Shown in pieces: positions 1 to 64,000 of a DNA stretch of 64,000 nucleotides. The DNA comes from Sphyrna mokarran. Taxonomy: Eukaryota. The position numbers and the translations under genes were made by a program. The DNA lies in contig JAGIQG010000010.1 of NCBI GenBank assembly GCA_024679065.1, forward strand, positions 56,358,001 to 56,422,000. Reading direction: 5' to 3'. The notes under the pieces are model-generated. The model was given only the letters and a program-made list of their open reading frames with translations, was not told where the DNA came from and did not search any database. The number at the start of each line of letters is the position of its first letter. The stretch's first letter is position 1.

Positions 1-2343
1 CTGAAAGAGCAATCAGTGAATAAAACTGTTCTTTTATGGTGTAATTAATGCAAAATTTGCTGGATTAAAGTCCTTGTACTCTTTGGTAATAGAGCACTGT
101 CCAGGCATCTTAACTGTGATCATTCATTATTATTGGTATGATGAAGTTTATGCCATAGAATCATTGAAATTTCAGCACAGTAATACCAATAATATCAGTA
201 CTAACACCTCATTGACATTATTTACTCATATTCTATTTTCTCACTCGTTAACACTGCTTTTCCATGTTCATTCTCCTTAAATGCTAATTTGATCCACTTT
301 GCAATGTTTTTATTGGCACTTGTTGTGAGAAGGTACTCCACATTCTAACAATCTTTCATTTTTGTGCTTTATTTTTATTCCAAGAGACTGCCTCAGTAGG
401 ACTGATTAGCAAGCAAATTGTCCAGCATGTACAAGTGCAATTCTTATCCTAGCTGAAATAGAATCGAAACCTGCATCCTCACTTTGCCTCTGAGAGTGAA
501 AGGCAATGGCAATAAACAACCACTGGCAAAAAGAAAACAGCTCAGGTAGAGCATATAATGAGTAAAAGTACTTTAATTGTCGAAAAAGAACTGGTGCACA
601 ATCTGGTGGATGGAATGTCATAAGCTACTACTGTCTTAAACACAATTATTGTTGTAACTCATTGTCGCTTTTTTAAACTTAAGTTGATTCTGTAAACATA
701 TTTATGACTTAGTTGTTTTCCTGAGTCTCTGATAAATGCATAATCTGTCTGAAGTAAGTGTGGGAGTGCAGTACAATGCTATAATCCACAGAGAGTATCA
801 CAACTGGGACAATTTAGTCTTGCTGGCATACATTGTGTAGGAGCAGAAAGTAAAAGGTTTAGATTTTAGCAACTCGATGTCTTTACAAACATTGTTGTTT
901 GGCAGTTGAATGTGCAAAAATCTCTGGAATAGGTCAGTAATCTCATCTGATGTATAAAGGCAGCTGATTAAGTAAAATAGGTTCATTTTAGATGCTATAG
1001 CAGAATATTAATAAAGCAAATTTGTAGGATGAAAGAGAACGTAAGTAATTTGGAGACTTGTGTGCGTGGAAGCATTTAATTCTGCAGTGCTAACCACTGC
1101 CAGTTTAATTAGAGATTAGTTGAAAGAATTTCAAAATTTGCGTCCAATGAGCAGAAATAAACATCACATTGTTTGGCAATAAAAGGAAGCAAAACCTGGA
1201 TAAAGCCCAGAGTACTAAAACAAGCATATTTTTGCATAATCCAAAATGGTTATTGTATGAAACGTTATTGGAATCACACTGTTCAAATTCCAAATTGAAA
1301 CTCCAAATTCAAAATTGCAATGGATAAATCAATGGACTCAAGTGGGAAACATAAAATGTTATGCAATTTCAAACTACTCTCAACAATAAATCAAAAAGTG
1401 CTTTAAGTAAAAACCTGCCCGAGTGAATGATCACCAAACTCCATTAACCACAATCAGACAAGCCAGATGTTGCCCTTTACCACCCCCATCAGTATCCCAG
1501 AGCTTGCATGAGAATGATCTGTGCCTGATTCAACAGTTTATCAAATTAACAAACTGGAAATGCCCTAATACACTCTCACACAGATTTCTTGAATTGTATG
1601 AGTAAAATAACTTGTTGCAGTAGGCTAGTTTGCCAGTTAGGCTATTCATCACACTGATACTCAAACAGAACCTATGTTCATTGCTACTTAAACTATGAAC
1701 TTTCACAACTCCCTTATGCCATCACAAAATTGTCTCACAATGGTTGTGAAGCCAGCATCTAATTCTTTTTTGTATCTGAGGTGACCTTGTTCTTACATGA
1801 AAGACCCTTCAAATATCAAATCTGTTAAAAGCTTTCTACTCAATTGTATTTTCTAAATCTGGACAGAGAGAAGTTTACAATTTTCATATGTAACATTGTC
1901 TTCTTATTTAATGATTATTACATAGATTGGGTTTGACAATCCCCTGCTCAGCAACTGTGGCAATAAGGTTAAGATAGCATATACTATTAGTCATTGAGGC
2001 CTAAGGTTTGTTGTGCACCTGTTAGCATGTGGGAGCACTGGTGGCATTGAGAACCTGCACATCAGATCCACTTCAAACAGCAAGAAAAATGATGAGACCT
2101 TTGTTATGTAAGGGTTTTGGCAACTATAGATGCTGAGATGAAGTGTGTATTTAAAATTGTTGTTAAATGGTGAGCCCGTTATTCTCTTTTCCTTGAAAGA
2201 GAGTATGAGAGTTGCATGAAGTAACTATGTGCTTATCAGCTATCTCATTTTTAAAAATTTCATAGTGCACTTCAGTTTCACCATTTTAGCTACTCACACC
2301 TTTTACAACTGAACTCCAGTTGTCATGTGTGGGAGCTGCAATT

Positions 2344-2695
2344 GAATCATAGAATCCCTGTGTAGAATCATAGAAAAATAGAATCCCTATGCTGCAGAAA
2401 TAGGTTATTTGGCCCACCGAGTTTGCAACAACTCTCAAAAGAGCATTCCATCCAGGCCTTATCCCCGTAACCCCACATATTTACTGTGGCTAAGCCACCG
2501 AATCAACATACCTTTGGACACTAATGGGCAATTTAGCATGGTCAAATCATCCAAATTGCACATCTTTGGATTCTAAAGAGCATTTAGCATGGTCAATCCA
2601 CCTAGCCTGCACATCTTTGGAATGCGGGAGGAAACCGGAGCACCTGGAGGAAACTCACGCAGACATTGGGACAAAGTGCAAACTACACATAGACA
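2344..2695 (-). mobile_element. HE1-type tRNA-derived SINE, 5'-truncated, with internal ~50-bp duplication
   Basis: (catagaa)n tail at left; HE1 core tttagcatggtca...gcacatctttgga present twice; ggaggaaaccggagcacc motif. Confidence 0.85.
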
Positions 2696-3504
2696 ATTGA
2701 TCTGTCTCTAAGTACAACCAATAAGTATTCCAAATGGTCATCATTTATTTGCTGGTTATGCAAATGAGGATGAATTGGATCAGTGGAAGATTGTGTCACT
2801 TAACTTTTGAGAACTTGAATTTTAAATATAAATCTGGTCATTCTAATGTTATGTTGCATTATACATTATCTTTCTTTAACATTTATTTATTTCTCACTTC
2901 CATAATTATGCATTGGATTCAACTAAACATGGTCAACAATTTTAATTTGCCACCTAACTATTTTCACTGAGTCAATCAAACTATGGAAATTGAACAAACA
3001 AACTCAAAGAAAATCCCTGAAAGCCTTGCAACAAGTAAATAGTCCACCTGAAAATTATTACTATGTTTCAGAATATGCTTAACAAGACAAAATAATAAGT
3101 TCTGAAGAACATTATTTCAAATCATAATTACTTCCGGAACTCAGTGGACCAAATAGCCTATTTCTGCACTGCAGGGATTCTATTTTTCTATGATTCCACA
3201 AAGGGGTTCTATGATTCAGTTGCAGCTCTCACACATGACAACTGGAGTTCAGTTGTAAAAGTTGTTAGTAGCTAAAATGGTGAAACTGAAATGCACTATA
3301 AAATTTTTAAAAATGAGATAGCTGGCTTTAGGCTTTCCCCACAAACAATAACCATTTGTCCACCGAGCTGGAGCAGCTTTCAAACTGAAAATCAATAATC
3401 TAACACTTGCTTGGATAAATGCAGCTCCAACAACACTCAAGAAGGTAGACTGGTACTTGGAATGAACGGATTGTCTGATGAGGGTAGTTCCAACAGTATG
3501 GACT

Positions 3505-3760
3505 TGTTACGCTTTTAGGACAGAGATGAGGAGAATGTTTTTTCTCTCAGAGGATTGTGTGATTTGGAACTCTGCCTCAGGAGATGGGGTCATTGTATTC
3601 TTGAAGACCAAAGTAGATAGATTCTTATTAGGCAAGAAAATTACAAGTTATTGGTATAGATGGGGATGTGGAATTAGAAACACAAGTAGATCAGCCATGA
3701 TATGAGTAAATAGCAAAGCAAGTTCAAAAATCCAAATGGCCTACTTGGACTCTTAGTTCA
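3505..3760 (+). mobile_element. CR1 LINE 3' fragment inserted in a decayed LINE fragment (approx. 3380-3450 and 3760-3830)
   Basis: FRTEMRRMFF..WNS..FKTKVDRFL ORF2 C-terminus followed by a CR1 3'UTR. Confidence 0.7.
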
Positions 3761-3861
3761 ACTTACACCATCCAGGACAAAGAAGTTTGTTTGATCAGTA
3801 CCCACTACAAAACTTTCATTCTCTCCTCCATAAGAATCCTTTGATAGGATCTTTCAGATAT

Positions 3862-5332
3862 ATAAGAACATAAGAACTAGAAGTGGGAGTAAGCCATCTA
3901 TCCCCTTGAGCCTGCTCTGCCACTCAATAGATTCAAGGCGGATCTTTTTGTGGTCCCAGCTCCACTTACCCGCCCATTCATCATAACCCTTAATCCTTTA
4001 CTATTCAAAAATTTATTTATCCTTTCCTTAAAAACATTTAATGAGGTGGCCTCAACTGCTTCACTGGGCAGGGAATTCCATAGATTCACAACTCTTTGTG
4101 TGAAGAAGTTCCTCCTCAACTTAGTCCTAAATTTATTTCCCCTTATTTTCAGGCTTTGCCCTCTCATTCTAGTTTCACCCGCTAGTGGAAACAACTTCCC
4201 TGCTTTTATTTTATCTATTCCCTTCATAATCTTATGCTTCTATAACATTTCCCCTCATTCCCCTGAATTCCAATGAGTATAGCCCCAGTCTACTCAGTCT
4301 CTGCCATAAGCCAACCCTGTAAGAATTTAGCAACACCAATTTTAAATCCAACCGATTTATTTGATAGTAAAATTGTGAGCTTTCAACACTCTGTGTCTTT
4401 GTCAGGCAAATGCAGTGTTCTGGTCTGCAATAGCACACATCAGCACAGACAGTCACAGATTGCTGAGTAGAATGCGAATCCTTACATCTAACCTGCTATT
4501 CAAGTGTTAAAGTGGCTAACAATGTGTGTGAAGGAAATCCTGAGCATTGGTTAGAGAATTGTGTATTTTCTCCAGACAACACAGTAAGTGAGGTTTTTTG
4601 CTAATCCAGGCAAGTTACGGGGGTTACAGATAGTGTGACATGAAGCCAAGATCCCTATTAAGACCGTCCTCATGTGTGCGGAACTTGGCTATCAGTCTCT
4701 GCTCAGCGACTCTGCGCTGTCGTGTGTCACGAAGGCCCCCTCGAAGAACATTTACCCGCAGGTCGGAGGCCAAATGCCATGACTGCTGAAGTGTTCGCCC
4801 ACAGGAAGGGAACTGTTTTGCCTGGTGAGCGATGCTCATTCATCCGCTGTCGTAGCGTCTGCATGGTCTCTCCAATGTACCATGCTTCGGGACATCCTTT
4901 CTTGCAATGTATTAGGTAGACTACGTTGGCCGAGTTGCAAGAGTATGTACTCTTGCCAACCCTCCCAACCCTGGAATCAACCTAGTGAATCTCCTCTGCA
5001 CCCTTTCCAGTGCCAGTATATTCTTTCTCAAGTAAGGAGATCAAAACTGTACACTTCTCCAGGTATGGCCTCACCAGAACCTTTTACAGCTGCAACATAA
5101 TCTCACTGTTTTTAAACTCCATCCCTCTAGCAATGAAGGACAAAATTCCATTTGCTTTCTTAATTACCTGCAAACCAACTTCTTGAGATTCCTGCACAAG
5201 GATACCCAGGTCCCTCTGCACAGCAGCATGTTGCAATTTTTTACCATTTAAATAATAGTCCATTTTGTTGTTATTCCTACCAAAATGGATGACCTCACAT
5301 TTACCAACATTGTACTCCATCTGCCAGAACCT
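3862..5332 (-). mobile_element. CR1/HER1 LINE 3' portion (RT C-terminal region), split by a Penelope insertion
   Basis: ORFs 5084-5320 (WQMEYNVGKCEVIHFG) and 3898-4227 (RRNFFTQRVVNLWNSLP); (ataagaac)n tail. Confidence 0.93.
4319..4954 (-). mobile_element. Penelope-like element (Neptune type), 5'-truncated: GIY-YIG endonuclease C-terminus plus 3' pseudo-LTR
   Basis: Minus strand reads SCNSANVVYLIHCKKGCPEAWYIGETMQTLRQRMNEHRS and RRVAEQRLIAKFRTHEDGLNRDLGFMSHYL*; flanked by TSD gccaaccct (4310-4318 / 4955-4963). Confidence 0.92.
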
Positions 5333-5737
5333 TTATGATCTACACTATCCAAAAGAACAAGGTCAACAGGCTACTGTCTATAAGTTCCCCTCCAAGTCAT
5401 ATACAATTTATGACTTGGAGGGGAACTAAATCACCATTTCTTCACTATTGTGGAGTCCAGGGCCTTAATAGGTTTAGTAAAAGAGATAATAGATCTAACA
5501 CTCTGCATTAGAGTAAAATCACATCTTAGTCAAATCCTATATCTCAAGGATTTGAGATCAACAGAACTCCCCAAGGTTGTTTGCTTGTTAGAAAAGCAGA
5601 TAGTTCCCAGCTAGAAGATTATACACAAGTTTAATAATAAACCTACGAAGGCAAGATCGGAATTTTAAAATAATGTTCTGTGTACTGATTAACTGTGGAC
5701 TATTTCTGTGACTTGGAGAAGAGAGTTGCATTATAAT

Positions 5738-6070
5738 GGGATGGCATGGTAGCACAGTGGTTAGCACGGCTGTTTCACAATCAGGGACCTGGGTTCAATT
5801 CCTGACTTGCGTCAGTGTTTGTGTGGAGTTTGCACATTCTCCTCGTGTCTGTGTGGGTTTCCTCCCAAAGTCCAAAGATGTGCGGGTTAGGTTGATTGGC
5901 CATGCTAAAAATTGCCCTTAGTTTCCTGAGATGCATAGGTTGGAGGGGTTAGCGGGTAAATATGTAGGGATAGGGGGGGGTTGTGCCTGGATGCAATTGT
6001 GGTTGGTGCAGACTTGATGGGCCTAATGCCCTCTTTCTGTACTGTAGGGTTTTTATGATACCTATGATTT
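5738..6070 (+). mobile_element. HE1-type SINE, near full length
   Basis: tRNA-like head with A box (agtggttagcac) and B box (gggttcaattcc), HE1 body, CR1-type tail. Confidence 0.9.
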
Positions 6071-7973
6071 AATGCTGTCCCTGTAATTGCCTTGATAGAA
6101 TTGTGAGAACTGCACTAGGCAGGAGTATTACTTCGGAAGTTTCTCTGGAATAGTCCAGTCCATACTTGACTCATGAATAAACGATAGTTACCCTATCCCT
6201 GAGTCTTCTGCAGTTAGCTGAAAGAAGTACACCATGACACTCTCTAATATAACTTTGGTTGTACCTGGATAGCAATAACTCAAGAAACTGTCTCCTCAGA
6301 CTATGCTGCAGTAGTGAGAGATATGGCATGTGAACCGATGCCTGAAATAACTCTAAAATTATTGTGGAATAATACATAGCAATATAACATACAATTTATC
6401 TAAAACATGGGGGGGCAAATCTCCTATCGCAACATGCACATATTTTGGCGGGTCGGGAGATGCACATGTTAACCATTTTTCAGGTTCCTCGCAAGCATCT
6501 ATGACCTGTGCGCATCACTCAACTGGAAAAAATGGCATGGCCGGAATGATGCTGAAAATTGGCATGCCGCAGATTTTCATTACTTATCATACAGCATGCC
6601 ATTATTGGGATCAATGCAGCAATCTTCACCTATATTAGCATCTCCCACCTCTTTGGCGTGATGTCGCTTTGGTATATAAAAGTCTGAACATGGCATGGCA
6701 GGAGGTAAGTGCTGCTAGTGGAGCATGGTGGATGTTGCAGGCAGGCCCTGGAGATGCTTGGTGAGGTTTTTCCTGCTGCCTTCAAGTTCTGGCCCATGGA
6801 CCAGTAATATCTGGGATGGGGTGTGCTTCTGTTTCCTTTGACCTCTCTAGGGTAAGGTTTCGTGAAGGAGTCTTGCTGAGCCCTGTCCTCCAGGGCAGCA
6901 CTGTGGCTTAGTTTGGGAGGCTCCTCAAGGAGTCCTGCTCAGCCTTCCTTCAAGTGCACTTTGTAGTGGTATTGTCATACTGTGGGGTGTAATCAGAGAC
7001 TGCGCTGAGTGCTGGTGGTCAGGGATTCAACTGACTATTGGTATTCCAGAGTGGGGGAGGAGTGCACCATATGCTAACTAAGGCCTAATCAGATGAAGCA
7101 GCTGCCGCTCCAGGCTGGGCTACAGAGGTTCAGATATGGACTGCATGGCATCTGCTGTCACTGGGTACGTATCTGGTGTTGAGATGTAGTCTGAGCCTGC
7201 CCTATAACATTGGACCAGCAAACATGCCAGTAATGGATGCTGCAGTTGCACACATGGCAATGGCTCAAGTGCATATTGCCCACGACTGCACACTGACTTT
7301 CATGATCTGTGCCAGCATTTGTCATGGTGGGAATCTCACGCAACCTGATTGGATCATACATGGCAATATGGATTGTGTACTGTTGCCAGCTCTCAAAAGT
7401 GGGGAGTATTGGCTCAAATGAGGGATGGGGTGGTGCTGGGTTTGTGCAGCCAATGATAATAATCCGTCATTCTATGCTCTTCCGAAACCCCACTGTGAAA
7501 ACGGATCTCGGTTTGCTCGATCTGGAGCTAACCATGTTGGTAGCAGCAGGGCAGAAGAGGAGGAGGAGGCAGCAGCTCAGAAAGCGGTAGACATGAAGAG
7601 ACCACCGCAGGAGCAACCATTATCAGTCCTTCAGGAAGGAGGACAGGGGGCTGCTGCTGAGGGCCAGGAGATGGGTGATCAGTGTTGCACAGAAGGCTGA
7701 GGGTGCCGCGGCCAAGGAGGTACAGACCCCACAATTCATTCAAGGCCCTCTTGGAGGAGATGTGCCATTGCCAGCCGTGGCTCTCCGAGACCACAGTGTG
7801 GCACCTATGTGAGGTACTTGCACATTTGGCACATCGGGATGAACGGCCATCCGCTCTCTGTAGACATGAAGGTTACGGCTGCCCTATATTTTTACATCTC
7901 TGGCTCATTTCAGGCAAACTCAGTAAAGTTTTACAACACCAATTTTAAATCCAACCAATTTATTTGATAGTAA

Positions 7974-8013
7974 ATTCACGAGCTTTCGACTTTATAGCCT
8001 TCGTCAGGCAAAT
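7974..8013 (-). ncRNA. Minimal type-I hammerhead ribozyme motif (PLE-associated), mirror copy
   Basis: Reverse complement reads atttgc-CTGACGA-a-ggct.ataa.agtc-GAA-AGCT-C-gtgaat. Confidence 0.6.
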
Positions 8014-8113
8014 GCAGTGTTCTGGTCTGCAATAGCACTCATATCCACACAGTCAGTTACAGATCTGTAACTGTCTGTGTGGATATGAGTGCTATTGCAG
8101 ACCAGAACACTGC

Positions 8114-8153
8114 ATTTGCCTGACGAAGGCTATAAAGTCGAAAGCTCGCGGAT
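8114..8153 (+). ncRNA. Minimal type-I hammerhead ribozyme motif (PLE-associated)
   Basis: atttgc-CTGACGA-a-ggct.ataa.agtc-GAA-AGCT-C-gcggat: conserved core, stem II, palindromic AGCT stem III, stem I with G-U pairs. Confidence 0.65.
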
Positions 8154-8339
8154 TTACTATCAAATAAATTGGTTGGATTTAAAATTGGTGTTGTAAAACT
8201 TTACTGAGTTTACCCCAGTCCAATGCCAGCATCTCTACATCATTTCAGGTACCCAGTGGCGACCTAGTTGGGATCTCCCAGGCTTCCATGTACAAATGTG
8301 TGCGGCAGGTCACAGATGCCCTGTATGCCCCAGCTGTCA

Positions 8340-8942
8340 GTGACCAATCGGGAAGGCCGATTACTATCTGCCAGCTCCATGGCACGCTCTGCTATCCTGG
8401 TCAGCTGTCGAAGGTCAGGCACACCATCACCAATCTGTATTACTTCACGTACATTATGAATGTTCTTTTCCTGTGCGAACATAAGGTGGATAGCAAGCAT
8501 TAATATATTGCAATGCATGGTGTGCAATGTGTGCCTGTGTCTCGGGCATTGTGCTGGCAGTTTTGGGAAAAACGGCCATCACTGAAGGGTGCTCGTTGAC
8601 AGGTGAAGGGAAGGGGTTAGATTCTGTTCCTGTAGGAAGGGTAACTTGTTGCATGCCCTTCGGGTGTCTGTGCCAAGCATGTGTGGGGTTCCAAGAGGGA
8701 TGCTTGCTCACCCTTGCTGCTTGAAGAAGGTTGTACATTGTTTTTCTACACTGCTAGCCAGAGCACAGTCAGGCTCCTGGCATTCATTGCTTTTGCCACC
8801 TCCTCCCATAATGCCATGACAGATGCACCCTTGAGTGAGAGCCCTGGCCAGGGAAGATCCGCTCATGCCTTTCCTCCATGGCATCTAGCAGGTGCTCCTG
8901 CTTAGCCTCTGAAAATCTGGGTGCTGGTTTACACACAGACAT
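8340..8942 (-). pseudogene. Harbinger ORF2, Myb/SANT-like DNA-binding protein, two exons (8942-8712 and 8470-approx. 8340)
   Basis: MSVCKPAPRFSEAKQEHLLDAMEER..LWEEVAKAMNARS..QCRK..YNLLQAAR|gtgag...cacag|EKNIHNVREVIQIGDGVPDLRQLTRIAERAMELA; frameshifts and a stop in exon 1. Confidence 0.8.
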
Positions 8943-9364
8943 CTTTGTGGCATGACTGGCTGTGTGCCCAATCCTGCAGCTTATGTGCAGCTCTTGCTTA
9001 TTAATGGAGTTCAGATCAGTGAGTGTGGCCAGTCAACACATTTGTTGGCAACAAATCCTTGTGAGAAATTCTGAGCGTCATGCATTCCTCCGGGTGCTGA
9101 TTGACTGCCATTCAATAAGAGGAGGTTCAATACTTAGGGTTCCTAATCGATTAGCTGACGTCTCTAGGTGAGGGTGCTAAATCAGGGCTCCCATTCATGA
9201 GAGGAAATGCTCACAAGCTGGCCTTGTACATATCAGTATTACACAAGTTCTCTGAAGGGCAGCACTGAAGACAGTATATTCAAGGGATGGGGTATTTGGA
9301 TCCATGCGGGCATGGGATGAGTAGGCAGCCATATCTATGTATGTGGGGGGTGAAGGGGGTCAAC

Positions 9365-10020
9365 ATTGTCTGTATTGTGGGAGCAAGGGCAGCAATGTCT
9401 ATGTGAAGGGGGCTAGCGATGTCTATATGGGGGGGGGCAGTGATGTCTTATGAGGGGGTGCAGCGATTTTTGTATGGGGGCAGCGATGTCTGCATGGGGG
9501 GTGGCAGCGATGTCTGTATGGGGGAGGAGACAGCAATGTCTGTATGGGGGGGCAGCAATGTCTGTTGGGGGGTGTTGCAGTGATGTCTGTAGGGGGGCAG
9601 CGATGTCTGTATGGGGGGGGCAGCGATGTCTGTATGGTGGGGGGGGCACCGATGCCTGTATGGAGTGCAGCAAAGTCTGTATGGGGGGGAGCCCCGATAT
9701 CTGTATGGGGGGAGGCATCAATGTCTGTATGGGAGGGGCAGCGATGTCTGTAAGGGGGGGGGCACTGATGCCTATATGGGGTGCAGCAATGTCTGTATGG
9801 GGGGGGGTGCCTAGATGTTTGTATGGGGAGGGCAGTGATGTCTGTATGGGAAGGGCAGTGATGTTTGTATGGGAAGAGCAGAGATGTCTGTGTGGAGCGT
9901 AGCAATATCTGTATGGGTGGGGTGGTTGTGGGTCCAGTGATGAAGCCAGTAATGTACTGGCATGTTTGTGGGGACTAGTGATAAGGCCAGTGATGTCTGT
10001 GAGGGTTGGATGGCAATGAT
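9365..10020 (+). repeat. G-rich minisatellite, ~21-23-bp unit (cagcgatgtctgtatgggggggg), roughly 28 copies
   Basis: Directly visible tandem units; source of the spurious repetitive ORFs at 9413-9905. Confidence 0.95.
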
Positions 10021-10844
10021 CTGGATGCTGGGAGGTCTTTTCACTGATCTCCCAGCAATATGCGCAAGCGCGAGTTCCTGTTCATCCTGCCATTTTCTCT
10101 TTGACATGAATACGCCACACCTCTCAAGCATTTAATGATATTCATGTGACCTCTGCATTGCACAGAGTGGGGAGATTTGGGTCTCAAGTTGCACTGAAAA
10201 AAACAATTGTGATATAGACCAGTTTACTCACCAATTCAGCACTTTTGGGAGAATCACCTATAGATGTTCCTGTTTGATTGTTCCAGAATTTTTCTCCTTT
10301 AACTCCTTTTTCTCCTTTTTTTCACTTTTACAGCATACCTGTGAAACAAATTTGATCACCTGAGCATTCAGAATACATGCAAAAAATCAAATGCAATATT
10401 CCACTAGTTATACATGTAAAACAGGCTGGAGTATGTGGCCAAACTCATTCACGCCTCTAGCATCTCATGTTTTTCTGCAAGGGTTCTTATCATAGAATGA
10501 GTTATGAAAGTAGCAGAAATCATAGTGTTGTTGGATCTTACAGTGCAGAAGGAGGACATTTGGATTTTGAGTCTGGACCAACTCTCCAAAAGAGCATCTT
10601 ACCTTGTAAAATTAAACTTCACCTCTATTTGACCTAAAACTCTACATCAAAATCCATGAACATATCGGCATTTCTCCCCAACTGCCTCAACATAAAGCAT
10701 AGCAAATGCCCTGTCAGGGGGCATTCCAACTTTTATTAAGAATACAATGTTTGGTGCAACTGTGTTCAGTGTATTTTGCTCCAGTGCTTCTCTTTAGTAG
10801 AAATGCAAGTTAATAAGAAATAGTTCATGAAGGATCAGAGGCAC

Positions 10845-11021
10845 CTCTCTCCATCTGAGAGACAGAGACAGCAGTATATAACTTGAGGAGCACCACTCCA
10901 CAGTTTGGGACAAGATGACAGGGCAAGCCTCAATGAACTAACAAAGCTGGCAAAGAAATTGAACCCACGGTCTTGGCCTTATTCTGTATTATAGTCTAAT
11001 CATAGTCAATTGAGCTAACTG
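10845..11021 (-). mobile_element. Old tRNA-derived SINE (non-HE1)
   Basis: Minus strand starts cagttagctcaattg (A box) with gtgggttcaatt (B box). Confidence 0.6.
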
Positions 11022-11242
11022 AGTTCCTATGAAATAATTTTAGATTTCTACTTGCTAACTCTGTACTCTTTCTAAATAATTCTCCAGGACAGAGTTGATC
11101 TAGGTGGCTGCAGAAGTCACTGCTTGATAGTAGACATGATCAATCATTGCATGAAGAACATACTTGAGTTATCATATCAAATTTAATTATGACATTTGAA
11201 ATTGCCAAGACTGTTATAATTTACCCTTAACTTAACTTACTA

Positions 11243-11440
11243 GGCCTGTTCCCATGCTGTAATTTTCTTTATTCTTTGTTCAGTCAGGCAGCATGGTTGG
11301 TGCAGGCTTGGAGGGCTGAAGGGCCTGTTTCTGTGCTGTAACTTTCTTTGTTCTTTGTTCAGTCAGACAGCAGGATCAGTGCAAACTTGGAGGGCTGAAG
11401 GGCCTGTTCCTGTGCTATAATTTTCTTTGTTCATTGTTCT
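11243..11440 (+). repeat. Tandem 79-bp repeat (2.5 copies) of a CR1 3' terminus
   Basis: ggcctgtt at 11243, 11322 and 11401, each followed by a (ttctttg)n tail. Confidence 0.85.
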
Positions 11441-11919
11441 AAAAATTCCGCACCACAAAACAATCCTCCCTAAAGTTCCTAAATTGAATGAACTGACGTG
11501 TTCCACAGATATTTCAGGAACACAACCAACTCACAAAAAATCTCAAATTCATAGAAATTCAGAATTGAGCAGATATTTAAACCTAGCATGCATTTAGTGT
11601 GCATCAAGTCAGCACCCACCACATTTCCTGAGCAGATCAAAATGGCAGCTAGTGGAATCGCTTGAGAAAATAACATTACTGGTCCACCCACCATCTGTCA
11701 CACAAACTCCTCAAACATCCGGACATCTGTTATGTTTTTTCCCAGATTTATGATGGCAAAGTCTGATCTTTTAACTATGGAGGGGATTCTCCAACCAGCA
11801 AGAATTTTGATACTCTATTGATTGGGGTGGTTTCTGTCAAAAACCAGGAAACCTGCTAGGTGTGAGAGCCTTTGGGATTCATCCGACCCATCCACTAGCC
11901 TTAATCAGGTTCTTACCGT

Positions 11920-12253
11920 TAGAACCATAGAATTATACGATCCCTACAGTGCAGAAGGAGGTCATTTGACTCATCAAGCCTGCACTGACAATAATCCCAG
12001 CAGGTCCTATCCCGATAACTTGATGTGTCTACCCTGCTAATCTCTCTGACACTAAGGGGCAATTTAATATGGTCAATCAGCCTAACCTGCAAATCTTTGG
12101 ATTGTGGGAAGAAACTGGAGCACCCAGAGAAATCCCACGCAGATATGAGGAGAATCTGCAAACTCCACACAGACAGCCATCCAAAGCTAGAATTGAACTT
12201 GGGCCCCTAGTGCTGTGAGACAGCAGTGTTAACCACCATGCCATTGTGCAACC
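11920..12253 (-). mobile_element. HE1-type SINE, full length
   Basis: Tail tagaaccatagaa, HE1 body, tRNA head ending cagcagtgttaaccaccatgccattgtgc. Confidence 0.9.
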
Positions 12254-13664
12254 TGATGATTATTCAAACCTACTAATTGTCATACAATTAACAGGTTTAA
12301 CAGCCCATTCATTGGTGCATTGCTATTCTTCTGTCTCTCTAGCAGGAAATGCGCTGGGCAGGCTTGGATGCTGGTAATGACCACTGCGGGCCTGCCCAGC
12401 TGGCCCCGGAAATCCAGGGGACCACCACCAACCTCTCAGCAAAGAGGGGCATCCCCACCTTGACAGGATATTCTGTCCACCCCTCCACTCTCCCTACCTT
12501 CCTCCCCTTCACATACACACACACACACATGCACACGCACACGCACATACACATACAACAGGCATGAGCTGACCCAATAAATGATTTCATTTCCTCTTTT
12601 GCAGACCACTTATTTCCTTTGAAAAACCAGAGCTGTCAATCAGGCTTAGAGTCTTTGTAAACATTGCTGTTAGGAGCACTTGAGATACATTCAATAGTGA
12701 AGAGAAAAGTAAATAAACACAGTTGACTGGCATTTAAGTAGAAATTAATTAAGTGTGAATGAAAGCCTATTTCAAAGCACTGCAGTTTGAAATTGATAGA
12801 GATCAAAGCTGTAAAATTCAATGGAGGGGATTTCAAAGTTTTCAGCTTGCTAAGAAGGCTCAGATACCTCAAATAAAAGTTGTGTGAACACATTATGGCT
12901 GAGTGAATAGCTGTGGAAAATGGAACACCCACTCCCCCCAATAATATTGACATTTCCTCTCTGTCAGAGGGCATCACTAGGATTTGCTTACACTTGCAGC
13001 TTCTGACAGCGAGAAAGGAAATTCCTGCTGCTTAAATGGATTGTTGCAGTGATTTAAAATCTTGCCAGGTGACCTGGAGGGAAGGGAGGTCAACACATTG
13101 CCCCAGCTCCAGTCCACTCAATCCTCAGGATTCTTGAAGAATAATTTCTCTACAGGCTGGCAGTTACAAATGGCACATGGGCACTGGACTTACCTCCTTG
13201 ACAGCCCCCTCCACCCTGCCATTTTGACCAAAGGTATGGGCCATTGTGTCATTGTCAAGGTGTCAGGGGCAGTGCACAATTGGTACTGTCGAGGCATATG
13301 GCCTGAAGGGGTGGGAGAGGGGTCATCAGTGGGAGTCTGAGGGGGGAGGGGGGAATGAGTGATGATCTGAATGGGAAGGGGGCTGGGAGGAAGGTGGGTG
13401 GTCTGAGGAAGAGATTGTTTGAGATTTTTACAAATTCCCTGTCCCTAGCTCCAATTTCTTTTCTCAGTCTTTTTTTTCATCATCCTTGCTGTCCACCCTC
13501 CTCTGTTTCTTCTTCAGGTGATTTTTGTGTAGCAAGTATTACAAAGAAGAAGAATTAGTAATTTAAAACTAGTATAAAAGTAAGCCAATTATTTCTGTTG
13601 GTTTCATAGTAACTTCACCAGTATCAATATCTTCCTACTACATAGCCTCAGAATGTGACTATTG

Positions 13665-14020
13665 ACATACGAACATGAAAGCATATGAATCAGGAGCAGG
13701 GATAGTACACTTGACACCTTGAACCTGCTCTGCTATTTAATAAGAGCATGGCTGATCTCATCATAACTTTAATTCCACATTCCTCCTACCCTGATAATCT
13801 TTCACTCCCTTGTTTCTCAAGAGTCTATCTAACTCTGCCTTAAAAATATTCAAAGATTTCTGATGTCTTTTCAGGAAAAGAGTTCCAAAGACCCATTGCT
13901 CTTTGAGAGAAAAGATTTCTCCTTATCTCTGTCTTAAATAGGTGACCCCATATTTTTAAATAGTGATACCTGCTTGTAGATTTCCCCCAGAAAGAAACAT
14001 CTTCTTCACATCCACCTTGA
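13665..14020 (-). mobile_element. CR1 3' fragment
   Basis: CR1 3'UTR (aggagcagg...gaacctgctctgc) and end of ORF2. Confidence 0.75.
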
Positions 14021-14089
14021 CTAATAATAGCCCAAAAACAAATGTCAATGCATATCGTGATAGCACAGTCTGTGATTATCCTAAAATGC

Positions 14090-14460
14090 CCTTACAACTG
14101 ATGGATTCACTGTAATTGTTATTATGTAACCAAACATAGCAATAAATCTGTGTACAACAAACTTCCCCACCCCAAAAAAGGATTATGAAAAGTTAATCTG
14201 TTTTTGCCGGTCTTGGTTAAGGAAAGGATATTAATCGGTGTGCTGCAATGCTGTCTGCTCACTTGATATTACCTCCAACTCCTTAAATCCACCTGAGCAA
14301 GTAGGTAGGGCCTCCACCTCATCCTCAACCCAAAAGAAAGCATCTCCAACATTGGAATACTTCATGTACAGCATTGAGCTGTCAACCAATAACATGCATT
14401 AAAGGCCAACCATCTTGTGACACAGAGATAAGAAGGCTACCAGCTGAGTCAGAGTCTGAC
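14090..14460 (-). mobile_element. Deu-domain SINE (SacSINE1/AmnSINE-like), highly decayed
   Basis: aaatccacctgag..agggcctc..aaagcatctccaaca..cagcattgagctgtc and head taccagctgagtca match the reverse of the Deu domain as I recall it. Confidence 0.6.
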
Positions 14461-16029
14461 TCAATCTAATTAGTCCCAGGATGCAAAAGCAATACAATCT
14501 CTGCCACAAAGGGCATTTCATGTTGTACAGAGCTTCCCACTAGCAGCAAAAATTTTATTGTGCGCTATGTGATTCAATACCCTTACATCCCGCCAAAACA
14601 GTGGGGGTAAATGTCCATGGATTTCCCTAGCTGCCTGCTGAAACATTATTGCATGAGTCACAGAAAAGCAGGGAACACAATATAAACAGTAATCAACAAA
14701 ATTATAAATGAAACATGAAACATTGGGATTGTGTTTATTTTCCTTTGGGAGGAAATGTAATTAAACTACAAGAAATGAGCAAATTCTAGAATAGTAAACC
14801 TCGTTTTCATTACATCAGGCTGGATAAATAAATTGTCATCAGTTGGCAGTGAGAATGTTAACCTTTCAGATACCTATGGCTCAGTTTTGAAAAATATATA
14901 TTTTTTATTAGCTGTTAATCAAATTAATGGCATGATATATTATAAATATATTAAGTAATTAAATAACTGTTAAAAGCCAATGTGTGAAGAGTTATAAAAT
15001 GCATTAGAAACAAATGTTTATATCCACTTAATATTCCATCATTATCAAATAATACTGTCACAGAAAGTAACTTGTTTCTTTGAACTTCAATCTTCCTCAG
15101 CGGGACATGTATCTAGGGGCACAGCAGTTAATAAGTTATATTGATTTTTGTGCAATTAATTAATATATCAGCCAGAAATAGTGAATTTTATTTCATTGGA
15201 GATTAAGCTGGTGACATATAGGTCAAAAACAACAGGTGCAATAAGAACAATGTCAAGCCAGGGTGAACATGCATGTATTATGAGATCACTTACTTATAAT
15301 ATTTAATGACATTAATTTAATTACCGAGGCTATAAAGATCTACATCAGTCCATTTTCACTTATCTGTTGGCCATTCTATAGATTTTAAATAAAGTTTTGT
15401 TAAGAGAATGCATCACGATTTTTTAAATGCTTAATCTAACTGACAATCAAACTTTTTTCACAAATTGAATTTCCAGTAATAACAATATTGTGATTCATAT
15501 CAGTAGATACGGTAGAAATGATGGAACTCAAAAGAGATTAAATCTGGTGCCTCATGACTCATTACCCCAATCATATTTTTTTATATCTCACTATCTATTA
15601 TATCTTGGCAGGAAAAGATGTGAAAAGAATTTTGTTTTCATTTTGCAAAGGATTAGGTACTATTGATGTTAATTAATTTACATATAACCTTCAATAACCT
15701 AATCATGCAATGATTTGATAAAACAGTAACCTGTCTCTGGATCATTTAACATACTTTGAAAATATTTCTTACTATAATCAATTATGAACAAAACTAATGA
15801 TGGAAATTGCATTAGTACATCGTATTAGTATTTACTTCCCTTACTTGAGCAAAGTGATATTTTTTGAAGCTGTAGGGGTTAATTTTCCTGTTGGCAGACT
15901 GAGTCATTTGTGCAGTGTGGACAAGCAAACTACCAAAGATTGCACAGCATGATGACAAAGCATGATGGGATAGGATGGCCAAGTGTGTATAAAGACTGAG
16001 ACAAATGGGCTGCAGCCCTAAATGAATAT

Positions 16030-16520
16030 TAGACTGAGACAAGTGGGCCACAGTCTTATACATTGGAATACACAGAAAATAGGCCATCCATAAACAATGG
16101 ACACTCTCTGGTCAAGTATACTTGTTTATCAGACAAATGGGGACCTTAACCCCTTACTTGGAAGGGAAATATGTGGCCTATGTACCTCCAGCACCCACAG
16201 GCATGCTGCTAGATACACACTCCGAAATCAGTGTGGCAGCACCCAAAATAATCAAAGGATAAAGGTGCTACATAACACACTATCAGCAGTAGTGCCTCTA
16301 GAGACCATGAGGGATGACCCTGGACCATCCAGGGGAGAAGAAGGAAGAACAGACCAGACCCAGAAGAAGAGGATCAGACCAGACTAAAGTCCAGACCGTA
16401 CTGAGGAGATTGCAGGGACCAACAGATGGATACAGGCCAATATCTGCTTGGGTACTTGTTAATCACTCAAAGTTAAGTTAAAGTCCAGTGTTAAGTTGAA
16501 TCCTGATTGTTCTGTAAAAT
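16030..16520 (+). mobile_element. Possible LTR fragment
   Basis: LTR-like composition with cagacc repeats; no clear TG..CA ends. Confidence 0.3.
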
Positions 16521-16522
16521 TA

Positions 16523-16743
16523 TAGAATCATAGAAACCCTACAGTACAGAAAAAGGGTATTTGGCCCAACCAGTCTGCACCGACCGTAATCCCACCCATG
16601 CCTTACCCCCATATCCCTACATATTTACCCACTAATCCTTCTAACCTATGCATCTCACAACACCAACATTAAGGCTGATCAACCCAATCTGCATATCTTT
16701 AGACTGTGGGAGGAAACGCATGCAGACACAAGGAGAATGTGCA
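16523..16743 (-). mobile_element. HE1-type SINE, 5'-truncated
   Basis: tagaatcatagaaaccctacagtacagaaa tail and HE1 body. Confidence 0.85.
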
Positions 16744-17348
16744 CTTCAGAAGGCACCCTCGCGTGGGAGAGTTTGAAGGTTTCGTTCAATTTTGAAAACA
16801 AAACAGACAGGAATTGAGCAAAACTGAACTAATTTGCAATAATTATCATTAAAAGTTACTACTGTAATTAACATTAGTAGTGTAAATGAATAAGCGTTAT
16901 TATATTAAAAAGAAGTCAGTTTGTATTTTTTTGTCCGCCATATAACGATTATAAATGCACTGTGTGCAAGACACAGCAGGATGCAGAAAATTAGATAGTC
17001 GGCAATCTCTTGCAGTCCCCAGTGGTTCCCTGTACTGTCCCGTTCTGCAATTGCTCTATTGGGTTTTACAGCCACAGAGTTTCTTCTTGAACATCCAATT
17101 CAATTGCTTCTGTCATATCCAGATTTCAAGTGCATTCTCTTTAAATGTGCTCCACAGCTTGATGAGACAGGACTCTTCATCCTTACATATCTATTCTCTA
17201 CTGTGATGTGCCACCTTTAAGCTGTGTTAAAAAATTGAATTTTCTTCAGAAGGCACCCTCATGCAGGGGAATTTGAAGATTCGGTTCAATTTTGAAAACA
17301 AATCAGACAGGAATTGAGCAAAATTGAACTAATTTACAATAATTATCA
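16744..17348 (+). repeat. 105-bp direct repeat pair (16744-16848 and 17244-17348)
   Basis: cttcagaaggcaccctc...aattatca occurs twice, exactly 500 bp apart. Confidence 0.9.
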
Positions 17349-17601
17349 AAAAAAATTCTACCTTATGAAAGAGGTATTAACATGCTCAAATGGTCTGTGT
17401 TCATTTCCATATATGCAGCTTTGTTCATGACAGCTGCATTAGGGAGTGATTTCAGTCCAGGTTCAGGGCAGGCAGAACTTTGATTATGGCTGGAAACTCT
17501 TGCAAGAATGCCATAATGGGATGTACATGGGGAGATGATGCTCAACAAAGTGGTGAACGAGATCATCTCATATTAACATTTACTTAAACATTCAACATCA
17601 C

Positions 17602-18714
17602 AGGCCCAATTTTACCATTTTCATTCAAAGTGCCGAGTCTCTGCATAGTACAGATCCGACTTAAAAATCCGCTTTCAGACATTCCCATATGCTCTCAGCC
17701 ATCTCCAGTCCATTCACGCTGTGAACGGGGTTTAGTGCTGCCAGAATGATCGGAGCTCTGAACTGCGCATGCGCAGTTAGAAAAAAAAATTGGTAAAAGC
17801 ATGCCCACGTAGATTGCTCCCAAGCCACAGAAAGCAGAGAAAGCGGCCCAGGAGCGAGAGTGTAGAGAGTGTATCTCATGGGGGTGGGGGATAAGAGGGA
17901 AGCGGTTAAGATCTTGGGGGGGGGGGGCAGTTGGAATTCTGGGGGGGGTTGCAGGGGGGTCCACTGCCACTCTGCAGGTGATTGGTGGGGGAGGAGGGCA
18001 GCAGGGGTGGCGATCGGTCTGTATAATGGGGGGGTAGGTAAGGTGGGTAGTGATGTGTGCGTGTGTCCTTTATCCAACCCCAACTATCCACATATATCAC
18101 TGCCCCACTTATCCACTCCCCACTACCCAGACCGATTGCCATCCCTGTCCCCCTAGTCCCCCCACTGATCACCCGCAGAGTGGCATAGGACCCTCCTGCC
18201 CCCCCACGACATCTGCCCTCCCCATCTGAGATCCATCTGACCTGCCTCCCCCTCCTCCTCCCCTCAACCAGACAACGATTTGACTTCACGCCCCTCCTGC
18301 CCCCTCCAACCAGAGAATGAACTGACCTGCCTCCACCCCTATCCTCACCACTGATCTGATTCAGAGAGCCGTTGGAAACAATGAAGGCTCTCTTCAGAGG
18401 CTGAAGCACCTGACTCAGACTTTTATTTAGCATACCTTTTAGGCATAGTTCCAGATCGATGAACATGGCTGTAAAGTGAGAAATGCTGATAGAGTTGGAT
18501 GGGCAGTTCATAAATGCATTTGAATGCATTTAAATTGAATTAAAATCATCGTTACACCCAAATTGGATGCAGAATGGATCCCACCCATTCTCATGTCTGG
18601 GTAAAGTTACGATCTGCTTGGACTTGGTTCCAGATTGCGATAAAGGCCTCACACCTCACTTTAACACAATTTCGCGCCTCAAAACAGGCACAAATTGTTG
18701 GTAAAATCGGGCCC
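17602..18714. mobile_element. Harbinger-type MITE
   Basis: TIRs ggcccaattttacca ... tggtaaaatcgggcc; G-rich then C-rich internal inverted repeat. Confidence 0.8.
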
Positions 18715-18800
18715 CATTCCAGCAATATCAGATGTTCTCACCCAATGACCGTGACACGATGTCGGCAGGAATCACTACTAGTCATCAAAAATGGAGACAG

Positions 18801-19850
18801 AGGTGGAATCTTACAAGTTTCTTTCATCCAGTCTGAAAATGGACGAGTTCCAGATCCGCTTTTTTGAGGGGGATTCCCAACTTTATGCACTCTTTCTCTG
18901 AAAAATTGGGCGAGTCAGTTTCTAGTCAGAGAGACTATGGATGGGCTTAACTCACCAGACGGAGGTATTGCACATGTACAGACCTCTGATGTTGCATATG
19001 TGCAATAGCAGTAGCAGGGCTCTGACAGAGAGAGAGTTGTCAAGCCCCTGCTACTACAAACAGCTTCAACCAGCTCCCCGCATTCACTGAGCCCGCAGCT
19101 CGAGATGCAGCCCCTGCTACCCTCCCCCTGTGCATCTCACCTTTTCCCATTGATCATAGATAGGATAGCAGCAGGGCCACCCTCCACACTTCCTTCCCCA
19201 CAACTGTAGGCAGAGTGACAGTGTACCCCTCTGCTCCCATTGTTCACCCCATTTGCCTGCTCCTCCATTGACCTGCCCCCACAATCCCCAACCCCCCCAT
19301 TGGTCTTGCCTTCTGACACACCATCCCTTGGCCTCTCCCTCGGCACACTAGAAGGCATAGGTTTAAGATGAGAGGCAATTTTTTCACACAGAGGTTGTTG
19401 AGTGTCTGGAACAAACTGCCAGAGGTAATAGTAGAATTAGATACAATTTTGTCTTTTAAAAAGCATTTAAATAGCTACATGGGCACGATGGATACAAAAG
19501 GATATGGGCCAAATGTGGAGCAGTTGGGGTTAGCTCATGGTTTTACAAAAAAGGGCAGCGTGGACAAGTTGGGCCAAAAGGCCTGTTTCTATGCTGTAAA
19601 CGTCTATGACTCTACGACTCCATGATTCTATGACACTCTCCTTGGTTCTACCTGGCACACTCTCTGTTGGTCCCACCACCTGCCAAAGTGCCCAGTGAGC
19701 ATTGCCCAGGCACCAGACTAGCAGTGCCATGGGGCTTTTTCATTAACTCCATGGTGGTAGTTTGCTGTCGGTCAGACAAGAAGATCATGCCAGCATGAAT
19801 AGCCAGAAAGTTCCAGTCATTATCAAACCAATGGTTCACTAAAATACCTT
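18801..19850. mobile_element. Probable Harbinger-type MITE remnant hosting a CR1 fragment
   Basis: ggtggaatcttaca start; internal motif cagagtgacagtgtacccc shared with the MITE at 17602. Confidence 0.45.
19346..19635 (+). mobile_element. CR1 3' fragment
   Basis: RGNFFTQRLLSVWNKLPE and (tctatga)n tail. Confidence 0.85.
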
Positions 19851-20289
19851 GAGTTAAATGAATGTCTCATACCCTAATTATGTACCCCACAGTGCTAAAG
19901 GTGCATTTGAGGTGTTGTATGTGTCAAGTGAGGTGAACTTGTTGCAATGAAAGACCCAGTGCATGAGAAAATAAGCTTGGTAACCAGAATATTGTCAGTG
20001 CTAGAGACCACCAGGGAGATCACACCAGATAGCACAAGGGCTGAATAATTCCTCAGAGTTATGCATCCTTCATCGACATGAAAAATTATTTCACCAGAAG
20101 AATGATAGAAACCATATCCCAAGTCTTGCTGAAAAAAACTGATGGCATGTTCAGAATGCATGTTGTTAAGAATATAACATTGGCAAGTAGGTTCAGAGAA
20201 AGAAGAGAATCTCTGTGAGTTACAAATTGCTATAATTTATTGTTTGATTATGCCCCTCTTGATGCTGGGTTTTATAAATGCTGGATTGC

Positions 20290-20770
20290 CCCCAATTTCC
20301 CTATTCTTTTCTTAGTTTATATGGAGTCTATTCAGAACTTTCTATCACTGAAAGATGACCTCCACCACCCTTTTAGATTCAAACCCTCTTGAGATAAAGC
20401 CAACCTTCCATTGACCTTTTAAAGCAATTTTTGTACCAGCTCACTAATATTTAGTGATGTTTTTGCTGAGATCTGATCACAGTTTCTGGTTTCACACCAT
20501 TTATAAAAATAAGTATCATCCTTCTTTCTCCAGTCCAAAGTGGATGTCCCCACACTTTTATGCTGTGTGAAATTCATTTTGCTGCAGTTTTACTTCACTT
20601 AATAGTTCACTTAATAAGTGTCCCTTTTCTAACTTCCTGTTCACAACCACATCGTTTTCTGTAATGTCTAACTTGACGTCATCAGAAATCTTGGAAGGCT
20701 GTACTCCTTCATCTAAGACTTTTATAAATATAATGAAAAGCTGAAGTCTAATTCTGTTTCCAAAATTCTG
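20290..20770 (-). mobile_element. Old CR1 RT fragment
   Basis: Degenerate FADD region (aacttgacgtcatcagaaa) and WQMxF motif on the minus strand. Confidence 0.5.
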
Positions 20771-20928
20771 AGTTTACCTGTAAAGACATGTACCTGTATA
20801 CATGACTGTTACATAACCTTTCCTTGGAAGGAATCCTATATTTGTTTGATCTCAACTATCAAATTTATCTGCCCTACTACTCACGACTGGAAAAAAACTC
20901 TCTTTCTCACCAGACTCACACCAACGCT

Positions 20929-21120
20929 CATAGAATCCCTACAGTGCAGAGAGAGGCCATTCGGCCTATTAAGTCTGCACCAACTCTCTTTATATCATAC
21001 CTAGGCCCTCCCCCTCTTCAACCCCTCATTCCTGTAACCCCACACTTTAAACAGGGCTAATCTGTCTAACCTACAATCTTTAGATTGTGGGAGGAAACTG
21101 GAGCACTTGGAGGAAACCTA
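20929..21120 (-). mobile_element. HE1-type SINE fragment
   Basis: catagaatccctacagtgcaga tail; HE1 body. Confidence 0.8.
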
Positions 21121-21129
21121 AACATGAAA

Positions 21130-22815
21130 AATACCTTTTTGAATCTGCTGTCCTTGTCCTTCCAGATGATCATGATCATTGGATTGAACAATGGTGCCTA
21201 AGAAGCCTTGGTGAATTCCTACAATGCATCTTACAGATAATACACACAGCTGTCACTGTTTATCAATGGTGGAGAGAGAGAGAATGTTTGTGAAAGGGTA
21301 GCAATTAAGTGGGTTGCTTTGTTCTGAGTGGCGTTAGGTTTCTTGAGTGTTGCTGAAACTTCACTTATCCAGACAAGTAGAAAGTATTCCATCACACTTC
21401 CAACTTGTGCTTGAGATGATGGACAGGCTTTGGGGAGTCAGGAGCTGATTTGCTCACCCACAAGATTCCTAGTCTTTGACCTGCTCTGGTAGCCACAGCT
21501 TTTATATGTCTAGTCCGATTCAGTTTCTGGTCAGTGTTAACCCCCAGGATGCTAATAGTGGGAGATTTAGCATTGAAAATGTCATTGACTCAAGGGACAA
21601 TGATTAGATCCTCTTTTGTTGGACTTAGTCATTGCCTGGTACTTGTGTGACATAAATGTTATTTGCCACGGAGATGGTCCAGATCTTGCTGCACTTGAAC
21701 ATGGACTGCTCCAATATCAAAAGAATCATGACTGATACTGAACATTGTGCTGTCATCAGCAAACTTCTGACCTTATGTTAGAAGAAGGTCACTGATGATG
21801 CAACTGAAAATGGTTGGGCCCAGGACACTCTCCTGAGAAACTCCTACAGTAATGTTCTGGAATGGAGGACCAGGTATAATTCAAACCTGTGGAGGCTTTC
21901 ATCCCTCACCCCCTCCCCACCCACTCTGATTCTCATTGACTCCAACTTTCTAGGCTTCCTTGATGTTTTACTTGGTCAAATGCTGCCTTAATGTGAAAAG
22001 TAGTCACTTTCACCTCACCTCTGACAATTAACTCTTTTATCCATGCTTGAACCAAAGCTGTGATGAGGTCAGGAGCTGAGTTTCTCTGGCAGAGCCCAAA
22101 CTGAGTATCTGTGAACAGGTTATTGTTGAGTAAATGCTGCTTGATAGCACTGTTAGTGACCCCTTCCTTCATTTTACTAATGGGGCAGTATTTGGCAGGT
22201 ATGGATTTGTCTAGTTTCTTGTATACAGGACATATATGTACAGTAAATGCCAGTGTTGTAGCTGTACTGGAGCAGTTTGCAAAGGAGCGCGGCAAGTCCC
22301 AGAGCATAAATTTTCAGTACTATTGTTGGCATATTATCAGGGTCTATATCTTTATATTATCTTTGGTCATTTCTTATATTACATGGAGTCAATTGAATTG
22401 GCTGAAGACTGTGACACTGAGGACTTCAGGAAGACCCAAGATGGACCATCCACTCAGCCCTTCTGATTGAAGATTCTGGCAAATATTTCAGCCTTTTGTT
22501 TTGCACTGATGTACTGGACTCTTCCATCATTGAAGATAGGGATATTTGTAGAACCTTCTCCTCCAGTGAGTTGTTTAAATGTCCACCACCATTCGCTCCT
22601 GAATGTGGCAGGACTATAAAGCTTAGATTGGATCTTTTGCTTATAGGATTGCATTGCTCTTTCAATTACTGTTTATGCTGTTTGACGTACAGGTAGACCT
22701 GTGTTGTACCTTCACCAAGATTGACAGCTCATTTTCAGATGTGCCTGCTTTTGCTCCTGGCAAGTCCTACCAGACTCTATATTGAACCTGAATTGGTCTA
22801 CTGGCTTGATGGTAA
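21130..22815 (-). mobile_element. CR1/L2-group LINE (second family), decayed RT ORF
   Basis: CPVYKKLDKSIPAKYCPIS..IKQHLLNNNLFTDTQFG..KAAFDQV; PQESVLGP and FADD remnants. Confidence 0.85.
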
Positions 22816-22832
22816 TGAAAAAGGGGGAGATT

Positions 22833-23048
22833 AGCAGCTGAAAACGGCAAATTTCCTTCCTTAAAAGATATTAGTGAACTAGATGGGTCTTTATGTCAAT
22901 CGACAATGGTTTCATGGTTGTCATTAGACTTTTAATATTTTATTGAGTTTTTCAAATTTCATAGTGGGATTTGAACTCAATTCCCAGAGCTTTGCCATGG
23001 CTCTCTGGATCACGAGATAAGCAACAAAACCACTATGCCACTGTCTCC
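22833..23048 (-). mobile_element. tRNA-like SINE/LINE head, same family as 59450-59810
   Basis: Minus strand: ggagacagtggcatagtgg (A box) ... gagttcaaatcccac (B box) ... ctagttcactaatatc. Confidence 0.75.
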
Positions 23049-24199
23049 AGGTGGAAATTCCAGACCCAGCTGTTTAATCAATAATGATCTATCAATTCTT
23101 TCAATAAGTGCCATCAGTCCATACTGAGACCTGAAAGGAATTTGCTAACACTTTAATGCTCTATGTTGGGTTGGAAAATCTAATTCTCAGAGATAAATTG
23201 AATTATATGTATCGATTCTGACTTTTTAAAATTCAATTTTGAACTCCCATCTCATTTTTTCTAGAAATTCCCATGGATCTTTACTTCAACATATTTTGTG
23301 CAAGTTATTTTTTTTAGTTGTAGGTTCATGATCTTTGGTCTGTTGCTCCATAGATTTACATTATTATTTCTCTATTTGTTTAATTTTAAATCAATTATAT
23401 TTCTTTCATTGAATTCTTTTGCAATTGCAACATGTTTTAATTTCTGAAACACCTCTAACTTGATGTTCTGCCTCACTTTATTCTAATTGCTTTTCATCAT
23501 TGCAGCTTCCTTAAATAAGAGTGACTTTACTCCATCAGCATTGATCCAGTTCGGAGCCTCTCTGTGTGCCTTCAATTAGTCGATTCTCTGCTTCATATGC
23601 AGCTCTGTCAACTGGTGGCTAAATTTTAAGATTTCAATACTCTTTCTAAAGGTAAGGTACATCTTTTGTGATACTTTTAACCCTTAGGTTTCATTGCAAG
23701 AGGTTCTAGAAATCCAAATATTAGCCTTTGTACATTTAATAAGAAGTTCAGAGGTTGATTGGAATTGTATTTAACGTGGCTTTCAAAGCAAGCAGAGAAG
23801 AAAACTTTCGTGGACATATTTAGACAGCAGAAATGTGGCTCTGTTTTGACTGCCTCAAACTGACATACATTTCTCCAATGTCATCTGAAATATACAACAT
23901 TCGTGGCAGTTGAAAGCAAGAGTGCACTGAATATATTTGGTGAGAATCAGAACACCAATCCTCCAGTAAATCCATCATCTTAAATGGAATTATATTTAAC
24001 TATGTTTATGATGAATGCAGAATTTAGGAAATCATAATTTTTCACTTTCCCTTTAATCAACTGACAATTCAAAAATAGCATAGCATAAGAAAATAACACA
24101 AAAGGGACAATTAATTCACATTGGATGTTGTAACTTAAGAATTCCTGCAATCAAAGTTTGAGTTGAAATTCAAGCACACAACTGCCCTATCACCAAGTC

Positions 24200-27156
24200 T
24201 TGGAAGAAAGTCCTTCAGTCAGCATTGCAGTAAAGCAGGCTAGGAAAAATGTCCTGTGGACAGTATTACAGTGAAGCAATCTGGGAAGCTACTGATTGTT
24301 AAATTGGAACTGATGGTTTCTATTGTGCTGTTAGATAGTATATTAAGAATAAAGATAAGGTATGTTGTTATGGAGTCAGCATCTGGATTAGAAGATCATC
24401 CTTAGTTTTATTAATATTCTTGAACTTGAAAATAGTAGGGGAGTGATCAAAGAGCAATTCGTTGCAGGACAGCTTGACCACTGGGATGTTCTTCCTGTGA
24501 TATGTGGGAAACCAAAACAATTTCCATTGTCCAAAATGAACATGACTGCAGAAAGTGTCTCAAGCTGCAACAACTAGAAGTCCATGTATTGGAGCTGGAG
24601 CAGTGGCTGGAGTCACCATGGAGCAGCAACTGTAATACATATTGATCCAATTCCTTCAATTTTTTAACAGAGATGATCTCTTTACAACACGTAATCAGAC
24701 GATAAGTTAAGAAGCAGGATCTCAAATGTTGTAATCTCCAGATTACTCCCAATGCCACACGCTAGTGACGACAGTTAGAATGAATACATGATTAGAGGAG
24801 TAGTGTACAAGGATGTTTTTCAGATTCCTGAGGCATTCGGAGGAGTTTTGGGCATGGTGTATCTCCCCAGTAGGATCGGGACCGATATCCTTAGAGGGAT
24901 ATTGACTAATGCTTTTGGGGAGGCTCCACATTAGTGTGACAGGGATATAGGTACCTAACAGGGAGTTAGAGGAGATGGAAACTTTGATTAAAAACAATAT
25001 GCAGAAAAATAAAGCAAAAGAGGAGAACATGGGAGTAAAAGACACAAAAGAAATAGTGGTTCTATTATGCCTAGAGATGGGGGCTTAGTGTTTAAAAAAG
25101 TGGTAGGAATACAAAATTAAGATTCTTGCACCTTAATGCATATAATACAAAAACGGCAAGTGACCAGACTGCATAAATAGAGTTAAGTCAATATGATCTG
25201 ATTGCCATTACTGGTTATAAAGTGATTAGTATTGGGGAGTCAATAATCATATTATTTGACTTTTAGGAAGAACAGGCAGGAAGGAAAAGGTGGTGGGGTA
25301 GTTCTGCTAGTACAAGAGGAAATGAGTACAGTTCTGAGGGATAATCTAGCTCAGAGGATATGGAATCAGTTAGGATGGAAGTGACAAATACCAAAGGAAA
25401 GAAGACAGTAGTAGAAGTATTATATAGGCTCCTGAAAAATAACCACACTGTAGGAAAGAGTTTAAATCAAAAAATAAAAAAAGCATGTCAAAAGCATTAA
25501 TTATGAGCAACTTTAATTTTCATATAGATTAGGCTAATCAAATTCAGAATGACACCTGAAAAAATGAATTTGTAGTGTATATTCAGCATGGTTTCTTAGA
25601 GTAATATGTCATGGATCCAACTAAATATCAGACTATTTTGAATCTGGTAATGTGTACTGAGTTAGGTTTAATAAATGAACTCAAGGTTAAGCATCCCTTA
25701 GGAAATAGTGATCATAGTGGAATAGAATTTAGTGTTCAGCTTGAATATGAGAAGAATGGGACTGAAATGTCAGCATTAAACTTAAAGAAGAGATTTGAAA
25801 GTTATTTGGATGGAATTGGCTAAAGTAGACTGATCATATAGATTAGTGGTAAGACAATAGATGAGCAGTGGCAAGCATTTAGGGAGATCATTCTTGAGTC
25901 CCAGCAAAAATATATTTCAATGAGGAGGAAAGATTCTAAAAAGGGGGGAAGAACCTATCATGAATAAGTCAAGAAAGTGAAGAAAGGTATTAAGTTGAAA
26001 GCAGAAACATATAAACTGGCAAAGATTAGTGGTAAGCCAGAAGGGTGAGATAGGTTCAGAATGCAGCAAAGATGGACTAAAAAAAAATTAGGAAAGAGAA
26101 AATAAACTGAGGGTAGGCTAGGAAAAGTATAAAAACAGACAATAAAATCTTTTTTAAGCAGATTAAAATAAAGAAAGAAGTTAAAAAAAATTGGTCCCCT
26201 AGACAAAGAAACTGGGAAAGTAATTATGGAGAGCAAGAAAATAGCAGAGGAGTTAAGTAGATACTTTGCATCTGTCTTCACTATAGCGGACACTACAAAC
26301 ATCCCAGAAAGATTACAACATGCGGAGTAGGAATTAAAAACAATCACCATCATTCAAAAATTAGTTTTATACAAACTAATGGAATTAAAGGCTGACAGGT
26401 CTCCCACGCCTCATAGTTTTCACTCCAGAACCTTAAAGGAGATAGCTACAGAGATCAAGGATGCATTGGTAGTCAGTTTCCAAAAATCCTTGGAGTCTGG
26501 AACTGTGCCAAAGGATTAGAAAAACAGTTAATGTGGTAACACTGTTCAGAAAGGGAAGGAGGCAAAATGCAGGCCAGTTAGTCTTTCAGTTATTGGAAAA
26601 ATATTAGAGTCGATTATTAAGAAGAGAATAGCAGTGCATTTAGGAAGTCACAATTTGATTAGGCAGGGTCAGCTTAGTTTCATAAAGAGGAAATCACATC
26701 TGACGAACTTACAAGAGCTCTTTAAGAAGTTGACAGCCAGAATGGATAGAGGAGAACCAGTCAATATTGTACATTTGGATTTTCAAAAGGCATTTGATAA
26801 GATGCCATGCAAGAAGCTACTACACAAGATGGAGCTCACGGTGTTGGAGGTAATAATCTGACATGAATAGAAGATTGGCTAGCAAACATGAAGCAGCAAG
26901 TAGAGATAAAATGGTATTTCTCAGTTTGGAGGGCAGCAACCAGTGCAGTGTCACAGGGATCAGTAATGGGGCACAGCTCTTCACTGTATATATTAAAAAT
27001 TTGGAGGAAGGAACAGAGTGTACTGTGCCAACTTTGCAGATGATGCAAAGGTAGGAGGGAAGGCAGTTTGTAAGGAGGACATAAATATTTTACAGAGAGA
27101 TATTGACACATTAGACAAATGGATAGAAAATTGACAAATGGAATTCAATGGAATTC
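24200..27156 (+). mobile_element. Long decayed CR1: ORF1 (Zn-finger/leucine zipper, esterase) and ORF2 (APE endonuclease, RT)
   Basis: AGQLDHWxCSSC..HDCRKCLKLQQLEVHVLELEQWLES; LGNSDHSGIEF; IVHLDFQKAFDKMP. Confidence 0.88.
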
Positions 27157-28107
27157 AACACTTCCTCCATGATCATCCTCAATACTGTGCTCCACAAGGC
27201 TATATTCTAAGCTTCTTCCTATACTCCTTCTACATGTATGAATGTGGGGCCAAATTCCCTTCCAATTCAATTTTCAAGTTTGCTGACAACACCACTATAG
27301 TGGGTTGGATCTCAAACAATGACAAGACAGAGTACAGGAATGAGATAGAGAATATGGTGAACTGGTGCGGCAATGATAATCTCTCCCTCAATGTCAACAA
27401 AATGAAAAAGATTGTCATCAACTTCAGGAAGCATAAATGAAAACATGTCTCCATTTACATCAAATGGGAACGAAGTAAAAATGTCGAGATCTTCAAATCT
27501 TTAGGTATCCAGATCATCAACAACCTGTCCTGGTCCCATCATGCCAACACTATAGTTAAGAAAGCCCATCAAGCCTCTACTTTCTCAGAAGACCAAGGAA
27601 ATTGACATGTCAGCTATAACTGCCACCATTTTTCACAGATGCACTATAGAAAGCATTCTTTCTGATTGTATCATAGCTTGGTTTGGCTCCTACACTGCCC
27701 AAGACCACAAAGAACTACAAAAGGTTGTAAATGTAGCCTAATCCATCATGCAAATCAGTCTCCCATTCATTTATTCGATCTACATTTCCTGCTGCTTCGG
27801 CAAAGCAGCCAACATAACTAAGGACCCTACTCACCCTGGACATTCTCTCTTCCACCTTCTTCAGAAGTCTGAAGTCACGAACCTTCAGATTCAGGAAGAG
27901 CTTCTTCCCTGTTGCAGTCAGATGTTTAAATAGACTTACCTTGCATGAAGTACATTTTTCTGTACACCGTAGCTATGACTGTACACTACACTACATTCTG
28001 TATTCTTTTGTTTCCTTTTCGGTGAATATTATGCCTTGTATAGTGTGCAAGAAGCAATATTTGTCACTGCATGTTGACATATTTGACATCAATAAACCAA
28101 ATCAAAT
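27157..28107 (+). mobile_element. Rex1/Babar LINE 3' fragment nested in CR1
   Basis: APQGYILS..SNSIFKFADNTTIVGWISNNDKTEYR..NLSLNVNKMK; aataaaccaaatcaaat tail. Confidence 0.85.
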
Positions 28108-28880
28108 TAATGTGGGAAATGTGAGATTGTTGATTTTGGAAGAAAGAATGAAAAGGCAAATTATTACTTAAATGGAGAGAAACTGCAGAAAACTGCAATA
28201 CAAAGGGACTTGGGGTCCTTATTCATGAAACATAGAAATCCAGCATACAGATGTACAAGGTAATAGGGTAGACAAATTGAATGCTGGCTTTTATTTCAAG
28301 TGAATTGGAATATTAAAAGATATCACTGCAGTTGTACAAGGTGAGGCCACATTTAGGATATTATGTGCAGATTTGGTCCCTTTATTTAAGGAAAGATAGA
28401 TAATTAGAGGCAGTACACAGGAGATTCACTAGAATTATCCTGTGTATGAAGAGGGTGCCATGTGAGGAAAGATTAAATAGGTTCTCAGTACTCCTGAGAA
28501 ATGATATGACTGAAACATATAAGAATGTTAAGGAGTTAGACAGAGTAAATCTTAGGTGGTTCCACTCATGGAAGAGCATAGGGCCAGACGCATAGTCACA
28601 AAATAAGGGCGTACTCATTTAAGATATAATTAAGGAAAATTTCTTTCTCTCAAAGAGTTGTGAATCCTTGGAATTCTCTACCCCCATAAGCTGCGGAGGC
28701 TGAGTCCTCGCACATTTTCAAGACTGGGATCAGTCGGCTTTTATTCAGTAGGTGAATTAAGGGTTACAGAGAGAAGACAGAAAAGTTGATTTAGTGGGTG
28801 TTAGATCAGTTGTGATCTTATTAAATGACAGAGCAGACTTGAAGGGCTGAATGGACTACCCCTGTTCCAATTTCTTATGG
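28108..28880 (+). mobile_element. 3' continuation of the CR1 at 24200-27156
   Basis: Resumes at NVGKC-like codons after WQMEF; ends in a CR1 3'UTR (ttcttatg). Confidence 0.85.
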
Positions 28881-29039
28881 ACTAATGACCAGGGAGTCAT
28901 TTATAACTGTGGCAGGGGTGAAAAACTGATAGGAACTAATTGGATGCTCATTATACAGCCCAGCCTATTAACTTTAATGAGAAGGCAAATTAACCAAGGT
29001 ATATAACAAGCATTCTGAGTGCTAACATGGAAATTTCAT

Positions 29040-29490
29040 GGGAATATAAGCACAAGAGAAAGCCATTCAGGCTGTTAAAACAGTTCAAACATTCAATTAA
29101 ATCATGCTTGATCAAAACCTCAACTCAATTTACTCACCTTTGCTCCACGTGATTTAAATCCAAATATCCAAAAATATCAATCTTAAAAATAAAATTGATC
29201 CTGCATCCATGGCTTTCTAAGGGTAGAGTAAGGTTTCTATTACCTTGGATGAAAAATATGTTACCTGATTTCACAACCAAATGTTCAAGTTTAAGATTGT
29301 TTCTTTTTGTTCTGGGTTTCTTCACCAAGGAAATGGTTTCTCTACATCTTCCATATCAAATTCTGAAAGGAACTTGATTAGATCACTTTTTGTACATTAA
29401 TACCATCCAGCTTATTGTTCCTTAGCCTCATAATTTAATGCTTTAAGAACTAATATCATTCTGATGAATTTGTGCTGTATCCTTTCAAAG
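29040..29490 (-). mobile_element. Old CR1 3' fragment
   Basis: Degenerate 3'UTR and RTKRNNLKL-like motif. Confidence 0.6.
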
Positions 29491-29499
29491 GCAAGTTAT

Positions 29500-30027
29500 G
29501 CTTCCTGGAGTTCTCACCAACTTTAACAGATGCACCGCAGAAATCATTCTTTCTGGTTAAATCAGAGCTTGTTATGGTTCTTGCTCTGCCCAAGATTGCC
29601 AAGAACTGCAAAGGGTTGTGAATGTAGCCCAATCCATCACGCAAACCAGCCTCTCATCCATTGACTCTGTCTATACTTCCCACTGCTTTGGCAAAGCAGC
29701 CAGCATAATTAAGGATCCCAAGCAACCCAGACATTCTCTCTTCCACTTTCTTCCGTCGGAAAAAAGATACAAAAGTCTGAGGTCACACGCAAGCTAACTC
29801 AAGAACAGCTTCTTCCTTGCTGTTGTCAGACTTTTGAATGGACTTACTTTGCATTAAGTTGATCCTTCTCTACACCCTAGCTATGATTGTAACACCACAT
29901 TCTGCAATCTCTCCTTTCCTTCTCCATGAATGGTATGCTTTGTCTATATTGTGCACAAGAAACAATACTTTTCACTGTATATTAATGTATGTGACAAGAA
30001 TAAATCAAATCAAATTAAATCAAAAAT
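29500..30027 (+). mobile_element. Rex1/Babar LINE 3' fragment (second copy)
   Basis: Aligns by eye to 27620-28107; (aaatc)n tail. Confidence 0.85.
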
Positions 30028-32199
30028 GATTGAATGAAATACTCTCAATCAAAATGTGTTCACCTGATGCATCATTTCCTCATGTTTAAATTCCAGCCAT
30101 CATGAGATAAAGGTTCATATTATATAAGCTTTTTTTGATAACCTCTGGTTCTTATATGCTAGCCTAATTTGAATTGTGTACGTAAACTCCTAAATTGCTT
30201 TTCTCTCCACCATTAAGGAAGTATTTTGTATTTGTCTTTGTTTTGCTTTAATCTGTAGATATACATTCCACTACTTGTCCCCTGACATTACATTTTCTGA
30301 TCTTGAGTCTACTATGCACTGCCTTTTTGAAGGCCCTTTGGAAATCCAAAAATTTGAGCCTACAGCATTATTCTTATTCATGCTTTCTGTTACTTCCTCA
30401 AAGATTTCAGAAGGTTGGTCAAACAATTACATTTCGATCTTTATTAACAGCAAGAATGTGGAAGGTTCGAGAAAATTCATCCCCTACTGTCTTAAAGTGA
30501 ATTGGACTAATTAATGTATTATAACATTTGGCAGTATATCTCCATGATACAGACTTAGGGAGTGCATTAATAGTTATTGATCCCTGCCCCGACTTTGGAA
30601 GTGCTAAACATTAAAAGCTCTTTTCTACATTTTTGAAAGATCAATAATATTCATCTGCTACAATTAAAATAATTAGTTTGATTTTTCTACTTTTAAAATG
30701 GAAATTTAACTGAGTTAAATGGAATATAATTACTCTCTATTTCTATGTTGTTCTCTCTGGCTCATGCATCAGTGTATTATAATGCTACATGTTGGAGCTG
30801 TAATTTAAATCCATTTAAAACAAAGGCAAATACACCTAGGAGATGGTTGGCACCTGTACAATTTCCTCTCATCTCCGTGACCTGTAATAAGTCTGAACAA
30901 GCTTGAAGGAATTGGAATCTTCCCTTTATATTGGCTGCAATAATCCTTTCTCATATTTCTTTTCTGGTTTCTAGTAGGTGTCATTTACAACACAATTCTT
31001 AATTCAGTGCCAATTAGCAGTAATTGGCAGACTCAGGCAAACATGGTTTAAAGGTCGCTGGTGTGCATGGTGAAAATATTAAACTCGTGCAGTAGCATGT
31101 TGTGCAATTGTAATGCAAAGGGAACTCTGCAGCTCGAGGGGAACTCGCATGCAGGAGAAAATATCAAAGTCTAGCAACAAAAAGAAATGGAGCATATATT
31201 CTATTTTTCGAGCTTAAAGGGCCAGTTTCATCAATAATGGTTTCTCTTCAATATTTAATGCCAATTTGTCCTAGCAAGAAAAAGTTTGTTGGCAATGCTC
31301 CCCATTACGTATTAGTTCATTGTCAATATTAAAAGTTGTTTAGTAATTGTAATTAGGAAATAAAATTTCCCCGATTAAATTTTCCTAAATGATCAAACAT
31401 AAAGAACGGTTATTTCAGAATAATTATTACCACTGATTTATGCAATTGAAAAGTATTCACTGGGAAGTGTTTGACCATTTTAGAGGGTCAATTTTCTTCA
31501 ATTTTCTCAGAATATTTTACTTGTCAATAATTTTGATACCTTGACAGTGAATGTGCCACGATATGATCTCTCAGTAAGGACATTATTGTGTATTAATTGA
31601 ATGGAGCATGCCTTTCCCTTATTGTGTACCAGATATCTATCCATGAATGGAAATATTTTGTACATCTGTGATTTTGTTATTCTAAATGTGGAATGAAAGA
31701 AATAGCATTGACACTGGTTTTCACCAACTCTTCCTCTCTGTCCTCCACTTCTTGAAGATCTGAAGTATTCATTGTTGAAAATGTTTGCCCTCTTCTGCCA
31801 GATTTCCTGAAGGATAGTTGTCCCAATTCCAGATCTTAACAATCCTCTTTGCAAACAAAAACTTCTAATTCCTCCTCCCATTTTTATTCCAATTATTTTA
31901 GACGTGTTAGTGATGCTATGTTATAGAGAAAGTCTGAGTTGCTGTGGTAACATGCAGGGTATAATCTGGAGCTATGGATAGTGATGGTGGAGGCTCCAAC
32001 TTTCTTTCCATCACACGGATGACCAGAAATCTCTCCTGCTCTTGCTGCCTGCTATTGGAAGAATTTGCTGGTTGATATCAAGTTGTTTGGTAACATTATG
32101 AACACAGTTTCCATGGCTATCAAGTTCTGATGGGGTGGCTCAAACCTGAAATTTCAGACTCAGAGACAGGAATTTATAATCTTTAGATTTTGGTGTAGT

Positions 32200-34700
32200 T
32201 GCCAGAGGAAAGAATTTCTACTACAAAACCTCTTAATCTTCTCTCCTCTAAAAAGAACAATCTTAGCTTTCCCAGTCTCTATATAACTAGCCAATCTCCT
32301 GCACACTTTTTTCAATGATTTAGCATGATTTTACTGCTTTCAAATTCTCAATTTAGAGAGCCAAATATCTCATATTCTTTCCTAACTATCTCATCAACTT
32401 GTCTTATCACCTTCAAAGATTTGTGTAAAGACATTTTCAAGTCCATCTGCCCATCAAATCCTCCCATTCAAGTTATCCTGTCTCTCCATGTTGTGCAGTG
32501 TTCCGCACTTATCCCTATCATATTACACTTACCATATGTCTCATATATGTCTTATATACTTATGAGCCACATAATGTTACGAAGAACTTAAGAACATCAG
32601 AAATATAAGCGAGCATAGACCAGATAACCCATTGATCCTACTCCATCATACAATAAGATCATGGTGAATTTCTACACTAATTCTATTTTCCCATACAATT
32701 TTTATATCCATTGCTTGTCCTAGTACCCAAAAATCTATCAATATCTCTCTTGAAAAATCTTCATTAAATGAGAATTCCCTATCTCTGAAGTACAGAATAC
32801 CAAAGGTTCACAATTCTTTGACTAAGGATATCTCTCCTTAACTCAATCCTAAAAACCCAGCCCCAACACCTTGTGCTGAGACCATAAACCGATCGTGAGC
32901 AACCTGCAGCCTGGGAGCCACATGCGGCTCACTTGAGTTCTGAGTGCATTTTGTCACGAGACATTTGGTTGGCCATTGCCCACACACAGGATTGCCTTCT
33001 TCCGTTCGTTTCCATCCATATAGTTATTTCCATAGCAGTATGACTGAAGTGATATCCACATAAAGCAAGGGGCAAGAAAAGTGAGATGCATACAAATTAC
33101 ACACAACATTGACTGTGAGAGCTTTGCATCCCTCTGTATGAAGAAGTATGAATATTTCTTATGTTTCTACTATTTGAAGTCAATAGTTGTATTAATAACT
33201 AAGTTTTATCTATAACGCATTATTAAATATTTGGCATGGATTAAATGTATTTAATCTTATTCATGAAGTCATTAGTGAAAAGGTCTGGTTTCAATTCTAT
33301 GGCCCACTCAGATGAAGGAGGACCATTCATGTCACCCACTAATTAACCTAGGTTGCCCATCTCTGATGCAAACTCTCTCCAACCAGGAAAAGCAGTATCG
33401 CTTAGCCAAAACTTTTAATAACTTCATATGTTTCAATGTAACCATCCCTCATTCTTCTAAATTCCAGAGAAAATAGGTTCATTCTTAATTTCTTTTAATA
33501 CAATAGCCCTCTCATTTTAGGATTCTATAAATTGGACATTTGTTGTACCTATTCTCAGGCCAGCATACCCCTTTTAAGGAAAGAAGACCAAAGCTGTACA
33601 CATTGACCCATAACTGCCTGGTTCTACAGTATCACATTTAGAGGGCATTCCAGTGATGCTCTAGGGAATTCTTCTTGGAAGTTCTTTGTAAGGATTTATA
33701 CGACTATCGTCCAGAAGCACTAACCTCCCCGAACATTAGTGCTGCACTGAAAACTACTGAAAGGAGCGATTTAAATCACTAACTTCAATTAGTTCTGCTA
33801 ACTTGCCTAGTTAGTTATTCTGAAATTGGAATTTCAATGAGGGTAAATCACCTTGAATGGTAATCTGTTGGAGATTGCCATTCTGAGGAATTTAAGGATC
33901 ATTACTTCAGGTATAGTCTTACTATAACCCTGCATAATCGCAAAATGACTTCCTTAATCTCTTTTACAATCTCCTTGCATTAAATGCTAATATACTATAT
34001 ACCTCCTGAATTGCTCGCAGTATCTTCATGTTAACTTTTAAAAGATTCTCTGCTTTTCCATTGTTCCTATCAAAGTTAATAACCTCCCTATATTACAATC
34101 TATCTGTGACCTCCTTAGAACCACAGAGTCACAGTGTTTTACAGCACAGCAAGAGGCCCATTGGTCCTTCATGTTTGTGCCTGCCATTGAGCACTTATCC
34201 AATCCTGTTTTCTAGTACTTGGTCCATAGCCTTGTATGCAATGGGAATTCATTGCTCCTTCTCCATTTGCATATGATCTAAATCCTTTTTCAGTCTCTTT
34301 CTGACCTTCTCTGGGATAACTTTCCAACCTACCTCTTTACCATTAGTAAACCTGGCATGGGTTTTACATGGCTGTAACCCAGGCACTTATTGCTGTGACA
34401 CCCTGCCATCCTAAATTGCCCTTTTAGAACATAAAAAAATCAGAAGTAGTGACAGGAGTATATGAAACAGTCCAAAGAATCCTGTTCCACTCTTTCCTAT
34501 GTTTATGAAACCTCTGCTTTCTCAATTGCACTATCCCAATTGCTGTCCATGGCTCTGATTCCCTGAGTGGTCAAAAAGCTGTCTGTCAGCTCTGAGTTAA
34601 TTCAATAATGGGATATCTACAGGCCTTTGAAGTAGCAAATTCTAGAGGTTTATACCCATTTGAGTGAAAAACATTTCTCTTCATCTCAGTCATAAATGAG
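32200..34700 (-). mobile_element. Cluster of old CR1 3' fragments (approx. 32200-32870, 33360-34090, 34097-34700)
   Basis: Several CR1 tails (taagaacat, tagaacataa) and ORF2 C-terminal remnants. Confidence 0.6.
33604..33901. mobile_element. Short Harbinger-type MITE, related to 50297-51367
   Basis: Ends tgacccataactgcct / aggaatttaaggatca; internal similarity to the reverse of 51165-51367. Confidence 0.55.
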
Positions 34701-34734
34701 GCAATTATTGAGGCACTCATCTGCCACCTTCCCC

Positions 34735-36970
34735 ATCAGCACACCTGCAAGTTCTCACTTGCTTTCCTCTCAATGCTAACACAGGTGCACACGGAAGATT
34801 GGGAAATGCCAGATATCTCCGCTTGGGATCTGGAAAGAATGGGCTGCATGGAAATTTAGAGCAGCCATCAATTTGACAGCCATCGAAAGTGGGTGTCTCC
34901 CTCGCCTCTCAGGTTGCACAGGTATTGCAGGTCTCCTTTCAGAGTCAGAGACACACGGGTGGCCCACAATGTCCCACATCTATTTGAAGGACATTCATAC
35001 ATGGAACTGATGGGGTCTCTGTTCTCTCCTTCTCCTACTCTGGGAGGCGAAAGAGGCGATTGCAGGCGATTGATCTTCAGGTCATCGTTGGTTACAGGTA
35101 TAGTGCCGGAAGACTGGAGGATAGCGAATGTGGTCCCATTGTTCAAGAAGGGGAATAGAGACTTTCCTGGGAATTATAGACCGGTGAGTCTTACTTCTGT
35201 TGTGGGCAAAGTATTGGAAAGAATTATTAGGGATAGGATTTCTAGTTATTTAGAGAGAAACGAATTGATTGGGGATAGTCAGCATGGTTTTGTGAAGGGT
35301 AGGTCGTGCCTTACTAACCTTATTGAGTTTTTTGAAAACGTGACCAAAGAGGTGGATGGGGGTAAGGCAGTTGATGTGGTATATATGGACTTTAGTAAGG
35401 CGTTCGATAAGGTGGCCCATGGAAGGCTTCTGCAGAAAATGCAGATGTATGGGATTGAGGGTGATTTAGCTAAGTGGATTAGGAATTGGCTAGCAGATAG
35501 AAGACAGAGGGTGGTGGTTGATGGGAGATATTCATCGTGGAGTTCGGTTACTAGTGGTGTACCTCAGGGATCTGTTTTGGGGCCCCTGCTGTTGTAATTT
35601 TTATAAATGATCTGGATGAGGGTATTGAAGGATGGATTAGTAAATTTGCGGATGACACCAAAGTCGGAGGAGTTGTAGATAGTGAAGAGGGGTGTTATAG
35701 TTTGCAGAGAGACTTGGACAAGTTGCAGAGCTGGGCCGAGAGGTGGCAAATGGAGTTTAATGCGGAAAAGTGTGAGGTAATTCACTTTGGCAGGAATAAC
35801 AAATGTGTAAAGTATAGGGCTAATGGTAGGATTCTTAAAAGTGTTGAAGAACAGAGGGATCTTGGTGTATATGTGCATAGATCCCTGAAAGTTGGCAATC
35901 AAGTCGATAAGGTTGTTAAGAAGGCATATGGAGTCTTAGCTTTTATTGGTAGGGGATTGAATTTCGGAGCCGCAACGTCATGTTGCAACTGTACAAAACT
36001 CTAGTGCGGCCGCACTTGGATTATTGTGTACAGTTCTGGTCCCCGCATTATAAGAAAGATGTGGAGGCATTGGAGAGGGTACAGAGGAGGTTTACCAGGA
36101 TGTTGCCTGGTGTGGAAGGCAGGTCTTATGAAGAGAGGCTGAGGGGTTTGAGGTTGTTTTCGTTAGAAAGAAGGCGGCTAAGAGGAGACCTTATTGAAAC
36201 ATATAAGATGATTAGAGGTTTAAATAGGGTGGACAGTGATAGCCTTTTTCCTAGGATGGAGAAAGCTAGCACGAGGGGACATAGCTTTAAATTAGGGGGT
36301 GGTAGTTATAGGACGGATGTCAGAGGTAGGTTCTTTACCCAGAGGGTGGTAAGGGTATGGAATGCCCTGCCTGCTGCAGTTGTAGATGCGCCAAGTTTGG
36401 TGCGTTTAAGAGGTTAGTAGATAAGTTTATGGATGAAAAGGGAATGGTTTAGGTTAGAGGGTCATTGCTTTTTCTTAATTGGTCGGCGCAACATCGAAGG
36501 CCGAAGGGCCTGTTCTGCGCTGTAGTGTTCTATGTTCTATGATCTATGTTCTACTCTGGTTGAATGGCAGGTACCTTCTGTCTTTGGTGGTTGTCTCCCT
36601 CTGGTCCTGGAAGTGGTAAGACCTGGGCCTCCTGTACTCGCAATTCTTCGTCTTGCTCCTCCTCCTCAGCTCCAGCAGCAACCAAAAGAATACTAGATCT
36701 ATTGGTTGCATAGGAAAAGCCATGTTGTCACACTGAAGGGGAGGGGTGGGAGGAAGGGCGATGAAAAGAAACACATGTAGAGGTTAAGGATTGCTGCCTG
36801 CCCCTAGAACATCAGCAGTCACTGTCCAAATCCACCAATTCCCCCAACCACATGCTCCTTACAATCACAGATCTAATCTCCCACCCCCCAGTTCCCCAGC
36901 CACATACTCGCCTCATGCCCAACTTTACCAAGCCTGAAAATGGGCGCAACTTGATGATAAAATCAGACCC
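34735..36970 (-). mobile_element. Second Harbinger element fragment (transposase N-terminus) split by a young CR1
   Basis: Minus strand 34776-35060: RPHQFHV*MSF..GRHPLSMAVKLMAALNFHAAHSFQIPSGDI; TIR gggtctgattttatc ending at 36970. Confidence 0.75.
35077..36553 (+). mobile_element. Young 5'-truncated CR1/HER1 LINE; RT nearly intact with two 1-bp frameshifts
   Basis: GIVPEDWRIANVVPLFKKG..YMDFSKAFDKV..GVPQGSVLGP..KFADDTK..WQMEFNAEKC..FFTQRVV; (ttctatg)n tail. Confidence 0.97.
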
Positions 36971-37369
36971 ATTGTCTGAGGACGCAGTTGCAGTTGGATG
37001 GATATGGCACTTAAAGAGGAATTTACTGACTTAATGTTTAAATAATGTTTTGAATACTAAAAGTAAATGCAAGATAAACTAATTCATCTATGTATAAACA
37101 TAAAGCATAAATGTAGTTAAAAGTAATGAAATATTCAGTATTTGTGATTTTTTTTATTTTGTAGTGAGGTCAAGCAGACACAGTGATGGACAGTAACAGA
37201 GAGAAGATAAAGTTTTGATTGGTGGCAATTGGTGTTGTGGGGAATGGTATTAGGTAAGGCAATTATTGAAATCCCTGCTAGACAGGGCTGTCTGCTTCCT
37301 TCATATTTTTCTTCCTTCTTCTCCTCCTCATGATCCTACACCTGAACTGCAGCAGCATACAGTTCTTTG

Positions 37370-37690
37370 AATCATTGAATCCCTACAGTGCAGAAGGAGG
37401 CCATTCAGCCCATCTAGCCTTCATGGACAACAATCCGACCCAGACCCTATCCCTTAGCCCGAGGTATTAACCCTGCTAAAATCCCCCTAACCTACACACC
37501 TTGGGATCCGATGGGCAATTTAGCATAGCCAATCAATCTAACTTGCACACCTTTGGCTGTGGGAAGAAACTGGACCACAGGAGGAAAACCACACAGACGT
37601 GGGGAGAACATGCAAACTATACACAAGCAGTCAACCGAGGCTGGAATTGAACCCCTGGTGCTGTGAGGCAGTATGTGCCACCGTGCCATC
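37370..37690 (-). mobile_element. HE1-type SINE, full length
   Basis: Tail, body and tRNA head (ggaattgaaccc; tgtgccaccgtgcc). Confidence 0.88.
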
Positions 37691-37870
37691 CACAGCAAGG
37701 ATTGTTCCTACGTAATGGTGAGATTGTGCAGCAAGTTAGAATGAATCTTGACACATGGTCTACCAAGTACTTTAACATTCCAGCAGTGCAGTTCAGGCTG
37801 CAAAAATGTTGTTTCAACACACCAATGCCTTATTGTGTTTCAAATAGCTGCATTGCTTACACTGTTATAT

Positions 37871-37874
<4 letters not shown>

Positions 37875-37950
<76 letters not shown>
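37875..37950 (+). repeat. (TG)38 microsatellite
   Basis: Perfect dinucleotide run. Confidence 0.99.
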
Positions 37951-37952
<2 letters not shown>

Positions 37953-38009
37953 ATTTGCAGATTGGAATCATTGGCCATGTGTTCATTGGAAAGCTTTCAT
38001 TGCTTAGTA

Positions 38010-39424
38010 CCATAGAAAGAACCATAGAAAATTACAGTTCAGAAACAGGCCTGTTGGCCCTTCTTGTCTGTGCCAAACCATTTTTTGCCTAGTCTTACTG
38101 ACTTGCACTTGGACCATATTCCTTCACGCCCCTCTCATCCAAGTTTTTCTTAAATGTTAAAAATGATCCCACATTTACCATTTTATCCAGCAGCTCATTC
38201 CACACTCCCACCATTCTCTGTGTGAAGAAGCCCCCTCTACTTTTCCCTTTAAACTTTTCTTCTTTCACCCTTGACCCATACCCTCTAATTTTTTTCTCCC
38301 CTAGCCTCAGTTGAAAAAGCCTGCCCGCATTCACTCTATCTATACCCATCAAAATCTTATACACCTTTATCAAATCTCCTCTCATTCCTCAACACTCCAG
38401 GGAATAAAGTCCTAATCTATTCAATCTCTCTCTGTAATTCAGCTTCTCAAGTCCCGGCAACATCCTCGTGAACCTTCTCTGCATTCTTTCAACCTTATTT
38501 ACATGCTTTCTGTAACTAGATGATCAAAACTGTACACAATACTCTAAATTCAGCCTCACCAATGCCTTATATAACTTTACCATAACATGCTATCTTTTAT
38601 ACTCGATACTCTGATTTATAAAGGCCAATGTACCAAAAGCACTCTTTACGACCCTATCCACCTATGATGTCACTTTTAGGGAATTCTGTACCTGTATTCC
38701 CAGATTCCTCTGTTCAACTGCACTCTTCAGTCCTAGCATTTACCCTGTATGTTCTACTTTGGTTTGTCCTTCCAAAGTGCAATCCCTCACACTTATCTGT
38801 GTTAAATTCCATTTGCCATTTTTCAGCCCATTCTTCTAGTTGGTCCAAATCCGTCTGCAAGCTTTGAAAACATTCCTCATTGTCCACTACACCTCCAATC
38901 TTTGTATCATCAGCAAATTTGCTGATCCAATTTACCACATTATCATCCAGATCATTGATATAGATGACAAACAACAATGGACCCAACACCAATTCCTGCG
39001 GCACATCAGTAGTCACAGGCCTCCACTCAGAGAAGCAATCCTCCACAACCACTCTCTGACTTCTTCCATTGAGCCAGTATCTAATCCAATTTATAACCTC
39101 CCCATGTATACCTAGTGACTGAACCTTCCCAACTAACCTCCCATGAGAGGCCTTGTCAAAGGCCTTGCTAAAATCCAGGTAGACAAATCCACCACCTTCT
39201 CTTTATCCACTTTCCTGGTAACCTCCTCGAAAAACTCTAATAGATTGGTCAAACATGACCTACCATGCACAAAGCCAGGTTGACTCTCCCTAATAAGTCC
39301 CTGTCTATCCAAATATTTGTAGATCCTATCCTTTATCACACCTTCCAATAACTTGCCCACCATCGCCGTCAAACTTACTGGCCTATAATTTCCCGGATTT
39401 TTTTGGAACCTTTTTTAAACAACA
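38010..39424 (-). mobile_element. CR1 LINE 3' portion (RT)
   Basis: ORFs 39133-39372, 38714-39052 (ISKFADDTKIGG..WQMEFN) and 38095-38385; catagaa tail. Confidence 0.95.
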
Positions 39425-40137
39425 GAAAAAGTAGCTATGCTTTGCTTTGCCATAGCTCTTACTTACAGCTGGCATAACAGACAGCCAGAGATGAAATAGC
39501 CATGACTGCTGCTGGGTTATCCAACATTGACCTGCATGATTCCATGTGTTTGATCACAAGACAGAGAGATATTAAAGGTTATGGGACATGGTTGATCGGT
39601 GAAACCAGCAAAGCAGTACCCCTGCAATCATTGCAATTCTCTGCCATGGAAAAACCTGCAATCCTGGCAAAAAAAAAGTGTTCTTACTCTCTGCCTGCCT
39701 GTCTCAGGCAGGAGAGAATAAAATGTAATTGAATAGAGAACATTGGTGACTTCTCTTAAGTAACAGTGGATGGCAAAATGGGAGTGCTGCAAATACCTCC
39801 AGGTACAGCCTAGAACTGTAATATATATACAAATTCATAGCCATGATCACCTTCACAGTCACTGACAATAACTTCCTTGCCTTGTTCTGAGGTGGCAGAT
39901 TTCACTGCAAACATCTTTACCAAAGCACTGACATTACACACATTCTTCTTCATTGAGTTTAATTAAAATAATTAGTCTCTAAGTACTCTAACTGACATAC
40001 TGAAGTACTAAGAGGCTTTTTCTCTCTCTTCCTGTAGCTTGTCCTGTTTTGCATACCTTCTATTCAGTCTTCAAATCATAATGTATTTGAAGCAAAATAC
40101 CTATTTGTGCATCCATGTCTGCAAGCAACTGAAAAAT

Positions 40138-40235
40138 CATAGAATCCTGACAATGCAGGAGGAGGCCATTCATCCCATTAAGCCTGAGTTGACAATAATC
40201 CCATCCAGGCCCCATCCTCATAACCCCACCCTTCC
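40138..40235 (-). mobile_element. HE1 SINE 3' fragment
   Basis: catagaatcctgacaatgcaggaggaggccatt. Confidence 0.7.
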
Positions 40236-42720
40236 CCTGGATGGGAGGCTGGTTTGCACGATCGATTGATAGACCGGGTGCTCACCATTGTGCGTCATGA
40301 AATCAGCAAAACTTCCTTTAGCACTGGCTACATGATACTTTTAAACAACTATAGAGTGCAAAACAACAGCCAAAACTAATCAACCACCGACTTGTGACCA
40401 CTTTAAATGGTACTGGTGGGGGAGGTCATTCTGTCTGCTGACCATGTGTTCAGCTTTGTGAAGTTAAAATAAGACATTAGCTGACACACTGAGCTCAAAA
40501 CTGGTAGTGCTGGGACCAAATCAGCATCAAATCAAAATGATATGCTCACTCACATTAGTTTTTATGTTTTTTGTACCTTCACCAGCAATTCACTGCATCT
40601 GGGCTATCTCCCCAAAATGACATCCAGTACAATTTGCTACATCAATGTGCTGAGACTGCCATTTTAGACATCCAACCATATCCATACAATTCTGAATTTC
40701 ACACTGCAAATCTCACAGTTTGATCCTTAATCTTGAACAGCTTAATTTTGGAGGAAAATTATGACCAGACCAGGTGTGACATAAAATATATAAATTCTAT
40801 CCAGAGAGAGCATTGAAAAAAATGGATAATCAAGTGCTGTTTAGGAGGATAAAACTTGAATATTGTTGAAAACAAAAACATGTTGAAACTTCTTGTCTGG
40901 CACTCATTAGGACTGATTTGCATGAATACCAACCCTCAAGTAGAACAACAATTTATATGCATGAAAAGAGCTTGATGATTCGAGGGCAACTGGACTCTGA
41001 TTGGTACAAGTGTTGTCATAGATAATACATCAGACAAAAGTCTGACAAAAATACATCAGACAAAAGCCAAGCTTTACTTCAAATTCAACCAGTCAAGTCA
41101 ACTCTGATTGGTCAAGATCCATGGGGAATGGAACCTAGGGGATGGCTGTCCCCAACTGTAATTTAGTTGAACAATGTAAACGCATGCACATATTCTTTCC
41201 ATTTGTCCACTCCATCCATCTATCTAATCCACTCATCTTTCCTTGTTCCACTCACCTTTCCTCCAATCTCCCGCACATTTATCTCTCGCTTATACCAATC
41301 TCTTTTTTATCTCTCTTTCCCTTTTCCAGTTTCTCTTGCCTCTCACCATACTGTCTCCATCTCTTCAGAGTTCAAACCACCTCAACCCTTCCACTCTTTC
41401 AAACGTCAGCAGTTTAATTGATGCAGAAAGGGTGGGGGGTTGGTATTTTGATGCATTTTAGTATTTGAATCACATCCAATGCCATATGGTTTCTTTCTTA
41501 CTATTCCAGAAATGATCTGACATTAGCAGTATCTCTGCCTTGGGGAAAATTATTTTCTTTAGCTTAGGAATAGAACTGGAGTGAGATGAACATGCAAAGT
41601 GGTTCGATACCGAATAATTACATTTCATGGGAAAGCTAGTGCTGTTTCAATCCTCACTCAATTTCAACTTGTTTTCTCTATTTTTCTGCATTTTCTGCCA
41701 GTGAGTGTTGGCCATACATGACACAAGGGTTGGAGCTTGGGGCAGAGCTGAAAGTATTATGGAGAAGTTAGCTATTTTTGGAAAGGCTACACTCCTTTCC
41801 AAAGGAGAATTAAGTGAGAATCACAATTGGATCTTTCCTTTGATCCAATGTGTTTTCAGTTGTGTAAAGTTCAGAAAGGGCATTGATTGAAGTGTTCAGC
41901 TTGAAAACAGAATCACTAGTGTCAAATTTGCATTACATTCTCCAATAATGCAGACTGATGCCCTCACCAAAATGGCAGCCAGAATGACTGACAAAACTAG
42001 ATGCTACAGAGTTGAATGTAGTGACTCAAGCCTCTGAAATCAGAAACATTCTGATCTATGAGGACATGGTCAAATGACCAGGAATGAATTGAAAGGCATC
42101 AGCTAAAGAGATCAATTCTACTTAGATTGTTAAGAGATTTCAAACATTATACTCAGTATAATTGATTTTAATATTTAGCTTTTTGGTCCAAATTGTGTAA
42201 AGAGAGTTTCCAAATGATCTACCAGACCATTTTTTTACTGCTTTAGTTCCCTTGCTATTCCTCGATTGTTAGTAGTTGCAGCTTTGTCTATAGTGATTAA
42301 TGATGGAGCAGGACGATGCAGTAACTCAATCTCAGGGCTAAAATACTGTCACTTTATCCTTGTGCCTTTGATTTTACCTTTGTGGATGGCAATCTTTGCT
42401 AAAGGTCATTAATGTTCATCTGAGTCGAACGTATTATCTTCAAAATGTTACACACATGCGTTCTTACTGACTCTAATGTCAAAAGCTATTTGAAAGAGGT
42501 TAACAAGATGTGTACTTCACACACATAGTTAGCCTCATGAAACCCTTGTATGCTTAACCAATCAATAGAAGTTTCCAATGCAGGAGACCACACATTTGTT
42601 GTTTCACTTTAAAGATATGTATATTGCAGAAAATTACAGTAATACAAGTATATTAAATTGTGTAAAATTTTAGAACATGATAATTTCAGGTCAAGAGAAA
42701 AGAATAAAATAAACTAATTG

Positions 42721-42747
<27 letters not shown>
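42721..42747 (+). repeat. (AT)n microsatellite
   Basis: Perfect AT run. Confidence 0.95.
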
Positions 42748-42751
<4 letters not shown>

Positions 42752-43139
42752 TATATGGATTATTACCAGTAATTCTTGTTAATTTTAAGTCGTAGTTTGC
42801 TTTTTTTTCAGAGATTTTCATGAACGTTAAAGAGAATTGTAAAGCATCATTTTTATCCTGTGTATTTAATATCTAGGGTGAAATATTACCAAAAAATGGC
42901 AGAATGTTGTTTCTGGTGTGAAAACCAGTGTGTTACTTTGGCTACACTCTAGATCTTACACACTTTGCCAAAAAAAAATCAAGGGAGTGTGATTTATGCC
43001 ATCACACGACAGACAGAGTGCAGGACCTCAACACGCTGGCAATGCAAAGTTAAACTTTGGATGATGAATCCAAAGTCAGCAGAACAATGACTCAGACTGC
43101 TGTCGTTTGTTGGTCTGATATCTGAGTCAGGTCTCTATG

Positions 43140-43600
43140 TTACGTGTGAGCTGTGGCTCTGAAATAAAAAGTTGCAGTATACTGAATCAAGGTTAACACT
43201 CCAGTACAATGCTGAGCGAGCATTGCAATGTTGGATTGTTGGCGCAATATTGAGTGAGCGCTACAATGTCAGATTGCTGCCTCATAGTGCCAGGAATTTG
43301 TGTTTGATTCCCGATTTGGGTCACTGTGCAGAGTCTGCACATTCTCCCTGTGTCTGCATGGGTTTCTTCTGGGGGCTTTGGTTTCTAAAAGGTTAAAAGG
43401 GTTAGGTGCATTAGCCATGCTAAATTCTCCCCCAGTGTACCCAAACAGGTGCCGGAGTATGGCGACTAGAGGATTTTCACTGTAATTTCATTGTAGTATT
43501 AATGTAAGCCTCCTTGTGATACTAACATTGTATTTTGCATAAGATGTTAAACTGAGCTCCTGTAAGCTCTCCTGAGTAAACATAAAAATTCCCATCTCAA
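43140..43600 (+). mobile_element. Deu-domain SINE remnant interrupted by a younger tRNA SINE (43280-43525) with a non-CR1 tail
   Basis: acactccagtacaatgctgagcgagcattgc ... gatgttaaactgagc..aaattcccat flank an HE1-like body ending aatgtaagcctccttgtgatactaa. Confidence 0.6.
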
Positions 43601-44599
43601 AGTGTTTGCAACCACAGAGCTGAAAAGTTAACCAAATTGATATTCAGAAGAGTCTGGTATAATTTCTTCAATTTCCAACTGTTGGGAAGGGTTTAGATGC
43701 GAGAATCAATAAGAGATTTGATCACAATTCTTTCCACCAGGGAAACAGAGGGCAAAACAGATTTTCATGAGGTGATGGGTCAATAGCTACCTATCACCAC
43801 CACCGTGATCCCCTATGCTTGCTAATAGCACCATTTCTATTCTAGTCACAGATGCAGATCTGGCAACACTTACATCTCCAGAAGCCGACCACAATGATTG
43901 AAATGATCAACAGGAAGAAGCCAGTCAAAGGCAATGATATTTTCACATTATCCACATCTTCCAATTATAACTTGGTCATTTGGCAGCTACAAGCCAGCTT
44001 CCAGAGCAGAGTCTGGCAGGAAAGCAAATTGATGAAAGGGCTGTGGAAACTAGCAATACATGTTGCAACTGTACATCAACAGTACCAGTGCCAAGCTGGG
44101 CATTTTACTAGAAGATTGATTAAAAAGGATTAAAATTAACTAATACTGCAGGGATATAGCACATTAAATATGTCTCAGTTACAGAGAGCATGCAAGGCAA
44201 ATCTGCTACTGCATGCCACGCCAAGGCAACACACACTCATTTTATTTTATATATCACAAAGGAATCAAATTTGCTAATAGAATATAGATCTATATTCCTT
44301 CAGTCATATTCATGCCAAAACACATATCCTTATTTCCAAAATATTGATTCCATTGTTGGCACATTAAAAGATCTTTTCACTGATTACTTGATATTACTGA
44401 ACATATTCAACGTCTCTGTCTGGCATCATCTCAAGGGCAATTAGGAAGGGGTAACATATGCTGGGCTTGCCAGCAACGGTCACATCCCATGAACAAATAC
44501 AAAAAAACATTTTCAATTCTGTTCACCACTTACTATTCTAAACATCTTGCCTGTAGCACAGGGATATAACACAGGCCTTTAGCAGCAGATAAATGAGGC

Positions 44600-44960
44600 C
44601 TTCTATACTGAATCCAAGAAAAACAATTTTTTTAAAATGGTGGAGCGTAGGAGCTTTCGAGGGATAAGGGATGTTGGTGTCTAAACCTCAAAACATTAAA
44701 AGGGTGTGTAAGTACAAAAAAACTCAAAAAATCCAACAGAATTTTGGCTTTTGTTTCAAAAGGATTTGAATTAAAAAATGAAATAGTCCATCCGTCATAT
44801 ACAGCCTTGATCATATATCATCTGGAATAAACCAGAATAAATATGTTGAGTTTTAAAGGTTTGGACAGAATCTAACCAGAGATTAAAGGGTTAAGTTATG
44901 CAGACAGGTTGCATAAACTCACCTTCTATTCCCTTGAATTTAGAAAGCTGATTTTGGAGT
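44600..44960 (+). mobile_element. Old CR1 RT C-terminal fragment
   Basis: Degenerate ANRILAFVSKGFELK motif. Confidence 0.55.
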
Positions 44961-45139
44961 GGGTGAGTTTCTTTGGGTCTGTAAGTGTTGGATATGTGGC
45001 ACTCTGGGTGATTTCATTAGGTGAGAAGTAAACTTTACTTTCCTGGTGGTGGCAAATTGAGGGGAGGGAGAGGATGAAAGGTGGGAAGCAAAAGCTTGGG
45101 ATAGAAGATGGAAGTACCCAGTTAACTGGGTGTGGTAGG

Positions 45140-48050
45140 TCATAGAGTCATACAGGACAGAAAAGGCCCTTTGGCTCATCAAATCCGCACGACAATAACT
45201 ACCATTAAATGTGCACTAATCCAATTTTCCTGCACTTGTCCCATATCCTTGAATGTTATGATCTTTCAATTGCTGATCTAAATACTTTTTAAAAAATTAA
45301 TATAAGATTTCCAGCCTCCTCTACCTTCCCAGGCGGTGCATTCCAGATTCTCACCACTTTCTGAGTGAAAATATTTTTCCTCAAATCTCCACTAAATCTC
45401 CTGCCCCTCACTCTAAAGCTATGATTGACCCCCAAACAAGAGGAACAGTTGCTTCCTAATAATCCTGTCCAAATCCTTCATAATCCTATACATCTCAGTT
45501 ATGTCCCACAGTCTTTTTTGCTCTAAAGAAAACAGTTCAAGCCTATCCAGTCTTTCCTTAAATCAAATGCTCCATGCCAGGCAACAATCTGGTGAATCTC
45601 CTCTGTACCCTACACTGCAATCATCTCCTTCCTGTAGTGAGATGACCACAACTGCACAGAGTACTTCAGCAACGTTCTTCACAGCTCCAACTATAATCTC
45701 CTCGCCCTTATATTCCATGCTATGGCTGATCAAAGTGTACCATATGCCTTCTTAATTACTTTATTTACCTGTTCTGCTGCCTTCAAGAACATGTGACCAA
45801 GAACCCCAAGATTCCTCTGTTCCTCTCAGCTTCCTAGTGTCCTACCATTCATTAAAAGTTCTCTTATCTAGTTCCGCAAAATGCATCACCTTACACTTAT
45901 CAGGGTTAACTATCATCTCCCACTGCTCTGCCTTTCTTACCAACCAGTCTATATCTTCTGCTAACCTACAACCACTTTCTTCACTATTAACCACCCTGTC
46001 AATCTGTAAATTTATTTATCATTCCATCCACATTCTCATCTGTATTATTTATGTAAATAACAAACAATAAGGTTCACAGCACTGAACCTTGTGGTACACC
46101 ATTGGACGCCTGTCTCCAGTCACTAAAGCAGTCTCTACCACCACCTATTACTAAGCCAGTTTCGGATTCATCTTTCCATCTGAATTTCATGTGCTTGAGT
46201 TTACACAATCAAAGTCCCATGGGACTTTGTTGAAGGTTTTGCTAACATCTATATAAACTATATGAACTGCACTTTCCTCATTCGCAGACTCAAACACTTC
46301 TTCAAAAAATTCGATCAATTTTTTAGGTATGATCTTCCTCTCGCATTCAAAGCTTTCCTGCTTTGGAAGAACCCATTTCAAGAAATTCACCCCTCTAAAT
46401 CCTTTACGCAATGACTATTTCAATTTATGTTGGGAAAGCTGAAATCCCCTAGTTTAATTGACCTGATTATTATTCTTACATCCTCAGTGAATTGTCCACA
46501 TAGCAGCTTCTTTATTTCCCACTGACCCTTTGGGGGCCTATAACATACTCCCAGTAATGTGGCTGCCCTCCTTTATATCCCTACGTTTGACCCAAAAATC
46601 CTCATTTGAAGACTCTTCCAATATATCATCTCTTCTTGTTGCAGGAATTGACTCCTTAATTAATAGTGCAACACCACCTCCCATTTTACACCCACCTCTG
46701 TCTTACCTGAAGATCCTATATTTTGGAATGTTGAGTTGATAGTCCTGCTCTTCTCTCAACCATTTCTCTGTGATGGCAGCAATGCCACAATACCATGTGT
46801 CAGTCCATGTCCTTAACTCATCATTTTTACCTATTACACTCCTAGTAAAGACTATCCAGCTTTGCCTTCCTCTCTTGACACTCAATACAGCTGAACTCAT
46901 GTTGACTGGCTTCCTTTACCATAGACTGAAGTGTCTCTATTTTATAAATTTTCTGTGTCCCTTCCCCCTGCCAAACTGGTTTAACCTCCTCCCAACAGCA
47001 CTCACAAACCGATTCGCAGGGATGCTGGCCTGAGTGAGGTTCAGGTGCAGACTGTCCCATTTTTACATGTCCCACCTTCCATAGAAATAGTCCCAATAAT
47101 CCAAGAATCTAAAACCCTCCTTCCTGCACCAACTTTTGAGCCACACATTCATCTGCTCTCGTTTCCTAATCCAATACTCCTAAACACAAGGTTCCAGGAG
47201 TTCCAGAGATAACAATTTGAGAGGTTCTGCTTTTTAATCATATTCCTCATTTTGCCATATTGTTGGTATCAACATGTACCATGACCTCCAACTCATCATC
47301 CTCCCCTTTCAGGATACTTTGCAGCCGTTCAGTGCCATTCCTGACTCTGGCATCATGAAGGGAACACACCACTCTGGAGTCACATCTTCAGCTGTAGAAA
47401 TGCCAGTCTGCTCCCTTGACTAATGCATCCCCTATTACTATTGCTCTTCCCTTCTTCTTCCTCCACCCCTTCGTACACTCTCGTGCTTGAAATGTCAGAA
47501 GTTTGGTTCTGATTGCACTCCTCTGAGATACCAGCATCCTTATTAGCTCCCAAAATGGAATACTGATTTGTATGCTGGATCCCTGGGGGAACTCCTGCAC
47601 TACTTACCTATTCTTACTGGACTGTCTGGTAGTCACCCATTCACATCTTTTGTCTATTCCCTTGAATTGTGGTTTAACCACCTTTCTAAATGTGCTTTCC
47701 ATGTAATTCTCAGCCTGATGGGTGCACCACAGCGTCTCCAGCCACTGCTCAAGCTCTGAAACTTGGAGTTCCAGTTCCTGCATATGTGGTTATCTAGGAC
47801 ACTGGCAGAATCCAGGACTACCCATGTGTGACAAGACACACATTCTACTAAGCTGTCCTCACCTGGCATGTCTTAAACATAAAATTTATACCTTAAACTG
47901 GAACAAATCTAAATACAGATAATAAATAATACTTTTCTCAATAAATAATGTGTCTCTTTTAGCTTCAGCTTTTTAAACACAGTTCCTAATATCAGTTTCT
48001 CACCAACAAATTAGCTGATTACTTTCCTGGGGTGTCAGTCTTGAACAATG
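45140..48050 (-). mobile_element. Long decayed CR1 with ORF1 (Zn-finger, SGNH esterase) and deleted ORF2
   Basis: MPGEDSLVECVSCHTW..HICR; GRAIVIGDALVKGAD; RSVIGKNDELRTW..IAAITEKWL (APE); VYIDVSKTFNKVP. Confidence 0.85.
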
Positions 48051-49189
48051 GCTCAACCTTGCAGATCTGGAGCTAACTGCAGCAAAAAATCAAAAGTGAT
48101 GATGGGGTTAAAGTCATTGATATTGACGTGAATGATGGGTTGGAAGGACAGGGTCACTACTGATCACATTGAGATCCTGTAAGGAGAACTTAGAGTGCTG
48201 CTAGCAGAGAAACTGGTCATAGTCACAGAGAGGCATTGGATTCCATCAGTAGGCAGTCAATGTCATGCTGGGTTAGTCAAAGGTCTGGTAAGGCGGAGCA
48301 CTGAGAGAGACTGAACAAAAAGGTTTAATGACAGGATAGTTTAATATCAAAGTGACAGGATAGGTATAAGCATGGAGGGAAAGATGGCATGACCGGTTCA
48401 ATTGTTACAGTATCCAGAGATATGTGAGGAGTTTCAAGGCTCATAGGAGGAAGGTGCAAGATTTTATTGGGAGGGTGACAGGAAAAACATGAAGGTAATA
48501 GGATGAGGATTCTTCCCCTGCTGTGGTGAGAATCTTTATGTTGCCAATCCATCCCATCTTGGTTCATTCACAGGCATCATGTACAACATGTCAAGTGATG
48601 CCTAACGACCTATCTATATGCATCTCCTTCACATATACTGGCCTGTCAGTCGCATGTTGCATCCAAACACACATAAAAACCAAACCTTCACGTACTTTGG
48701 CCTCATGAGCCATGTGGTATCTAGGAGATCATACATTCACCCACCAGGCATCGATGCCTACTTGCGAATATAAATTTTTGATGACCCCACCCTTTGTTAA
48801 GATGTAATACTGACAATTATCCCGATAATAGGTAACAGGTCATTGGCCCATTTCCTGCATCAGATCTAGGTTCCCATATAGTTTCTACACTTGCTTACTT
48901 CCTGTGCACCTATATCCAGGCCTTGACAAGGTGGAAGGGTATTTTGATACCATCTGGAGGAAACAGGACCTGCTGCGATTCACTAATGGCCTCTCGGGGA
49001 TGGGGGGGAGGAGGAAACTGCAAACAGGCATCACTAAACTATGGGCTTTGTCTCCATCTGTTATCAGACATTGGAGTGATGATGGAAAATTCATAATAAT
49101 GATAAGAGTGGTGATCTCTGAAATGGTGAGGATGGGGGAGTTGAGGAAGGTTGGGAGGTGGGTGATTTTAACTAGCATCCCTTTGAGGA

Positions 49190-50230
49190 AGACATTAGTA
49201 ATCCTCAAAAAGAATATGGACAGGTTAAATGAGTGAGCAAAAAATTGGCAGATGGAGTATAATGTGGGAAAATGTGAAATTGTCTACGGTGACAAGAAGA
49301 ATAGAAAAGCAGCATGTTAGGTTTTTTGGCTCATATCAAGTGTAGGATTGATCACAAGATCGGGTGTGATGCTTGTTCATGCCAGCTTGCATTATATATG
49401 TCTCTTTTGTGGGGACCATGAATTGAATTCAATTTAAATTTGAATTATTTTTTGGAGCAAGCAAGGAGTTGGATTAAGGAGTTGTCCTGAACATGCTACA
49501 CATTGGCTTTGTAACTTTGAGAAAGGAATACATTTCTTAAAGAACAATTCGGTGGTACAGAGTGACTAAAGCGTTCTGGCTCATGGATCACAATGTTCTG
49601 GTGCAGCAAGTGATTAGAGGAAGTTAATGGAATGTTGGCATTAATTGCAAGGAAAATCAAGTATAAAAATATGGAAGTTTTGCTGCAGTTGTACAGAGTG
49701 TTGGTTCGACCACACCTGGAGCACTGCTTACAGTTTTTGTCTCCTTACTGAGAAAAGGATATAATTAACAGCAGTTCAGAGAAGGTTCACTTGACTTGAT
49801 TCCTGGGGTATTCCTGATTATTTCATGAAGAGAGATTTGATAGGTTGGGCAATTTTGAAGAATGGGAGATGGCTTTATTGAAATATATATCATTCTGAGG
49901 AGCTTGACAGAGTGGATGCTGGGGGATGTTTCCCCTTGTGGGAGGAGATAAGGGAACACAATTTAAAAATAAGGAGTCTTCATTCAAGATAGAAGTGAGT
50001 AAATGTTTTCTCTCTGAGGGCTGTCAATTTGTGAAATTCTGTTCCACAGCAAGTAGTAGAAGCACAGCTATTTTTTGTTAAGGTTTGGTCAAATAAATCC
50101 TTATTCAACAAGGGAGTCAAAGATTAGAGAGAGCAGACAGGAAAATAGAATCCGGGGTATTACCAAACCAACCATGCTCTTATCAAATGGCAGACCAGGC
50201 TCGAGGGGTCAAATGGCCTGCTCCTTATGC
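49190..50230 (+). mobile_element. CR1 3' portion hosting a U2-derived insertion
   Basis: WQMEYNVGKCE..LVRPHLEH..3'UTR gctcgaggggtcaaatggcct. Confidence 0.85.
49321..49530 (+). mobile_element. U2 snRNA-derived retroposed element (pseudogene or SINEU-like)
   Basis: ttttggctcatatcaagtgtag matches U2 5' TTTTGGCTAAGATCAAGTGTAG; Sm site attttttgg followed by agca; ggagttggattaaggagttgtcc resembles U2 stem III. Confidence 0.75.
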
Positions 50231-50296
50231 AAAGTTTTGTTTATATGTTTGTTTGTAACAGCTTCTGATAACAAGTACATAAATGAATAACATAAT

Positions 50297-51367
50297 GGGC
50301 CTGAATTTTCATAGAGTAGCAATCATTCTGAAATCTGTATCTTAAAATCTTTCTAACCCTTTATCATCCAAACTTCCAACTCAGGACAACCAAGAACGGT
50401 GCAAAACCACATGTTCTCATTAAGGGCTGCTGCTGAGAGCTTTAGAGTTGGATGCAAGAAGATCACACCCCTTTGTTTACAGCACTGGTTGCCATAAATC
50501 AGTTAGATTTAAATGTAGGGTGAAGATAGGTTTGTCAGGTAAATGTTCAGAATTTGTTGGGGGTTGGGGTGGGGGTTTGGATACTCATGAGGACAGTGGC
50601 AGTTGGGGAGGAAGAGAGTTGGGCAGTTGGCAGCGAAGAGGGGGAGGTCACGTAATGCCTAGGTTGATAGGCTGGGGTTGGGGTAATTTCCAGAGGGGAT
50701 TATACTTGGAAAATGGGGTTCACTGTTGGAGGGAGTATTTTGGAGGGAGTAATTGGGGAGTGGAGGATGGTTGGGGTGGGATTACCTTGACGGAGGAAGT
50801 CCTGTGGGAAGGGGAAGGATAGTTGGAAAGTCCCATTGGGTGTGGAAAGTCAGAGATTTTGTAGGAGACCAGTTGGCAGGGAGGAGGGGGGAGTGGCAGG
50901 TATCCCTTGGAGGTTAGTAGTCCCATGGGGAAGGGTTAGTCAGAAGGCAGGGGGGTGTCCTGTGAGGGAGTGTATTCAGGAGTTTTGGGGAGTCCCATGG
51001 AGGGTTGGTTGTAAGGGGGTGGGGGAAGTCCCTGGGAATTAAGGGATATGGGGAGGCCTGAGGGTGGTTGGTATGGGTCACTACAATAGAACAACAGAAT
51101 ACCTAGAAGATAGAAGTGATTTTAATTCTTCTAACTTTATCTATGTAACTTATTGATGAAAGAAGTTCAGAACCATTTGCAGTTTGCAACTTAAATCACT
51201 TTTACTGATACTTCCCAGTTCAGGAAAATTGTCCTTTAAAAGTTTGCACTCCTGGGTAATTACAGTGTAAACTTTATCTGGGGACTTCTGGGAAGAAGGG
51301 GTACTCCTTGACACATTTTTGAAGTACCCCTTAGTTACACTGCCCTGAAGCATGGAAGTTATGGCTC
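50297..51367. mobile_element. Harbinger-type MITE with G-rich interior
   Basis: Imperfect TIRs gggcctgaattttcata / catggaagttatggctc. Confidence 0.65.
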
Positions 51368-51427
51368 ATTAAGAACTTTAGTCAATGATGGTCAGGCTGC
51401 ACCACCTCACTGTTTGTGTAAGAGGGC

Positions 51428-52350
51428 TTTTTTTTTTCATTTACAGGATTTTGGCATCACTGGCTAAGCCAACATTTATTGCCCATTCCTAATAGTCTTG
51501 CGGAGGTGCTGGTGAGCTGCCTTCTTGAACCTCCACAGTTCCTGACATGTAAGTACACCCACAGTGCTGTTGGTGAGGGAATTCCAGGATTTTGACCAGC
51601 AACAGTGAAGGAACAGCAATGTATTTCCAGGTCAGGATGGTAAATGACTTGGAGGGAAACTTCCAGGTGCCAGTGCTGTTATGTCTCTGCTAGATTGTAG
51701 ATAGTCATAGCTTTGGAAGGTAGTGTCTGAGTAACATTGGTGAGTTTCTGCAATGCATCTTGTAGAAGCTACTGTTTGACAGTAGTGGAGAGATTAAATG
51801 TTTGTGGAAGGATTAGCAATCAAATGGATTGCTTTGTCCTGGATCGTGTCGAGCTTCTTCAGTGTTTTTGGAGCTGCACTCATCCAGGCAAGGGGATAGC
51901 ATTCTGTAAGATTCCTGACTTGTATTTTGTCGATACTGGACAGGCTTTGGAGAATCAGGTGAGTTACTACCTGCGGGATTCTTAGTCTCTTTCCTGCTTT
52001 TGTGGCCACAGTATTTATATGGCTAGTTCAGTTGAGTTTCTGGTCATTAGAGACCCCTAATATGTTGAGGTGGGGAATTCAGCAATGATAGTGCCATTGA
52101 ATGCCAAGGGATGATGATTAGATTATCTCATATTGGAAATGGTCATTGCCTGGCACTTGTGTGGCACAAATATTAATTGCCATTTGTAATTCCAAGCCTG
52201 GATGTTGTCCATTTCTTGCTGCATTTAATCACGGATTGCTTCAGTATCTGATGAGTTGAGAATAGTGCTGAACATTGTGCAATGATTAATGAACATCCCC
52301 ACATCTGACCTTATGATGGAAGGAAGGTCATTAATGAAGTAGCTGAAGAT
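51428..52350 (-). mobile_element. CR1/L2-group LINE 3' portion (same family as 21130-22815)
   Basis: AGKRLRIPQVVTHL..QVRNLTECYPLAWMSAAPKTLKKLDTIQDKA; A-rich tail. Confidence 0.85.
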
Positions 52351-52559
52351 CGATAGTTAGTACTATATATGATGCATTGCTATCCAACAGTGGATTACAA
52401 CAAAAAACATTGCCTGCCGTGTGATTATACATGTGACCAATGCCTGCCATCAGCCCTTTAAATATTAATAATGATCATGTGAGAATTGGAAAAAAGGAAG
52501 AAAGCAGAAGTGCTGCCCACTTCCAGTTCCACCACCAGGAACAGCATGCCACAGCTAAA

Positions 52560-52940
52560 ATATCACCCTTAGTTCTACATTCTAAAGGGATTTAATCAGA
52601 TGAATGCATATAAGCTATTTTTTCTACTGAGGGCCATCCAGAATAAAGGAACATAATCTTAATATTACAATTAGGCTTTTTAGGAATGAAAATAGGAAAC
52701 ACTTTATCGTGTAAAGGATAGTGGTAATCAGGAACACACTATCCCAAAGTATTTGTAAATGTTGGGGCTAGTCAAATCATCAAGAATGGAATTATTTGAC
52801 CTTATTAGTTTAAGGGTACCAAGGGATATGAAACAAAAGATGGTAAATGCAATTGAAGTACAGGTCATCCATGATCTGACTGAACATTTGTACAGGCTCA
52901 AGGGACTGAGTGTGGTACTCCTTAAGCAACTTATGATTCT
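52560..52940 (+). mobile_element. Old CR1 3' fragment
   Basis: Degenerate ORF2 end and 3'UTR. Confidence 0.65.
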
Positions 52941-53199
52941 GCCTTGTCAGGAAGTGATACTTGTGAAAAATGGCAGAATTTCAGTGTTAATGAATGTGGG
53001 ATTAAGGGAGCAGTAACAAGGGTTTCCAGAACTGTTGGTCCTAATAGTATTGAGACGTCTTGAGCTGAACTGTGCAATTAAATTCTCATCCGCCTTGCAC
53101 AACCTCTAATCTCGTGGTTCAACCTTGTTCATGACTAGTTGCACTTCATCAGGTGACTCTTCAAGTTCACTGTCTCCTTCATTTGAAAGCTTCTGCAGA

Positions 53200-54500
53200 C
53201 AGTAATATTCTAGCAGAAGCAGAAGGTCACACATACATTGAAAACCCTTTCCAATGCATATTCCCAAATCTCTCAAAGTCAGCTAACCTTTGAAAATGTA
53301 AAGGGAACTTTATAATCCTGCTTGTGATGGCATGGCAATGATTATATCTGATCTGTTCAGGCATCATGGGGTTTGGATAAGCCAAGTTAGAGGAACTAAC
53401 TGCCAGCATCTTGCATGATTTCATTAGTGTGATCTGATACAAGTTGGACATTGATCCAAAGGAATCTATTACAGACTTCCTGCTGATCCTCTAGATGTAA
53501 TGAACCTTAGTGGATTAAAGTCCTCCTTCACAGACTGGACAGATCAAAACACAATAAAATAGCTAGCTCTGACTGGCATTAGGTAGAATCATAAGCTGAT
53601 TCTTGTCTTACTAGGAATGAGTGTCAAGAGAAAAAAAAACAGATAGGCTGTTAATAAAGAGTAACACAACTCAAAAGAGCACAAAAGTAAATCAAATGGA
53701 GATAGCCAAGTACCCAAAATTACCATTCTCCAAACCTGACAGACCAAGATGTAGAAGTACATCTTGTCTTCTCTTAGTTGTCTCCTTTTGATAGTATGAT
53801 CAGGTTTGGTCATATTTTGGGATTTATTATAACACTTGTTTCTGTGGAGCAAATATACTGAATAGTTGGTTTTTTATCTTCAGTTTCTCAGAATACTGGA
53901 GAAGATCCGTCAGTCTTCTGTCATGTTATGGATTCATCGGGTGTCTCATTGATAGATCTTGAGAATTGTATGTTTAAACATGACCGTACTGGTTGTCCTT
54001 AACGATTTACAGATCCCAATTACTACCATACTTGGCAATGTTCTATGCAAGGTGGTTACTCCTGCATTATTTTATGAGCCTATTACCATGTTTCACTGTA
54101 CATCATACCACAGACAGTCCAATTCTCCAGCCCCATGACAATCCTTGCTCCGCCAAACAGCTTTACATTACAATAGCACATAAGTGGACATAACCTCCCC
54201 TTCTTAAAGGATAACTTCCTTCCAACAGATTACAGCATGTATTTTACTTGCTTTTCCCCACTTGGAAGCTCTGAATTTATAAATTCAGGCAATCTTGAGG
54301 CTTGACAGTTCTTCCACATCTTGGTCTGTCAGGTTTGGAGAGTGGTAGTTTCAGCTGCTTGGCTATGTCCATTTGATTTACTTTCATGCTCTTTTGAGTT
54401 GTGTTACTCTTTATTAACAGCCTGTCTGTTTTTTTTTTCCCTTTGACACTCATTCCTAGAGTGGACTTGAATGTTCCTTTCCCATGTTGTCCTCAATGTC
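53200..54500. mobile_element. Rearranged Gypsy LTR-retrotransposon debris (gag fragment +, integrase tail/PPT/LTR start -)
   Basis: Plus strand DPKESITDFLL (gag-like); minus strand RPRCGRTVKPQDCLNL* ending 54277, PPT aagaaggggagg at 54205-54194, then TGT at 54190. Confidence 0.65.
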
Positions 54501-54509
54501 CTTCCTGGA

Positions 54510-55434
54510 CATAGAACATAGAACATAGAACATTACAGCACAGAACAGGCCCTTCAGCCTTCAATGTTGCGCCGACCAATATAAAAAGCAATGCCCCTCC
54601 AAACTAAACCATTCCCTTCTCTTCCATATACTTATCAACTAACCTCTTAAACGCCACCAAACTTGGCGCATCTACAACTGCTGCAGGCAGGGCATTCCAC
54701 TCCCGAACCACCCTTTGGGTAAAGAACCTACCTCTGATATCCGTCCTATAACTATCACCCCTTAATTTAAAGCTGTGTCCCCTCGTGCTAGCTTTTTCCA
54801 TCCTAGGAAAAAGGCTATCACTGTCCACCCTATCTAAACCTCTAATCATCTTATATGTTTCGATCAGGTCCCCTCTTAGCCTCCTCCTTTCTAACGAAAA
54901 CAACCTCAAATCCCTCAGCCTCTCCTCATAAGACCTGCCCTCCATACCAGGCAACATCCTGGTAAACCTCCTCTGTACCCTCTCCAATGCCTCCACATCT
55001 TTCTTATAATGTGGGGACCAGAACTGCACACAATACTCCAAGTGCGGCCGCACTAGAGTTTTGTACAGTTGCAACATGACGTTGCGGCTCCGAAATTCAA
55101 TCCCCCTACCAATAAAAGCTAAGACTCCATATGCCTTCCTAACAACCTTCTCGACCTGACTGCCTACTTTCAGGGATCTATGCACATACACACCAAGATC
55201 CCTCTGTTCATCTAGACTATTAAGAATCCTACCATTTGCCCTATACTCTACACATTTATTATTTCTGCCATAGTGCATTACCTCACACTTTTCCACATTA
55301 AACTCCATTTGCCACCTCTCGGCCCAGCTCTGCAACTTGTCCAAGTCCCTCTGCAAACTATAACACCCCTCTTCACTATCTACCACTCCACCGACTTTAG
55401 TGTCATCTGCAAATTTACTAATCCATCCTTCAAT
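54510..55434 (-). mobile_element. Young 5'-truncated CR1/HER1 LINE with an uninterrupted 260-aa ORF2 C-terminus (54604-55386)
   Basis: Near-identical to 35620-36553; (catagaa)n tail. Confidence 0.97.
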
Positions 55435-55459
55435 GGATGGATTAGTAAATTAGTAAACA

Positions 55460-56580
55460 TTGCCATTTCACAAATGGAACCTTCATTCCCACTTGTTTCA
55501 GTTCTGTAATTTTGCCATCCATAGCTTTATTATCCACTCATTGTTTGGAATTTCTTTCAATGCCATTTTTTTATTCAGCTGTTCTTCAGCTCTTTAGTCT
55601 TCTCTTTGTAGCTTTTGGTTTCATTTTACAAGATGGAACATTGCCCAATCTTCTCTGCCAAATGGTTCTTCAGTTTGTCCAAAGTGACATTAAATCCAGT
55701 TTGTTTCTTTTCATTATTTCCCAGAGGAACAAACTTTGACTTAGGAAATCCTTGTAATATATGAAGATTCTTCAACAGGTTTTCCTTTTCTTCACGAAGC
55801 TCGCTTGCTTGAGTTTTCCTGTAATTCAGCAGAATCTTCTCAAGTGTTGTTTCTATCATTTAAGACAATCATTGTTTCTGTATATTACTGAATAGTTATG
55901 CATCCCTTTTACATCTGATCTTGAAGGATAATCAGCTGGTGTTTCAATTGCTTATTTTAATATTGATCTCTTGCCAACTCACTCTAGCCTTCGGTGCACG
56001 ATTTTGTTGCTACTGATAGTTCCAATGAAGCTTTCTCTAAAGTAATAGTCAGCGTCCTTTTTAGTTCATAATGTTTTTTTCCATGGCTGCACATTGATTC
56101 TTCAAGGAGTTTTTCAACTTCAAAATTTCCTTGTGTGTTTCACTTTCTGCTGTTTTACCTAACTGTACATCTGGTTGATTCTTCCAAACTTTTGTCTTGA
56201 TTTGCCAGCTGTGGAGTTAAAGGTTGGAATTTCCTTCTGGTACCTTTGTATCATCTCCAAAATTTATTTGTTCAGGTCTCAGATAGCTTGGACTATACTC
56301 AGCTTAAAAACAACTATTATGCTTTGTTGTATAGATCAAACTGAGTGTTTAAAACATCACCCAGTCATAATTACTGCATATGCTTCATATACATTGATTT
56401 GTTATAATATTTCAACATTTATCTTAATCCCACTTGCATTTCCAAATCTTTATTTTCAATAATCCGTGCTTTTTATTTCCTGATTTTCCATCTCTGACAA
56501 TTCTTCATTCTCATTGGCTATTCAGCCGGTTTGATAGCTTCTAATTCCTGAATGCTAGGGATTCTCTATAGTAGGTGCCA
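55460..56580 (-). pseudogene. Decayed coiled-coil gag-like ORF of an LTR element
   Basis: E/K/Q/L-rich heptad-like fragments (ETHKEILKLKNSLKNQ; LEKASLELSVA; ELREEKENLLKNL) with many stops, downstream of a tggcacct PBS-like site. Confidence 0.5.
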
Positions 56581-56592
56581 GAACGTAATTGA

Positions 56593-56824
56593 TGTTGTTA
56601 ATATCAAATGTATATGCAAATCAAATGAGCACAAGTTAGTTGCAGTCAAAGGCTAAGCTGTGTTTATTTTACAAAGTCAGAGTTCCATCTTTGTTCCATC
56701 TTTGATCCAGCTCTAGAATTCTTACAAGGGAATCCGGAGAGGGGGGAGTTATATCCATCAGGGGGATAGCTTATTGGTTACAGAAACAAAGAGTCGTGTT
56801 GAACATAAAGATAATTTGTTCACA
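56593..56824 (-). mobile_element. Putative LTR (~230 bp)
   Basis: TGT...ACA ends; on the minus strand CCAAT, ATATAA and AATAAA in canonical U3-R order. Confidence 0.6.
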
Positions 56825-57740
56825 TTTCCATTTTGGGACATCCCAAACCCTACCAAGTTGTCATGAACAGTTTAGATTGTCCTTTGTTTAAATTGTATGG
56901 TTTTTTTCAAAGAAAGCAGTTGCAGATTTTACCTTGTATCGGCTACAGTTCACTGATTTGAGAGAGCCAAGGGAGATGTCTGTTACTTAAGCCTGTTTAT
57001 AGGCAGAGAAATGCTATTTATGGTGTACACCTCACATGGGGGCTGAAATTTGTGAGGGAAAAGCGGCTAGAAGCTTTTCCCAGTTTGAAGGTAGAGGGAT
57101 GAACTACAGTGGTCCTCAAGGAGTCATACACAGAAACCAAAGTGAACCAAGTTCTAATCCCTTGCATAAGCATTGCAATCTTCGCCAATCAAAGTAACAT
57201 TTACCCCTGCTAAGATATTCAGGAAATCAGAATACTACCGGTGTAAAAATCAGAATTAAAAACTGAAAATCATAGAAATACTCAGCAGGTTTATGTATCA
57301 TCTGTGCAGAGAAACTTTGGTGGAATTTAGTTAGTGAAGTGCTGTTCCCAATGGTGGAACGGGAATTGTATACCGTGTCACTCCCCTTCTTTCTCCTGTT
57401 TCATACTCAACTGCAAGTAACATTTAAAATGCCAGTGGTCTGCTTGGGAAACAGGTGTGATTTTACAACAGGTTTTCAGCTGACCATACTGCACTAAGGG
57501 CAGGTGATAAACGATTCTTCTGGGCAAACAGCAATGACCAAAACTTTCCTGCCAACTCCATAATATAAGCAATATTGAGAGGACAAAGGTGGCACCAATG
57601 TTTTACTAATTTAAATTTTACTTGTAAATAATACATCTTACATTGTGCATCATTGGTATTTGTTGAGTTTAAAAGATTCAGTGTTGGCACACAATCATGG
57701 TTACAGGGGAGTTAGAGACATTTATTATGGCAGAAACAAT

Positions 57741-58542
57741 GGTCATGATTCTCCCATCACAACTGGCAACTTTTCTGGCGGGTCAGGCCGGGAGATGCTG
57801 GCCTTAAGCAGGGATTTGAGCAAGCGCCAAGAATGCATGCACATCTCCCAGAGCCGGGGATCAGTCACCGGCCACACTATGCTGGAAAATGGTGGGATGG
57901 CAGATAAGTAATTTAAGTTTTCTTTTAATATGTTTTAAATATGCTTATTAGTTCATTATTGGGATCTTTCAGGGAGACCATGGCAGAATGAAGGGCAAAA
58001 AATCAGGGCAACCCAGGGGGCCAGGTGGCAGAGGAATGGTGCCACCTGGGCATGGGCATCCTGGCAATGCCAACCTGTGCCTCTGGCACTGCCCAAGGGG
58101 TAAAGTGTTTATACCTAGGGGTCACCTTGGCACTTTGCCTTTGGGGGGTGTCTGACCTGGGGGTGGGGTCAGCGGGGTGTGGTCTGCTGGGGTGAGAGGG
58201 GGTGGGGGAATCGCTATTGTTGGAGGTGGGTGGTCTGGACATGGAGGTGGGGGGGGGGGAGGAATGCGTGTTCAAGGCTGGTCCTGGAATTATTATGGAA
58301 GCTGTGATTGGGGAAGCTGGATGGTCAGCACTGCAGGGGTCCTGGGCTGGCTAGTGATTGAGTGATAGCAGTCAAACTCTGGCATAAATAAGCTCTGCCG
58401 AAAGGGTTTTTAATGAGATTTCTAATTGGGAGCTCTTCAGTGCATAGAGTGTGGAGATTCAGATGAGAAGCTGAACTGACAAAACAGTTGGGATTTAGAA
58501 CAGTTTTCCCACAAATTCAGCACTTCTGGGAGAATCACAGCT
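57741..58542. mobile_element. Harbinger MITE derived from the 6411-10260 family
   Basis: TIRs ggtcatgattctccc / gggagaatcacagct; last ~110 bp match 10150-10260. Confidence 0.8.
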
Positions 58543-59449
58543 CATTTGTGAATTTTTAATTTCATTTTTTTGTTGAATATTGATGTGTAACTGGTGTTGT
58601 ACTCGCCTCTCGATAAGACAAAGCTGAACTTGGAGTTTCAGCTATTCTTGTATCTATGCATTTTAAGGAGATTATTAAGATTGTTGAGGATAATTAAAAT
58701 GTTGTTGGTGAATGCAAAATCTTGTAAGGGCTCAAACCCTGAAATGGACCCACGTTTAGAAAGCAGTGACACCACCTTTTACTCCCTCATTTTCTTACAT
58801 TTACTGACAGCAAACCCCCTCTCCCACAACCAGTACACCAGACCCTTCTCACTTCACTCCTCCATGCCTGCAATCGCACCTTCTCTCCTCCCTTGGATCT
58901 CTCTCCCACTTCTTCATGCCTGTGGCTCCATTCCCGCTCTCACACCAATTCCCCAACAATGACTGATCCTTGCTAGACCCAGACCCTCCATGCAAGCTAC
59001 AATTCTCCTGCTGTCCTCCCTTGTGCTATAAAACCCAGCAAGGAATATTATTGATCTCAGACACAAATGCACAAATTCACACCAGATTCTTGTACACACT
59101 GACTTTATCCTGAAAGTATCCTGAAAGTAAGATCTTAATGAAAAGAAGTTTTAGCTAATAAGTATTCATGGCATGCAAATATATTAAAGATATGAACCAA
59201 AACAGGATGACATGAGCCTCTACAAGTTGCAAATACACCATTGACATTACCCCTGCAATTCAACTCACTGAGCATCTTACTCTTGTTTTTTTAATATGCT
59301 GACAAAAGTCAAGGAAATGTCCTTCCATGTTACCTTGGAGCATTATTTCATTTTCACACTTTCCAATCTCCCACTTCACCTCCCCGCTAAACTTTTGATA
59401 TTCCTGATCTTTTTTAAATATTAACCTTTGGGGCTTAGCGTAAATGCTA

Positions 59450-59810
59450 ATGGTGATGTAGTGGTAATATCAGCGCAGAAGCAAAGCAGAAAACTCTTGC
59501 TAACTACCATCAGGGATGTGGTTCAAATCCCATCATGTTAGATACTGGAATTTAAATTCAATTAACCAGGAATTAAAAATTACTCTCAGTAATGGTGACA
59601 AGGACAATTAGCATCAATTATTGCAAACATTTGTCTGGTTCACTAATATTCTTTAGGAAAAGACAACTTCCATCTTTACCTGGTGGCCTATCTTGGACTC
59701 TAAACTCTAAATGGTCTAGCAAGCCACTCAGGTAAAGGTAATATGGGATGGGAAAGAAATATTGACTTTGTCAGTGATGCTGGCATCCCATGAAAGAATG
59801 AAGAAAAAGA
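59450..59810 (+). mobile_element. tRNA-headed SINE carrying the 3' tail of the second LINE family
   Basis: tgtagtggtaatatc (A box), ggttcaaatccc (B box); tail cagtgatgctggcatcccatgaaagaat matches 44470-44500 and the reverse of 51430-51490. Confidence 0.8.
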
Positions 59811-61636
59811 ATACTTCTCTTATGTTTCAATTTAAAATACTTACTCAAAGGAAACTACACTTTAATGCATCCCATTTTATCATAATTTAGTACTTTTTCT
59901 TCCCACATTTAATTATTTCTCAGTGCCGATTTATCAACCTGGTTTTAACCTTTCCACCTAGGTACTTCACCTCATATGTCCTATCTTGCATGACGTTGCT
60001 ATTTTTTTCAGCCAAGCATTCTTATCTCTTGCCTTTCGTTCTCCCTTTCCAATAAAGCTTGGTTGAGGTTGTTATTTCATAACTGTTCTCTACAGTGAGT
60101 TTCTGCTCCATTTCATTTCTCTGAACTAAATCAAGCAATGATTCTTTTATTGATGATGAGAGACATACTGATTCATGATGCAGTGAGCAATGTGTTGCCC
60201 ATTTTGATTATATTCTACTTTTATTTTATTTCATCTTTGGATATATAAAATTGCTCAATATTATTGCCCTATTCCAGTTGTGTCCAATACATTAGTCATG
60301 TTAGCTGCAAATTGGCAATCCAGATAAGGCTAATTACATTTTTGAAAGAACTGCAATGGACGATGTCACTGGAGCAATGACTACTCATTTACCTTCAACA
60401 GACTGCATCTTATTGCGTGGGAGAAGTGGTGCGGATTGTACCATGCTACCTATCACCCCACATTCATCCCTGCCCTCACACATCGCCTTCCCAACACCCA
60501 GAAAGGAAAATCAGCTAAAAGCAAACATAACCAAATCAAACTTGTCCTACAGCCAGAAAGAGATTGACAATGGGCTGAATTGATTGAGAGTGGAACCCTC
60601 TTCTCACTGTGCAATTTGACTGGGTAGAAGCTCTAACAGTTCCAATAGCATCAGAGCTCAATAATGGGCTCTGCAGGAAGGAGCATGAAGAAGAACATGG
60701 CTGAGTGATAAAGGAAAATCACGGCATTTCAGGGCTGGAAGTGGTCCTAAAGCAAAGGAAGGGTTAGAGGTAGGGGGTTTGACAAATAACTCAAGCATTC
60801 AGTGAACCTCTATATGACCTTGCACTCCCTTCCTTGCTCCCCTTTTTCACATAGACCCGTAAAAAACAACTTGGACTCCTGTCCATCTGCACATGCCAGC
60901 AGTATAATGGCATGAGCAATCTACTATCCGGGTCAATAGGCTAACAAATTTAATTGACATATAGTTATTCATTAACATACAGCGGGTGGCTTGTTGATTT
61001 TGGCACCCTCCCCATAATAGATTCTGGGGTTCAGCTCGGGGGTGGGCAGGACCGTGGTGGGTTAGGCAACTAATCTATTTTATAAGTGCCTCTCCCTTCC
61101 CGCCCACTGTAAATACGCTTGTAAATCCAGTCCAATGTGTATCTCACAATTTTGTGGTTTGTTAGTAAGGTGATAAGAAAAGCTAAGTGCAAGTTTTTTA
61201 TTGTTGTGACTTCCTTAGTTACTGAATGATGGAGATTTTGTTGGTACTTGCCAGTATTGTTTGAGTTGATGTTATGGTTTTTGCTAAAATGAATTTACAT
61301 GGCTAAACTCATATTGCTGTTTCTGTGAGAATGACAATATCTACAATTCTCTTTCTTTTCAAGAAAAACAGGTGGCTAACCAGGGATTTCTACTGGACAA
61401 TACATCTTATTGTCTCCCCCTGTTTTGTACCATAAACCTTTTTATTGAACCAAATATATTTCACTGCCAAAAGATCTGAAATGTTATACAACAAGAAGTG
61501 GTTCCTCAATTGCCCTTTATTGCCATTATAAGATTAACATGGAGTCATTAGCTTGCAAACAGTATATAAGTAAAGATATTTAACTATTATTTGTCTTGAT
61601 AACCTGCCATTGGGTAATACAGTCAAGGAAAAATAA

Positions 61637-61938
61637 TAGAATCCCTCCAGTGCAGGACAAGGCCATTTGTCCATCAAGCCTGCGCTGACAACCATCCCAC
61701 CTAGACGTATCCCCGTAGCTCTACGTATTTACCCTGTTAGTTCCCCTGAGACTAAGGGGAAATTTAGCATGGGAATCAACCTAACCTACACATCTTTGAA
61801 GTGTGGGAGGAACCAAGAGCACCTGGAGGAAACTCATGGACAGAATGCACAAACTCCATATAGATAGTGTCCCAGATTTGAATCCGGATCCTTACTCAGT
61901 GAGACAGCAGTACTAACCACTGTGCCATTGTGCCATCC
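61637..61938 (-). mobile_element. HE1-type SINE
   Basis: Tail, body and head cagcagtactaaccactgtgcc. Confidence 0.88.
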
Positions 61939-63362
61939 ATAGAAAGAAATGATTTCTGAGGAAAGATGCAAAGGTAGAAGACAACTGAACAAGTATGTTG
62001 CCTGTGTAAATTGCTTGGAGATTAACTAATCTAATTAGACTAGCAATACAATAGTCTCTCTTAACTCACTGATGACTTTAACACACAATAAACACTGAGA
62101 ATAGCAGCATCCTATTTGTTAACCATTTCCATCCTGATTATGTCTTAATGCCAGAACCTATGCAATCTTTATCTAACACAATAATGGAATTCTTCGAGGA
62201 AATTTTCCCCGGGTTAGACCATGAAAAGGTCTGTTGACCTCAGGCCAGATATTTCGGTTTTGGGGCAAGATCAGCCAGAATATCCCATTCTTCATGTCAT
62301 TTGCCATCTCTTTCCCATTATCCCCATCCATAAAAAGGTTGCAATCAGAAATATAACCTCTCTGATTATTTAACAACAAAAGTGAGAATTATATTTCATT
62401 TAGAATTTTCCTGGGACTTACATGATTAACTTTTGTACCAGTGATATGATCAATGGGGCTACTGGACAGCAATTCAATTTATAATATTCTTAAAGTAAAT
62501 TTAATTGTTTCATTGCAGTAAGGATTTTATGCACAATGGCTGCCATGCAAAGTTTCTAATTAGCAGTTTTGAAACTGAGAGAAAGATTGGTTGTAGCAAA
62601 TCTCTTTTATTGTCACACAGCAGAGATCAACACATTGCAGTATTTAGGCAGCAATTTGCAGTTCTAAACAGATCACGTATTTCCCAAATGGACAGTAAAG
62701 GACGAAAACATGTTGCTTCCTTCTCATTCCCTTTCCCCTGCCCTTTGTCCTTGTGTTGCTAGTATAACTAGATAAGCAGTTAAACTCCAACCAGCTTATA
62801 CAGGCAAATTGATCAGAGATCTTCTTTGTAACTTTGTTGGAAATCACCTGTCCTTTCTATTCCTTTTCCTTGGCCATATATCCCAATGCAGGTTAACATA
62901 TTAGGACAGACAAAAAAACAAAATTTGCAAGCAAATTAATTAATGTTAATCTTACAATGGAATAAAGGACAACTCAGGGACCATTTCTTGTTTTGCAACT
63001 TTTCTGATGTTTTAGAGAGTAAAGTATATTTGGTCCTCCAAAAGGTTTATGGGACAAAACCTCAATATTTGGCAATTTGCTTATCATCTGACTAGGAAAT
63101 GTATTTTAAAAAGTATTGTTATTGTCAGGTGAGAAATATTAAAAGTGTCCCTTTCTTTTTCTACTCAGTTGTTTACAACAGTGTTTGTTTTTAACAGTTC
63201 AGTGAATATTTAACTATTTTAAGTGCCATGTCTGTAAAAGGTGCACAGAGGTAGGTTTTCTTGTAAGTTTTTTTTAAAGAAAGGGAATAGGATTTATTAA
63301 CTTAACACCCATTCTAAATCAAAACAATAAAAAATGTTTCAGCTTTCACACACACATAATTT

Positions 63363-63519
63363 CATGAGGTGGATTACAGCATTGAACTGAGGTAGGCACG
63401 ATAAGAAGTCTCATAACACCAGTTAAAGTCCACTCACCTGATGAAGAAGCAGTGCTCTGAAAGCTCGCGATTCCAAATAAACCTGTTGGACTTTGATCTG
63501 GTGTATTGAGACTTCTTAC
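63363..63519. mobile_element. Minimal Penelope terminal insertion with inverted tail
   Basis: taagaagtctcataacaccagttaaagtcca inverted against tggactttgatctggtgtattgagacttctta; TSD cat(a/g)atttcat (63355-63365 / 63520-63530). Confidence 0.85.
63434..63470 (+). ncRNA. Minimal hammerhead ribozyme motif (PLE-associated, partly decayed)
   Basis: tcac-CTGATGA-a-gaagc.agt.gctct-GAA-AGCT-C-gcga. Confidence 0.55.
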
Positions 63520-64000
63520 CATGATTTCATAAGTTTGCACATGCAAACACAAGGAGGTAACAAAATGTCAGCATAGATGAAGCAGTTTTAAGAATCTAGT
63601 TGTACAGAGATTTGGCAGATTGTTGCCTTGGATGTTTTCAGACTGGGCTCAATGGACTTTCTGAATGCAGCATTGAGGCAATATAAACATGTCAATGGAT
63701 GATTTCTATTTGTTCTTCTGGAGTCACAGGCATTGGGTTGCTTTTTAGTTACAACTGGTCAAACAACAGGTAGGGCTCAAGCTTGCGAGATGGAGTGAGA
63801 TAGTTCCAGTCCTGTTAGAGACTGGTAACATTTTGTTTAACTGTAGACAGAAATAGAATCCCCAGTTACTTACGTGGCAAATAAAGTCACCAGAGTCCAT
63901 GTTTCTAAACAACATAAGAATTTTACTATAGAAGAATCAACAAAGCAACATTAAATATTATCTATTCTATGTGCTAACATCTAGGACTAACATAAATATG

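Follow-up and report, generated by a model that had tools for sequence, protein, structure and literature searches.

The palindrome at positions 7905..8249 of the window (the whole 64,000-nucleotide stretch of Sphyrna mokarran DNA analysed here) is a single 5′-truncated and 5′-inverted insertion of a Penelope-like element (PLE) with reverse transcriptase (RT) and GIY-YIG domains, for which the likely route is priming from both ends of the cut target with the two cDNAs joined head to head. The hairpin is the short end of a continuum of head-to-head spacings in its family, and the family statistics favour two-end priming over a single cDNA that snaps back by itself. With no ORF, and with hammerhead motifs predicted to be buried in the 148-bp stem, the product is a dead end; the locus is decayed debris within another dead transposon.

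Two head-to-head PLE ends within one target site duplication

The two arms (7916-8063 and 8064-8211) are 148-bp reverse complements with 3 mismatches (pairs 8053/8074, 7978/8149 and 7976/8151) and a spacer of 0, and they reach 151 nt if a fourth mismatch is allowed. An earlier note on this DNA had described such arms, with about 3 mismatches and no spacer, followed by a PLE tail of about 28 nt, and the analysis bears this out. The left arm is an inverted, tailless, 5′-truncated PLE 3′ end, or pLTR (7915..8063, minus strand), whose outer end lies 28-32 nt short of the element end. It meets the direct 5′-truncated PLE 3′ end (pLTR; 8064..8211, plus strand) at an unstranded zero-loop junction (8061..8066) that lies 183 nt from the element end; its middle 2 nt are self-complementary and common to both arms. 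The tail is attached to the right arm alone (8212..8243, plus strand) and stops at what is the ORF start codon in a tandem unit. Beyond the right arm come 28 bases and then, at 8240-8249, the 10-mer of 7905-7914 again.

We take these 10-mers to be the left (7905..7914) and right (8240..8249) target site duplications, both read on the plus strand. The final 2 nt of the left repeat are also compatible with the inverted arm, and the right repeat has its first 4 nt in common with the tail. In the partial tandem L097 the tail runs up to the start codon of the ORF, which makes those 4 nt element sequence too, and the duplication, earlier given as 10 bp, is therefore 6-10 nt with microhomology. The 10-mer is present once in paralogous transposase copies, where the empty site could be aligned across in 9 of 11 loci at 74-82% identity. 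Bounded by this duplication, the structure stands as one insertion event, as the earlier note had proposed. Our search of the window found no second long palindrome of this kind.

Duplication of a solo PLE stub into a palindrome after insertion, whether by break repair or by replication slippage, would account for the near-identity of the arms. We nevertheless regard it as very unlikely, given that the duplication encloses both arms, that the flank is nowhere inverted and that the left arm ends within the cluster of second start sites described below. An assembly artefact derived from a fold-back read is harder still to credit. Among the contigs of four runs, which are mostly other copies of the PLE family, none spans the hairpin centre, as an artefact would predict; against this, the left junction is crossed free of error by one contig, which reaches 26 nt into the arm (below the 31-nt bar), the arms differ at 3 sites, the target site duplication brackets the unit, and hundreds of similar structures have duplications of their own.

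Divergence between the arms is 2.0% in the window (3/148) and about 2.4-2.7% elsewhere (91/3,601 in 30 short hairpins; 312/12,913 in asymmetric pairs). The earlier suggestion that low divergence reflects youth or arm-to-arm conversion is not supported by this comparison: the window value is typical of other pairs, and so there is no sign of conversion.

The target is a decayed transposase copy (7015..8335, plus strand; approximate bounds), in which removal of the insert restores a reading frame. A Pfam search of the target pieces of the window gave no match. Paralog L116 does match DDE_Tnp_4 (E 2.7e-7), a domain that we take to be that of Harbinger/IS5-type transposases, and agrees with the window piece at 20 of 31 amino acids; it is by way of this paralog that the target is probably Harbinger-type, in line with the earlier identification. 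The target upstream of the duplication also shows extra likeness to the tail (family D15).

The parent element

The right arm plus tail match over all 176 nt, at 98-100% identity, in the 40 loci scored out of 1,234 candidates, and upstream of the matched 3′ ends lies an ORF that encodes RT and GIY-YIG motifs as well as a linker rich in cysteine. Pieces of locus L022 that are colinear with the arm match RVT_1 (E 2.6e-6; 27.7 bits against a cut-off of 29.6, for a fragment) and GIY-YIG (E 2.4e-5, above cut-off), and the translation has a cysteine cluster upstream of GIY-YIG, a Zn-finger-like motif between RT and endonuclease (EN). The available text of one survey assigns such an RT-EN motif to the Neptune clade and also to Nematis (PMC8557442); the cysteine-rich linker in the translated sequence of the family is of this Neptune/Nematis type. 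Locus L097 is a partial tandem consisting of a 456-nt pLTR followed by a unit of ~3.03 kb. Three 18-mers taken from the element end have 2,865 (younger subfamilies), 14,051 and 16,638 exact matches in the genome. The hairpin arm and tail are thus the 3′ end of an RT + GIY-YIG PLE with more than 14,000 end copies, and the proposed Penelope origin, including the match of the arms to PLE termini, is supported. The family has the traits of EN+ PLEs: RT followed by a C-terminal GIY-YIG domain, a pLTR tandem, an optional 30-40 bp tail at one end, an inverted 5′-truncated copy at the 5′ end and a pLTR that holds a hammerhead motif. The window has one more copy of the family at 4313-4950 (minus strand), 653 nt long, tailless and 32 nt short of the end; it belongs to another subfamily, with 83% identity to the hairpin arm and 91% to the L097 unit.

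Hammerhead motifs

Each arm contains a minimal type I hammerhead motif, at 7974..8013 on the minus strand in the left arm (predicted cut after 7980) and at 8114..8153 on the plus strand in the right arm (predicted cut after 8147), together with an AATAAA (7959..7964, minus strand; 8163..8168, plus strand). Our descriptor matched the core boxes, stems I and II and a palindromic helix III remnant on both arms and, with the coordinates, confirms the two opposed motifs and outward-pointing AATAAA signals reported earlier. On sequence grounds, the hammerhead of each arm is of the minimal, dimer type. An Rfam scan of the region returned no hammerhead at E<=1, and the microRNA matches that it did return were rejected as hairpin-driven artefacts below their own thresholds. 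Among 165 hammerhead motifs in the fetched loci, stem II has at least 3 bp in 151 and stem I at least 5 of 6 pairs in 142; stem II varies in sequence yet pairs, a pattern consistent with the fold being under selection in the parent family.

Minimal type I hammerheads are described from metazoan PLE pLTRs, where two motifs may lie on opposite strands at a distance of 100-700 bp, in the accessible part of PMC4209133. The window motifs share with them the conserved core, the unpaired nucleotide before stem II and the palindromic helix III remnant, and differ in having a stem II of 4 bp and a stem I of 6 bp with wobbles. Unlike the pairs in that part of the paper, the two window motifs are exact mirror images that base-pair with each other. 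Whichever strand is transcribed, the antisense arm precedes the ribozyme in the RNA, and the ribozyme-competent fold (stems I and II forced) is calculated to cost 66-68 kcal/mol relative to the hairpin. The hammerheads are accordingly modelled as sequestered in the 148-bp stem, and self-cleavage is predicted to be blocked in the hairpin.

An unlikely reading: the hairpin as a mobile unit

The earlier note had also entertained a non-autonomous, viroid- or retrozyme-like hairpin unit, one that would be transcribed, cleave itself and reinsert whole. Although the core motifs are intact on both arms, we find this highly improbable. A genome-wide exact search with the 20-nt centre returned 2 loci, the second of which (L032) has 6 differing subfamily sites common to both its arms and a tandem junction; two exact centres in different subfamilies do not make a mobile family, and the idea of one built on the window centre was rejected. 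When loops of up to 30 nt were allowed, 15 hairpins were found in the fold zone of the window, with varied centres. One short centre, the commonest, does recur, at 22 loci, as a mobile unit might. These loci differ in stem II variant, of which there are many, in tail side, which can be either, and in arm length (18-119 nt), so this centre too was rejected as a mobile family and is better seen as a recurrent junction. The motifs themselves argue in the same direction, being opposed, one per strand, and predicted to be sequestered. Non-LTR retrozymes, according to the portion of bioRxiv 10.64898/2026.07.22.740005 available, are tandem units with same-sense hammerheads; like the window hairpin they are short, non-coding and pLTR-related, with a type I hammerhead. 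They are tandem direct repeats, whereas the window holds a single inverted pair with a target site duplication and without sister copies, and two or more tandem same-sense hammerhead units are not found there.

A further point in favour of a mobile hairpin comes from L213 and L214 (also labelled L105/L106), which have a complex centre and 229 bases in common but lie within different target site duplications. They lie on contig C1 at 73.39 Mb and 79.09 Mb, 5.7 Mb apart, with the tail on opposite arms, and a search that tolerated up to 1 mismatch found their junction at just these 2 loci. The pair may have arisen by ectopic conversion, from an intermediate common to both, or from a hairpin that was recopied in a rare event.

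Head-to-head insertions across the family

The origin of the window hairpin is best judged against other insertions of the family. We sampled the 79 loci behind the first 100 matches on contig C1, a sample confined to one contig in which younger subfamilies are over-represented; we scored arm reach and solo class manually from the BLAST alignments. It comprises 36 head-to-head insertions, 40 solos and 3 loci set aside (L097, L165 and L207), and those 100 matches include 20 head-to-head pairs, 22 to 3,388 nt apart. Near-zero-loop head-to-head insertions number in the hundreds, with varied centres. Element ends are bimodal, with 63 at 0-2 nt from the tail end, 54 at 26-39 nt and 3 elsewhere. Both ends are used by solos (21 tailed and 19 tailless, by reading of BLAST output), solos of both kinds carry target site duplications, and 12 of the 15 tailless solos tested have a candidate one; for these reasons the tailless end probably serves as an independent priming site, as in the anole PLE studied in vitro (see below).

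Almost every inverted insertion combines a tailed with a tailless end. Among 30 short hairpins, 29 have one tail, 1 has two and none is tailless on both arms (binomial p 8e-9 for the 0 on 29, with L110 dropped). This pattern bears directly on the main alternative, in which one tail-primed cDNA ran 183 nt, folded back, copied itself to within ~30 nt of its start and jumped to the other target end. We think this possible for the window hairpin but unlikely. It was the origin favoured in the earlier note, as a snap-back product of PLE reverse transcription, and that part of the idea stands insofar as such products do occur in the family: fold-back accounts simply for both window arms stopping at the same base, for the enrichment of symmetric fold points and for the subfamily variants that the arms have in common, and it has left direct signatures at L037, L110, L220 and L222, while the junctions of L032, L079 and L086 are folded back more than once. 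What it does not provide is the one-tail pattern. About half of the hairpins would be expected to be doubly tailless, against 0 of 30 here and 1 full case among the 22 loci of the recurrent centre; in that set 3 have no tail, namely L233, both arms of which are full, and the pair L220 and L222, in which a tailless arm is joined to a return arm of 18-30 nt. Nor does it explain why the return arm should end where tailless solos begin, or why the tailless arm is the longer one in 12 of 36 inversions (the tailed arm is longer in 14). In addition, established steric limits would keep a loop of 0-2 nt from forming directly.

Two further sets of loci are of note. L037 carries a tail on each arm together with ~40 nt of flank in inverted orientation, and is a case of fold-back synthesis running into target DNA. 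At L032, L079, L086, L099 and L111 the head-to-head junctions consist of short element pieces, in tandem or in alternating inverted order, which suggests that the template was switched several times.

Arm lengths agree within 30 nt in 10 of the 36 inversions, against 1.8 expected by shuffling (0 of 50,000 shuffles reach 10). Arms disagree at 9% of diagnostic sites in symmetric pairs and 13% in asymmetric pairs, compared with mostly 20-40% between loci. At L093, L179, L198 and L200 the arms are as unlike as random copies, so that one RNA is not the rule.

A model with two priming ends

We therefore return to priming from both target ends, which would proceed as follows. A staggered cut of the target would leave two ends that both prime reverse transcription, the right one at the tail site, presumably aided by the 4 nt of microhomology, and the left one at a second start site ~30 nt upstream. 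Both cDNAs would probably be copied from the same RNA and stop 183 nt from the element end, to be joined through the 2-nt self-complementary overlap or by one folding back and landing on the other; snap-back may thus also form the junction within two-site events. The junction sequence in the window fits end joining and snap-back alike, and no intermediate has been observed. Given the snap-back products at L233, L220, L222 and L037, both routes operate in the family.

Folds are concentrated in a hot zone. We counted 227 near-zero-loop folds just upstream of the hammerhead (14,051 copies) and 44 at a site ~54 nt further upstream (16,638 copies), an odds ratio of 6.2 that is approximate because the probe lengths differ. 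The window fold, 183 nt from the element end, lies ~35-40 nt upstream of the hot zone, where the rate is 15 per 2,865. Of 30 arms inspected visually, a small number, 4 have their end no more than ~15 nt upstream of the probe. More tentatively, and with somewhat less than even confidence, we propose that the head-to-head insertions record the in vivo action of a PLE enzyme that works as a dimer and primes both cut ends at two start sites of one RNA, with the hot zone marking the 5′ end of a pLTR transcript (strong-stop). If dimeric two-site priming is true, the one-tail rule and the excess of equal arms follow; if the strong-stop reading is true, the window hairpin is a clean co-termination product ~35-40 nt upstream of the hot zone. 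A short self-complementary motif within the hot zone may, however, be just as good an explanation of it as a transcript start.

Comparison with known systems

The layout of inverted pLTR, one tail and target site duplication is already published for PLEs, and the window hairpin is an ordinary example. The accessible text of PMC3846280 describes Pen2a/Pen2 of Adineta vaga with an inverted pLTR, a 31-bp tail at one end, duplications of 9-10 bp and palindromes at the inverted junction, and proposes self-priming for inverted PLE junctions; the scheme of inverted pLTR plus tail is treated as general for the PLE class in the part of PMC8557442 available, and inverted PLE ends also appear in sections of PMC8969392 and PMC2377424. 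With Pen2a/Pen2 as described there, the window hairpin shares the head-to-head pLTR, the tail of ~30 nt on one arm, the 9-10 bp duplication, the palindromic inverted junction and a tail running into the ORF start. It differs in that both copies are cut to only 150-180 nt, with no ORF and no spacer, and for that reason the insert is one hairpin throughout.

The purified PLE protein of anole Poseidon cuts and extends both strands, is predicted to dimerise and uses two reverse-transcription start sites bounding the tail, as far as the available text of PMC11167929 goes. The window family likewise has two probable start sites bounding the tail. In Poseidon the tail ends inside the ORF, and inversions are not studied in that text; in the window family the tail ends at the start codon and there is a cysteine-rich linker. 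The in vitro reactions described show no homology between cut DNA and start site, compared with a 4 nt match in the window (PMC11167929).

The closest analogy outside PLEs is LINE-1 twin priming, in which both target ends prime and a 5′ inversion results, as proposed here. L1 inversions cover adjacent RNA segments, whereas the window arms cover the same segment twice. Twin priming is named in the accessible part of bioRxiv 10.1101/2024.12.14.628481.

Our literature search, which was thin on subscription journals, found no paper with such counts of PLE inversions. The genome holds thousands of head-to-head junctions, and the one-tail rule, the equal arms and the hot zone are counts that can be tested in vitro. 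They bear on how PLEs build their inverted ends, a question raised in the available portions of PMC8557442 and PMC11167929.

Other features of the window

Two perfect inverted repeats, one of 19 bp with a 7-nt loop (5383-5427) and one of 17 bp with a 6-nt loop (about 55412-55451), have no match to the PLE unit. A G-rich minisatellite with a unit of ~23-24 nt and ~25 copies occupies about 9350-10020, and a fragment at 5084-5332 (minus strand) reads like what we presume to be the end of a CR1-type LINE ORF.

Follow-up and report, generated by a model that had tools for sequence, protein, structure and literature searches.

The window, by which we mean the whole 64-kb stretch of DNA analysed here, contains a segment collinear with vertebrate U2 snRNA (window 49320-49533, U2 nt ~9-186, ~71% identity by pairwise alignment) that is probably one old and decayed member of an abundant family of non-autonomous retroposons derived from nearly full-length U2 snRNA. 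Several block changes relative to U2 were fixed before amplification and are common to dispersed contigs in four sequencing runs, so that the segment almost certainly belongs to a multi-copy U2-derived family and is not a lone pseudogene. The unit itself is probably a short retroposon that ends at the U2 3' end.

U2 homology, anatomy and the CR1 insertion site

On sequence comparison the homology of the element to U2 is real despite a sub-threshold Rfam score. The reference for the alignment was L015, a vertebrate-type U2 gene from public contigs that was found by scanning with the 5' motif of the window itself. Positions 49318-49513 agree with L015 nt 9-160 at 106/149 positions (71%), and under looser scoring the alignment reaches U2 nt 186 at 118/167; transitions account for 26/43 of the mismatches between the element and L015. 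Downstream of the search seed L015 ranks first among the U2-seeded sequences (score 55 versus 43 for the runner-up), and this score, which 0/3000 shuffles reach, exceeds the highest value among 1266 window tiles (32.5), bearing out the collinear U2 similarity claimed in a preliminary description of this DNA. The Rfam model proposed there as a check (RF00004) gives the element no more than 20 bits against a gathering value of 46 (E 0.043 when 301 nt were scanned), while U2 was absent from an 11-kb Rfam scan at E<=1 and no window match reached gathering. The check therefore failed at its threshold while pairwise alignment upheld the homology, making the Rfam test too strict. Matches to FuFi-1, sR2 and snoMBII-202 in the 11-kb scan all lay far under gathering and were set aside, as was a snoU2-30 match (E 0.13), which lies antisense to this U2 stretch and is uninformative.

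Table 1. Features of the U2-derived element and of its CR1 host (window coordinates)
Feature	Position	Strand	Evidence or remark
Whole U2-derived element	49320..49533	+	~215 nt; Rfam, pairwise alignment, contig alignment
First U2 piece, nt 9-36/39 (stem I and branch-pairing regions)	49318..49348	+	23/28 to L015, core 20/22
24-nt insertion after GTGTAG	49349..49372	+	final 17 nt repeat U2 nt 23-39 in degenerate form
U2 stems IIa and IIb region (nt 40-87)	49373..49419	+	11/16 and 17/24
AT-rich expansion of short units ahead of the T-run, exceeding U2 by 17 nt	49420..49448	+	family-diagnostic
Sm-site-like T-run	49447..49455	+	letter A at 49447
4-nt local duplication, then U2 stem III region (nt 107-142)	49456..49495	+	stem III 23/36
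U2 stem IV remnant, ~8 nt of loop IV gone	49496..49533	+	3' end of the family match
CR1 ORF2 3' fragment left of the insertion	49180..49319 (start approximate)	+	translation; CR1 copies; repeat-level depth 49208-49309
T/A-rich junction: short tail or resumed CR1	49534..49545	+	junction alignments
CR1 ORF2 end and 3' region right of the insertion	49546..50230 (ends approximate)	+	translations, self-matches to other CR1 copies, depth

The architecture of the element (Table 1) includes the discrete insertions previously claimed after GTGTAG (24 nt) and before the T-run (17 nt), together with a further insertion of 4 nt after the T-run. The core of the first U2 piece served as the search seed, and the Rfam consensus matches this core independently (20/22). 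The piece ends at or beside the insertion site of Keno and Utopia retrotransposons, between U2 nt 38 and 39. Within the 24-nt insertion, the final 17 nt match U2 nt 23-39 at 11/17 positions with all 6 mismatches being transitions (binomial P 1.8e-3) and lie in register with the downstream body, indicating that the head is doubled; taken whole, the insertion has a likeness to U2 reached by ~1% of shuffles. The first piece is weakly closer to U2 than the body is (23/28 versus 81/124; Fisher P 0.11, or P 0.02 for the seed core), a result that suits a plain tandem duplication no less than the fresh addition of a 5' piece. In the central region the stem IIb hairpin still folds by computation. Runs of T6 lie at 49322 and 49448, and no Pol III A or B box was found in this one decayed copy by exact match to the consensus.

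At the 3' end, positions 49496-49533 align to U2 143-186 with an 8-nt deletion at a score reached by 3/20000 shuffles and by 9/9099 window stretches, and the earlier claim of a non-U2 3' end has to be abandoned; the last 21 nt taken alone match U2 weakly (484/20000 shuffles). Nor is the claimed retention of the branch-site and Sm motifs confirmed. The branch-pairing hexamer is altered in both head copies. At 49447, the one letter of the claimed Sm site covered by the 40 of 230 variant rows listed, G makes up most of the depth in four runs (7780/10656, 7044/8887, 3126/3943 and 6032/6271), so that this site may not be a family feature. A functional U2 gene is contradicted by the score below the gathering value of 46, by the altered hexamer and by the deletion of loop IV, and given the latter two changes the family RNA probably did not function as U2.

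The element interrupts a CR1 ORF, as had been described: 2/3 in-window CR1 copies align up to 49319 and then stop, and the CR1 reading frame picks up again near 49546. Since CR1 is continuous on both flanks, it is the target of the insertion and not a fused tail. Among named eukaryotes, the sequences closest to a better-preserved CR1 ORF of the window come from sharks and rays (68-72% identity), with birds and turtles mostly at 45-58%, which makes the host an elasmobranch, either shark or ray. The distance from 49319 to the next conserved CR1 motif is 31 nt in two CR1 copies versus 19-24 nt in the window, so the right junction, whose flank aligns out of register, lacks at least 7-12 nt of CR1. 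The missing nucleotides may reflect truncation of the target or a later deletion, and such a deletion could also have taken away a tail. At the junctions of this copy no target-site duplication was found, and the one old copy present in the window has no poly(A), with no run of >=4 A in 49318-49560. Self-comparison of the 64-kb window found no second copy of the element; a 25-nt match at 18528-18552 proved on inspection not to be one. An empty CR1 site was not seen among the joints listed (15 of 304).

Other repeats were observed in the same window. Two CR1 3' fragments (35624-36549 and 54509-55434) are 93% identical, carry long open frames and are far younger than the CR1 host. Reverse transcriptases resembling the window CR1 were also encountered on contigs of ~1.6 kb assigned to Klebsiella pneumoniae (P0002, 74%) and Proteus mirabilis (P0015, 64%), both of which are probably vertebrate DNA contaminating bacterial assemblies. 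HE1 is a SINE of cartilaginous fish with a tRNA-related head, Pol III boxes and a LINE-like tail, and a dispersed repeat of ~350 nt whose copies are 65-78% alike (5726-6069, 11920-12267, 16511-16743, 37353-37720 and 61632-61968) resembles an elasmobranch tRNA-derived element of this HE1/V-SINE type. Two inverted pairs, with arms ~0.6-0.7 kb apart (2237-2423/3138-3324, 91% identical; 53611-53760/54308-54459, 89% identical), are candidate non-autonomous DNA transposons.

Dispersed copies, age and alternative origins

Contigs of four runs from four studies were aligned to window positions 48800-50300 at 80% likeness, and the longest 32 of 27058 contig pieces and 40 of 230 variant rows were listed. 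Run X1 is probably the source of the window DNA, or very near to it, and was used for paralogs and not as independent support for the locus. Among the 32 listed pieces, 21 overlie the element and are neither its own contigs nor clear orthologs (one, X6 record 27, is possibly orthologous). Both central insertions are spanned by all 21 of these pieces, 8 of which are gap-free and none of which has more than 9 gap letters, in line with the earlier preference for a multi-copy family over a simple pseudogene. The listed non-orthologous pieces mismatch the element at 12-19.5% of positions, a floor given the 80% cut. Over the same spans canonical U2 attains only 37-40% ungapped, the best of 134 U2-seeded sequences reaches 53/130, and no 31-nt stretch of the window that starts at or after 49349 matches U2 at more than 21/31. 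This likeness is too low for true U2 genes to account for the depth.

The listed pieces also suggest a common end, with 15/21 stopping at 49527-49535, where U2 itself ends. Twelve of the 15 extend for another 122-1271 nt that do not align to the flanking CR1 and are at single-copy depth, while the other 3 stop there since the contig ends. Summed depth relative to unique flank is 2286-4191 at 49426, 566-965 at 49469 and 82-88 at 49495 in three runs, for comparison with 1521-2504 at 49236 in CR1 (three runs). Depth ratios do not give copy numbers as such, and AT-rich sequence underlies the peak at 49426; the ratios are read as a family size of hundreds to thousands in that sense. Among the 40 of 230 variant rows listed, the majority letters equal U2 at 6/9 comparable positions, suggesting that the family master was nearer to U2 than the window copy is. 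The majority is the U2 letter at 49382, 49393 and 49394, and the U2 letter is found in other copies at 49368, a position covered by only 4, 7, 3 and 3 other contigs in the four runs. Among the 32 of 27058 pieces listed, none except the orthologs crosses the first U2 piece.

Orthologous contigs cross both junctions in run X4 and the left junction in run X6, at 6-9% mismatch. These orthologs place the insertion, including in X4 the doubled head, before the split of the taxa concerned, and the insertion into the CR1 fragment precedes the split of at least three sampled taxa. The paralogs differ by 12-20%, indicating that the amplification burst is older still than the insertion. Run X15 carries the family and has no clear ortholog of the window locus. 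In this run (organism E), depth relative to CR1 over 49361-49462 is ~2.5-4x greater than in the other three runs, an excess that is absent over the 3' part of the element and perhaps reflects a younger or differently ended subfamily.

Family-specific patterns gave no match in prokaryote genomes or viral contigs, as expected, and a metagenome scan with the U2 5' motif returned U2 genes with no family copy among the matches listed. Separate observations were made in these searches. Four IMG/VR contigs (L001-L004, 1753-1862 nt) carry a near-exact stretch of ~29-37 nt from the 5' stem and branch-pairing region of U2 (~401-440, minus strand), which in L001 and L002 lies between the converging ends of Circo_capsid and Rep-type helicase ORFs and in L002 scores above the Rfam U2 gathering threshold (49.7 bits, E 3.5e-8). 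The U2-like stretch in these circovirus-like genomes is possibly a U2 mimic or an antisense element, and no report of it was found in the literature. Two identical-looking metagenome U2 genes (L070 and L120) have an intron-like GC...AG insert of ~63 nt within the branch-pairing region, placed just after the matched motif and with a branch-like motif near its 3' end. The insert is reminiscent of the introns of mRNA type that occur in fungal snRNA genes.

Several alternative origins of the amplified copies were weighed. It is unlikely that the dispersed copies are processed pseudogenes of a cellular master, namely a U2-variant small RNA gene specific to the lineage and equipped with its own snRNA promoter, a relation of the kind that holds between BC1 and the ID elements. 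Such a gene is suggested by the near-full-length U2 including its 3' end, the absence of a visible LINE-derived tail, the folding of stem IIb and the shift of 6/9 comparable majority letters towards U2, but the deletion of loop IV and the altered branch-pairing hexamer argue against it. Moreover, neither of the two sub-regions inside the family match folds better than shuffles do (z -1.26 and 0.62), and no conserved master locus was seen in the contigs aligned to 48800-50300.

It is also improbable, and slightly more so, that the window copy lacks the body of a longer element, a Tx1 LINE or a SINE of greater length, for which the U2 part serves as 5' head. Tx1 families with U1 or U2 heads exist (PMC4494074, accessible text), CR1 bases are missing at the right junction, and the 3/15 pieces that stop at 49527-49535 by contig end could do so on account of a common downstream sequence. 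Against such a body, the matches stop where U2 ends. Because 5' ends are usually truncated in retrotransposition, LINE heads are also expected to be rare, yet the depth of the element is of the order of that of the CR1 ORF.

It is very improbable that a U2 fragment was spread by a MITE or a DNA transposon or was multiplied as satellite DNA. The element does match itself weakly in fold-back orientation (positions 49365-49502; 61.5% over 143 columns; E 0.002), and the region as a whole folds at z -2.06. The arms of the fold-back, however, are 74% complementary and lie inside the element instead of at its termini, collinearity with U2 runs from end to end, and the listed copies lie in long contigs at single-copy depth. 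Finally, a solitary U2 retropseudogene of ordinary, decayed type whose indels are its own, for which the sub-threshold Rfam score, the heavy transition and CpG decay and the lack of a second copy in the window could be cited, is already contradicted by the indels common to many non-orthologous contigs in four runs and is hardly credible.

Relation to SINEU and to other retroposons

The closest known system is SINEU of crocodilians, with which the element is compared here by description and not by consensus, and from the accessible parts of the sources. SINEU-3 consists of the 5' 32 bp of U2, a ~50-bp internal deletion and the middle 83 bp of U2 (Kojima 2015, PMC4494074), followed by a ~40-bp non-U2 3' end and poly(A), with targeting of Mariner-N4 and ~1,600 copies (PMC4494074); Kojima accepted it as a family because its copies have a structural change in common (PMC4494074). 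The element resembles SINEU-3 in being apparently short and essentially U2 only, in having structural changes common to its copies, in the internal oligo-T and lack of an internal promoter, and in its thousands of copies, a figure taken here from depth. In contrast to SINEU-3, the element keeps U2 nt 40-87 and has insertions in place of the ~50-bp deletion, ends in U2 stem IV with no poly(A) seen, and has as its target a CR1 of elasmobranch type. On these descriptions the element works like SINEU, and most like SINEU-3, yet is not SINEU-3.

Of the features that characterize SINEU as a class, the element has the U2-derived 5' part, structural changes common to many copies, and oligo-T with no Pol III promoter. 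The window copy, at ~215 nt, would fit a short SINEU-type unit of <500 bp with a defined 3' end, and 15/21 listed pieces end at 49527-49535, but a common tail may have been lost from this copy. A 3' poly(A), present in all SINEU groups according to the accessible text (PMC4494074), is absent from the one old copy in the window. The earlier description of the element as a SINEU-like SINE stands as regards a multi-copy U2 family; as a SINE in the strict sense, with promoter, LINE partner and tail, the element is at most putative. SINEU-1, SINEU-2 and Tx1-Mar elements with U1/U2 heads show recurrent 5' snRNA addition or partial duplication that resembles the doubled head, whereas neither the long non-snRNA 3' body of SINEU-1 nor the U1 plus U2 composition of SINEU-2 is seen in the element (PMC4494074, accessible text).

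Other systems share fewer features with the element. Keno (a Tx1 element) and Utopia both insert into U2 between nt 38 and 39, the position at which the first U2 piece of the element ends (PMC4640811, accessible text). Unlike these retrotransposons, the window locus contains no ORF or element remnant. Reptile Utopia insertions have 20-bp duplications with downstream U2 resuming from nt 39, whereas the repeat of the element (nt 23-39) lies upstream of the site (PMC4640811, accessible text). As a candidate Keno/Utopia scar, the break coincides with the 38/39 position, but the bases between are mostly U2-like. Ordinary U2 retropseudogenes and snRNA-LINE chimeras likewise represent U2 RNA copied into a new site, but arise independently and have no block indels in common, unlike the element family (PMC4494074, accessible text). 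SacSINE1 and the CmiSINEs are also non-autonomous retroposons of the same host group; unlike in the element, their heads are tRNA-related and carry Pol III boxes, and their tails are LINE-like (PMC5499810, accessible text).

The differences from SINEU in structure, tail, host and target, as taken from descriptions, suggest that the family probably originated independently of crocodilian SINEU, a possibility raised in the preliminary description. SINEU was not detected outside crocodilians according to the accessible text of Kojima 2015 (PMC4494074), which leaves the mode of transcription open. No description of an snRNA-derived SINE of cartilaginous fish was found in a literature that covered few subscription journals and apparently no Repbase Reports, and the accessible parts of PMC5786205, PMC5381603, PMC7922186, PMC4758252, PMC5499810, PMC12946260 and PMC10787021 do not mention one. 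The family may already exist as a consensus in Repbase or Dfam.

Proposed amplification and its significance

In the model that we favour with some reservation, one or a few master loci would have carried the remodelled U2 and driven its amplification. U2 genes are transcribed by Pol II from promoter elements that lie upstream, with no promoter inside the gene (PMC4494074, accessible text), so masters derived from it would need an upstream Pol II promoter. This promoter could be the original one of U2 or one borrowed by landing in a U2 gene, since a family copy that landed between nt 38 and 39 would gain both a promoter and a new U2 5' end. Alternatively, the extra 5' piece could come from a template switch onto U2 RNA at the same position. 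The master RNA would then be copied in trans by a LINE reverse transcriptase, while ordinary dispersed copies such as that in the window would be dead on arrival. Crocodilian SINEU has been credited to Tx1 elements that cluster with Keno (PMC4494074, accessible text). For the family described here a Keno-like Tx1 element is our best guess at the partner, and a tentative one, suspected from the point at which the extra 5' U2 piece stops, namely the Keno/Utopia site.

A more far-reaching possibility, which we regard as doubtful at present, is that sharks or rays harbour an independently evolved, very abundant U2 retroposon family whose masters sit on a real snRNA promoter, provided either by a remodelled U2-like small RNA gene or by copies inserted in U2 genes at the Keno site. 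If true, masters on snRNA promoters would answer how promoterless snRNA-derived SINEs get transcribed. Because the family is common to several species and keeps nearly the whole of U2, its masters, subfamilies and partner LINE should be traceable in existing assemblies, which would make the promoter question testable. For elasmobranch phylogeny the family offers presence/absence markers, and its copies would account for spurious U2 annotations in elasmobranch genomes. An abundant U2-only family of different build in a second lineage of vertebrates would mean that retroposons derived from snRNA originate repeatedly.
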